Shown: in pieces, positions 1 to 64,000 of the stretch
Layout of the letters: each line of letters starts with the position of its first letter
How positions within the stretch are numbered: the first letter of the stretch is position 1
DNA from: Parachlamydiales bacterium
GTDB lineage: Bacteria > Chlamydiota > Chlamydiia > Chlamydiales > JABDDJ01
Assembly (NCBI GenBank): GCA_041671045.1
Contig: JBAZCF010000004.1
Span: 129,540 to 193,539, forward strand
Direction of reading: 5' to 3'
DNA length: 64,000 nt
Translations under genes and position numbers: made by a program
The notes under the pieces: generated by a model
What the model was told of the DNA's origin: nothing
The model's input: only the letters and a program-made list of their open reading frames with translations
Database searches by the model: none

Positions 1-164
1 AAGCTGCAGATCTTGTCGAGTTGTATCCATTGTACTTGTGGTGCGTTTAAGATTTTTATGCAGCTGTCTGAGCGTTGTGGAGACTGCATTTTCCCAGGAC
101 AATTTCATACGTTCACCATTTTACCATATTTGTGTTACAATATTCTGAAAAACAGGAGTTTAAA

Positions 165-2081
165 GTGTTATCTCTATCCGGCGTGACCATGCGGTTTGGT
201 TCTAAAATTCTCTACGAAAATGTAGATCTTCAGCTTAACCCGGGTAGACGGTATGGTCTTGTAGGAGCTAATGGCTGCGGAAAGTCCACTTTGTTGGAAA
301 TTCTATCAGGAAACCTAGTCCCAGATAAAGGAGATATTGCCACCCCTTCAGGCGTTACCATTGGAACGATGAAGCAAGACCAATATCTTTTCGACGAAGA
401 ACCACTTCTCAACGTTGTTTTACGTGGAAAAGAACAGCTCTGGGAAGCAATGCAGCAAAGGCAGCACCTCTTTGATACAGTAGAAGAATTTGATGAAGCA
501 ACGTGCCATCGTTTAGAGAAACTGGAATCTATCATTGCGGCCCATGATGGATACGTTGCCGAAAGCGACGCGGCAAAACTCTTAGAAGGATTAGGCATTC
601 CGGCAGAAAAACATTTCCAGCCTATGCGGCTTTTCTCCGGGGGCTATAAACTCCGCGTTCTCTTGGCACGCCTTTTGTTTTCAGATTGTGATTTCTTGTT
701 ATTGGACGAACCTACCAACCACCTTGACCTATTTACTATCCGCTGGTTGGAAGAGTTTCTACGCAACTATAGAGGGACCCTCTTGGTTATTTCGCATGAT
801 AGAATGTTCTTAAATAACGTTTGTACAGATATACTAGACACTGACCACAATACTGTACGCCACTTTAAAGGAAACTACGACGCCTTTGTCCAAGCGAAAA
901 GCGAGATGCATTTGCTGATGGAAAAACAAATGGTCAACCAGGAGAAAAGGCGCGACCAATTGATGGAATTTGTCGAAAAATTAGGCGCCAAGGCATCCAA
1001 AGCTACCCAAGCTAAATCTAAAATGCATCTTGTTGAAAAATTAAATGATCAAATGGCAGAACTTGAAGTAGCTCCTTCCTCAAGACGTTCACCAAGACTT
1101 GGGTTTAAAGTGGACAAAGCATCGGGAGCGCGAGTATTACGCGTCGACACTCTAAGCAAAAACTACGGCGAAAACCACGTTCTAAATAATGTGACCTTGG
1201 AAATTGAAAGAGGCGAGAAAGTTGCTTTCCTAGGAGCTAACGGAATAGGTAAAACCACTTTCTTAGAAATCATTACAGGTAATATAGAGTTGACCTCAGG
1301 ATCATTTGAATGGGGCCATAATGCTAATGTTGCCTATTTTCCCCAGGATCCACGTAAAGCTTTAGACCAGGATAAAACCCCCTTGGAGTGGCTCTGTTCC
1401 ATAGACTATAAAGTGAGCGAACAACAAGTCCGTGGTCTATTAGGACGCGTGCTTATTGAAGGGGATGAAGTGCATCAGCCCATCAATACCCTCAGTGGGG
1501 GAGAGATGGCCCGCCTCATCTTAGCGCAAATGATGATCAAAAAGCCGAATGTCTTAATCTTTGACGAACCGACAAACCACCTGGATATGGAGTCGATGGA
1601 AGAGTTATTGAACTGTCTTAATGACTATGACGGCACAGTTCTGCTCGTCAGCCACAACCGTTATTTCGTGTCGACATTTGCTGATAGAATCATTGAAATC
1701 CAACCGGAAGGCATTGCGAATTATCTCTGCACCTATGAAGAATATATTGCTAAAAGAGATCTGGACCTCCTAGACCGCAATGTTAAACGGCCTACAGCAA
1801 AACAACAAACAACTAAAGCTTCGGATCCTCTTCCGCGTGAAGATAAACGCAAGAAAGCTCACCTTGAGAAAGACCTCAAAGAGGTCGAAGATAAATGCAG
1901 CAGCTTGGAAATTGAGCTTAAGGAGATTGATAGTAAGCTTTTTGATCCTGAGTACTATGTAAAAGCCTCTTTTGATGAGCAGAATAAGTTGAAAGGGCGG
2001 AAAGAGGCTATTGAAAAAGAGCTGGAAAGCTTGATTGTCCGTTGGGAAGAGATCAACCAAGTACTTGCTAAGTCAACATAA
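165..2081 (+). CDS. ABC-F family ATPase (tandem ABC cassettes, Uup/YbiT-like, coiled-coil tail)
   Basis: Two cassettes are present. Walker A: GANGCGKST and GANGIGKTT. Signatures: FSGGYKLR and LSGGEMARL. Walker B: LLLDEPTNHLD and LIFDEPTNHLD. No TM segments; Lys/Glu-rich C-terminal tail. The ORF track opens at TTG 75, but GTG 165 lies 6 nt after AGGAG (154-158) and gives the usual ABC-F N-terminus (VLSLSGVTMRFG), so 165 is preferred (638 aa). Confidence 0.9.
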   Translation: MLSLSGVTMRFGSKILYENVDLQLNPGRRYGLVGANGCGKSTLLEILSGNLVPDKGDIATPSGVTIGTMKQDQYLFDEEPLLNVVLRGKEQLWEAMQQRQHLFDTVEEFDEATCHRLEKLESIIAAHDGYVAESDAAKLLEGLGIPAEKHFQPMRLFSGGYKLRVLLARLLFSDCDFLLLDEPTNHLDLFTIRWLEEFLRNYRGTLLVISHDRMFLNNVCTDILDTDHNTVRHFKGNYDAFVQAKSEMHLLMEKQMVNQEKRRDQLMEFVEKLGAKASKATQAKSKMHLVEKLNDQMAELEVAPSSRRSPRLGFKVDKASGARVLRVDTLSKNYGENHVLNNVTLEIERGEKVAFLGANGIGKTTFLEIITGNIELTSGSFEWGHNANVAYFPQDPRKALDQDKTPLEWLCSIDYKVSEQQVRGLLGRVLIEGDEVHQPINTLSGGEMARLILAQMMIKKPNVLIFDEPTNHLDMESMEELLNCLNDYDGTVLLVSHNRYFVSTFADRIIEIQPEGIANYLCTYEEYIAKRDLDLLDRNVKRPTAKQQTTKASDPLPREDKRKKAHLEKDLKEVEDKCSSLEIELKEIDSKLFDPEYYVKASFDEQNKLKGRKEAIEKELESLIVRWEEINQVLAKST

Positions 2082-2096
2082 TCCTGATTCATAGAG

Positions 2097-2114
2097 CCGG
2101 CGACTTGTCGCCGG
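2097..2114. terminator. Hairpin CCGGCGAC-TT-GTCGCCGG in the 42-nt gap between the convergent ABC-F and metK stops (possible bidirectional terminator)
   Basis: Perfect 8-bp GC-rich stem with a 2-nt loop, centred between stop codons at 2079-2081 (+) and 2124-2126 (-). No clear U-tract on either side, so its function is uncertain. Confidence 0.45.
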
Positions 2115-2123
2115 ACTCCTATT

Positions 2124-3287
2124 TTACGATAGGCTTTTTGGAAAAGCCGCTTTAAGCTGCGGTACTTTATCGGTACGCTCCCAAGTGAATTCCGGATCTG
2201 TCCTTCCAAAATGACCTTCGGATGCCGTCTTAAAGTAGATGGGGCGAAGCATCTGCAAAGTTTCAATAATGCCGCCCGGAGTCAAGTCAAAGAGCTTATG
2301 TACCACATCTTCTAGTTCACATTCATTTACTTTGCTCGTCCCGAATGTTTCCACGCGGATGGAAACCGGTTCAACACGCCCTATCGCGTAGGAAATTTGC
2401 ACTTCACACGTATCTGCTAAACCGGCAGCAACAATATTCTTTGCTACATACCGGGCAGCATAGCCTCCGGAGCGGTCTACTTTAGTAGGATCCTTACCCG
2501 AGAAAGCCCCTCCGCCATGCCTGCCTCGGCCGCCGTAGGTGTCTACAATAATTTTGCGACCGGTCAGACCGCAGTCCGATGCGGGCCCGCCCTGAATGAA
2601 GCTTCCGGAAGGATTAATAAAAAAAGTCGTTTGATCATCCAAAAGATGCGAAGGGATGATTTTTGCTGCCATGGCCTGCATATCTTTCTTGATTTGTTCT
2701 TGAGTGACATCCGGATTATGCTGGGTAGATATTACGATGGCATGGATACGTTTTGGCTTGTGATCGGGGGTATATTGCACAGTAACTTGGGCTTTAGCAT
2801 CCGGCCTTAAATAGGGGATATTTCCGCTTTGTCTTTCCAAACGTAGCTGACGGATGATGCTGTGTGCTAACATTATGGGCAAGGGCATCAGCTCAGGCGT
2901 CTCATTGCAGGCAAATCCGAACATCAGCCCTTGGTCGCCTGCGCCGAGTTTTTTATGGCCCTTAGAAACTCCGGCTGCTATTTCGGGAGATTGTTTGTTA
3001 ATCGTTGTCAATATTCCGCAGGAGTGGTAATCAAACCCCCATTCGGGATTGTTGTATCCGATTTTTTTAATGGTTTCTCTGACGACAGCACGGTAGTCGA
3101 TATTTGCATGTGTTGTAATTTCCCCTGCCAAGACAACCAACCCGCTGCTAACTAGGGTTTCACACGCTACACGCGAGTGGGGATCATGTTCTAAACAACT
3201 GTCCAGGATGGCGTCAGAAATCTGATCCGCAATTTTATCGGGATGACCGGATGAAACAGATTCTGATGTAAATAGATAATGCTGCAT
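2124..3287 (-). CDS. metK: S-adenosylmethionine synthetase
   Basis: Motifs [27 protein letters not shown] and [19 protein letters not shown] 3287 ([11 protein letters not shown]) fits the canonical N-terminus better than the GTG at 3299 that opens the ORF. Confidence 0.95.
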
Positions 3288-3340
3288 AGTATAAAACACC
3301 TTGTAAAGTTAACTTTATAATATTCATTGGATATTTCTCT

Positions 3341-3763
3341 ATGTTCATCATCGTTCTTTTAACTTCTACCGTATTGAGTTTCTCTGAAATTGAGCATACT
3401 CCCCCCAAAGAATTAACGGAGATATACAGTGGACAAAAAGTCGCTGTTAGGGGATTTCCTTATGCGACAGAACAGGGGGAGTGGATACTTTCAGATGAAC
3501 CCAACTTACGCTCTTGCTGTGTAGGAAAGGGCCCAAAAGCAGCTAAACAAATCGTCTTACAAGAAAATGCTAAACAATTCACAACTTTTCAAGTGATAGA
3601 AGTGGAAGGTCTTTTAGCCGAGAGAGATAATCGCCTTGTCTTGCAGGACTGGAATACCGTAAATCCAAAAGGGGCCATCGCCTGGGGGTTCTATGCGCTT
3701 CTTATGCTTTCAGTCTTGGCAGGATTTCTTGGCCGTAAAGCCTTTCAATGGTATCGACGATAG
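3341..3763 (+). CDS. Hypothetical small protein with a hydrophobic N-terminus and a C-terminal TM anchor
   Basis: 140-aa ORF. N-terminal hydrophobic stretch MFIIVLLTSTVLSF; C-terminal segment AWGFYALLMLSVLAGFL followed by basic residues. Its 3' end overlaps the convergent ribE by 62 nt. No family recognised. Confidence 0.45.
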   Translation: MFIIVLLTSTVLSFSEIEHTPPKELTEIYSGQKVAVRGFPYATEQGEWILSDEPNLRSCCVGKGPKAAKQIVLQENAKQFTTFQVIEVEGLLAERDNRLVLQDWNTVNPKGAIAWGFYALLMLSVLAGFLGRKAFQWYRR

Positions 3764-4331
3764 TCTGTGTTTGCGAGTCTAATTCAAGATTAATGCTATC
3801 ACCCGCCTTCTTTTTACCTAAAGTTGTTCTCTGTAATGTTTCAGGAATCAAATGTACCGTAAACATGCCATTTCGAACGACATCGACCAAGGTTAAGCTC
3901 ACGCCGTCTAGCGCTACGTAGCCTTTAGGAAGAAGATATTTAGTCCATTCTGCAGGGCAAGCGCAGGTTAAAATCGAATAGTCGGGGAAATCCCTTTTTT
4001 CTTTGATGGTCACTATGCCCCAAACATGCCCGGACAATAAGTGACCTCCTATTTCATCTCCGATAGTGGCAGATCTTTCAATATTGACCAAAATATGCGG
4101 TTGTAATTTGCCCAGGGTAGTGCGTTTTAAAGTTTCAGGAATGACATCAAATGTTACTGTTGTTTCTTCTATTGTAACTACTGTAAGGCACACTCCATCA
4201 ACGGCAATGCTCGCGCCTAACTTTAATCCCTGGGAAAGGCTTAGGGGAAGTGAAATCGCTATTTGTTTATTATTGACCATATCCTTTATATCATGGATTG
4301 GACACAAAGCACGAACGATTCCCGTAAACAT
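3702..4331 (-). CDS. ribE: Riboflavin synthase (alpha chain)
   Basis: Canonical MFTGIV N-terminus and the duplicated lumazine-binding repeat (GASIAVDGVCLTV / GYVALDGVSLTLV). 209 aa. Confidence 0.9.
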   Translation of the reverse strand: MFTGIVRALCPIHDIKDMVNNKQIAISLPLSLSQGLKLGASIAVDGVCLTVVTIEETTVTFDVIPETLKRTTLGKLQPHILVNIERSATIGDEIGGHLLSGHVWGIVTIKEKRDFPDYSILTCACPAEWTKYLLPKGYVALDGVSLTLVDVVRNGMFTVHLIPETLQRTTLGKKKAGDSINLELDSQTQTIVDTIERLYGQEILPRLKA

Positions 4332-4459
4332 AATTCCCTTATTCTAAGCATTTAAAAACTACACTTATAAGAAGATTTGCTAATTAAAATAAAGAGGTGT
4401 TTATAACGTCTCTGAAAAATTTGAATATAGATAAGTTTTTTATCACAATAAGGAAAAGT

Positions 4460-5887
4460 ATGGCAGATGCGTTAGGTAATTCATTTTTAAGTCTTTATTC
4501 TTCCTCAGATTCAACTTCATCCTATATCGAAAACTATGTACATGAAGACTCCATAGAAATCAGTGACACAGCTGCCGTCAAGCCGGCCCATTCCATCCAA
4601 GAGATGAATTTGTTTTATGAACGGGTGCAGGCGGCTAGTCGCTCCCTTTCAGACTCCTCCATTGCTTCAATACCTAAACCTGTGATGGAGAAGCTTTATA
4701 GACTGCAACTCCTTTACAGTTCAAACACATCGGACGATGCCCTTGAAATGGCGCAATTTGCTGTTAAGCTGGAAAATGAACCCTTTATCCCCAAAGATAA
4801 AGCTTTAAACTTTGAAATCCTGCCTTCAGAGAGTTCCGATATATTGAAAGCCTTCGTAGAATATTCCTATGACAAAAAGAAAAGGTTGAAACATCAGACC
4901 TACATTTTACGTCTACATGGGGTTGGTAAACACAAAAAAATGTACCAAGCCACCCACCTGCGCACCTATCAGCAAAAAGCAATTTTAATTCTAGATAAAA
5001 GTCAGATCTCTAAGAAAGAATTAGAAAATGAACTTGCTTTTCAGGATATTCTCAAAAAAGTTAAAGGATGTGTAACAGCAAAAAAGATATTTACAAACGA
5101 TTCTTACGTTATATTAATGACAACTCTTTGTAATAAAGGAACTTTGGAAAGAGAGATCAAATTAACCGGAGAATTATATGAAAGAAGAGTTTTGTTTGAG
5201 CTTTATATTTTAAGTGGTATCTTCGCACAAATGCACAATGAGAAAGTCCTTCATGGTGATATTAAACCTGACAATATTATGTATACTAAGTCACACAAAT
5301 ATAACTTGATGGAACTCAAAGTCATCGATTTTGGATCTTCAAGGTTTATCACTAAAGAGGGTATCAACCAACCTCTGGGCGGTCCCGTATTATTCCTTCC
5401 CCCCGAAGCTACGAAAATTCGCATCAAAATATTAGAGCTTAAAGAATTGGAAGCTAACTTAGACAAACTGAAAAAAGCATTGGTCAGAAAAAATGCTTTG
5501 AAGCGATATAAATGTAAGTTAAGCAAAAAGAGAAGTGAAATTCAAAGAGCAAATGCTTTAATTACTTCAAAACTAGATGTATATATGTTAGGGGAGACTT
5601 TTTATATGCGTATAAACGGGGGCAAACTACCTCCGGTCCAAGCTGAATTTGCAGCGAGAATAAAACAAGGGACAGCCAGTGGAAAAGATGAAATTATTGA
5701 GATTTATTTAAACATGACGGGTAAAAATATGCCTTATAAAGAGCCCTCTCGCCGTAAGTTTTTACAACACCTGATTTGGAGAATGCTCCTGCCGGATCAG
5801 AACCGCCGTCCATCCATGCACCAAATCCACACAATGCTTTCAAAAAAGTATCCTTTTCTTGAAGCTGAGAGCATCAATTGGTACTAA
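4460..5887 (+). CDS. Eukaryotic-like Ser/Thr protein kinase domain protein (atypical, coiled-coil insert)
   Basis: Hanks-type subdomains: degenerate Gly loop LHGVGKHKKMY, catalytic loop HGDIKPDNIM, VIDFGSS (DFG), LFLPPE (APE-like), DVYMLGETFY (DxWxxG-like), late RRPS. ATG 4460 (MADALG) follows AAGGA (4450-4454); the ORF opens at GTG 4397. No signal peptide or TM. AT-rich gene. Confidence 0.8.
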   Translation: MADALGNSFLSLYSSSDSTSSYIENYVHEDSIEISDTAAVKPAHSIQEMNLFYERVQAASRSLSDSSIASIPKPVMEKLYRLQLLYSSNTSDDALEMAQFAVKLENEPFIPKDKALNFEILPSESSDILKAFVEYSYDKKKRLKHQTYILRLHGVGKHKKMYQATHLRTYQQKAILILDKSQISKKELENELAFQDILKKVKGCVTAKKIFTNDSYVILMTTLCNKGTLEREIKLTGELYERRVLFELYILSGIFAQMHNEKVLHGDIKPDNIMYTKSHKYNLMELKVIDFGSSRFITKEGINQPLGGPVLFLPPEATKIRIKILELKELEANLDKLKKALVRKNALKRYKCKLSKKRSEIQRANALITSKLDVYMLGETFYMRINGGKLPPVQAEFAARIKQGTASGKDEIIEIYLNMTGKNMPYKEPSRRKFLQHLIWRMLLPDQNRRPSMHQIHTMLSKKYPFLEAESINWY

Positions 5888-5892
5888 TTGCA

Positions 5893-6465
5893 CTAGAAGT
5901 GCATTCCTATTCCTAAGCCTGTTTTAAACCCACCTAGATCAACATGTGTTTGGTAGTTATTTGGTTGGTATAAATAATCAAAGAAAGTATCTAGAAATAG
6001 GTTGTCGGTAAAATAATAATAGAAGCCTGATTTCAATACCCCACCATAAACAAGTCTAGAGACTTTTTCGGATTGGTTAAAAAGATGGTTTTTTAATTCT
6101 ACCCGCGCAAAACTAGCCCCTAGCCCTAAATAAACACTTAATTGTTCCGATAATACGTAAGGAAGTTTGATTCCTAAACTCGTATTAGCAATGGAAATTC
6201 TAGTAGGATCATTCAACCCTATTGAATGGCCATGCTTGCTGAACCAATCAAAATTAACCCATCCCTGAAAGCAATTGTAAACAGAGGTGGAAGCTTCCAC
6301 TTGGAAAGAGGGGCCGACTGTTCCATAAATTTCTCTAAATCGTCCTGAGCTATGCCAAAATGCGGCTGTACGAAATTCAATACTGTTTTGTGTTTCAGCG
6401 GATAATGGGAAGGACCCCATCCAAAATGAAAGAAGAAATAGAAGCTTAGTAGTGGTCTTATTCAT
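5893..6465 (-). CDS. Small outer-membrane beta-barrel protein (OmpA-TM/OmpW-like)
   Basis: Signal peptide (LLFLLSFWMGSFPLSAE), alternating hydrophobic/aromatic pattern throughout, and a terminal aromatic residue (…GLGIGMHF), as in OMP C-terminal signatures. The start overlaps the upstream gene's stop by 8 nt. Confidence 0.6.
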   Translation of the reverse strand: MNKTTTKLLFLLSFWMGSFPLSAETQNSIEFRTAAFWHSSGRFREIYGTVGPSFQVEASTSVYNCFQGWVNFDWFSKHGHSIGLNDPTRISIANTSLGIKLPYVLSEQLSVYLGLGASFARVELKNHLFNQSEKVSRLVYGGVLKSGFYYYFTDNLFLDTFFDYLYQPNNYQTHVDLGGFKTGLGIGMHF

Positions 6466-8053
6466 TAATAATCCTTATGGAAACTGGTGTACTCACTAGA
6501 TTAGCAGCATTTATAGCAAAAATTTTATAATGCGAGGCATCTTTTTTTGAACGGAGTAGGATCTCATAAACGAGTGGAGAACTAGAAGGAATGACCGCCA
6601 CTATTTGTCCATTCAGAGTGATCTGATAGAAAAGAACATCCCCTGAAGGGCTGGGATTCCACGTTACCTCAAGCACATATTTCGTGCGGTTCAAAAACTT
6701 ATTTTTGATGACGTTGCCCAGAAAGAGCCCAGGAGGAAGAGGGATAGGCGAGACAGGCGCATCAGGTATTTGAATATTTTGGGTGACTGTAGCGCTAGGG
6801 CCCCCATTATTGCTTACAGATTGGCCTGTAAAGGTTTGTGTTGTAGAAGTCCCACCTGAATTTGTCACAGTAAGAGTGACCGTGTAGGATCCGCCACCTA
6901 AATAGGTATGTTGAACCGGATTGGAAGTTGTTGTGATGATAGTGCCGTCACCAAAGTCCCAAACGTAACTTGCAATTGTCCCTACATTCGTTGTGGATGT
7001 AGATATAAAAGTTGTTGGAGATAAAGCTTGAGCCGGTGCTGCTACAAAAGAAGCGATAGGGGCTTGATCAGGGGTTATCGCTACAAAAGCCTGAAATCCG
7101 GTGACGCTCGTTTGAGTTATGTTGGTTGTGCCTACGGCTACAGTTGTAAAAGTATTGCTGTTGGCATGAGTGAAAACGGCTTTTTGACTATCTGGAGAAA
7201 TCGCAACACCCTGCTGAGTATAATTTCCTGGAACGGTGTCAAACGGTATGTCCACGGTTGCATAGCTTGACAAATTGAGGGCTGTTCCGTAATTCACATT
7301 CTCATTTGCTATATATGCCCACAATCCATTGGCAGAAACTGCAATATTAGTAGGCTGTGCATTGGGGGTGATAGGAATCGTCTGAGAAACGGTTTGGGTC
7401 AGTAAATTTATTTCATAGACCTTATTATTTATCATGTCTGTGACGTAGGCCAATTGCCCGCTTGGCGCCAATGCAATACGTGTCGATCTGCCAGGCACGT
7501 TAATAGGAAGTCCAAATACATTCCCTGCGGTAGTCATACTTAGAATAGAGGATGTCTGTGTAAGATAGATTGTAGAACCGTCAGGCGATATAGCCACAGA
7601 ATTGGACTGAATATTGGTAGAAATGGGAATTACCGTGTATGTACTGCTCGCTAGATCTAATTTTAGAATTGTATAAACACTCGAATCATCGACCGCCGTA
7701 ATATATGCTGTCGTCCCATCCGGTGTGATAGCAATACTAAAAGGGGTTTGAAGAACTCCACCCTCATTGAGAGAAATAGTATTTATAACCGTTTGTGTTG
7801 CGAGATTCACCACGGTTACAGTGGAAACAACATTTTGGTTAATGACATAGAGTGTAGCGGCGTCGGGGGTGATAGCCAGTGCTTCACTGCGCCCACCTGA
7901 GATAGGTAGCCCTGCAGTTTCTGTGGTCACATCAAAAGTGATAACTTGAAAGTTAGATTTATCTGCAGCGTAGGCAAACCAATCCGCCGCAGCTAAAGGA
8001 GTAAAAAATAAATATGCTGAAATGATGTATAAGGAGAATAGTTTAAACCTCAC
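6458..8053 (-). CDS. Secreted YVTN-type beta-propeller repeat protein with a PKD domain
   Basis: Signal peptide. Repeated ~40-aa units with the I(T/S)PDG..(A/I)Y(I/V)T signature (ITPDAATLYVIN, ITPDGTTAYITA, ISPDGSTIYLTQ, LAPSGQLAYVTD, ISPDSQKAVFT). PKD-like block YVWDFGDGT…YTVTLTVTN. GTG start at 8053. Confidence 0.8.
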   Translation of the reverse strand: MRFKLFSLYIISAYLFFTPLAAADWFAYAADKSNFQVITFDVTTETAGLPISGGRSEALAITPDAATLYVINQNVVSTVTVVNLATQTVINTISLNEGGVLQTPFSIAITPDGTTAYITAVDDSSVYTILKLDLASSTYTVIPISTNIQSNSVAISPDGSTIYLTQTSSILSMTTAGNVFGLPINVPGRSTRIALAPSGQLAYVTDMINNKVYEINLLTQTVSQTIPITPNAQPTNIAVSANGLWAYIANENVNYGTALNLSSYATVDIPFDTVPGNYTQQGVAISPDSQKAVFTHANSNTFTTVAVGTTNITQTSVTGFQAFVAITPDQAPIASFVAAPAQALSPTTFISTSTTNVGTIASYVWDFGDGTIITTTSNPVQHTYLGGGSYTVTLTVTNSGGTSTTQTFTGQSVSNNGGPSATVTQNIQIPDAPVSPIPLPPGLFLGNVIKNKFLNRTKYVLEVTWNPSPSGDVLFYQITLNGQIVAVIPSSSPLVYEILLRSKKDASHYKIFAINAANLVSTPVSIRIINE

Positions 8054-8366
8054 AAAGCCCTTTATTAAATAAAATGATTGTTTGTTTTATAGCATTTTAT
8101 GGAGAGGCCTTCAAGAGATTAGTGTGTTATTTTCTAGGCATGTTCTGTTGAAGTGTATTTGAATTTCAGAAATATTATATTTACTCATCCACTTCTCTTT
8201 GGAGGCTTCACAACGTGCCAAAGTTGCAGCATAGGAAGGATGTGCCTTCATCTTTCTGCCAGAGTGGCGAAGCATATCAGGCAGGTTGGGGAAACAATTA
8301 TTATTGAGATTCAATTGCTCTAAGTTTGATAGTTTTTCGAGATCCTCAAAACATTAAGATATTAGA

Positions 8367-9161
8367 TTAATTATCTAAATGAATTAATTCTAAGGATTCA
8401 AGTTGGATCGATGATGGAAGAAATGTTTGCGCGAGTTTTTTAAAGCGACCAGGGTCGTCTGTCACGTAAAACTGCTGTTTTGAGCTTTTAAGCGATGTAG
8501 ATTTCAGCTGTTGTTGGATAGCTTCTGCACAGCACTGGGCTGAGTCTACAATATGAACATGACTTGGAAGTTGTTTGGAGATGGCTTTTCTGAGGAGTGG
8601 GTAGTGTGTACAGCCCAGGATGACAGTATCGCATTCAGCATCGAGAATAGGTTTCAAGTATTCCTGAACCATTAAATGAGTGGCGGGGTGGTCCAGCAGC
8701 ATTTCTTCTACCAAGGGGACGAATAACGGGCAAGCAACAGGGAGGATGTGCGCATGGGGCAGGAGTGTATGCAATGCTTTTTGGTAGCTGCCGGAACGTA
8801 TAGTGGCATGGGTTCCAAGTACCCCGATGCATTGATTTTGAGTGAGGGTGCTGGCTTTGAAAGCGCTAGGATAAAGAACATCGATAACAGGTACCGGTAG
8901 CGAGTCTTTCCATTCTTGCGAGGTAAAGGATGAGGCTGTGTTGCAGGCAATCACGACCATTTTGACAGGGTGGTCTAATAGAAACTGGACGCATTGCCTG
9001 CTGTATTTTTCAATGGTTTGACAGCTTTTATCTCCGTAGGGCAGCCGTGCGGTGTCGCCAAAATACACTATCGATTCGTGGGGGAGGAGAGCGGCGACAG
9101 ACCGCAGGACGATCAGTCCGCCGGCGCCCGAATCGAATATTCCTATCGGAAGGTCTTGCAT
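8367..9161 (-). CDS. murI: Glutamate racemase
   Basis: Motifs IGIFDSGAGGL, VIACNTAS and LGCTHYP (both catalytic Cys contexts). The start overlaps the upstream LysM gene's stop by 1 nt. Confidence 0.9.
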   Translation of the reverse strand: MQDLPIGIFDSGAGGLIVLRSVAALLPHESIVYFGDTARLPYGDKSCQTIEKYSRQCVQFLLDHPVKMVVIACNTASSFTSQEWKDSLPVPVIDVLYPSAFKASTLTQNQCIGVLGTHATIRSGSYQKALHTLLPHAHILPVACPLFVPLVEEMLLDHPATHLMVQEYLKPILDAECDTVILGCTHYPLLRKAISKQLPSHVHIVDSAQCCAEAIQQQLKSTSLKSSKQQFYVTDDPGRFKKLAQTFLPSSIQLESLELIHLDN

Positions 9162-17222: not shown

Positions 17223-19430
17223 ATGCGTTTTATCATTCGTTTATTGCTCGTATTAATAACAACTTTTTCTTTAAGCACCGGGGCTCTGGCCGCGATGGAT
17301 AAAGAAGATTGGCTAGATATGATGGGCGGCGGCTCTTCTGTGGAAGCCGTAATGAAGATTGAACAAAAAGCAGTGCAGCCAGGTAGTAATTTTACCGTAG
17401 CCATCGCCTTCGATGTCCAAGATCCCTGGCATTGTTATTGGCAGAATCCCGGCGATGTGGGCATGGGAGCGCAGCTCCAATGGATCCTTCCCCCAGGATA
17501 TACTGTCACAGAAGTCACCTGGCCAACCCCTGACCGCTTCGAAACAGAAGGCCAAATAGGGTTTGGTTACGCTAAACCATTCGCACTTCTCGCAGAAATC
17601 AATGTTCCCGACACAGTAAAAGCAGGCGATGTCAGCGCCATCACAGCTGAAGTGCAGTGGGTTGCATGCTCAGACCAGATGTGCCTGCCCGGATCAGCTA
17701 CGCTGACCCAAGAAATTACTGTGGCGCCTACGACTCAAGTAGCGTCCCTTCACAAAGACTTTTTTGCCGACGCTCGCCAAGCCCTGCCTAAAAAGATCAG
17801 CGCTGCCCGCGCCGTCTATCAAAATGGCTTGTTGGCTCTACAGATTGACACAGATGCGCAAAATGCCACAAAAATTGAATTCTTCTCTCAAGATCAGCAG
17901 GTCGTCGACCATAAACAGCCTCTGCAGATTCTTAACCAGAACAAAAATGTTGCTATCGCTTTGCCTACATACGCGCAATATGAAGCAAAACCTCTGCGCG
18001 GCGTCATCGTCGTTCACGGGCCGGAAGGCAAAAAAGGCTATTCTATCGATGCGCCTGTCGATGCCAAAGGAAGTCCTGAACTTCTGGCTATGCTTGAAGC
18101 TCAAAATCCTCCCATGAAACTTCCGGAAATGACTTCCGAATTGGATGAGTTCCATTTCGCCGGCGGCTTCCTGCTTGCTTTGGCCATGGCTTTCTTGGGC
18201 GGGATGATCCTTAACTTGATGCCATGCGTTCTTCCTGTCATCTCCTTCAAAATCCTAAGCTTTGTAAGGATGTCAGGACAAGACCGCAGCACAATCCTGA
18301 AACATGGATTGTCTTTTGCTGCAGGCGTATTAATCTCTTTCTGGGTCCTTGCGTCTCTATTGATGATCCTGCAAGCCTACGGCCGTACTGTGGGCTGGGG
18401 ATTCCAGCTGCAAGAACCTCTTTTCGTAGGAATCTTAGCTGCAGTCATGCTTGTTTTCGGTCTCAGCATGTTCGGTGTTTTCGAATTCGGCGCCTTCTTT
18501 GCTGCCTGGGTCGGCAACCGCTCCGCTGCTCCTGCTGAAAAACAGGAAAGCATGCTAGCCTCTTTCAGCAATGGTATCCTCGCGACTGCAGTAGCTACTC
18601 CCTGCACCGGACCTTTCTTAGGATCTGCTGTAGGTTATGCCGTGACTTTGCCGCCCGCAGAATCCCTCCTTATCTTTACGTTCCTCGGCTTGGGAATGGC
18701 TTTCCCTTACCTACTGCTAGCTGCTTTCCCCAGCATGCTGCGCTACCTCCCCAAACCCGGTGCCTGGATGGACTCTTTTAAGGAGTTCATGGGCTTTGTT
18801 ATGCTAGGCTCCGTCCTCTGGCTTGTCTGGGTCTTCGGCTTCCAAACGGACATGGTATCCCAATCGATGCTGCTGATCGGCCTATTCATTTTATCTCTAG
18901 CATGCTGGATCTATGGACGCTGGAGCGCCCCGCACCGCAGCAAACGAACACGCATGCTCAGCATGGTCTTAGCCTTGATTCTCGTAGGATTTGGCGGCCA
19001 GTGCATTTTATCCGCCGGTAAAACATCCGATGAGACACCTGCCGTAGCTTCTGCTGTCCACGCCGGTGGCTGGGAAAACTTCGACCCTGATCGTATCGCA
19101 GCTTTACAAGCGCAAGGTGTTCCCGTCTTTGTGGATTTCACCGCCAAATGGTGCCTGATCTGCCAGACCAACCACCTAGTGCTAAGCACCCAAGAAGTAA
19201 ACCAAAAAATGATGGAGCAAGGCGTTGTCAAAATGAAAGCAGATTGGACTAAATCCGATCCTGTCATCACGCAATACCTGAAAAAATTCGGCCGCAGCGG
19301 TGTTCCTCTTTATATCTTGTATAATGGGAGACCTGGGGATAAACCCGAGATCCTACCCCAAGTTCTAACACAAGACTCTGTACTGAATTCTTTGGAACGC
19401 TTGCCCGTTCCGGTAGCACAGGTACGCTAA
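17223..19430 (+). CDS. dsbD: Thiol:disulfide interchange protein DsbD
   Basis: N-terminal DsbD-alpha domain with Cys contexts WHCYWQNPG and CSDQMCLPG. CcdA-like membrane core with LMPCVLPV and ATPCTGPF. C-terminal thioredoxin WCLICQ. ATG 17223 (MRFIIRLLLVL, signal-like) follows AGAGG; the ORF opens at 17154. Confidence 0.9.
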   Translation: MRFIIRLLLVLITTFSLSTGALAAMDKEDWLDMMGGGSSVEAVMKIEQKAVQPGSNFTVAIAFDVQDPWHCYWQNPGDVGMGAQLQWILPPGYTVTEVTWPTPDRFETEGQIGFGYAKPFALLAEINVPDTVKAGDVSAITAEVQWVACSDQMCLPGSATLTQEITVAPTTQVASLHKDFFADARQALPKKISAARAVYQNGLLALQIDTDAQNATKIEFFSQDQQVVDHKQPLQILNQNKNVAIALPTYAQYEAKPLRGVIVVHGPEGKKGYSIDAPVDAKGSPELLAMLEAQNPPMKLPEMTSELDEFHFAGGFLLALAMAFLGGMILNLMPCVLPVISFKILSFVRMSGQDRSTILKHGLSFAAGVLISFWVLASLLMILQAYGRTVGWGFQLQEPLFVGILAAVMLVFGLSMFGVFEFGAFFAAWVGNRSAAPAEKQESMLASFSNGILATAVATPCTGPFLGSAVGYAVTLPPAESLLIFTFLGLGMAFPYLLLAAFPSMLRYLPKPGAWMDSFKEFMGFVMLGSVLWLVWVFGFQTDMVSQSMLLIGLFILSLACWIYGRWSAPHRSKRTRMLSMVLALILVGFGGQCILSAGKTSDETPAVASAVHAGGWENFDPDRIAALQAQGVPVFVDFTAKWCLICQTNHLVLSTQEVNQKMMEQGVVKMKADWTKSDPVITQYLKKFGRSGVPLYILYNGRPGDKPEILPQVLTQDSVLNSLERLPVPVAQVR

Positions 19431-20207
19431 ATGCTGATAGACTCCCACGCCCATATCACTTCTGCCGCATGTCTTCCCGATGCGGACGCTTTGATCGCTG
19501 CTGCACAAGCTGCCGGCGTGGGCTCTATCGTAAATATTTGTACCGACGCCGCATCCATGGCTGCAGGGGTAGACCTGCGACGACGCTATCCTCAAGTTTT
19601 TAATGCAGGGGCAACAACTCCTCACGACGTGGAAAAGGAAGGGGAGGAGTGCTTTGAACTTTTCGCCTCCCATGCCCGCAACGGAGATCTCGTTGCCGTA
19701 GGCGAAACCGGACTAGACTACTACTACGAACACTCTCCACGTGTGCTACAACAAGAGTTTTTAGTGCGCTATCTAAAACTAGCATTAGAATGCCGCCTGC
19801 CCGTGGTTATCCACTGCCGCGACGCTTTTTCAGATTTTTTCCGCTTTCTCGATGCCCACTACACCGTGAATGGCCAGCACGCCCCCGGTGTTCTCCACTG
19901 CTTCACTGGCGACGAAAAGGAAGCCAAAGAAGTGGTTTCCCGTGGCTGGTTTCTCTCCCTCAGCGGCATCGTTACCTATAAAAAAAGCGCAATCCTAAAG
20001 GATGTGGCCAAAGCCGTCCCTTTAGATAATCTCCTTATCGAAACAGACTCTCCCTATCTCGCTCCCGAATCAAAACGGGGCAGAAAAAATCAACCGGCGT
20101 ATATTATAGAAACTGCCCAAGTCATCGCCGACTTGAAGGGAATACCTTTTGAAACCGTAGCCGCCGCAACGGCAGAAAACGCCCGACGTCTTTTTTCGTT
20201 GCGCTAA
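19431..20207 (+). CDS. tatD: TatD family metal-dependent hydrolase/DNase
   Basis: Motifs MLIDSHAHI, GETGLDYYY, VVIHCRDA and ETDSPYLAP. The ATG directly abuts the dsbD stop (TAAATG). Confidence 0.9.
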   Translation: MLIDSHAHITSAACLPDADALIAAAQAAGVGSIVNICTDAASMAAGVDLRRRYPQVFNAGATTPHDVEKEGEECFELFASHARNGDLVAVGETGLDYYYEHSPRVLQQEFLVRYLKLALECRLPVVIHCRDAFSDFFRFLDAHYTVNGQHAPGVLHCFTGDEKEAKEVVSRGWFLSLSGIVTYKKSAILKDVAKAVPLDNLLIETDSPYLAPESKRGRKNQPAYIIETAQVIADLKGIPFETVAAATAENARRLFSLR

Positions 20208-20271
20208 TCAGTTGCTATGGATATTGAATACTGTTTTGATGTATATTTGTAGTGTGAGTTAAGAGGAATTC

Positions 20272-21258
20272 ATGGAACACGAGCGTCGTGCTTTATATAC
20301 ATCCCTGCGCCTGAATTGGCTGCGGGATCCCACTGTCCCTGTTGAGGATTGGCAAGTGGAAGACTATCGAGAAATGCCGTTTTCTGTCTTATTTGAAAGA
20401 CTTAAAACGAATGGCATCCTGCTAGATCGCATTTCTTTTCTAGCCTATGCCGAACAACACGACTCGCCTGAGGAACTCTGCGACGAAATCCTATCCGAAC
20501 GTCGGGTCGAAAGCAAAACCTATGACCAAATCTACCTCATCGTCTTCGAACTTTGGCGACGCCTTATCACAGATAAGCCCTGCCTCTCCCTCTTTTGCGA
20601 CGAAGTAGACCACCAGATTTATATCTACGACGAAGGCGATATCGATAATAGCGAACAAATACAAGATATCATCGCTAACCTCCAAATCATCCTCGAAGAA
20701 AACGCCGACCAAGGCGCCGACCCCATCACCGTCTTCGAATATGTTTCCGCCGGCTGCGCTCACGACATCGAAAGCTTCCTCCTCGACTACATCGCCGACC
20801 TCATCGATAACGCTAACTTTACCTACGCTGCCGAAATCATCGAAGGTTTCTCCGAATACATCTCCGAACACAAATGGTTCAACCTCCAAAAAATTCGCCT
20901 CATCGCACAGAATGAACCCCGCACCGCCAACCGCCTCATCGCTCAACTTCTCGATGACCAACAAGAGGACGAAGATAAACTCGACTTCTTCCTCGAAGTC
21001 CTACATTTCCTCGCCACCGAAGGCGACGCCTCCCTCTTCAAAGATGTTCTTGTCAGAGTCCTCCCTCTCCTAGAATCAGAAGAGGATTTCCAAGACCTCC
21101 TCGATATCTGTCTCGAATTTCACCAAAATCGCGACAATGACGGTAAAGTCAACGCCCTCCAAACTTTACAAGCTAATCGCCGCATAAAAGATGCATCCGC
21201 ACCCCTAGATCCTAGCGACAATGCACTCTCAAGGCTCCGCCAATTAATGACGAATTGA
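20272..21258 (+). CDS. Hypothetical highly acidic protein
   Basis: 328-aa ORF, very Asp/Glu-rich, with no TM or signal peptide. Strong NNC/NNA codon signature shared with the next two genes. AGAGGA 8 nt upstream of the ATG. Family not recognised. Confidence 0.6.
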   Translation: MEHERRALYTSLRLNWLRDPTVPVEDWQVEDYREMPFSVLFERLKTNGILLDRISFLAYAEQHDSPEELCDEILSERRVESKTYDQIYLIVFELWRRLITDKPCLSLFCDEVDHQIYIYDEGDIDNSEQIQDIIANLQIILEENADQGADPITVFEYVSAGCAHDIESFLLDYIADLIDNANFTYAAEIIEGFSEYISEHKWFNLQKIRLIAQNEPRTANRLIAQLLDDQQEDEDKLDFFLEVLHFLATEGDASLFKDVLVRVLPLLESEEDFQDLLDICLEFHQNRDNDGKVNALQTLQANRRIKDASAPLDPSDNALSRLRQLMTN

Positions 21259-21459
21259 AATTCCACATTATTGAATCGCAAATATCCAAAACCCATAGGT
21301 TTGCGAATTAATGCCCCGCCCTATCTTGACTTTTAAGCGCAAAAGATAGATACCAAAGGCGTTTTTCTACAACTTGTGGTAGCAGCGATCCTAAAAACTA
21401 CAACATCTTGTAAGACTCACACACTCACACACAACAAAAACTTTATAAGGAACATCACC

Positions 21460-23472
21460 ATGACTAAACCCACACCACGTGCCATGGCAACATCGCTGCG
21501 CACCTACCACCGCCCCGTTGTAGAAGGTGGAACCATGCTTGAAAGCTGGAACCAAGTCGTGGACCGCGTAGTAGAACACCAACGCTGGCTGTGGGAACGC
21601 GCCCTCAACCGCCCACTCAATGACAGGGAAGACCACGAACTAGAAGAAATCCGCAGCCTCATCGTTGACCGCTACCTAGCCCCCTCCGGACGCACTCTCT
21701 GGCTCGGCGGTACCGAACTTAGCCGCACTCGCGAATCATGCATGTTCAACTGCTCATACACTCACGTCGAAACCGTATACGACCTCGTCGACGTTCTCTG
21801 GCTCCTCCTACAAGGCTGCGGCGTCGGCTTCAGACCTATCACCGGTACTCTCAACGGTTTCCGCCGCCCTCTGCAAGATATCATTGTCATCCGCTCACAA
21901 CGCACTGAAAAAGGCGGCGTCCCTCACAACGTCGAAACCTACAATCCTCAAACTCACGAATGGCGTATCAAAGTGGGCGACTCCGCTGTCGCCTGGGCCA
22001 AAGCCATCGGTAAACTGGTCGCCGGAAAATTCCCCGCCCGTTCCCTCATCCTCGACTTCTCCGAAATACGTCCCGCCGGCACTCGCCTAAAAGGCTACGG
22101 ATGGATCTCCTCCGGTGATGAACAAATCGCCATCGCCTTCAAAGCCATCGCCAAAATCCTCTCCGACCGCTCCGACCAACTCCTCACCCGCATGGATATC
22201 CTCGATATCGTCAACTGGCTCGGCACCATCCTATCCAGCCGCCGCTCCGCTCAAATCGCCCTCTTCGAATACGGCGTTCCCGAATGGCAAGACTTCGCCT
22301 CCGCCAAAAAAGAATGGTGGCTCCGCGATAAGGCCCATAGACAACAATCCAACAACAGCCTCCTCTTCCGCCGCAAACCCACTCGCCGCGAACTGGAAGA
22401 AATGTTCCAAATGATGCTCGATGCCGGCGGCTCCGAACCCGGCATGATCAACGCCGTCGAAGCTGAAAGACGCGCCCCCTGGTTCCAAGGTGTTAACCCC
22501 TGCTGCGAAATCCTCCTCGGCAACAAAAGCTTCTGCAACCTAACCGAAGTCAATGTCCTCGCCTTCAAAGGCGATAAAATCGGCCTCGAACGCGCCCTAT
22601 ACCTCGCCGGTAGAATGAACTACAGACAAACTATGGTAGACCTACGCGACGAAATCCTCCAAGAAGCCTGGCACCTCAATAACTCCTTCCTACACCTCTG
22701 CGGCGTTGGCCTCACCGGTATCCGCGCTCGACCAGATCTCACCGCCTACGACTTCAAAAGGATGCGCAACATCACCGTCAGCGCCGCCTACAGCATGGCC
22801 TACGAACTGGATTCTCCTCTTCCCAAAAACGTCACCTGCGTGAAACCCAGCGGTACCCTAAGCAAAATTATGGCCACCGACCTGTGGGGTGAAGTTCCTG
22901 AAGGCGTTCACATGCCTCTCGGACGCTATATTTTCAATAATATCACCTTCTCACGCCACGATCCCCTCGTCGCACGCTTCCGCGCCGCCGGATACGAAAT
23001 TGCCGATAAACCCTACGAACCAGAATCCGTACTCGTAAAATTCCCCGTCCGCTACGACAACGTCCCCTTCTCCCGCAAAACCGTCACCCGCAAAAACGGC
23101 GCCGTAGAAGAAGTAGACATCAATGGCGATAGCGCCGTAGAACAACTCGAATGGTACAAAACTCTCCAAGAAACATGGTGCGAACAAAACGTTTCCAATA
23201 CCATCTCCTACGACCCCTCCGAAATCCCTGCCATCATCGACTGGCTAATTCACAACTGGGACTGCTACGTCGGCGTCTCCTTCCTCTTCCGCAATGACCC
23301 CACAAAAAATGCCGAAGACCTCGGGTACGCCTACCTCCCTCAAGAGGTAACCACTCAAGAAGCCTTCGAAGCCTACACCTCTAAACTCAGAGACGTAGAC
23401 TACTCCGGCATCGAAATGCGCGACGAACTCCTCATGGAATCCTGCCCCACCGGCGCCTGCCCCATCCGCTAA
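21460..23472 (+). CDS. rtpR: Class II (adenosylcobalamin-dependent) ribonucleotide reductase, monomeric RTPR type
   Basis: Collinear blocks match my recollection of the Lactobacillus leichmannii RTPR. APSGRTLWLGGT matches TPSGRNLWISGT. LQGCGVGF matches MKGGGVGF. ILDFSEIRPAGTRLKGYGWISSG matches ILDLSDIRPYGAEIHGFGGTASG. The N-x-C-x-E active site NPCCEILLGNKSFCNL matches NPCGEISLANGEPCNL. CVKPSGT is present, and the C-terminal redox tail CPTGACPIR matches CEGGACPIK. ATG 21460 is preferred; the ORF opens at GTG 21376. Confidence 0.85.
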   Translation: MTKPTPRAMATSLRTYHRPVVEGGTMLESWNQVVDRVVEHQRWLWERALNRPLNDREDHELEEIRSLIVDRYLAPSGRTLWLGGTELSRTRESCMFNCSYTHVETVYDLVDVLWLLLQGCGVGFRPITGTLNGFRRPLQDIIVIRSQRTEKGGVPHNVETYNPQTHEWRIKVGDSAVAWAKAIGKLVAGKFPARSLILDFSEIRPAGTRLKGYGWISSGDEQIAIAFKAIAKILSDRSDQLLTRMDILDIVNWLGTILSSRRSAQIALFEYGVPEWQDFASAKKEWWLRDKAHRQQSNNSLLFRRKPTRRELEEMFQMMLDAGGSEPGMINAVEAERRAPWFQGVNPCCEILLGNKSFCNLTEVNVLAFKGDKIGLERALYLAGRMNYRQTMVDLRDEILQEAWHLNNSFLHLCGVGLTGIRARPDLTAYDFKRMRNITVSAAYSMAYELDSPLPKNVTCVKPSGTLSKIMATDLWGEVPEGVHMPLGRYIFNNITFSRHDPLVARFRAAGYEIADKPYEPESVLVKFPVRYDNVPFSRKTVTRKNGAVEEVDINGDSAVEQLEWYKTLQETWCEQNVSNTISYDPSEIPAIIDWLIHNWDCYVGVSFLFRNDPTKNAEDLGYAYLPQEVTTQEAFEAYTSKLRDVDYSGIEMRDELLMESCPTGACPIR

Positions 23473-23925
23473 GGGGCTCTGCCCCTTAGAACCCCGCCAG
23501 GGGGGATAAAATCCCCCCTGGCACCCCCCCCATCTTCATTTCCCTCAGGGGCTTCGCCCCTAACCCCACAAAAGGACTGGCGTCCTTTTGAATCCGCATA
23601 TAATATCTCTGACTATAAAAACGTTCCCTAGTATAGGAGTGCTGCGACTTGTCGCAGCTTTGTTAGTCCTTGATAATTCAAAGACCCATAAATAGATTAA
23701 TAATTTTAGATATTTGCTTTTTAATGGGTTCCTAGATGTTATTTCCCAAATAAAAAATATAAGTAATAAAACTAAGCTAAGGTACGAGCAGGCATATAAA
23801 AAATATAAATAATAAAATTGAGCTAAGGTCCGAGTCGGCACGCTCGTTTGCTGCCCGAAGGGAGGAAAGCGGTTTCCAAAGGGCTTTGCTCTTTGGTGGG
23901 GGTTCTAGGGGGCAATGCCCCCTAG
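23471..23925. repeat. Cluster of seven short GC-rich palindromic hairpins in a convergent intergenic region
   Basis: Hairpins:
- AAGGGGC-TCT-GCCCCTT (23471-23487)
- CCAGGGGGGAT-AAA-ATCCCCCCTGG (23497-23521)
- AGGGGC-TTC-GCCCCT (23547-23561)
- CAAAAGGAC-TGGC-GTCCTTTTG (23569-23590)
- GCTGCGAC-TT-GTCGCAGC (23641-23658)
- CCAAAG-N9-CTTTGG (23876-23896)
- CTAGGGGGC-AAT-GCCCCCTAG (23905-23925). Confidence 0.75.
23750..23840. repeat. Two tandem copies of a ~46-bp direct repeat
   Basis: ATAAAAAATATAAGTAATAAAACTAAGCTAAGGTACGAGCAGGCA (23750-23794) and ATAAAAAATATAAATAATAAAATTGAGCTAAGGTCCGAGTCGGCA (23796-23840). A handful of mismatches by eye. Confidence 0.8.
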
Positions 23926-24675
23926 AAGAATGGGGTCGAAGTTGAGGTAGTCGGCGGCGGTGAGGATGTATTGGACGTTGTTGCGGGTACCGAAGAGGGG
24001 GTCGTGGGTGTGGACGACATTATGGAGGTGACCGAAGACGCAGACGTTGACGTTATATTCTTCAAGGATTTCGGAGGCGCGGGAGGGTTTTAGGTCGGCG
24101 CTGATGGGAGGGTAGTGTGTCATGGCGATGCGGTAGTCGGCTTTTTGGTCTAGCGTTTTGAGGCTTGTTTCGAGGCGGATGAGTTCACGTTCGAAGATTT
24201 TATCGCGTTGTGAGGGGTCGTCGGGTTTTTCTTGGTAGGTGAGTTTGTTGGATGCGGGGTTTTCGTTATAGGGGATATACTTGTTGAAGTTGTATTCCCA
24301 GCTATCCCAGAGTCTGCTTCCGCCGATGCATACATTTTTCCAGTAGAAGATATTGTTTTGTATGACATGCAGGGAGGGGGGAAGGATTTGTGCAACTTGT
24401 TTGAGGGAGGACCACCAGTAGTCGTGGTTACCGCGTAGGAGGACTTTGGTGCCGGGGAGTTTATCGATCCAGTCGAGGTCTGGTTTAGCTTCTTCCAGCT
24501 TTAGGCCCCAGGAGATATCACCGGGGATGAGGACAAGGTCGTCTTCAGTGATTTTTGCGCGCCAGTTGGCTTCGATTTTATTGTAGTGTTCTTTCCAGTT
24601 TGCGCCAAAGATATCCATTTCTTTGTTAGGAACGCCGAAAGATAGGTGTAGGTCGGCTATAGCCCAGACTGCCAT
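23905..24675 (-). CDS. Calcineurin-like metallophosphoesterase
   Basis: Motif series ADLHL (DxH), PGDISWG (GD), RGNHDYWW (GNHD), MTHYPP and FGHLH (GHxH). The last 7 codons form one of the palindromes (23905-23925). Confidence 0.8.
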   Translation of the reverse strand: MAVWAIADLHLSFGVPNKEMDIFGANWKEHYNKIEANWRAKITEDDLVLIPGDISWGLKLEEAKPDLDWIDKLPGTKVLLRGNHDYWWSSLKQVAQILPPSLHVIQNNIFYWKNVCIGGSRLWDSWEYNFNKYIPYNENPASNKLTYQEKPDDPSQRDKIFERELIRLETSLKTLDQKADYRIAMTHYPPISADLKPSRASEILEEYNVNVCVFGHLHNVVHTHDPLFGTRNNVQYILTAADYLNFDPILLGGIAP

Positions 24676-24684
24676 AAGTTTTCT

Positions 24685-26022
24685 CTAGAGTGTATATCCA
24701 TCCGGCAGCGTTGATCCGCGTGCTACGATGATGATGCCGTCGCGGATGTAGACATGTTCGCTGTCGTAATGAGTTAAGTTATCTTTATTGATGAGTTTAA
24801 CATCATTGCCAATGCTGACATCTTTGTCGATGATAGTTTTCTTGATGACGCAATTTTTGCCAATATGAAGTTTTTCCGGGAAACGGTTGGTGAGGGGTGG
24901 TTGGTAGAAATCATTTCCCATGAGGTAGCTGTGTTTTACGATGGTGCCGGCGCCGATGATTTGTCTTGGTCCGATGATGCTATGTGTGATTTCTTTTGCT
25001 TCGATGTCGCATCCGTCGCAGATGATGGAGTGTTTGACTTGTGTGTTGTTGATGCGTGATCCGGGGAGTTTTGTGGGGGCGCAGATGAGGGGGGAGTTCT
25101 CATTGTAGTAGTTGAAAACGGGTTCAGGATACGTTAATGCGATGTTAGCTTCATAGAAAGAGCGTATTGTGCCGATATCTTCCCAGAAACCGTTGTGAAT
25201 GTAAGCATAGGTATTGCCTTTAGCGATTTGAACTGGGATGAGGTGTTTACCGAAGTCTTCGCGGCTTTCTTCTTCTAGGAGTTTAATGAGGGCTTCGCGT
25301 TTAAATAGGTAGATTCCCATTGAGCCTAAAAAGGGAGTTTTGGAGGAGGAGTGGGGGGATAGGTGTTTGCGTTGAGTGGAGTTGATTTTAAGGGTGTCTA
25401 AAATTTCTTTCTGCTGTGGTTTCTCCACAAATTGTTGAATTTGGTGTTGGGGATTAATTTTCATAATACCCATACGTTTAGCATCTTCCTCATTGACTAG
25501 GAGGCTTGAGACAACTAAGTCGGCATCTGTTTTGTGGGCGAAGGCAACAAGGGGAGTGAAGTCCATTGAATAGATTTGGTCGCCGGAAAGGATAAGATAG
25601 TAGTCGACAGAAGCTTCGGTGAGATAGTCCATGTTGAGGCGTACCGCATCTGCAGTGCCGGCGTACCACGTATGATTGGTAGGACGTTGTTCAGCGGTAA
25701 GAATATCTACATAGGAGTCATTGAAAATATTGTTTCCGGTATAAGTTCTGCAGATGTGTTTGTGTAGGGATGTCGATAAAAACTGAGTGATGACATAGAT
25801 TTTAGAACATGCAGAATGTATTGCATTGGAGATAGCAATATCGATTAAACGGTATTTTCCGGCAAAGCTGATTGCTGGTTTGCAGCGTGAGTCTGTCAAA
25901 GGATAGAGACGTGTACCTTGCCCGCCGCCCAAAATAACGACCCCCACCTTATTCATATCTACATAGGAATTCTTAGGGGGAGTTTTAGAGGAAATTTTGG
26001 GTTTTAAGAGTTCAGTATCCAT
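24685..26022 (-). CDS. glgC: Glucose-1-phosphate adenylyltransferase
   Basis: Motifs GGGQGTRLYPLT, KPAISFAGKYRLIDI and LILSGDQIY, plus a C-terminal left-handed beta-helix-like hexapeptide region. 445 aa. Confidence 0.9.
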   Translation of the reverse strand: MDTELLKPKISSKTPPKNSYVDMNKVGVVILGGGQGTRLYPLTDSRCKPAISFAGKYRLIDIAISNAIHSACSKIYVITQFLSTSLHKHICRTYTGNNIFNDSYVDILTAEQRPTNHTWYAGTADAVRLNMDYLTEASVDYYLILSGDQIYSMDFTPLVAFAHKTDADLVVSSLLVNEEDAKRMGIMKINPQHQIQQFVEKPQQKEILDTLKINSTQRKHLSPHSSSKTPFLGSMGIYLFKREALIKLLEEESREDFGKHLIPVQIAKGNTYAYIHNGFWEDIGTIRSFYEANIALTYPEPVFNYYNENSPLICAPTKLPGSRINNTQVKHSIICDGCDIEAKEITHSIIGPRQIIGAGTIVKHSYLMGNDFYQPPLTNRFPEKLHIGKNCVIKKTIIDKDVSIGNDVKLINKDNLTHYDSEHVYIRDGIIIVARGSTLPDGYTL

Positions 26023-26106
26023 TTTTCACCTAGGAATCGACTTATCCGTAAGAGTAAAGGATAACTTTAATTTTAGCAAGCATGCTAAATTAAATATTTT
26101 AAATGT

Positions 26107-26135
26107 TTGATTTTAATTATAGATGTTAATATAAT
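26107..26135 (+). promoter_or_regulatory. Candidate promoter (TTGATT-N17-TATAAT) for the 26171 gene
   Basis: TTGATT 26107-26112, 17-nt spacer, TATAAT 26130-26135, then 35 nt to ATG 26171. AT-rich context. Confidence 0.35.
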
Positions 26136-26170
26136 TATTTTATTAATTTGTTAATTATGGTTTTACAAAA

Positions 26171-27526
26171 ATGGCTAGTGTAATAACTTCGTGTTTAAAG
26201 ATCTTTAGTAATTCAAATGAACAGACGTTGCCGGAAACAGGCAAAGGCCCTTCTCCTACTGTTCTATGCAAGTCGCTCATTATTTATAAGGGGGATGCTA
26301 GCAAAAATGTTCTTAGAAAAGCTAGATCTCTTGCAGAAACCGGAGTCATTGTTACGCTTCAAAGTGAAATTGAACTAGGAAAATCTAAAAGATCGCAATT
26401 TTTCTTAGCACGTCTTTTTTACAGCTGCATGGATTATTTAGGGTATTCTAACGAAGCGCAAAAAGAGGTAATCCTCAAAAAAGCTATTTTATCTCTAGCA
26501 TATGGAATATTGTGTTCTGAAAAGACTGTGGGCGATGAATTATTTATAAATGCTGAAGGTTATTTTAAAGATATCAAAACAGAATATTTATCAGCTGCAA
26601 TCGAAAACCAGAAGTTCCCTACCTCTAAAATAAGGACTATTTTCATTGAAAGAGGTGCCATCGATCTAAAAGTTATTTTTGTGGGGACGACTGATTTTGA
26701 AATTGGGCAGCTTTTGAATGATTTTGCAAAGAATCCGGACCAACTGACGAATATACGTTTTGGGTTGGAATTTCAACAGAGAATTGAGGGTAAAGATTGC
26801 AAAGTGGAAGGTAATGAGTTAAATCTCCTGCAATATCTTTTAGTAAAAAATTCCACTTTAGCAAAACAATTATTAAGATTAATTGAAAAGTTCCCTAAAG
26901 TTGAAAAGAAATTTCTTTATCACGAATGCACTGTGTGGACAGACGGAACTAAGAAAAAATGCTCTGATACACTGTCATTTGTCGTGAATGCATCTCTCAA
27001 TGAGCCTTTAATCTTTATATTAAATTTATTTGCTAAGAATTCGGATCAATTAGCGGAGATGCGATTTGATGTGAAATTTAAGCATAAAATTGAAGGCGAT
27101 AATTGCGATGTGGAGGGTAGACAGCTCAACCTTTTGCAATATCTAGTTGCAAAAAACTCCACTGCAGCAAGGCATCTATTATATTTGATTAGAAACTTCC
27201 CTGAAATTGAGAAAAAATTTCTTTCTCATGAATGTTCTATTTCGATCAAGGGAGCTGTGAAGAAATGCCCTGATACGATGTCTTTTGCCATGAGTATCTC
27301 TCAGCATAAGGTTAGCTCTTTTAAGCTGCAAATGACTAATAAAATTGTAAAACTATCAATGATTGAAAAAACAGACGGCACACTAGTCCAAATAGGTCAA
27401 CTTCATAATAAGTATTTAGGATGGCCTGAAGGCAAATTTCATCCCCAAGAACGATTATATTCCAACCAAGCCATCACTCAGACGGTAGGGGATCGAAATA
27501 AGCTGCTTGAGGTAATTCTAAAATAG
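26171..27526 (+). CDS. Hypothetical protein with an internal tandem ~100-aa duplication
   Basis: 451-aa ORF with no signal peptide or TM. Residues ~181-283 and ~284-378 are repeats (see the repeat feature). AT-rich. Family not recognised. Confidence 0.65.
   Translation: MASVITSCLKIFSNSNEQTLPETGKGPSPTVLCKSLIIYKGDASKNVLRKARSLAETGVIVTLQSEIELGKSKRSQFFLARLFYSCMDYLGYSNEAQKEVILKKAILSLAYGILCSEKTVGDELFINAEGYFKDIKTEYLSAAIENQKFPTSKIRTIFIERGAIDLKVIFVGTTDFEIGQLLNDFAKNPDQLTNIRFGLEFQQRIEGKDCKVEGNELNLLQYLLVKNSTLAKQLLRLIEKFPKVEKKFLYHECTVWTDGTKKKCSDTLSFVVNASLNEPLIFILNLFAKNSDQLAEMRFDVKFKHKIEGDNCDVEGRQLNLLQYLVAKNSTAARHLLYLIRNFPEIEKKFLSHECSISIKGAVKKCPDTMSFAMSISQHKVSSFKLQMTNKIVKLSMIEKTDGTLVQIGQLHNKYLGWPEGKFHPQERLYSNQAITQTVGDRNKLLEVILK
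26711..27304 (+). repeat. In-frame tandem duplication (2 x ~103 codons) inside the 26171-27526 CDS
   Basis: Unit 1: LLNDFAKNPDQLTNIRFGLEFQQRIEGKDCKVEGNELNLLQYLLVKNSTLAKQLLRLIEKFPKVEKKFLYHECTVWTDGTKKKCSDTLSF. Unit 2: ILNLFAKNSDQLAEMRFDVKFKHKIEGDNCDVEGRQLNLLQYLVAKNSTAARHLLYLIRNFPEIEKKFLSHECSISIKGAVKKCPDTMSF. Roughly half of the positions are identical by hand alignment. Confidence 0.8.
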
Positions 27527-27542
27527 GTTGATAAGTTAGGCG

Positions 27543-28652
27543 TTATTCTAATCTGCTGCGGAAAAACCACCCTGCAGCCGTTAGTGTGACAACAGCAATA
27601 ATAGCCATTGGCCAGAGATGGGCAAAGGCTATCTCAAATGGGATTCCTTTCAGGAAAATCCCTTTCACAATCACAAGAAAATGCCTGAGGGGATTAACCC
27701 AGGTGACATTTTGGAGCCAGGTCGGCATGTTCTCCACAGGGGTAGCAAAGCCTGAGAGCATGACGGCTGGCGGCATGAAAACAAAAACCCCTAACAGGGC
27801 CTGTTGCTGTGTTTTTGCGAGGGAAGAGATGAACAACCCCACCCCCACGATAGAGCAGATAAAGGTCAAGATGCTGAAATTGAGCAGCAGGAATGATCCT
27901 TCAAAAGGGATTCTAAAAAAGTATATCGCTGCAAAAGCCACAAGGGATCCTTCTACCATGCCGATAATGATGGCAGGTAAAGTTTTGCCGAAAAGTATTT
28001 CGCTGGGAGAAAGGGGTGACACAAGGAGTTGGTCAAAGGTGCCGAGCTCTCGTTCGCGTGCAACCGATAACCCTGTGACAATAAGCCCTATTAACATACT
28101 TAGGATACCAATTAAGCTGGGGACAGTGAACCACTGGTAAATCAGATTAGGATTATACCAATTGTAAGGGAATAGGGCTGTGTTTAGAACGGGGAAGTTA
28201 TTTTTCTTCTGAAATTCCTGGCTAAAGTTTTGTATGATCTCGGAAGCATAGCCTTGCACAATTTGGGCAGTATTCGATTTTCTGCCGTCCAGAATTGCCT
28301 GAACGGAGGCTGCGTTTCCTTCTTGTAGTCTGCGTGAGAAGTCCTCATCGAATTGAAAGACTATGACGGCTTTCTCTTTGTCTATGACGTCTGCAATTTC
28401 AGAGATGTTATTAAGGGTCAGGATATTGGTGAAGAAGGGGGATCCGCGAAAGCGCTCGATCAACTCAAAGGAGAGGCTGCCGTTATCTCTGTTAAGAATT
28501 CCTACAGAGACATTATTGACATCGAGGGTGATGGCAAAAGAGAAAATGAGCAGCTGCATGATGGGTGGTAAAATGAGGACAGCACGGCTTTTCTTATCGC
28601 GCCAGATGGCAAGGATCTCTTTGATGATCAGCGCTTTGATTCTGCCCCACAT
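27543..28652 (-). CDS. ABC-2 type transporter permease (YbhR/YhhJ-like)
   Basis: 369 aa. N-terminal TM, large periplasmic loop, then five C-terminal TM segments, as in ABC-2 permeases. Paralogous to the adjacent permease. Confidence 0.85.
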   Translation of the reverse strand: MWGRIKALIIKEILAIWRDKKSRAVLILPPIMQLLIFSFAITLDVNNVSVGILNRDNGSLSFELIERFRGSPFFTNILTLNNISEIADVIDKEKAVIVFQFDEDFSRRLQEGNAASVQAILDGRKSNTAQIVQGYASEIIQNFSQEFQKKNNFPVLNTALFPYNWYNPNLIYQWFTVPSLIGILSMLIGLIVTGLSVARERELGTFDQLLVSPLSPSEILFGKTLPAIIIGMVEGSLVAFAAIYFFRIPFEGSFLLLNFSILTFICSIVGVGLFISSLAKTQQQALLGVFVFMPPAVMLSGFATPVENMPTWLQNVTWVNPLRHFLVIVKGIFLKGIPFEIAFAHLWPMAIIAVVTLTAAGWFFRSRLE

Positions 28653-28655
28653 TGT

Positions 28656-29780
28656 CTAATCCAACCTTTTGACAGTTTTGAACGAGGTTAAGATATAGAA
28701 GAAGGCCGCGATAATCAGGATGCAGCCAATATCGTACAACAGGATAGACCACACATCGCCGACAAGAAAGAGTGTCTTCATCGCGCTGACAAAATAACGG
28801 GCTGCCAGGGTGGATGAGATCCACTGGATGATTTTTGGCATGCTGCTGATTTCAAAGATGAAGCCTGAAAGCATGAGTCCCGGGAGGAAGGCAGCTGTGA
28901 CAGCAGCTTGGGAAGCGACAAATTGGTTCTTGGATACGGTAGAGATAAAGAGGCCCATACCTAAGGCGGCAAAGAGAAATGCGCTGGAAACAACCAAGAG
29001 TGCGAAGAAGGATCCGCGGAAGGGGACTTCGTAGAAGAATATTGTGATAGCTGCGCAAAGCAGCATGGACATCATGCCCAGAAAAAAATAGGGAATAAGC
29101 TTGCCAAAAACAAGTTCTATGATACGAATGGGAGTAGCCATAAGAGCTTCCATAGTACCCCTTTCCCATTCCCTCGCTACAACAAGAGCGGTTAATAGAA
29201 TTCCGATGAGGGACATGATGATCCCTAATGAGCCGGGGAGTAGAAAATCGCGGCTTCTGACCTCTTCGTTATACCAAACGCGCGACTGGAGTTGAACCAG
29301 ACTGATCCCCCTCTGTCCATCATTGATACGCCTTTGTTCCAGCCATTTATTCCAGGCCCCTTGGACATAGTTGCGCACAAAACTTGCAGTGTTCGGTTCG
29401 CTGCCATCGGCAAGAATTTGGATAGGGGCGATTCTGTTGTTATTGTGAAGGAATTCAGAAAAATAAAAGGGTACGATGACAATACCCCGTACATGCCCTT
29501 TTGCCATTTCGGTATAGAGCTCTTTGCGATTGTGGGCGATTTTCACATTAAAGTAGGGCGAATTGGTCAGTGATTCTGCAAAGCTTTGAGCGTCAGTACG
29601 GGTATCTTCCATCACTAAGCCGATATTCAGGTGGTCGATATCTAGAGAAACGCCATACCCGTAAATGAACATTAGGATTAAGGGGAGGATGACAGCGATA
29701 AGGATGCTGCTGGGATCGCGTACGATTTGGAAGGATTCTTTGATAATGAGGGCTTTTAACCTACGTGCTGAGCCGCTCAT
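28656..29780 (-). CDS. ABC-2 type transporter permease (YbhS-like)
   Basis: 374 aa with the same architecture as the neighbouring permease. 4-nt overlap with the ATPase gene. Confidence 0.85.
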   Translation of the reverse strand: MSGSARRLKALIIKESFQIVRDPSSILIAVILPLILMFIYGYGVSLDIDHLNIGLVMEDTRTDAQSFAESLTNSPYFNVKIAHNRKELYTEMAKGHVRGIVIVPFYFSEFLHNNNRIAPIQILADGSEPNTASFVRNYVQGAWNKWLEQRRINDGQRGISLVQLQSRVWYNEEVRSRDFLLPGSLGIIMSLIGILLTALVVAREWERGTMEALMATPIRIIELVFGKLIPYFFLGMMSMLLCAAITIFFYEVPFRGSFFALLVVSSAFLFAALGMGLFISTVSKNQFVASQAAVTAAFLPGLMLSGFIFEISSMPKIIQWISSTLAARYFVSAMKTLFLVGDVWSILLYDIGCILIIAAFFYILTSFKTVKRLD

Positions 29781-31531
29781 GCTGACTTCTCCTGATCGAA
29801 CCGTTGGATAAGTTCAATAAAGGCATCTTCAAGCGTAGGGTTGGGGTTATCGGCTGTGATAGCGATTTCTTTTAGTGCGTCCGGTGTGCCCATTTGGATG
29901 ATCTTGCTTTTATATACTAGTGCGATGCGGTCGCAGTATTCAGCTTCATCCATAAAATGCGTTGTGACCATTACTGTGATTCCCTTTTCTACCAGCCCAT
30001 TGATATGGGTCCAGAATTCCCGTCGGGTGATAGGGTCGACGCCGGATGTAGGTTCGTCGAGAAAAAGGACTTGAGGCCGATGCATAACTGAGCAGGCGAG
30101 GGCGAGCCTTTGTTTATAGCCCAGTGGCAGCAGTTCTGCGGATATATTGAGGTAGGGCTCTAGACTGAAGGTCTCGATCATTTCATTGATCATGTCTGAA
30201 CGAATTTTGCCCTTTAGGTTATAGATCCCTGAGAAGAACTCGAGGTTTTGTTTTACGGAGAGGTTTCCGTAAAGGGAGAATTTCTGCGCCATATATCCCA
30301 ACTTGGCACGGGCTTCACCCGGAGCATGGGAGAGGTTTAACCCGCACACATAGGCTTCACCGGCAGTGGGTTTTAACAGGCCGCACATCATCTTGAAGGT
30401 GGTGGATTTGCCTGCTCCGTTTGGCCCGAGCAGTCCAAAGATCTCCCCTTTCTTGATGGCAAAGGTGATATCGCTGGCGGCGTAAAAGGTGCCAAAACGT
30501 TTATATAGCCCTTTAGCCTCTACAGTATATTCTGAGTTAGGTGAGACAATGGGAGTTTTTTCGGCAAGGAGCGAGACTCCGCCGGGGCTGCCGCCGAGGA
30601 TGTCGACGAAGGCATCTTCAAAGCGGGGAGTGACGGGGATGACCTCGGCTGTTTTGCCTGCATGGAAATCCGACAGCGGCGGAAGCGTGGCATCTTTTTT
30701 GAGGACGATGCGCACATTGCTGCCTTGGATGACGCCGTCGGTGACGGCATCTTGCCTAAGGGCGTTGACCAGGACTTGCCGTTTGCGTGTTTCGATTGAG
30801 CGTATTTGAAAGGTGCGTCCTTCTACTCTATCTGTCAGTTCTTTGGGGTGCCCTGCAAAGAGGAGCTTTCCTTCATTCAATAGCAGGATATCGTCGCACC
30901 GTTCAGCTTCATCCAAATAGGCGGTACTCCATACGACGGAGATCCCTTCTGAGAGGAGATTTTGTACCATTTTCCATAATTCCCTCCGCGAGATGGGATC
31001 GACGCCTACGCTAGGTTCATCTAGTAGAAGGAGTTTTGGAGGGACTATCAAAGCGCAAGCAAGGCCTAATTTCTGCTTCATGCCCCCTGATAAGGCGCCG
31101 GCTAGCCTTCCGGTGAATGGTTTTAATGCGGTAAAGGCCAGCAGCTTTTCGAAGGTGCTTTGACGGTCTTTAGTCTGGAGACCGCGTAGATCAGCATAGA
31201 GGTTGAGGTTTTGCTGTACCGTGAGATCTTCATAGAGGCCGAATTTTTGAGGCATATATCCAATATTGGAATGGATGTTCTCTGCCTGCTTCACCGAGTC
31301 AAATCCAATGACCGTTATTGTACCGGTGGTAGGAAGGAGTAATCCTGCAATTAGGCGGATGAGAGTGGATTTTCCTGCGCCGTCCGGTCCTACAAGTCCA
31401 ATGATTTTACCTGGAAAAAAGCGGGCGTTGAGATTGTCTAAAGCGGGAGGGCCTTTCTTTTCGAATCGTTTGCTGAGCTCATTTATGATAACCAGGGGAT
31501 CACTCTGCACGAGGAGGACTCTCTTTGGCAC
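29777..31531 (-). CDS. ABC transporter ATP-binding protein with two fused ATPase cassettes (YbhF-like)
   Basis: Cassette 1: GPDGAGKST, LSGGMKQKL, LLLLDEPSVGVD. Cassette 2: GPNGAGKST, LPLGYKQRL, VLFLDEPTSGVD. The ORF opens at GTG 31531 and overlaps the HlyD gene by 32 nt; an internal GTG 21 nt downstream is an alternative start. Confidence 0.9.
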   Translation of the reverse strand: MPKRVLLVQSDPLVIINELSKRFEKKGPPALDNLNARFFPGKIIGLVGPDGAGKSTLIRLIAGLLLPTTGTITVIGFDSVKQAENIHSNIGYMPQKFGLYEDLTVQQNLNLYADLRGLQTKDRQSTFEKLLAFTALKPFTGRLAGALSGGMKQKLGLACALIVPPKLLLLDEPSVGVDPISRRELWKMVQNLLSEGISVVWSTAYLDEAERCDDILLLNEGKLLFAGHPKELTDRVEGRTFQIRSIETRKRQVLVNALRQDAVTDGVIQGSNVRIVLKKDATLPPLSDFHAGKTAEVIPVTPRFEDAFVDILGGSPGGVSLLAEKTPIVSPNSEYTVEAKGLYKRFGTFYAASDITFAIKKGEIFGLLGPNGAGKSTTFKMMCGLLKPTAGEAYVCGLNLSHAPGEARAKLGYMAQKFSLYGNLSVKQNLEFFSGIYNLKGKIRSDMINEMIETFSLEPYLNISAELLPLGYKQRLALACSVMHRPQVLFLDEPTSGVDPITRREFWTHINGLVEKGITVMVTTHFMDEAEYCDRIALVYKSKIIQMGTPDALKEIAITADNPNPTLEDAFIELIQRFDQEKSA

Positions 31532-32363
31532 CTAGTTCATTTCTAAGTTTTACTGTCACGGGCATCCCTTGCCTTAGCCATTTGTCCGGTTCAGGGATGA
31601 CGACGCGGAGGCGGTAGACGAGATCTGTCCTTAGATCTGTGGACTCTACTGTTTTGGGTGTGAATTCCGCTATAGGCGAGATAAAACCTATAGTACCTTT
31701 GTAGATGGGTGTGCCGGGGGTATCGCTAAAGATTTCGGCAGGCATTCCAGGATAGATTTTAGCTAGGTTGGGTTCGTTGACGAATGCACGGATCCATACA
31801 GGGCTTTTGATGGAAAGGGTGTAGATAGGGATGGAGGGTTCGACGACGCTGCCTGGTTCACGTATACGTGTGAGTATTGTCCCTTCGGTAGGGCAGTACA
31901 TGAAGGTGTCTTTAAAATTTGTTTCTGCAACACCTAGCTCTGCTTGTGCTTGCAATAGGTCCGCTTTTTTGATGTCGCGTTGGGATTGTGTGTCGTTAAG
32001 GTCTTCCACAGAGACTGAACCGGAGCCGATAAGCTCCTGGCGTCTTTTTAAGATGCTTTCCAGGTTGTTCAACGAGGTTTGAGTGGAAACGACACTGGCC
32101 TTGGCTTGTGCGACCCTATCTTCATAGGGTTGCGGTTCCAGGAATGACATAAGCTGTCCCGGTTTGACAAGATCTCCTTCATCAAAAAACATTTTTGCTA
32201 CTCTACCTTGTACACGGAAACCAAGTTCAACCTGCCTGATGTCTACATTGCCATACAAAATAATCTCGTTAGCATCTTTCTCAGCTTCTTTGTGAATAAT
32301 GTAATAGTAAGCAGCGGCTGCGGCCAGTGCTAAAAGAAGCAGAATGATCAATACTTTTTTCAC
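31500..32363 (-). CDS. HlyD-family membrane fusion protein (YbhG-like)
   Basis: N-terminal TM anchor. YGNVDIRQVELGFRVQGRV lipoyl/barrel-sandwich start, central coiled-coil hairpin, and a C-terminal beta-barrel (MPVTVKL). 4-nt overlap with the OMF gene. Confidence 0.85.
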   Translation of the reverse strand: MKKVLIILLLLALAAAAAYYYIIHKEAEKDANEIILYGNVDIRQVELGFRVQGRVAKMFFDEGDLVKPGQLMSFLEPQPYEDRVAQAKASVVSTQTSLNNLESILKRRQELIGSGSVSVEDLNDTQSQRDIKKADLLQAQAELGVAETNFKDTFMYCPTEGTILTRIREPGSVVEPSIPIYTLSIKSPVWIRAFVNEPNLAKIYPGMPAEIFSDTPGTPIYKGTIGFISPIAEFTPKTVESTDLRTDLVYRLRVVIPEPDKWLRQGMPVTVKLRNELGAKESPPRAE

Positions 32364-33775
32364 CAGGATCCTCCCATGGCTTCTATCAGTGATAATAAGG
32401 CGGTATATCTTTCCCCTTTGGCCTGTGCAAGGGATAATTCAGCGTTTAATAATGTGCGTTCGGCATCTACAACATCTAGGTAATTGGTCAGGCCTGCATT
32501 ATAGCGGTTATTGGACAGCTTAAAGGTCTGGGCTGAATCTTCGACAGCGCGTTCTAGATGGATGATTTTATCGTTTGCCGCTCTTTCATTCACAAGAGCA
32601 TTTTCAACTTCTTTAAAGGCTTTGACGACGATTTTTTCAAAGTCGGCTACGCGTTGTAGAAATACTGAGACAGCTTCGTCCACTTGGGCTGTTGTTGCCC
32701 CTGCATCGAATATCAGCTGGGCTATTTGGACGCCATAGGACCAGAAGCGCGATTCCCAGTCAAAAAGTTGGTTGAAAATACTGCTGGAGTAGCCTATCTG
32801 ACCTGTCAATGCGATGGAGGGGAGATAGGCTGTTTCTGCTACGCCGATGTTTTGCTGCGCTGCGTAAAGGCGCCTTTCTGCCTCGGCAAGATCAGGACGT
32901 TGTTGCAGGACTGTAGATGGCAGCTCAAGCGGTACGCAAGGAGGTTCTTCATAGAGGGGAGAATCACCTACACAAAAGCAGGATGCAGCCAAACCGGTCA
33001 ATTCCGCTAGGGTATTCTCTTCTATGCCCCTTGCTTGGATCAGGTTATCTTTCTGTACTAGGACATTATCAAACTCTACTTTGGACCTCGAGACGTCCAA
33101 AAGATTGGAAAGCCCCTTGTCATAACGTTCCTGATTAAGGTCTACAGCTTTTTTACGCGATGTTAGGGTTTTTTCTATGACTTGCAATTGGTCGTCGTAG
33201 GCGCGGATGCGGTAATAACTTTTGGCCACCTGAATCGTGAGTATGAGCCATGTGTTCCGTAGTTGATGATAGGCTGCTTCGGCTGTTGCTTCTGCAGCAT
33301 TGAAATTCATACGGTATTGTCCCCAAAGGTCCAGATCATAAGAAGCAGAAAAGGGGAAATTATAAATGCGTTCTTGTATCCTACCGGGCGAATCGACGGC
33401 TGGAATACCGAAAAAGCTGGGGACGCGCGTTCCGGCATGGTACAAGGAAGGATTGAGGATGACATTTGGAAATAGGGCGGCATACTGTATGCGGGCGGAA
33501 GCTGCCGCGCGTTGGAGGTTGGCTGCAGCAGATTTTAAATCGGGATTAGCGGCTAGGGCTTGACATTCCAAAGTGTCTAAGCGCTCATCATCGAAAATTT
33601 TCCACCAGAATATGGGAAGAGGTTCATGGCAAGGTTGTTCTTCGCATGCGGAGTTGTCAGTTTTCCATTGATCGCATAGCTCAACCGAGGGGGGAGTATA
33701 GGCTTTTTCGAATGAACAGCCTGTAAGGAAAAGGATAGTTAAGAATAAAGCAAACGATAATGTGTTTTTTTGCAT
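32360..33775 (-). CDS. Outer-membrane efflux factor (TolC/NodT-family lipoprotein)
   Basis: Lipobox FLTGCS. Two OEP-type repeats with long helical segments (…YDKGLSNLLDVSRSK… / …YNAGLTNYLDVVDAERTLLNAELSL…). 471 aa. Confidence 0.85.
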   Translation of the reverse strand: MQKNTLSFALFLTILFLTGCSFEKAYTPPSVELCDQWKTDNSACEEQPCHEPLPIFWWKIFDDERLDTLECQALAANPDLKSAAANLQRAAASARIQYAALFPNVILNPSLYHAGTRVPSFFGIPAVDSPGRIQERIYNFPFSASYDLDLWGQYRMNFNAAEATAEAAYHQLRNTWLILTIQVAKSYYRIRAYDDQLQVIEKTLTSRKKAVDLNQERYDKGLSNLLDVSRSKVEFDNVLVQKDNLIQARGIEENTLAELTGLAASCFCVGDSPLYEEPPCVPLELPSTVLQQRPDLAEAERRLYAAQQNIGVAETAYLPSIALTGQIGYSSSIFNQLFDWESRFWSYGVQIAQLIFDAGATTAQVDEAVSVFLQRVADFEKIVVKAFKEVENALVNERAANDKIIHLERAVEDSAQTFKLSNNRYNAGLTNYLDVVDAERTLLNAELSLAQAKGERYTALLSLIEAMGGSW

Positions 33776-33851
33776 GAAAGTATATATTTTTAGAATTATA
33801 AGTCTGTTAACATGAAAAATTATTATCTACAAGGGTGCTCTACACAGAACA

Positions 33852-34244
33852 ATGAAAAAGATAAATAAACCTTTGGCCGGAGCTTTTGATTTGCCTTCGT
33901 CTCAATTTGATAAAAGCATCCATTTTTACCAGTCCCTTTTCGGTTGGAAGTTTGTCCCTATGGTGAAAGAGGGGATAAGCGGTTACGAAATCAGTGGGGA
34001 AGAAGGCATACTTGGCACTCTTATACCGATTAAAGACCCGGAGCAGCAAGCGACTATTTATATACGTGTAGAATCTGTGGATAAATTAAAAGAACTTGTC
34101 GAGCCATTGGGTGGATCGATTTCCCCCACATCTATGTCACTGCCGAGAGGGGGAAAGGCGTTATTGTTATTGGATGCCGATAAAAATCACATAGTAATTT
34201 GGGAAGAAAGGAATACGCAACCAACATGGCCAATTTTTCGTTAA
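33852..34244 (+). CDS. Glyoxalase/VOC-fold family protein (tentative)
   Basis: 130 aa. Pattern …SIHFYQSLFGWKF… and …GGKALLLLDADKNHIVIWEE resembles the paired beta-alpha-beta-beta-beta modules of VOC proteins. Assignment is from pattern only. Confidence 0.5.
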   Translation: MKKINKPLAGAFDLPSSQFDKSIHFYQSLFGWKFVPMVKEGISGYEISGEEGILGTLIPIKDPEQQATIYIRVESVDKLKELVEPLGGSISPTSMSLPRGGKALLLLDADKNHIVIWEERNTQPTWPIFR

Positions 34245-35035
34245 ATAATATTTTTGAGTACTATCGTAAGCCTTTTGTACGTATACCCTTGCTTATAATA
34301 TTAGGGTTGTTAGTCCTATGGGGGATTTTGCGTTCCTGCTCAGATGAAGCCATGAGAAAAGATTATTTCCGCATCGGCAGGGATGTGACGTGGTATCCAT
34401 TAGACTTAGGCGGTAAAGAACAAAACATGGTGGGCTTTACCAATGATCTTTTTGATGAGATTTCCGGAATGGAGGATCTTCACCTGGAGATTTTTGATGT
34501 GACCTCGAAAAGTTTAATATTTGGGTTGGAACGCGGAAATTGGGAAGGAGCTCTTTCATCTATGCCTGCAGATGTCGTCAACCGTCAGAAATATGAGTTT
34601 TCAAAACCCTTATATATCCTAGGATATGTTTTATTAGTTCCTATAGACTCTACAATCAAAAGCTTTGACGATATCGACGGCAAAATCATCGGTATATTAA
34701 AAGAACAAGCATTAGAATCTTCGATTGCACAGAAAGATGCTATATTTACACCCTATCCCCGTATTTCAAAAGCGATAGAGGACCTTTCAGCTAATCGGAT
34801 CGATGCTGTGATCATTGATTTCGTGTCCTCTCAACGTTATCTACAAGGTGTATATTCCAAAAAAATTAAAATAGTGACCGCTCCTTCTCAAGAAGACTCC
34901 ATTCGATTGGTAGCAAAAAAAGGGACAAGCGGAGCTTATTTGATAAAACGCTTTGATGTGGGTTTGGAAAAAATGATTAGAGATGGCTCCTACGAAAAAA
35001 TGCTCGTTAAGTGGAGCCTTGCTTCCCAACAATGA
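34226..35035 (+). CDS. Family-3 solute-binding protein (amino-acid-binding-like) with an N-terminal membrane anchor
   Basis: TM anchor IPLLIILGLLVLWGIL, then an SBP_bac_3-like pattern (GFTNDLFDEI…, SKPLYILGYVLLV…, IDAVIIDFVSSQRYL). ATG 34226 is preferred over TTG 34199. No adjacent ABC permease or ATPase. Confidence 0.7.
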   Translation: MANFSLNNIFEYYRKPFVRIPLLIILGLLVLWGILRSCSDEAMRKDYFRIGRDVTWYPLDLGGKEQNMVGFTNDLFDEISGMEDLHLEIFDVTSKSLIFGLERGNWEGALSSMPADVVNRQKYEFSKPLYILGYVLLVPIDSTIKSFDDIDGKIIGILKEQALESSIAQKDAIFTPYPRISKAIEDLSANRIDAVIIDFVSSQRYLQGVYSKKIKIVTAPSQEDSIRLVAKKGTSGAYLIKRFDVGLEKMIRDGSYEKMLVKWSLASQQ

Positions 35036-35943
35036 TATTTTCTGCTGAAGTATACCCTTGGATCATATTCCATATTTTGATCATTATTGCTATTGCAATT
35101 GATCTGTTGGTATCTCCGAAGATGGAGGGGAAAAATGGAATCAAGTTTTCCCTTTACGCTAGCTTAGCTTGGATCACGGTAGCTGTTTTATATGGTTTTT
35201 GGATATGGGAAGAGCGTGGACCTATAGATGCATCCAACTACTTTACGGGGTATTTAGTTGAAAAGGCGCTAAGTGTGGACAACTTGTTTGTTTTCTTAGT
35301 GCTTTTCCGAACCTTCAAAACGCCAGAGAAATACCGACGGAAAGTTCTATTCTGGGGGGTCATTGGTGCTGTCCTCATGCGTGCTATCTTTATCTTCGTT
35401 GGCATAGCCCTCATTAAGGAGTTTAGCTGGATATTAGATATCTTTGCAGTCTTCTTACTTGTAATGTCTTACAAGCTGTTATTTAAAGATGAACAGGGTG
35501 AAATTCCCAAGGTTGTAGATTGGCTTCAAAGTAGGCTTAGGGTGACATCGGGTTATCGCAATGGACATTGGTTAGTGAAAGAAAATGGTAAGTTGTATGC
35601 TACACCACTCCTTGTTGTGCTATTAGCGATTGAATTAACGGATGTTGTTTTTGCCATAGATTCCATTCCGGCTGTCATGGGGATTACGCAAGACCCTTAT
35701 ATTGTCTATACGTCTAATATTTTTGCTGTGCTTGGTCTGAGGGCCTTGTATTTCGCTATGAGTTCTTTACTGGAGCTATTCCATTATCTGAATCAGGGAT
35801 TGGCAATTATTCTCTTTTTCATCGCAGTTAAAATTTTCATGGAAGGGTACTATCACGTTCCTAATCTTATTTCTCTAAGTATTGTAGCTTTGGTATTAAC
35901 TTTGAGTGCTGTAGCTTCATTAGTTTTTCCTAAAAAGGAATAA
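35032..35943 (+). CDS. TerC/Alx family integral membrane protein
   Basis: Diagnostic blocks EKALSVDNLFVFLVLF and ELTDVVFAIDSIPAV, with about 8 TM segments. ATG 35032 overlaps the upstream stop (ATGA). Confidence 0.85.
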   Translation: MIFSAEVYPWIIFHILIIIAIAIDLLVSPKMEGKNGIKFSLYASLAWITVAVLYGFWIWEERGPIDASNYFTGYLVEKALSVDNLFVFLVLFRTFKTPEKYRRKVLFWGVIGAVLMRAIFIFVGIALIKEFSWILDIFAVFLLVMSYKLLFKDEQGEIPKVVDWLQSRLRVTSGYRNGHWLVKENGKLYATPLLVVLLAIELTDVVFAIDSIPAVMGITQDPYIVYTSNIFAVLGLRALYFAMSSLLELFHYLNQGLAIILFFIAVKIFMEGYYHVPNLISLSIVALVLTLSAVASLVFPKKE

Positions 35944-36036
35944 CTAGTATCTGTTTTAAATAAATATGTATATTTATCTTAACAATTTATTAATAATTAT
36001 TTGTTATAATTATTTATTTTAACAAATGAATTGATT

Positions 36037-38250
36037 ATGACTAATAATATTGCTTGGATCAGTGCAGCAGGAAATGGGATAGCTAAGGGCGCCCTTGTGT
36101 CTCAAGCTCAGAGCAATGAAAAGGTTTTTTTCCAGGGAAGAAGCTATTATCTGGCCAGCCTTTATCAGCAAGCAGGTGTTTGGCAAACTTTTAATCAGTT
36201 CTCTGAGATTTTGGGGACTCTATTTCAAAATACGGTTGTATCTTCGCCCATCCAATTCTCCCTTTCCACGCTTTCGTATGCTGCTCATGCTTTGATCTTC
36301 TTTAGCGCTATGATGAAGAACTCTGAAATTTCTACAGGAACTTCAGTCTGTGATGCACCCTACCATATTATAAAAAATGAAATTAGCTATCAGAATTTCC
36401 ATAAACTAAGGCAGCTTACAAATGCCACTGTCAAGCATGCCGGAAATGTGATTCAAGCAGGGCAAATTGCGATTGCAGCCTTTAAATTCTACCAAGGATT
36501 CCAGGTTGAGGCGATAGCTTCCGCTGCATTAATTGGCATAGGCTTATTGGATAGGAACAATCGACTTGGACAAAGAGTAAGCAAACTATTTAATCAGTGC
36601 CTTCCGTCTTTGTCCGCTATAGGCGTTTTAGTATCTTTAAGTCCCGTAGCATTAAAACTTGCAGCTGGGGCAATTTTGATAAATGAGCTTATTCCTGGGA
36701 TTATCCGTTTCCTCAGAAACACTATGGATAAAGCAGTACATGGATACTATATTACCTATGGCGGGTACTATCCGCATCTTAAAACATTAGCCTCCTCCAA
36801 ATCTAATGAACTCAGTCAAGATCTGGACTTAAGCATTTGTAAAAAGGATGTTGAAATTGATTTCAAACATTTGGGTGTAGTGCCTACTCTGGATGTAGAT
36901 ACTACCGGGGCCTCCTTCGAAGATTTTAAGGAGTGCTTCAAAGGAATAGATTGGGAGGATGAAGACAACTTTAAAGTCCTTGAAGAATCCATTCTGAATG
37001 ATAAAGCGACCATCGAATATTTTGTCGAGTTGTTTAGTCTTACTCCCCCCAATGTGATGAATACGATCATCCGAACAGAAAGATCCTTTGTGAAGAAGGC
37101 GGGCGAAGAGAATAGACCGTTATTTAGTCTAAATCCTGAGAAACCCGATTTTAGACCTGAAGGTAAACGCTTTTTGATTGAAAGAGCGCGCCTGAAATTA
37201 GCACTCTTTGTTCAAAATCTAGAAGGTGGTAGTCGGCCTGCAGGAGATCTTAGAAGTATCGATGAGATGAAAGAGCGTGCTTTGCAAGTTGTTGCCTTTC
37301 TTAAATATATGCCTCAGGAAACCGCGGAACAGAGGGACCTGAAGAGAAAAATTATTCTCGAATTAGCTATGAACGGTAGCGACTATTCATTCTTCATGAT
37401 GCAACAATCCATAAATCGTTGCTATAGTATGGTGATCACTAATACGGCACAGAAGTGTACATCCCTAAAAACACGATTGCAGCAGTGTTTACAGCAGAAA
37501 AGAATGGAGATTGTCCATACATGGTATGATCGGATCCAAGAATATGCACCGATAAACTTTGGAAGTTTTTTGGGATTCAATATCATGTCCGATGTGCATA
37601 TCTACAACGAGTTTTACAGTTTTATACAACCGGGGTTAGGGTTGGATGAGAGTAATATTGGGCAAGATCGTACTGTAGAGTATATCCCTCCTTTAGGATA
37701 TTTTGTCAGAACATTATTTCCCTATTATAGGCACGCATTTTTCTCACCTTCTCCTTGGAGTAAAGAAGACGCTATTGAACTGAATAAAACTACTTTAGAC
37801 GTCATGAAAGCAGCTATGACTTCGTTAAAATTTACTGCATTCGGAAATGAAGAGCAGGGGTATTTTTCTAGAGGATGGACCCTCTTAAAAGGTATATATA
37901 CTGTTCCACGTGATGCTTTTAGATTAATTAACGCAACGATTTTTCTATATTTTGAAGCGATTGCCGGTCAATATCGCTATGATAAAGAAACCATTTTGCA
38001 GGTTTATAATGAGAATCTAGGCAAAGCCTTCACCCAGGCTGAGTATGATGAATGGTGGGAAAAAAGGCTGGAGTTCAATCTTATGAAAGACCGGCTTCTT
38101 ACTGAGAAGGCTAAAGATCCCGAAAAGTTTGTTATTCTTATGTTTATGAAAATGGATATGCTGAAAAGACGCTGGATACCTAGAGAGATTGTGGCATTCG
38201 ATTTGAAGAGCAACATATCCGAAGATGTCACAAACTATGTGACAGGCTGA
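36037..38250 (+). CDS. Hypothetical 737-aa protein with N-terminal hydrophobic segments (Inc-like topology is speculative)
   Basis: Long AT-rich ORF. Hydrophobic stretches AHALIFFSAMM, AIASAALIGIGLL and LPSLSAIGVLVSLSPVALKLAAGAILINELIPGII lie in the first ~230 aa, followed by a ~500-aa soluble region with no recognised motif. TGTTATAAT (extended -10) at 36002-36010. Confidence 0.65.
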   Translation: MTNNIAWISAAGNGIAKGALVSQAQSNEKVFFQGRSYYLASLYQQAGVWQTFNQFSEILGTLFQNTVVSSPIQFSLSTLSYAAHALIFFSAMMKNSEISTGTSVCDAPYHIIKNEISYQNFHKLRQLTNATVKHAGNVIQAGQIAIAAFKFYQGFQVEAIASAALIGIGLLDRNNRLGQRVSKLFNQCLPSLSAIGVLVSLSPVALKLAAGAILINELIPGIIRFLRNTMDKAVHGYYITYGGYYPHLKTLASSKSNELSQDLDLSICKKDVEIDFKHLGVVPTLDVDTTGASFEDFKECFKGIDWEDEDNFKVLEESILNDKATIEYFVELFSLTPPNVMNTIIRTERSFVKKAGEENRPLFSLNPEKPDFRPEGKRFLIERARLKLALFVQNLEGGSRPAGDLRSIDEMKERALQVVAFLKYMPQETAEQRDLKRKIILELAMNGSDYSFFMMQQSINRCYSMVITNTAQKCTSLKTRLQQCLQQKRMEIVHTWYDRIQEYAPINFGSFLGFNIMSDVHIYNEFYSFIQPGLGLDESNIGQDRTVEYIPPLGYFVRTLFPYYRHAFFSPSPWSKEDAIELNKTTLDVMKAAMTSLKFTAFGNEEQGYFSRGWTLLKGIYTVPRDAFRLINATIFLYFEAIAGQYRYDKETILQVYNENLGKAFTQAEYDEWWEKRLEFNLMKDRLLTEKAKDPEKFVILMFMKMDMLKRRWIPREIVAFDLKSNISEDVTNYVTG

Positions 38251-38261
38251 TGGACGTTATT

Positions 38262-41200
38262 TTAGTTAGGGACAACCTGTAATTTGTTTTTGGTAAAATG
38301 CAGTAGTTTCTTGCACATGGATATTATAATTTGAGTATCCTGATCTAGGAGAGGGGCGTTCTTTAACTTTAAGTCGAGTTTTACTTTAAGTTCAGAAATA
38401 CCCGCAATAGTTAAAAGCTTAGGCTCATCAATGAAGGATTTCAGTAGATTCAATGCAAGCCCGTCTCCATTCATTAAACTTTCTACCCATAATTTAAGGC
38501 ATGCATTTTGCTTGTTCTGGTCTAGGTAAAGTTCATTATTATCTTCTGTTTCCTTCCAAAGAAATGAGGTTAAAATCATCCAGCCTCTTAATTTAGGTTC
38601 GATATCTCCAGGGGTATTAAGCAAGGAAATTTGATTTAATAGTAAATATTCAAAATAATTTTGTAATTGATGCGAATCTTCAATCCCCTTAAATACCTGG
38701 GTTTCAATACAGATATCTAAAATTGCCAGCAGCTCAAGTTCAATTCGGTCCTCTATTTCTCTATCTTTAGGTTTAGTTTGAATAAGTTTAGAGAGGATTT
38801 TCATCAATTTTTGTTTTAGCTGATCATATTTGAATATTTGTATGTGCTGTTTATCAAGAAAATGAAAAAGTCCTTTGCAGGCTGCATGAGGGATATAGTC
38901 TGATATGTCCAGCATCCGAAGGAGAGTATTAAAAATATAAGCATACATCTCAACGAGGCCGGGGGAGTCTGCTTTATAAAGATATGTTTGTAATCCTGCT
39001 AGCAGGCACATATGGATGTAAACATTTCCCCAACACTCCCTTGCTGTAGTATAAGTCCATATATTGACAAAGGCAGTACCTGCTTCATTTATTATTTCTT
39101 TCTGCGATCGACTATTCCAATCTAACAATGCGAAAGAGATGTTAGGGGTTATCCCTTTGATGTTATAGATCCTATTGCATTCGAAAATAAGGTTTGACAT
39201 ACAATAGAGTAGAGAATACTTGTCCACTGATTTTGAATTAAATATCTTACTCTGCATTTCTTTATATTTATTAATATTAGTATCTTCTCCGAGGCGATGG
39301 ATTTCGAAATTCATCAATAGAATGTTGTAGGCTAAGTAGAGTCCTTTACCGTGTCTAGGAGTATGCGTTAGCATTTTTTGAAATAATGAAAATGCAGCAG
39401 CTGTATGTTTCTTTTCATTAGCGGGATAGCGGTGCGCTTGATCTATTTCAGTTTCCAAAAGCAGGAGAAGGAATGCGAATTTTGGATCGTTTACCCAATA
39501 GTACCTGCTTAGGCTTCCCGGCTTATAAATGGATGAGAAGTGAATAGAAATATTCTGGGTCAGTGTATTGACTACACTGCATATCACATTTTGGTTGTAA
39601 TAGGATGCATCGCCGGAAGAGTTTTCAACCAATAGTTCGGCAATATGTTTAAATACAAAATAGCTTTTGTTCGTGGAATGATGGACGATTACCTTCGGAT
39701 TGCTAAGAACTTTCCTCTTAAAAAGCACATTAGCAAATGTTTTTGCACGTAAATTAAAGCCGGAATCTGACAAGGAGATTAGGAACAAATGAACAAGGAC
39801 TTCAAGTTTATATCTGAAGCCATTGCTGTAGGAGGGATCATACATATTTATACTTAAACAGTATCCCATGGCATTTTCTATCAATTCTTTTATTTTAGAA
39901 TTATTTGCCGGAGTTTGCTGCTGTTCTCTAAGCTTGCAAATACTTTCAAGGGGAATTAACAATTGAACGAGGATTTGGGAGTTGCATGAGGGTGGTGGTT
40001 TATTTTCTATAATGCAGGAACTAATATGTTCGTGCATACTCTGGGGAAGGATGTCTAAGAGGCTCCGCGGATTAGCAAAAACTTTGCTGGGATGATTAAT
40101 ACTGCAGTGCACTAAGCGGGAACATTCAATGGATAAATAGGTATCATTCGCTAGTGTAAAGATATTTCTAAAAGAAGTTTTTCTCTCTTCCATAGTTCCA
40201 TATTTCATTGTAGAAGCGAATATAGAATTCAGAAAGTGGCTGAAAATAGGGAGGAGGTTATCGCTAAGTGGGGAGGCTTCAATGATTGCAGCATAGATTT
40301 TCTCTACAGTCATTTCGATGAAATTAGGCCACTCAATGGGGTTATTAAGATTAATAGTATTTAAAAAGAACTCCACCTCTTTGAACAGAATTTCTGTCTC
40401 CAGAGTAGTATCCGGGGGGTTATGGGAAACAAGAACCGCAAATTTTTGGAAACCAAGGCATAGAAGGTTTGTGCCTAAAGTAAAATTTATCCCGGTACGA
40501 TGGGAAGGGTGTATTTGCAAGAAATAGAAAAGTGATTTTGTCAATCTAGACATGGCGACAGGCTTGCAGGTATTAGGGAGAAGCTCGCAAATGGTAGTGT
40601 AAACATTTGAAAAAGTGTTTACATCGGTGTTTTCAAAGTCCCTAAAAGCGAAATAATAAAGCCTGTGAATCGAACGGCTTAAGCAAGCAGGATGTGATTT
40701 ACGTAAATAATGAAATGTAAGCCAGAAAGAGGAGATGTTTTCTTCAAAAGTGGTGAGTCTAATTTCTTGACTGTCTGTATCTAAGTTATTTAAGAAGAAG
40801 CTCAAAAGGCGATGATATTCATTATTCAAAGGATAGAGCTGATTTTTCAAACACAAAGATAATATGCCCACAGCGATAGGGATAACTCTGCGGCATAACT
40901 TCTCATCATCCATAGCAGGATGAAAGAAAAGCCTTTCGAGTAAGTCTTTAAGAACACTTATATAATCTAAGTTATCCTTCAGGGCATTATAATACTTAAG
41001 ATTTAACTGGAAGAGGTAGTCTATGAATGCAATTTGACTTTGTGCACCAGTAAGATCATAACATTGCTCAAGTGCATCTAAAGTTTTTTTATCAAGATCT
41101 TGTGCGTTTCCACTGTTTAAATTGTAATATTGCGACGGGGTTAAAAATCCTTTAGGGCTTAATAATACATCTAAGAAAAGATTGTTCAACTGATTCATAT

Positions 41201-44200
41201 GACTAGGCATATCTTTGAAAGGACTGAAGGTAATTTCAAAATCGGTATGTATTTTAATTTGCTGAGTAAAATCACGTGAAGCCAAAATACGGGATACAGT
41301 TACCTCCACAGCAGCCTGGATTAACTTAAAAGCTTCTGTAAATAATAGAGGGTGGTTATTGAAATAGATAATGAGATGCATCATCAGGGCATCATAGAAA
41401 GGGTCTGTGTGGGAATGGGCGGAATGGAGCATGTCAAACAAGGTATTATACCATAATGAATCCAAGCGGGCTTGTACTGATTTGCCTAAGGCCTTATGCA
41501 GTAAAGGAAAAATATAGGGACAGTTTATGACTGCAGAAAGAGGTGCAGTTTCTTCTAAAATATTAAAAACGTAAGGTGCAAGTATTTTAGGGATCTCTTT
41601 AATATATTTTGCACAGTAGGAGGATATAAAACTGATTTGAATTTCTTTTGCTTTTTGAATGTCCCCATTTTGGAAGGTTGCTTGGACGATCCAAGGGAAA
41701 AATCCTGCAAGAACAGTCTGTTTATAGAGGGCTTTTGATTTTTCAAAGATCTTAAAAAGATGGATGGCTAATTGCGCATCTAGTTTCTTTGGCCATTTTG
41801 TAGCATTGTCGAAGAGAAGGTCTATGGATTGTTTATTGTATTTAGGATGCTTTTCAACCGTTATTAAAATATATGCGCAGCACACAATCAATACATTTTG
41901 ATAGTTCTTCTGAAAAGCAAGCGGAATAAGAACTTGTAAAATAGAATGTTGCAGCGCAGGTTTAAATTTATAGCGTCCTGCCTCGTTAAGCACTTCAAGA
42001 ATAAAATCTTCGGAAGAAGCTTCTGTGCATTGGAAAAGTCTACAAAGGATATTTCTTCTTTTGTCAGGAGGAATCGTTGTCTCAGCACGGAGACACTTAA
42101 ATAGGTCTTTAAGGCTGTCAAATAAACTTATGAGTTCTGAAGGTGCATGAAGGCCAAGTGCCACAATAGTTTGATTTGATGTTGGCTGGGAAGATGTCTT
42201 CCAAATTGCGAACGTATGGACTGCTAGAGTTTTTTTTCCTTTGTGTTCAACCCATTTCCACAAGCAATCCCAATCGGAGCCGTTCAAAAGAGGCGCGTAC
42301 TTTTTTATGAGATCCGGCATTTTGGGGTGGGTAAAAGTAAAATCTGCCCAAAGTGTTCTAAGAGAGATAATTTTGCTTTCATCCGAAGATGTTTCATTAT
42401 TAGAATCCAGCAGGTAAACGATTAACTGGTTATAGTCATTATTTTTCAGGGCTTCGCTTAAATTATATTCGTAGTGTTTCGTTATGCGTTTGTCATTAGG
42501 AAATAGGTGTTTGATCGAAGTGAGGAATTTCCAAGGGATGAGATTATTGCCATTCAATAGTAAAGAAATAATCTTTAATAGGGGTTCGTACTCGTCAGTC
42601 TTAGCAGCACTTTTCTGAATATTTTGTTTCTGTGCAGCGCGTACAACCAGCAGGTGCAGAGCAGGGTCATCAGGTATTTTCTCCATAAATGCCAGCATAA
42701 GACTAAAAGTTTCACAATTGCTAAATGAAGGAGTGGCATTTGCCGTTTGGAACCACTCTAAGTAAACATTTGGATTAGCTGAAATCTGCTGTAGGGCTAG
42801 GGAAATATATAATTCTCTTTGGGATGTCGAGAAAGTCTTCATTCTATTGTAAAGGCTTATGAAAGTGGGATTAGCAACTGTAACATTCTTAGAGGCCTCG
42901 ATTTGGAGCGCTTCCAGCAGGCAGTCTGTTTTTAACTCTTCATAAACTAATAAAGCGTTTTCCTGATGAAGTTTTGCATCGTCTCTATGTCTTGCGGAAA
43001 GTAGTAGATGATTGGAAAAAGCAGACCATTCCTTGGACGCTGGTGTATGTGCTTTCAAAGTGGCCAGAGTTTTTGCTATGGCTGTGGATAGATTTAGTGA
43101 TTCAAGAGTGTCTTCTGTTACCAATGTACGGGCAATTTCTAGAAATAGAACGTAATTAGATTCATTGATCAGATTGCTATCCCTTTTCAGGGCAGGTGTT
43201 AGTAGGGGTGTTAATGAAAAACTATTTCCCACGTTCTGAAGAAATTTTATCGTTTCATTTCTCAGCAGATCAATTGCAGTGACATCCTTAAATAAAGGGT
43301 GACTTTGAGCCTTCAAAAGAAGAGCATATAGTTTAGGTGCAGAGGGTTGTATTTCGGTGAACTTTTCGATGATTTTCAAGATGACACGATATACTTCTAA
43401 ATTATTTTCTGAGGGGATCGGAGTTACCGAAAGCCAATCCGTAGCCATTTCTGATAAGGCATAAAGGCATCTTTTAGATATAACTTCAGGTGTTTCATCA
43501 TCTAATAAGATGAAAAGACGCCTCCAATAGTTTAAATAAGATGGCACGAGCTGTTTGAAAAGCCTGCTCTTGAATATTTCTACAACGGATGCAAATTCAT
43601 TTTTCCAGGGAAATTTCGATCCCAATTTTGATATTTCATCGGCAAGCAAAATGCCTTGTCGACAAGATTCTTCCAACTGTTGGGGATTTTGACTATTGAA
43701 TGTCTTTTTTAATTTAATGAAAGCTTTTAGATAGTTGTCTCGAAGGGGTGCCTCCTCAAAGGAAACGTTAATCGTCCGATGTGAACATAAATCATATAAT
43801 TTGCACCAACAGGAAATCTTATGTGATGCACTAGTCATAAGGAGTCTAAGTTTATCGGATAGATATTTTAAGGAAGTTGTATCTAACGTCCCTTGGTTTA
43901 CAGCAGTCTGCAATTCATCAATAGCGGTTTCAGGATAGTAAAAAAGCATCCTGCAGATGAACCTCAGTTCAAATGCGGGTTTTTCAATCAGCTGGACCCT
44001 CCACAGTTCAAACGCAAATGCACTGAGTTGCGGGTCTCCGCTATAGGCAAGAGCAAGCATCCAACCCTGAGGAGTACACTGTATTAAATACCCTAAAATG
44101 ACGGAATGCATATGTTTCGGGCTGACTGATAATAATAACGATTTTCCGACTTGTATTGCTGTTTCACGTATCAGAGGATGATTTGCATTCATCACATGCG

Positions 44201-45932
44201 GAAGTATAGTCATGCATAAGATTTCTTCAGCCTTCTGAACCCCTAGAGCGCGCAGCTGCATTAACAAAGAAAGGGCGATAAGTTGGAGTATCTTATTTTC
44301 AGGCTTGCCCCAGCTCTGAACTTTGGCTAAAAGGGCTTCAGCTTCAAATACAATGCGCTCTTTGTATTTACTAAAAACCGGGATTGTACTTTCTGTTGCA
44401 ATGGATAAAGAAAATACAGAAGTAAAAATATCTATCAAGAGGGGAGAGTATTCATCTAAAAAAAGATGAACCCTTTCAGTAGAGGTAGCAAGGGCGTTTG
44501 GGTCCCACTCCAACAAGATTTTAAAGCCTGTGTCATGAATGAGCTCAAGGAAGGGTTCATCGAATATTTTTGTAAGATGGACTTTCGAATTGTGCATTGA
44601 GGGGCATGCCAGCATAAGCCCAATACTTGCATTTAACATCAGAGCTATGACTGAAGCAGGAATTCCGCTATGCCGTGCATTGAAAAGGGGATCACTAGCT
44701 TGGGTGTTTTCCGAGAACAACTTTTTGAATGCAAGTTGAGTATAAGGTTTCAATCCTTTTTGAAAATTTACCTCCCTCTCGCAGATGAGCTCAAAGGCTA
44801 AGAATAGAACAAATTTTATCTCGCTAGTATTGTCTGATTGCTCGTTAGTAATGTCTGAATGGCTGATCACATGATTATGGATGTATTCTGCAAATTTGGA
44901 AGCCCATTTTTTTTTATCATGGGATTTATTGGAAGCCCATTTATTTTTATCTTGGGATTTATTGAGAGCCCATTTTTTTTTATCTTGAAATTTATTGGAA
45001 TGAGCGAACAAATAGGATGTCAGCATAGAACGTTTATAGCATTTGTTTCCGTTAAGAAAGCCCCAAATAAGGCCTAGAAGGGCGAGGTAATTTTTATCAG
45101 CGGCCTCATCATCGTACATGATTTTAAGCAGTAAGTCTGCAAATGCGCGCCGGTGGCTGTTGGGGTATCTGCTAAGGGGGGTAATATGTAATTTGTCTTC
45201 ATATAAGCTTGTGGGTGTAATAGCAAAATGGAACGCACTATTTCTAAAAAGTGAGAAATTATCCTCCTTATAATACCCTAAACCATAATCAATACGGTCT
45301 TCAGGGATTTTAATAAGCAGATTGGGTTCTTCTTCTGATATGGAAGATTTGAGCTCTTTCCCTATAAATGCACAAGCAGCTGTGTTAAGAATGAAGAGCT
45401 GTTTTTGGGTTACCGGCTTGGAAAATTCAGCGCGTATGTCTAAATCTTTAGGTAAGACATCAAGGCGTTTTTCGGTGTTTGCATTCAATAAGGATGGCAC
45501 CTCTATCAGTAGCTCCCTAACATATGTCTTTCCTGCAGCTTTTGGGGAGGTGGAACCGATTATCTTGAAATGTTTAATGGGGTTTCCAAGGGCTATAGAG
45601 GCTTCATATTGGGATTTTAAGAAGTCCGAGATCGTTTTGGAATTGTTGGTAGATTTTAAGGTGCGATTTAAGATGCTTTGAAGATTGATCTCAGCTTCTT
45701 CCAGGGCTTCTTCAGGAGGCAGAGGCTTTAAATATTCGGCTTTTAAGGAATAGGTTTCATCTAAATAGGGGAGAGCGTTTGCAATTTCCTGATCTTCTGG
45801 TGTTTCAACGGGATGAAATTTACCTTTATGTACTATAGGGATAGCTTCTGCAGAAGGAGAAGAAGATGAGATTAAGGGATTTTGATGGATAGGGGAAATA
45901 GTAGAGACGGCCGAAACAATCGTTATAGACAT
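38262..45932 (-). CDS. Giant protein, 2,556 aa, paralog 1 (no recognised family)
   Basis: Uninterrupted 7.7-kb ORF. Collinear paralogy with the adjacent 3,131-aa ORF from the first 15 residues to near the C-terminus. No signal peptide or TM seen. Leu/Lys/Ile/Phe-rich and helical-repeat-looking. AT-rich. Confidence 0.8.
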   Translation of the reverse strand: MSITIVSAVSTISPIHQNPLISSSSPSAEAIPIVHKGKFHPVETPEDQEIANALPYLDETYSLKAEYLKPLPPEEALEEAEINLQSILNRTLKSTNNSKTISDFLKSQYEASIALGNPIKHFKIIGSTSPKAAGKTYVRELLIEVPSLLNANTEKRLDVLPKDLDIRAEFSKPVTQKQLFILNTAACAFIGKELKSSISEEEPNLLIKIPEDRIDYGLGYYKEDNFSLFRNSAFHFAITPTSLYEDKLHITPLSRYPNSHRRAFADLLLKIMYDDEAADKNYLALLGLIWGFLNGNKCYKRSMLTSYLFAHSNKFQDKKKWALNKSQDKNKWASNKSHDKKKWASKFAEYIHNHVISHSDITNEQSDNTSEIKFVLFLAFELICEREVNFQKGLKPYTQLAFKKLFSENTQASDPLFNARHSGIPASVIALMLNASIGLMLACPSMHNSKVHLTKIFDEPFLELIHDTGFKILLEWDPNALATSTERVHLFLDEYSPLLIDIFTSVFSLSIATESTIPVFSKYKERIVFEAEALLAKVQSWGKPENKILQLIALSLLMQLRALGVQKAEEILCMTILPHVMNANHPLIRETAIQVGKSLLLSVSPKHMHSVILGYLIQCTPQGWMLALAYSGDPQLSAFAFELWRVQLIEKPAFELRFICRMLFYYPETAIDELQTAVNQGTLDTTSLKYLSDKLRLLMTSASHKISCWCKLYDLCSHRTINVSFEEAPLRDNYLKAFIKLKKTFNSQNPQQLEESCRQGILLADEISKLGSKFPWKNEFASVVEIFKSRLFKQLVPSYLNYWRRLFILLDDETPEVISKRCLYALSEMATDWLSVTPIPSENNLEVYRVILKIIEKFTEIQPSAPKLYALLLKAQSHPLFKDVTAIDLLRNETIKFLQNVGNSFSLTPLLTPALKRDSNLINESNYVLFLEIARTLVTEDTLESLNLSTAIAKTLATLKAHTPASKEWSAFSNHLLLSARHRDDAKLHQENALLVYEELKTDCLLEALQIEASKNVTVANPTFISLYNRMKTFSTSQRELYISLALQQISANPNVYLEWFQTANATPSFSNCETFSLMLAFMEKIPDDPALHLLVVRAAQKQNIQKSAAKTDEYEPLLKIISLLLNGNNLIPWKFLTSIKHLFPNDKRITKHYEYNLSEALKNNDYNQLIVYLLDSNNETSSDESKIISLRTLWADFTFTHPKMPDLIKKYAPLLNGSDWDCLWKWVEHKGKKTLAVHTFAIWKTSSQPTSNQTIVALGLHAPSELISLFDSLKDLFKCLRAETTIPPDKRRNILCRLFQCTEASSEDFILEVLNEAGRYKFKPALQHSILQVLIPLAFQKNYQNVLIVCCAYILITVEKHPKYNKQSIDLLFDNATKWPKKLDAQLAIHLFKIFEKSKALYKQTVLAGFFPWIVQATFQNGDIQKAKEIQISFISSYCAKYIKEIPKILAPYVFNILEETAPLSAVINCPYIFPLLHKALGKSVQARLDSLWYNTLFDMLHSAHSHTDPFYDALMMHLIIYFNNHPLLFTEAFKLIQAAVEVTVSRILASRDFTQQIKIHTDFEITFSPFKDMPSHMNQLNNLFLDVLLSPKGFLTPSQYYNLNSGNAQDLDKKTLDALEQCYDLTGAQSQIAFIDYLFQLNLKYYNALKDNLDYISVLKDLLERLFFHPAMDDEKLCRRVIPIAVGILSLCLKNQLYPLNNEYHRLLSFFLNNLDTDSQEIRLTTFEENISSFWLTFHYLRKSHPACLSRSIHRLYYFAFRDFENTDVNTFSNVYTTICELLPNTCKPVAMSRLTKSLFYFLQIHPSHRTGINFTLGTNLLCLGFQKFAVLVSHNPPDTTLETEILFKEVEFFLNTINLNNPIEWPNFIEMTVEKIYAAIIEASPLSDNLLPIFSHFLNSIFASTMKYGTMEERKTSFRNIFTLANDTYLSIECSRLVHCSINHPSKVFANPRSLLDILPQSMHEHISSCIIENKPPPSCNSQILVQLLIPLESICKLREQQQTPANNSKIKELIENAMGYCLSINMYDPSYSNGFRYKLEVLVHLFLISLSDSGFNLRAKTFANVLFKRKVLSNPKVIVHHSTNKSYFVFKHIAELLVENSSGDASYYNQNVICSVVNTLTQNISIHFSSIYKPGSLSRYYWVNDPKFAFLLLLLETEIDQAHRYPANEKKHTAAAFSLFQKMLTHTPRHGKGLYLAYNILLMNFEIHRLGEDTNINKYKEMQSKIFNSKSVDKYSLLYCMSNLIFECNRIYNIKGITPNISFALLDWNSRSQKEIINEAGTAFVNIWTYTTARECWGNVYIHMCLLAGLQTYLYKADSPGLVEMYAYIFNTLLRMLDISDYIPHAACKGLFHFLDKQHIQIFKYDQLKQKLMKILSKLIQTKPKDREIEDRIELELLAILDICIETQVFKGIEDSHQLQNYFEYLLLNQISLLNTPGDIEPKLRGWMILTSFLWKETEDNNELYLDQNKQNACLKLWVESLMNGDGLALNLLKSFIDEPKLLTIAGISELKVKLDLKLKNAPLLDQDTQIIISMCKKLLHFTKNKLQVVPN
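44896..44994 (-). repeat. 3 x 33-bp in-frame tandem repeat with A9 homopolymer tracts (coding strand)
   Basis: Plus-strand units at 44896-44928, 44929-44961 and 44962-44994 (TTGGAAGCCCATTTTTTTTTATCATGGGATTTA and variants). They encode NKFQDKKKWAL / NKSQDKNKWAS / NKSHDKKKWAS. T9 runs at 44907-44915 and 44973-44981. Confidence 0.85.
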
Positions 45933-46039
45933 GATATTCCGTTATCTTTGTTATATACTCAATTGAACTTATAGAATCATCAAGATATCCTTTAATTTTA
46001 TTTTTTTGTACTAGCCTTCTTAAGAGATCTTTAGGGGTA

Positions 46040-64000: not shown

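Follow-up and report, generated by a model that had tools for sequence, protein, structure and literature searches.

A very small family of chlamydial Ser/Thr kinases in which a glycine-loop lysine may replace the lost beta3 lysine

A gene in a 64,000-nucleotide window of a Parachlamydiales bacterium (the window being the whole stretch of DNA that was analysed) encodes a genuine protein kinase domain in which the lysine of strand beta3 is absent and another lysine occupies the third-glycine position of the Gly-rich loop, as in the WNK kinases of animals and plants. By sequence comparison, the protein belongs to a very small, undescribed family in Parachlamydiales-type chlamydiae. With somewhat more confidence than doubt, it is read here as a soluble, probably active non-RD Ser/Thr kinase with a CAMK-like fold, in which Lys159 would replace the lost beta3 Lys. 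The coding sequence and the motifs of its kinase domain are the following.

4460..5887, + strand: coding sequence, 475 aa, eukaryote-type Ser/Thr protein kinase (non-RD, HGD), from the ORF list, Pfam PF00069, AlphaFold and Foldseek.
4919..4936, + strand: Gly-rich loop GVGKHK, residues 154-159, with Lys159 at the third-Gly position (PKA G55, WNK1 K233), from alignment.
4979..4999, + strand: beta3 strand AILILDK, residues 174-180, with Leu176 in place of the VAIK Lys (PKA K72), from alignment.
5030..5032, + strand: alphaC Glu191 (PKA E91), present in 12 of 12 sequences and lying in a predicted helix (185-198).
5252..5275, + strand: catalytic loop HGDIKPDN, residues 265-272, with catalytic Asp267, Lys269 and Asn272, from sequence reading and family alignment.
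5327..5407, + strand: activation segment from DFG (290-292) to PPE (314-316), with 21 residues between them, read from the sequence.
5576..5605, + strand: start of alphaF, DVYMLGETFY, residues 373-382, subdomain IX, Asp373 corresponding to PKA D220, from the family alignment.
5807..5809, + strand: Arg450, subdomain XI (PKA R280), partner of the APE Glu and the sole invariant Arg (12 of 12).

The assignment as a eukaryotic-like Ser/Thr kinase, made in the initial annotation from the letters alone, is well supported by Pfam, in which PF00069 (Pkinase) matched with 84.7 bits (E=8.8e-24, cutoff 31.7), and the scan of the 475-aa protein returned no further domain, neither PASTA nor SUMF1 (PF03781). 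An AlphaFold model built on the family alignment of 10 sequences reached a pLDDT of 78.9 and a pTM of 0.77 (a 2-sequence alignment gave a pLDDT of 39.8). Foldseek matched this model to many kinases at a probability of 1.00, the best matches being MARK/NUAK, MELK, SIK3, ULK1 and DAPK3 (TM-target 0.65-0.79, identity 17-20%).

All motifs named at the outset (HGDIKPDN, DFG, PPE, DVYMLGETFY and HGVGKHKKMY) are present where they had been placed, but the statement that all core Hanks subdomains can be read does not hold, since the Lys of subdomain II is absent. The strand AILILDK matches PKA AMKILDK and RSK1 AVKVIDK residue for residue, which puts Leu176 at the Lys position and makes K180 the counterpart of the non-catalytic PKA K76. 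The Gly-rich loop, GVGKHK, was aligned to RSK1 GVGSYS, PLK2 GKGGFA, AurA GKGKFG and WNK1 GRGSFK, and L176 fell at K72 and K159 at G55 in four independent alignments (RSK1; PLK2 and CaMK2; AurA, WNK1, PKA and CaMK2), with WNK1 K233 aligning to K159 and WNK1 C250 to the beta3 Ser/Leu. The loop is thus not simply degenerate, as had been supposed: in the 12 sequences compared (10 core family members together with P0055 and P0102, two related bacterial proteins), Lys159 is present in every one and is the sole invariant Lys of the whole protein, whereas Lys occurs in none of them in the beta3 column (L,Q,S,S,S,S,V,Y,T,V,L,L). Glu191, Asp267, Asn272, Asp290, Gly292, Glu316 and Arg450 are likewise found in 12 of 12. 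The beta3 Lys persists in 112 of the 118 nearest kinases outside the family, and the third-Gly position there is occupied by Gly (60), Ser (38), Ala (17) or Thr (1), with Lys in P0055 and P0102 alone.

The remaining motifs show some variation. The HRD Arg is replaced by Gly in the window protein, and the middle residue of HxD is G, C, L, K, N or A in the family but never R; as the kinase is of this non-RD (HGD) type, activation-loop phosphorylation is probably not needed. Lys269 is kept in 9 of 12 sequences, with His in P0007, P0009 and P0035, and parts of the family may have drifted because His replaces the catalytic-loop Lys in these three members. DFG is also kept in 9 of 12 (DLG in P0006, DYG in P0007 and P0035), Asp373 stands in each of the 10 core members and is Glu in P0055/P0102, and the P+1 loop Thr (PKA T201) corresponds to Gly308 here, at a position that varies across the family. 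Based on the alignment to WNK1, Lys159, at the start of beta2, would reach into the active site and anchor ATP's alpha and beta phosphates, and it would form a pair with alphaC Glu191, itself invariant, in the manner of WNK1 Lys233. Phosphotransfer could then proceed via the intact Asp267, Asn272 and Asp290.

Loss of the beta3 Lys is a classic pseudokinase criterion. The initial annotation, which had listed pseudokinase status among the findings that would count against its own reading, overlooked both this loss and its WNK-type replacement, which bear on that very point. A protein that has lost phosphotransfer and acts instead as scaffold or as a switch binding nucleotide, and that may be secreted in the way of Pkn5, appears unlikely. 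No member has a beta3 Lys, conservation of the P+1 Thr is lacking and three members carry His for the catalytic-loop Lys, all of which would suit such a protein, as would the precedent of Pkn5, a type III secretion system (T3SS) substrate that is encoded in a T3SS operon, occurs in 93% of chlamydiae and is regarded as a pseudokinase (PMC5177608, PMC8242063). However, the equivalents of E91, D166, N171, D184 and G186 are invariant at 18-47% identity, as is the compensating Lys, whereas pseudokinase families typically degrade several motifs (PMC12599244, Table 1), and the same lysine configuration is active in WNK. The window protein does resemble Pkn5 in being chlamydial, soluble, about 480-500 aa long and a candidate effector with an ePK-like domain that misses canonical catalytic residue(s); nevertheless, its family keeps all catalytic residues except the beta3 Lys, is extremely rare and has no T3SS neighbours in nine gene contexts. 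A kinase from a Parachlamydiaceae MAG (L015) was considered as a Pkn5 reference and set aside, as its GGGTFG loop is normal, its score to the family is 48 bits and it lies in no T3SS operon.

Other atypical kinases, namely POMK/SgK196, ULK4 and bacterial DLHK, draw the positive charge from the G-loop or beta2 rather than beta3 (PMC12599244). ULK4 is a pseudokinase, and DLHK uses arginines, has a degraded DFG and is fused to helicase domains, whereas the present family keeps the alphaC Glu, DFG and HxD. POMK, which lacks the beta3 Lys, uses a G-loop Lys and phosphorylates mannose (PMC12599244), raises the idea of a kinase acting on a sugar, lipid or small molecule, for which the missing P+1 Thr and weak, sub-threshold Pfam matches to ABC1, Kdo and APH could be cited. 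Such a non-protein substrate is highly improbable: POMK has no alphaC Glu and carries DLD, whereas Glu191, the HxD Asp and the DFG Asp and Gly are all kept here; the D-I-K-x-x-N loop, the pair of APE Glu and Arg450 and the alphaF Asp are hallmarks of protein kinases; and Pkinase scored 84.7 bits as against 11-18 for the small-molecule kinase families.

WNK has been presented as the one functional ePK family without a beta3 Lys (PMC1821047), and no bacterial WNK-like kinases were found in a literature search. The likeness of the present family to WNK lies in the absent beta3 Lys, the Lys at the third Gly (K159 corresponding to WNK1 K233) and the retention of alphaC Glu and the other catalytic residues; on the other hand, it is bacterial, has HGD where WNK has HRD and DFG where WNK has DLG, and carries a 45-aa hairpin after APE. 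Min et al. are said to have described in 2004 extra N-terminal strands on the N-lobe of WNK1, as predicted in the window kinase. The K-x-D-N catalytic loop seen here resembles that of WNK and STE kinases. A diverged eukaryotic WNK, acquired from a protist host with its lysine arrangement inherited rather than convergent, would account for this loop, for the single member with DLG, for the eukaryotic nature of the nearest outgroups and for the Gly loops of P0006 (GKGSFKQNYKA) and P0102 (GEGTFKTVYSG), which resemble that of WNK1 (GRGSFKTVYKG); nevertheless, such an origin is judged very unlikely. In the family profile, WNK1 scored 43.7 bits, about the same as PKA (43.6) and below AurA (67.5), PknB (52.4) and CaMK2 (51.8), the scores being approximate. 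WNK was also absent from the top 60 PDB matches of the family profile (at least 68.6 bits) and from the top 60 of P0102 (46 bits or more, with B-Raf, ULK2 and CDKs at the head), and the best 150 matches of an exhaustive search contained no WNK-like protein beyond the family and P0055/P0102. Furthermore, the window kinase retains DFG, and none of the WNK accessory (autoinhibitory, CCT-like) domains was detected in it by Pfam.

The top profile and fold matches were instead CAMK-like eukaryotic kinases (MARK/NUAK, SIK, MELK, ULK1/2, PLK2, CaMK2, DAPK3 and Aurora A), with PLK2 reaching 90 bits in the PDB profile search, and the named nearest non-family relatives were all eukaryotic (plants, an oomycete, a ciliate and CaMK-annotated proteins). 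Unlike the window kinase, CAMK-like kinases have the canonical VAIK Lys, HRD, a GxGxxG/S/A loop and no hairpin between alphaEF and alphaF. As the overall similarity is to CAMK-like eukaryotic kinases and not to WNK, the lysine shift looks convergent.

The family itself is extremely small. An exhaustive search of 1.84 billion representatives retrieved about 10 members (clusters at 50% identity) from Parachlamydiales-type MAGs and contigs, with 18-47% identity, and only 5 representatives matched at E<1e-30; a word-indexed homolog search recovered only 3 members, whether queried by the protein alone or by the family alignment, so that the exhaustive search was needed. Among 185,579 GTDB species representatives, the family was present in one genome: a scan with 5 sequences returned 76 loci, of which one (P0004) was the sole family member and the others were generic catalytic-loop matches. 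Leave-one-out scores, taken by best domain since full-sequence scores mislead when multi-domain kinases sum, were 200-305 bits for the family versus at most 112 bits for non-family kinases. P0055 and P0102 were considered as a sister clade, which was rejected, as this procedure does not separate them from generic kinases; they may represent a second bacterial group with a possibly independent lysine shift.

Another unusual feature is an insert in the C-lobe.

5408..5575, + strand: family-specific insert between APE and alphaF, residues 317-372, predicted as an antiparallel helical hairpin (helix 315-339, turn, helix 344-366; AlphaFold pLDDT about 90).

The insertion of about 45 aa that had been noticed in the C-lobe was confirmed: 56 residues separate the APE Glu (E316) from the alphaF Asp (D373), compared with 11 in PKA, and every one of the 10 core members has an insert of 40-63 aa. 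Its description as a coiled coil held only in part. The structure prediction, which had been suggested as a check, places a helical hairpin at the alphaEF-alphaF junction of the C-lobe, but heptads were not recovered, as a crude, simple test for a 3.5-residue hydrophobic periodicity over the whole insert gave no signal; hence the term "coiled coil" rests on the AlphaFold hairpin and not on heptads. The net charge of the insert is +13 here and ranges from +13 to -8 in the family, so it is not conserved, the strongly basic form being confined to the window protein and its closest relative. The hairpin would project from this junction beside the substrate-binding surface and most likely represents a docking or oligomerisation element.

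The part of the protein that precedes the kinase domain consists of two predicted segments.

4460..4663, + strand: residues 1-68, predicted disordered (pLDDT <50), Ser/Thr-rich, with SRSLSDS at 60-66; putative secretion signal.
4667..4894, + strand: residues 70-145, predicted folded extension preceding beta1, with helices 73-85 and 91-105 and strands 118-122 and 129-137 (AlphaFold pLDDT 80-90).

The N-terminal region had been estimated at about 170 aa; the pre-kinase part is closer to 145 aa, and disorder is predicted for residues 1-68 alone, residues 70-145 being packed against the N-lobe in the AlphaFold model as two helices and two extra strands. This extension shows partial conservation among the members (F109, P111 and F118), and alignment to the family HMM begins at about position 109, even in P0102. 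The Ser-rich start noted before was evident, with an S+T fraction of 0.33 in the first 30 residues as compared with 0.15 +/- 0.09 in other ORFs of the window; across the family, however, the mean was 0.19 (p = 0.09, not significant). P0002 has the identical stretch ASRSLSDS and P0003 a similar one.

No TM segment was detected in the kinase (maximum 19-residue hydropathy 0.67), and with no further Pfam domain, the absence of a TM or PASTA-type sensor was borne out. A TM segment and PASTA repeats are features of PknB. PknD and other PknB-type sensor kinases combine a TM segment with an extracytoplasmic sensor, and the window kinase has neither; the NCBIfam PknB_PASTA model (NF033483) scored 28.2 bits against a cutoff of 450. 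Pkn1, a soluble septal kinase required for division, has an N-terminal kinase domain with canonical K42 and a C-terminal SUMF1-like domain (bioRxiv 10.64898/2026.09.24.754023), whereas the kinase domain of the window protein starts at about residue 146 and has neither the beta3 Lys nor a SUMF1 domain. LegK1 (Legionella Dot/Icm) and XopAU (Xanthomonas) share with it the concept of a host-delivered eukaryote-like Ser/Thr kinase, but it is a member of neither family (NCBIfam scores of 24.4 bits versus a cutoff of 550, and 12.9 versus 450, respectively). The contrast drawn earlier with membrane-anchored or sensor-linked bacterial kinases is supported. As regards the known kinases, judged by domains, scores and gene context, the protein is not Pkn1-, PknD-, PknB- or LegK1-like and does not lie at the Pkn5 locus. 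A role as an anti-phage defence kinase was also rejected, given the scores for MAD6 of MADS (30.6 versus 460) and PglW of BREX (23 versus 990) and the housekeeping neighbours.

As to the locus, the open frame in the ORF list runs on the + strand from 4397 (GTG) or 4460 (ATG) to 5887, and one further element lies upstream.

4450..4455, + strand: Shine-Dalgarno-like AAGGAA, 4 nt before ATG 4460, read from the sequence.

Because of this element, of the public NCBI/JGI protein (the same 475 aa) and of the alignment with a 50%-identical homolog, which begins at the Met of ATG 4460, this ATG is likely to be the start rather than GTG 4397. The kinase gene is monocistronic by geometry, being divergent from ribE (Lum_binding) and convergent with the next gene, in agreement with the earlier remark that it sits alone; a scan of the locus for promoters and terminators revealed nothing above chance. 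Of the housekeeping flanks that had been proposed, ribE is sound, while the "OMP operon" is weakly founded, since ORF 5893-6465 has only sub-threshold OMP beta-barrel matches and ORF 6458-8053 encodes a PKD/beta-propeller protein. The gene is AT-rich as reported (37.3% GC versus a gene mean of 44.6% in the window, z = -1.4) but not distinctively so, as low GC is common to several other orphan genes in the window, and it falls in this low-GC, lineage-specific class. The 50%-identical homolog keeps the order metK / small ORF / ribE / kinase, and another at 25% identity keeps metK / small ORF / kinase, indicating that the gene is not an island.

This setting bears on what the kinase might act upon. 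A cytoplasmic, unsecreted regulator of the bacterium's own physiology (e.g., envelope, peptidoglycan or division), with bacterial substrates and the same catalytic mechanism, is quite conceivable, although it is regarded as doubtful. The locus has been kept beside housekeeping genes over deep divergence; ribE, metK, murI, a LysM protein, pal and tolB are neighbours in the window, the kinase gene of P0002 directly adjoins murI, that of P0009 lies beside amiA, murE, ftsI and rsmH, T3SS apparatus or chaperone genes adjoin the kinase in none of the nine family contexts, and Pkn1 offers the precedent of a soluble septal division kinase. However, the adjacency to peptidoglycan and envelope genes is convergent, not operonic, and is absent in other members, which lie beside opp and adenine deaminase, HSP70 and SNF2, orphan genes, or sodA and suf. 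In addition, the counts given above make the family far rarer than a core regulator could be, and the low-GC, orphan-like gene with its long disordered N-terminus does not fit such a role well.

More speculatively, and only as a tentative proposal, the disordered N-terminus may serve as a signal for type III secretion, with a host protein as substrate. The syntenic, housekeeping-flanked locus, the lack of T3SS genes adjacent to the kinase in the nine contexts and an N-terminal composition that is not family-wide all speak against an effector. Taken together, the initial observation was confirmed in part, and its interpretation is partly supported, as to a soluble, eukaryote-type kinase, with host-directed translocation staying hypothetical. 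The broader scenario to which the preferred reading of an active kinase leads is held with similar reserve: an independent WNK-type shift may have occurred in a CAMK-like scaffold, with active enzymes that use the hairpin as a docking module and are delivered into protist hosts, which would make this the first bacterial with-no-lysine family.

WNK is the textbook exception to the indispensable beta3 Lys, and a second, bacterial and apparently convergent case would make relocation of this lysine to the Gly loop a repeatable evolutionary solution. It would also caution against the automatic labelling of kinases without the VAIK Lys as pseudokinases, both in bacterial surveys and in the Pkn5 literature, and would offer a compact, soluble bacterial model of the relocated-Lys mechanism. 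If the protein is a translocated effector, the means by which environmental chlamydiae manipulate their hosts would come to include a new class of kinase; if it instead acts as a regulator inside the bacterium, beside genes for peptidoglycan and division, it would extend the emerging Pkn1 story.

The kinase gene can be read from two alternative start codons, of which the ATG at 4460 is likely the one used.

4397 (GTG) or 4460 (ATG) to 5887, plus strand: kinase open reading frame, from the ORF list
4450-4455, plus strand: AAGGAA preceding the ATG, read from the sequence

The identical protein (475 aa), from a 193,565-bp contig, is publicly annotated as "MAG: protein kinase [Parachlamydiales bacterium]", and a homolog with 50% identity (P0002) can be aligned from the Met encoded at 4460. 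A Pfam search of the query detected a protein kinase domain (84.7 bits, cutoff 31.7, E=8.8e-24) and no second domain, and no TM segment was found in the protein (highest 19-residue hydropathy 0.67). All strings read in the initial annotation (HGVGKHKKMY, HGDIKPDN, DFG, PPE, DVYMLGETFY and a Lys/Leu-rich segment) were recovered at the expected coordinates; its description was largely correct but incomplete, as the loss of the beta3 lysine and the position of Lys159 had been overlooked.

In every alignment with reference kinases, the beta3 strand AILILDK matches residue by residue AMKILDK of PKA, AVKVIDK of RSK1 and YAAKII of PLK2, which places Leu176 at the catalytic-lysine position (PKA K72); K180 is the counterpart of PKA K76, which is not catalytic. 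For the Gly loop, G154-V-G156-K-H-K159, the aligned counterparts are GVGSYS of RSK1, GKGGFA of PLK2, GKGKFG of Aurora A and GRGSFK of WNK1, so that Lys159 falls at the third-glycine position (PKA G55), the site of the catalytic Lys233 of WNK1, and the beta3 residue pairs with WNK1 Cys250. The register of Lys159 and beta3 was backed independently by PDB alignments.

Among 1.84 billion cluster representatives, searched exhaustively with HMMER, 10,627 kinases were found at E<=0.001, only 5 of which reached E<=1e-30. Nine proteins (P0002-P0007, P0009, P0024 and P0035) matched in a single stretch running through the C-lobe insert, and in leave-one-out models each of the ten core members, query included, scored 200-305 bits, compared with at most 112 bits for the best non-family kinase. 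The ten core members are a real, well-separated family. Conservation was counted in an L-INS-i alignment of 12 sequences, in which Lys159 is present throughout (12/12) as the sole invariant lysine of the whole protein, and the beta3 column (L,Q,S,S,S,S,V,Y,T,V,L,L) contains no Lys (0/12). Equally invariant (12/12 each) are alphaC Glu191, catalytic Asp267, Asn272, Asp290 and Gly292 of DFG, Glu316 of APE, and Arg450. When the 118 nearest kinases outside the family were aligned to the same model, the beta3 Lys was present in 112 of them, and their G55 position held G (60), S (38), A (17) or T (1), with K found only in two outlying kinases, P0055 and P0102. Because the catalytic residues are all fixed and the new lysine sits at the WNK position, despite 18-47% identity, the family has the appearance of an enzyme maintained by purifying selection rather than of a decaying pseudokinase. 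In addition, the x of HxD varies among G, C, L, K, N and A and is never R; the family is therefore non-RD, and analogy with non-RD kinases in general suggests that its activity may be independent of activation-loop phosphorylation. A subclade formed by P0007, P0009 and P0035 has the catalytic loop D-L-H-x-x-N instead of D-I-K-x-D-N (the PKA K168 equivalent being His) and shorter inserts (40-42 aa); DYG replaces DFG in P0007 and P0035, and P0009 retains DFG. K159, E191, D267, N272 and D290 are kept in all three, whose substrate chemistry may have shifted.

The lysine position could be inherited from WNK kinases or have arisen by convergence. The family profile scored 43.7 bits against WNK1, 43.6 against PKA, 67.5 against Aurora A, 52.4 against PknB and 51.8 against CaMK2, all of which are approximate values. 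Its top PDB matches were PLK2 (90 bits), CaMK2, twitchin, CDPK, ULK, MARK, SIK, DAPK and Aurora, and WNK was absent among the best 60; Foldseek with the predicted model retrieved NUAK/MARK, MELK, SIK3, ASK1, ULK1, DAPK3 and Aurora (TM-target 0.65-0.79). The named nearest non-family database matches were all eukaryotic (Corchorus, Lagenidium, Citrus, the ciliate Nyctotherus and proteins annotated as CaMK I/IV). The scaffold is thus of a eukaryote-like, CAMK-like kind, and convergence with WNK, not inheritance, is the best reading of the lysine relocation. A literature text search found no bacterial WNK-like kinases; a 2025 review of bacterial pseudokinase families cites as precedents WNK, POMK, ULK4 and a predicted family, DLHK, does not contain "Chlamydi", and mentions WNK only for eukaryotic kinases (PMC12599244).

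The two outlying kinases, both in bacterial gene contexts, combine GxGTFK with VAILE:

Locus L009, 2316-3758: P0055, Gly loop GNGTFKT, beta3 VAILE, IYGDLKPxN
Locus L011, 419-1489: P0102, Gly loop GEGTFKTVYSG, beta3 VAILE, IYGDLKPxN

P0055 is accompanied by sodA, sua5 and sufSBDC, and P0102 by a gene with a weak AAA-domain match; the best PDB matches of P0102 were B-Raf, ULK2 and CDKs, not WNK. Since leave-one-out gave no separation of the pair from generic kinases, they may be either a distant branch or a case in which the lysine shift arose independently for a second time.

With regard to known kinase families, the query scored far below every cutoff of the PknB/PASTA, LegK1, XopAU, MAD6 and PglW models. 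Pkn1 carries K42 and, at its C-terminus, a SUMF1-like domain (bioRxiv 10.64898/2026.09.24.754023), PknD is membrane-integral (PMC5177608), and Pkn5 is T3SS-operon-encoded, near-universal and lacking in catalytic residues (PMC5177608, PMC8242063). Judged from these descriptions, Pkn5 is set apart from the present family by its locus and distribution. A different orphan chlamydial kinase (545 aa; L015 4987-6624) was observed in an uncultured Parachlamydiaceae MAG (CAVUZO010000012.1). Its GGGTFG loop is normal, it contains HGDIKPDN, and a long insertion rich in Lys and Glu is predicted to separate its beta3 from alphaC. The flanking genes encode a DEAD helicase, carbonic anhydrase, NrtR, a GNAT protein and an MFS transporter. 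Several eukaryote-like kinases with helical insertions, unrelated to one another, seem to be present in environmental chlamydiae.

The AlphaFold model, built with a 10-sequence alignment (pLDDT 78.9, pTM 0.77), predicts residues 1-68 to be disordered and residues 70-145 to form two helices and two extra strands before beta1, followed by the canonical elements. Between APE Glu316 and alphaF Asp373 lie 56 residues, compared with 11 in PKA, for which an antiparallel hairpin of two helices (315-339 and 344-366, pLDDT ~90) is predicted in the query. An insert occupies the same site in 10/10 core members (40-63 aa) and in P0055 and P0102 (22-23 aa); its sequence and charge vary (net charge +13 to -8), and a strongly basic insert is limited to the query and P0002. 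A crude periodicity test found no heptad signal in the query insert, which had initially been described as a coiled coil. The site is presumably where alphaEF meets alphaF, close to the P+1 loop and the surface of alphaG, and the most economical role for the predicted hairpin would be substrate docking or oligomerisation. Within the disordered region, the Ser-rich SRSLSDS (residues 60-66, window 4637-4657) recurs unchanged in P0002 (ASRSLSDS) and in a similar form in P0003 (ISRSFSEN); we take it, speculatively, to be loosely like an RSxSxP-type phospho-dependent (14-3-3-like) binding motif.

Family members were found in Parachlamydiales MAGs (the query and P0024), in one Verrucomicrobia-labelled MAG (P0004) and otherwise on metagenome contigs, and in only 1 of 185,579 GTDB species representatives. 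That representative is the source of P0004 (L012, JAEYWL010000059.1, labelled 'Verrucomicrobia bacterium'); either the family reaches another PVC phylum or the label of this MAG is imprecise. The kinase gene lies head to head with ribE (Lum_binding) and tail to tail with a small ORF of only weak OMP-barrel similarity; also nearby are genes for an ABC-F ATPase, a PKD/beta-propeller protein and a LysM protein, together with metK, murI, pal and tolB. The kinase locus is conserved: the P0002 locus (50% identity) contains ABC-F, metK, small ORF, ribE, kinase and murI, and the P0006 locus (25% identity) metK, small ORF and kinase. Other members lie near HSP70/SNF2, opp and adenine deaminase, orphan genes and another kinase, or gnd-amiA-murE-ftsI-rsmH. 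The second Pkinase-domain gene near P0024 (685 aa; L088 8928-10985) is 4 kb downstream, in a region otherwise crowded with small Pfam-less ORFs.

5893-8053, minus strand: two genes between the kinase and murI, for a 190-aa signal-peptide protein and a 531-aa PKD and beta-propeller protein
3341-3763, plus strand: 140-aa Pfam-less ORF, hydrophobic at the N-terminus and with a TM-like segment towards the C-terminus (residues 111-132)

The gene pair, whose 190-aa product has sub-threshold OMP beta-barrel matches, is missing from the syntenic P0002 locus (L001), a difference that seems to reflect a local insertion or deletion. The 140-aa ORF overlaps the ribE 3' end by 62 nt on the opposite strand and is probably a real gene, because its position is kept in L001 (139 aa) and in the P0006 locus L007 (132 aa).

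The proposal that the kinase is a translocated, host-directed effector is plausible, being consistent with a soluble, eukaryote-like protein with a disordered, Ser-rich N-terminus, with a rare and patchy family distribution, and with a GC content of 37.3% vs a gene mean of 44.6% (z = -1.4) resembling that of other Pfam-less, lineage-specific genes of the window. However, the locus is syntenic with housekeeping genes on either side, neither T3SS nor chaperone genes adjoin it, T3SS genes were found in no family gene context inspected, and the N-terminal composition does not hold across the family (p = 0.09); moreover, peptidoglycan and division genes are close by in two contexts, albeit convergently oriented. 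Secretion itself is held only tentatively, at somewhat below an even chance, and an internal role is considered possible with slightly less assurance again. The low-GC genes of the window (35-38% GC, Pfam match in none) include the following:

12210-13490, minus strand: low-GC, Pfam-less gene
13587-14876, minus strand: low-GC, Pfam-less gene
26171-27526, plus strand: low-GC, Pfam-less gene
38262-45932, minus strand: low-GC, Pfam-less gene
46040-55435, minus strand: low-GC, Pfam-less gene

This set includes a pair of paralogs in tandem (27.6% identity along 423 aa, E=2e-41) and two giant ORFs, likewise tandem paralogs, of 2556 and 3131 aa, which share 26% identity in the N-terminal ~1045 aa (E=3e-90). 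The N-termini of the products are Ser/Thr/Ile/Val-rich without signal peptides (e.g., MSITIVSAVSTISPIH and MASPTIVSGNSISPV), similar in flavour to that of the kinase, and these genes may constitute a common class of lineage-specific, possibly secreted proteins.

Sequence comparison points to a WNK-type arrangement of Lys159 within a kinase family that otherwise appears CAMK-like. The main interest lies in a small chlamydial kinase family that combines this WNK-type relocated lysine with a predicted C-lobe helical hairpin.

Follow-up and report, generated by a model that had tools for sequence, protein, structure and literature searches.

In a 64,000-nt window (the whole stretch of DNA analysed here) from an uncultured metagenome-assembled genome (MAG) labelled Parachlamydiales, two giant genes, which we refer to as A and B (Table 1), lie in tandem with gene B upstream of gene A. 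A sequence-only reading of this DNA had described two same-strand open reading frames of 2,556 and 3,131 aa, 107 nt apart and filling about 27% of the window, and the description is exact in its coordinates, with both frames on the minus strand and a measured share of 26.7%. It had also placed their start exactly where a conserved run of neighbouring genes (SNF2-mreB-pckG) ends, which is incorrect, as pckG and gene B are separated by a LysM gene and a 732-nt spacer. The promoter candidate lies 33 nt before the ATG of gene B; the near-consensus promoter claimed earlier thus exists as a site with 11 of 12 matches, but promoter-like sites are no more numerous overall than shuffling would predict. 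As the coding strand of the spacer between the genes has no listed terminator-like site and the promoter-like site there is weak, co-transcription of gene B and gene A is plausible. The GC content of the two genes is 37.8%, against 44.7 ± 4.9% in the other ORFs of the window; their AT-richness, although real relative to the average, had been overstated, as four other ORFs of the window are equally low and low GC is common to its accessory genes. From its taxonomy, the source is presumably an obligate intracellular bacterium.

Table 1. Features of genes A and B, in positions of the 64,000-nt window.
Feature	Position	Strand	Details or basis
Gene A	38262..45932	-	2,556 aa, WC222_06810; architecture as gene B
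A C-terminal module, residues 2137-2492	38457..39524	-	Starts KPGSLSRYYW; hhalign
A residues 451-700	43833..44582	-	Predicted three-stranded sheet, then stacked helix pairs (HEAT/ARM-like), scaffold start
A NTase domain (predicted), residues 95-445	44598..45650	-	AlphaFold2 model, Foldseek, motif conservation
A 33-nt tandem repeat, 3.2 copies, in-frame	44896..45000	-	DKKKWALNKSQ-like units
A motif I-D215-Y	45285-45293	-	Alignment
A motif D163-L-D165-I-R167	45432-45446	-	Alignment
A motif I-G126-S127	45552-45560	-	Alignment
A N-terminus, residues 1-71	45720..45932	-	Disordered, pLDDT 24-36 in first model
A/B spacer, 107 nt	45933..46039	-	Weak promoter-like site 46023-45995, 9/12 matches
Gene B	46040..55435	-	3,131 aa, NCBI MAG locus tag WC222_06815
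B C-terminal module, residues 2706-3063	46247..47320	-	Starts KPGSLTKVYW; hhalign
B NTase catalytic and helical lobes (predicted), residues ~100-440	54116..55138	-	Fold inferred from model of paralog A
B motif I-E231-Y	54740-54748	-	Columns aligned with A
B motif D170-L-D172-V-R174	54914-54928	-	Columns aligned with A
B motif I-G131-S132	55040-55048	-	Columns aligned with A
B N-terminus, residues 1-75	55211..55435	-	Charge-poor, Ser/Thr/Pro/Asn-rich; candidate type III secretion signal region
Sigma-70-like promoter candidate TTGACA-17-GATAAT	55469..55497	-	Consensus match 11/12, best site of region

Gene B is laid out as a disordered N-terminus, a predicted nucleotidyltransferase (NTase) domain, a helical scaffold and a conserved C-terminal module. 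BLASTP aligned residues 2-1044 of A with 3-1047 of B (26% identity, E 1e-90) and found a second block at residues ~1190-1354 (E 2e-8), and hhalign of ortholog-pair profiles joined A 2137-2492 with B 2706-3063 (probability 91.7%, E 7.6e-7) and A 1652-1764 with B 1626-1732 in the middle of the proteins (probability 63%). Every peptide pair picked out by the sequence-only reading is present in these alignments, and its C-terminal KPGSL..YW block proved real in the profile comparison; the two proteins are collinear, as it had said, but the homology is confined to blocks rather than running the whole length, and the product of gene B is ~570 residues longer than A. We think that the pair arose by tandem duplication followed by divergence.

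Scans of A and B against Pfam and NCBIfam gave no match at E ≤ 1, PADLOC and PHROGs gave none of weight, and searches of PDB sequences matched neither protein singly nor the full-length profile; the N-region profile recovered only the uncharacterised chain 4l7m (which we take to be a HEAT-repeat protein), weakly, at E 0.028. Hydropathy indicated no transmembrane segment or signal peptide in either protein, in agreement with the first reading. The proteins had been said to have no recognisable family, which holds for sequence searches but not at the level of the fold, where both appear to start with an NTase domain (see below). Membership of a known giant toxin or adhesin family (a LifA/Efa1-type cytotoxin, an RHS/polymorphic toxin or an autotransporter/adhesin) would suit a size near that of LifA, and chlamydiae are known to have giant toxins (PMC3482391), but this reading is extremely improbable and, for the three identities, effectively refuted: Pfam and NCBIfam scans of A, B and seven relatives returned zero glycosyltransferase, cysteine-protease, RHS, HINT or beta-barrel matches, PADLOC likewise gave no such homology, signal peptide and transmembrane segment are absent, and Cys298 of a KCY motif is conserved in the A/B clade only.

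Searched exhaustively with an HMM, 1.84 billion representative proteins yielded only 13 members (clusters) of the family, all giant, all metagenomic and from Parachlamydiales wherever context exists. The only NCBI-sourced members in the protein collection searched are the two proteins of the window, and the family was not found in cultured chlamydiae or other NCBI-sourced genomes of that collection. This survey of orthologs and copy number, which the sequence-only reading had suggested, also shows that tandem pairs are frequent in the family, tandem duplication having occurred independently at least three times. Full-length orthologs are P0002 for gene A (2,502 aa, 33% identity) and P0005 for gene B (3,122 aa, 38% identity over 3,104 aa); P0004 is a further, partial ortholog of gene B. 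This 33-38% identity compares with 95% in the flanking MreB, 92% in SNF2, 83% in OEP and 79% in PEPCK, neighbouring housekeeping genes of the orthologous loci sharing 76-95% identity. Conservation is highest in the N-domain, with 42-58% identity between orthologs against 17-39% past residue ~1,050. The 'GGAATATCATG' context around the start codon of gene A is conserved in L001. In the relatives, F-box or HECT-like genes adjoin the family genes and a RelE-like/HTH_3 pair lies just upstream. As independent assemblies carry intact orthologs at the same SNF2-MreB-PEPCK-LysM locus and the N-domain is the best conserved region, the function of A and B has probably been maintained. The opposing explanation, that they are decaying or spurious genes (functionless long ORFs or a MAG assembly artefact), might be drawn from their source, a metagenome bin, and from one relative that is broken into P0010 and P0014 as separate ORFs, where P0015 is intact. 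Its probability is negligible, since frames as long as 2,556 and 3,131 codons could not escape stop codons by chance at 38% GC; both are undisrupted here, and the intact orthologs elsewhere, together with invariant catalytic residues that suggest purifying selection, effectively refute it.

Those residues belong to three NTase motifs, hG[ST], DxDxR and h[DE]h, which occur in the expected order within residues ~95-445 of both proteins (coordinates checked by translation). The Pol-beta-like NTase superfamily is defined by hG[GS] after core strand 1, [DE]h[DE]h on strand 2 and a third carboxylate in h[DE]h on the structurally adjacent strand (PMC4857005), and the predicted placement of the motifs agrees with this definition: in the model of A, hG[ST] falls where a strand (119-125) gives way to a short helix, and DxD at the N-terminal end of a second strand (164-170), with h[DE]h on a strand that follows. 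The G, both D and the R are invariant in 14 of 14 family sequences at ~20% overall identity, the third acidic residue, on a predicted strand, is D or E in all 14, and S or T follows the motif glycine in 13 (P0008 has R, giving GR). The spacing from G to DxD, 37 residues in A, is unusually long. The candidate catalytic set would be G126-S127, D163, D165 and D215 in A, and G131-S132, D170, D172 and E231 in B. Because the catalytic positions are invariant though the sequences are only ~20% identical, the pattern reads as the signature of an active site maintained under purifying selection. A Pfam scan of the 13 family N-domains matched no family at E ≤ 10. The 33-nt tandem repeat of gene A, present neither in its ortholog nor in paralog B, falls in a helical-lobe loop of pLDDT <50.

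An AlphaFold2 model of the A N-region, built with 13 sequences, is confident over the NTase domain (pLDDT 84.2, pTM 0.82) and divides it into a predicted catalytic lobe (~95-258) and a helical lobe (~260-445). In a Foldseek search of the PDB the top nine matches were FAM46B/C/A: ranks 1-8 are whole chains matched over both lobes (E 5.7e-6 to 4.5e-5, probability 1.00, TM 0.55-0.63, ~375-388 aligned columns) and rank 9 is a 193-residue fragment of FAM46C (E 2.6e-3). The next match was the CCA-adding enzyme 1vfg (E 0.028), which places FAM46 ahead of other NTases by about three orders of magnitude in E-value; CCA-adding/tRNA-processing NTases fill the other two of the top 11 places, and more NTases appear lower, among HEAT/ARM proteins. 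Matches in BFVD, mostly to uncharacterised proteins, included viral NTases of the CCA-adding and poly(A)-polymerase-head kinds. An independent, low-quality model of A recovered the same top family, followed by DncV (E ~0.03), AAD(9) and TUTases, all NTases, with the NF90/NF45 pseudo-NTases among its weak matches; no GlnE/DrrA-type adenylyltransferase was among the best 50 of either PDB structure search. The confident model and its structural neighbours agree with the alpha-beta-alpha-beta-alpha-beta core of the Pol-beta-like NTase superfamily. The N-domain of A and B is best explained as an NTase of the Pol-beta superfamily with a FAM46/TENT5-like two-lobed fold, an assignment drawn from three short motifs and the predicted structure, with no sequence link to any NTase family.

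On this model both proteins would begin with an NTase domain whose catalytic motif set is intact, contrary to the earlier view of them as pure scaffolds. A catalytically dead NTase fold, as in MiD51 or NF45/NF90, would restore that view by leaving the proteins as scaffolds or adaptors; the long G-DxD insert could disturb NTP binding, GS is replaced by GR in a single member and pseudo-NTases were among the weak matches of the low-quality model, but with the motif glycine and the DxD aspartates invariant and the third position always D or E at such low identity, we regard it as very unlikely.

Downstream of the NTase domain, the model of A has helices packed in a stack at residues 478-700, for which Foldseek gave weak matches, to PP2A-A, importin, beta-catenin and huntingtin (E 0.2-1). 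Neither protein matched a Pfam repeat family, and tile-versus-tile hhalign of B 451-3131 for internal repeats gave probabilities <3% throughout; the helical repeats seen by the sequence-only reading are therefore not visible in the sequence, but HEAT/ARM-like helices are predicted for A 478-700 only. At the other end of the protein, the C-terminal module of B matched P0006 by hhalign at a probability of 75.6%.

The N-termini bear on the destination of the proteins. A has no charged residue before position 29 and the first in B is at position 20, where the S/T/P/N/Q fraction is 0.56 against a window mean of 0.26; across A, B and their orthologs the first charged residue lies at 20-29 (window median 4) and the fraction is 0.48-0.68. 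In the distant members P0008-P0013 the S/T/P-rich N-terminus is weak or absent, and no secretion chaperone gene adjoins A or B among the window genes. Their large size is no bar to secretion, since a type III system is reported to secrete and translocate the 365-kDa LifA (PMC5685641). Low ortholog identity, a tiny lineage-restricted family, repeated tandem duplication, F-box/HECT-like neighbours, low GC and charge-poor N-termini together amount to effector-like behaviour, and a secreted host-interaction effector, as first proposed, is compatible with everything found.

We tentatively favour, at a little short of an even chance, type III-secreted NTase effectors carried on a giant scaffold and probably acting on host RNA 3' ends. 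A and B would be soluble proteins of ~290-360 kDa (estimated from length) in four parts: a disordered N-terminus of ~70 residues, charge-free and Ser/Thr/Pro-rich; a two-lobed NTase nearest to FAM46/TENT5 and then to class II CCA-adding/poly(A) enzymes; a HEAT/ARM-like helical scaffold of >2,000 residues; and a conserved C-terminal module of ~350 residues. The chlamydial type III system would most likely deliver them into the eukaryotic host cytosol, where the NTase would use an NTP to add a nucleotide to a hydroxyl acceptor, most probably, by analogy with its nearest structural relatives, the 3' end of a host RNA, and the fast-evolving scaffold may pick targets or partners.

Giant enzymes intrinsic to the bacterium and not secreted seem unlikely to us, though less so than the other alternatives. 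Such enzymes might add tails to bacterial RNAs, produce a nucleotide signal or serve in conflict or defence, with the scaffold organising cytoplasmic partners. The absence of a signal peptide, transmembrane segment and adjoining chaperone would fit, as would the distant members without an S/T/P-rich N-terminus, the RelE-like/HTH_3 pair upstream in relatives, the second-best structural relatives (housekeeping bacterial class II CCA/PAP enzymes) and the low-quality model's match to CD-NTases such as DncV (E ~0.03). However, PADLOC gave no match of weight, a core function is unlikely for a family absent from cultured chlamydiae and other NCBI-sourced genomes, divergence is extreme relative to the neighbouring genes, and the F-box/HECT company suits host interaction better.

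If the proteins are secreted, their acceptor might instead be a protein (AMPylation or other nucleotidylylation), or the NTase might make a small-molecule nucleotide rather than extend RNA. The reaction would be of the same NTase type, the motifs say nothing about which acceptor is used, protein targets would be a natural match for a giant solenoid that binds proteins, and a precedent exists in Legionella DrrA/SidM, whose NTase domain AMPylates Rab1. All the significant structural neighbours, FAM46B/C/A, nevertheless act on RNA 3' ends, as do the weaker class II CCA matches, and with the GlnE/DrrA type missing from the best 50 of either PDB search we hold this reading to be doubtful, a step below the bacterial-intrinsic one.

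RNA-tailing effectors remain our preferred reading, and a bolder version of it would make A and B a bacterial lineage of FAM46/TENT5 type, which would be prokaryotic in origin (as sister or ancestor of the known family) or else have been acquired long ago from a eukaryotic host, and whose giant injected effectors would polyadenylate or uridylate host RNAs chosen by the scaffold; we offer this as a speculation with little probability. FAM46/TENT5 structures have been called 'prokaryotic-like', we know of no close bacterial counterpart, and the family described here bears on the origin of these enzymes. To our knowledge, host RNA 3'-end editing by a delivered bacterial polymerase would also be an undescribed mode of manipulating a eukaryotic cell, and should host RNA or proteins prove to be its substrate, the enzyme would extend the known effectors of chlamydiae and amoeba symbionts by a new class of chemistry. 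A and B are candidate injected host-manipulating enzymes of an undescribed kind, on the strength of the predicted fold. Some 17 kb of unannotated coding sequence now has an enzymatic hypothesis with named, mutable candidate catalytic residues. The family had not been recognised before and is tiny, with 13 clusters in 1.84 billion representatives, confined, wherever context exists, to uncultured Parachlamydiales; its case shows how motif-plus-structure analysis can make sense of proteins to which all sequence libraries are blind.

Among effectors of intracellular bacteria, the eukaryote-like F-box, LRR and HECT/ubiquitin-related families that chlamydiae living with amoebae have expanded share with A and B the same neighbourhoods in relatives and the same lineage-specific expansion, but A and B carry none of these domains and their likeness to a eukaryotic family is structural only. 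LifA/Efa1 (lymphostatin), a giant type III-secreted effector to which chlamydial cytotoxins are related, is of a similar size class (365 kDa) and also has its enzymatic domain toward the N-terminus, but its domains are a glycosyltransferase and a cysteine protease where A and B have a predicted NTase, and no sequence similarity was detected. Legionella DrrA/SidM, a Pol-beta-type NTase with G...DxD that an intracellular bacterium injects into amoebae and macrophages, resembles A and B in concept; it has ~650 residues with GEF and lipid-binding domains, falls in the GlnE-like branch, uses a protein tyrosine as acceptor, and was not among the best 50 structural neighbours.

Class II NTases (CCA-adding enzymes and poly(A) polymerase I; 1vfg, 3wfo), bacterial enzymes that work on RNA 3' ends, were second-tier matches (E ~0.03, TM 0.27-0.31). 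Their signature, GGxVRD...DxD, is absent from A and B, which read IGS...(35 residues)...DLD; with no Pfam match and weak structure matches, membership of the class II CCA-adding/bacterial PAP family was rejected.

The non-canonical poly(A) polymerases FAM46/TENT5 (6jyj, 6w36, 7cqz, 8exf; Pfam PF07984) are the best structural match of the A N-domain over both lobes, and the model of A has their two-lobed architecture of a catalytic domain and a helical domain. The two groups have the motif set hG[GS], DhDh and a third carboxylate (a candidate one in A and B) in h[DE]h in common, the DxD region reading KDLDL in FAM46C and KDLDI in A. Membership of FAM46/TENT5 as a sequence family was nonetheless rejected: identity to the A N-domain is 10-13%, there was no Pfam match at E ≤ 10, and hhalign of the 13-sequence N-domain profile against a FAM46A/B/C alignment gave a probability of 0.1%. 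FAM46B has an enlarged N-terminal catalytic domain that forms a cleft with a C-terminal helical domain, and it has been described as like bacterial class II PAP/CCA enzymes (PMC7049688), which agrees with the ranking of the structural matches of A; FAM46 has been called metazoan-specific (PMC7049688), whereas A and B are bacterial. A and B further differ in a ~20-residue extra insert (two helices) between GS and DxD and in the position after DxD, an invariant arginine in the family (R167 in A) against a hydrophobic residue in FAM46. FAM46C has 391 residues in all, whereas the domain in A and B is fused to a helical extension of >2,000 residues, so that the family joins a well-known catalytic fold to an unprecedented giant architecture with recurrent tandem duplication.

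The two giant genes, which we refer to as A and B (B upstream of A), lie 107 nt apart on one strand and together fill 26.7% of the window, which bears out the sequence-only reading of two giant same-strand open-reading frames. Their products are identical to two proteins annotated as hypothetical, WC222_06810 (A) and WC222_06815 (B), in an NCBI MAG that bears the label Parachlamydiales bacterium, the source organism being a MAG. The claimed paralogy also holds: BLASTP aligned A and B at 26% identity across the first ~1,045 residues (E 1e-90) with a weaker block at ~1190-1354, and hhalign of ortholog-pair profiles recovered a middle block (probability 63%) and a homologous C-terminal ~350 residues (A 2137-2492 with B 2706-3063, probability 91.7%, E 7.6e-7). 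As these N-terminal, middle and C-terminal blocks align in order, the two are collinear paralogs as judged by sequence, B being longer by about 570 residues. Hydropathy agreed with the earlier view that neither protein has a TM segment or signal peptide, and a TTGACA-17-GATAAT site 33 nt upstream of B corresponds to the near-consensus promoter proposed before the pair. The supposed AT-richness survived in direction and not in degree, since the GC of A and B (37.8%, vs. 44.7 +/- 4.9% for other window ORFs) is only moderately low and is matched by several other accessory-looking ORFs, and the pair does not begin exactly where synteny ends, as pckG and B are separated by a LysM gene plus 732 nt of spacer. 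An in-frame repeat within A encodes DKKKWALNKSQ-like 11-residue units, which the structural model places in a loop of the helical lobe predicted with low confidence, and it looks like a recent expansion because it was found in neither the A ortholog nor B.

Features of the window and of the metagenome contigs (L001-L007) that carry family members
Source	Coordinates	Strand	Feature	Remarks
Window	4397-5887	+	Eukaryote-type Ser/Thr protein kinase domain gene	Pkinase, E 9e-24; GC 36.7%
Window	12210-13490	-	Orphan paralog, 426 aa; member of a second tandem pair
Window	13587-14876	-	Orphan paralog, 429 aa; member of a second tandem pair
Window	36031-38250	+	739-aa orphan protein	Convergent with A, 11-nt gap
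Window	38262..45932	-	Gene A	ORF, 2,556 aa
Window	44896-45000		33-nt tandem repeat inside A	3.2 copies, 87% match
Window	46040..55435	-	Gene B	ORF, 3,131 aa
Window	55436-56167		Spacer upstream of B	732 nt
L001	10162-12153	+	F-box protein, 663 aa	Faint LRR match
L002	5969-8584	-	871-aa protein	C-terminal 'SSHTCFNRLDINVD', a catalytic-cysteine motif of HECT-like type; no Pfam match recorded
L002	9434-9739		HTH_3 protein	Without RelE/HigB-like partner
L003	801-4964	+	F-box protein, 1,387 aa
L003			Tandem pair of shorter members	Adjoins the 1,387-aa F-box protein
L004	7764-8449		RelE/HigB-like 126-aa ORF and HTH_3 protein	Toxin-antitoxin-like pair, directly upstream of giant gene
L004			Single giant gene	At SNF2-MreB-PEPCK-LysM locus, as in window
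L005			Tandem pair of members	Each >3,300 aa
L006			One member beside ArgRS	Best named ArgRS relatives: Parachlamydiales and Parachlamydia
L007	7514-17967		One member split into two ORFs	2,386 and 1,056 aa; JGI contig
L007			Tail of one member, then another member

A word-indexed search of 5.8 billion proteins returned one relative per giant protein: an A ortholog (P0002, 2,502 aa, 33% identity over the full length) in L001 and a B ortholog (P0004, 36% identity, cut near the contig end) in L002, whilst a further, full-length B ortholog (P0005) shares 38% identity over 3,104 aa. The synteny of the window recurs on both sides in the contigs of P0002 and P0004, with SNF2-MreB-PEPCK-LysM upstream of the B ortholog and the 739-aa neighbour, TerC, SBP_bac_3, OEP and ABC beside the A ortholog. 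Flanking proteins share 76-95% identity between the window and these relatives (MreB 95%, SNF2 92%, OEP 83%, PEPCK 79%, TerC 78%), whereas the giant proteins in the same comparison share just 33-36%; A and B have therefore evolved much more rapidly than the genes around them and are nonetheless intact. The chance that these are non-functional ORFs is negligible.

An HMM of residues 1-1060, built from four sequences and run against all 1.84 billion cluster representatives (E<=1e-3), recovered only 13 proteins of 1,201 to 3,337 residues, nine of which the word-based search had missed. None of the 13 bears a functional name, every member other than the two window proteins derives from a Logan or JGI metagenome assembly, and a scan of GTDB genomes with family patterns found no relatives. 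In a tree built by neighbour joining on the N-terminal region (100 bootstraps), the L003 and L005 pairs were each sister paralogs (100/100), and the A/B split was older than the separation between the window organism and those of L001 and L002, so tandem duplication occurred in at least three separate events. The split member in L007 has an intact 3,484-aa version, 99.8-100% identical, in a Logan assembly (P0015), and the split is either a frameshift (an incipient pseudogene) or a sequencing error.

No sequence search led to a known family. Full-length A and B had 0 matches at E<=1 in Pfam and NCBIfam, PADLOC and PHROGs offered nothing of weight, no family was found among PDB sequences with single proteins or two profiles as queries, and the sole Pfam matches of seven relatives were weak, below curated cut-offs and not credible as domains. 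The 13 isolated N-domains matched no nucleotidyltransferase (NTase) or other Pfam model even at E<=10, and tile-against-tile hhalign over B 451-3131 detected no internal repeats. Membership of the LifA, RHS or adhesin families is thus very improbable. The earlier statement that the proteins have no recognisable family stands for these searches and falls for the N-domain, whose motifs and predicted fold are those of an NTase.

Conservation peaks over the N-terminal ~450 residues, where orthologs share 42-58% and paralogs 21-36%, and beyond ~residue 1,050 the identity is 17-39% and 11-20%, respectively, in well-aligned windows. Across 14 members at ~20% identity, G126, D163, D165, R167, L228, W343, H358, E381 and P578 (A numbering) are invariant and position 215 carries either D or E in 14/14; the conserved residues compose hG[ST] ... 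DxDxR ... h[DE]h, a motif triad of the form that defines Pol-beta-type nucleotidyltransferases (PMC4857005). With four sequences as input, AlphaFold gave a model of low quality (pLDDT 54), which matched FAM46C and FAM46A, then DncV, AAD(9) and TUTases. The model of A 72-700 from a 13-sequence alignment, a stretch that corresponds to about one quarter of each giant protein, reached pLDDT 84.2 and pTM 0.82, and places hG[ST] where strand 119-125 gives way to a short helix, DxD at the start of strand 164-170 and I-D215-Y within strand 214-219. In Foldseek against the PDB, ranks 1-9 were all chains of FAM46/TENT5, the animal non-canonical poly(A) polymerases (PAPs); eight whole chains gave E 5.7e-6 to 4.5e-5, probability 1.00 and TM 0.55-0.63 over ~380 aligned columns, a match that takes in both catalytic and helical lobes. 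Class II CCA-adding enzymes formed the next tier (E ~0.03), a ranking that mirrors the published likeness of FAM46B to bacterial class II PAP/CCA enzymes (PMC7049688), and BFVD gave weaker matches only, several to NTases of giant viruses and phages. Against an alignment of FAM46A/B/C sequences taken from the PDB, hhalign did not establish sequence homology (probability 0.1%); given this and the lack of any NTase Pfam match, the domain has a FAM46-like predicted shape and is not demonstrably a FAM46 family member. A cysteine protease or deubiquitinase, read from a 'KCY' Cys298 with His311/His358 invariant in A, B and orthologs, was rejected because Cys298 and H311, although conserved in those proteins, vary across the wider family, and the predicted fold is that of an NTase.

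A and B are thus an intact, conserved, rapidly diverging giant gene pair whose products start with a conserved NTase catalytic core, and carboxylates invariant at ~20% identity suggest that the enzyme is active. Behind the core, the model predicts a small sheet of three strands (A 451-475) and then helices stacked on one another (A 478-700), for which Foldseek found a weak likeness (E 0.2-1) to PP2A-A, importins, beta-catenin and huntingtin. A weak profile match (E 0.028) likens them as well to the uncharacterised PDB chain 4l7m, a HEAT-repeat protein. Past residue 700, the composition (Leu 14%, Gly 2-3%) is compatible with helices. That the proteins are a catalytically dead scaffold is improbable beside the invariant carboxylates.

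The first ~70 residues are predicted to be disordered, and in A and B, as in their orthologs, the first charged residue falls at position 20-29 (window median 4) and S/T/P/N/Q make up 48-68% (window mean 26%). Eukaryote-like genes of the ubiquitin system adjoin the giant genes in L001, L002 and L003, and none of these F-box/HECT-like genes is present in the window. The N-terminal composition, the lack of Sec signals, effector-like evolution, these F-box/HECT neighbours and the precedent of LifA, a 365 kDa type III substrate (PMC5685641), suggest that A and B may be type III secretion substrates; set against this evidence, a role inside the bacterial cell is rather unlikely.

Other genes of the window invite comparison. 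The 739-aa neighbour, unrelated to A or B and kept beside the A ortholog at 53% identity, brings to mind the Inc (inclusion-membrane) proteins of chlamydiae through a two-lobed hydrophobic segment of ~40 residues at aa 190-228. The smaller tandem pair (27.6% identity, E 1e-42; GC 36-37%; no Pfam match) repeats the duplication pattern of A and B at smaller scale, and the kinase gene is a candidate for another host-directed protein. The spacer upstream of B has no detectable remnant of HTH_3 or RelE-like genes, and the 64-kb window holds no tRNA genes or Rfam families at gathering threshold, hence no island-border mark of that kind.

Every significant structural neighbour acts on RNA 3' ends, as do the class II enzymes matched more weakly, which by analogy points to the same acceptor here, and a type III-delivered NTase would then act on RNA 3' ends. 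We tentatively favour this combination of active NTase, type III substrate and RNA 3'-end acceptor, at somewhat less than even confidence; a secreted enzyme that instead nucleotidylates proteins or makes small molecules is doubtful. The NTase catalytic fold itself is well known, and we found no paper describing such giant NTase proteins. What is new is a family orphan by sequence, numbering 13 clusters worldwide across all data covered, its confinement to uncultured Parachlamydiales with repeated tandem duplication, and an architecture that joins an NTase to a >2,000-residue extension, predicted helical by the model to A 700 and of helix-compatible composition beyond, and a conserved C-terminal module.
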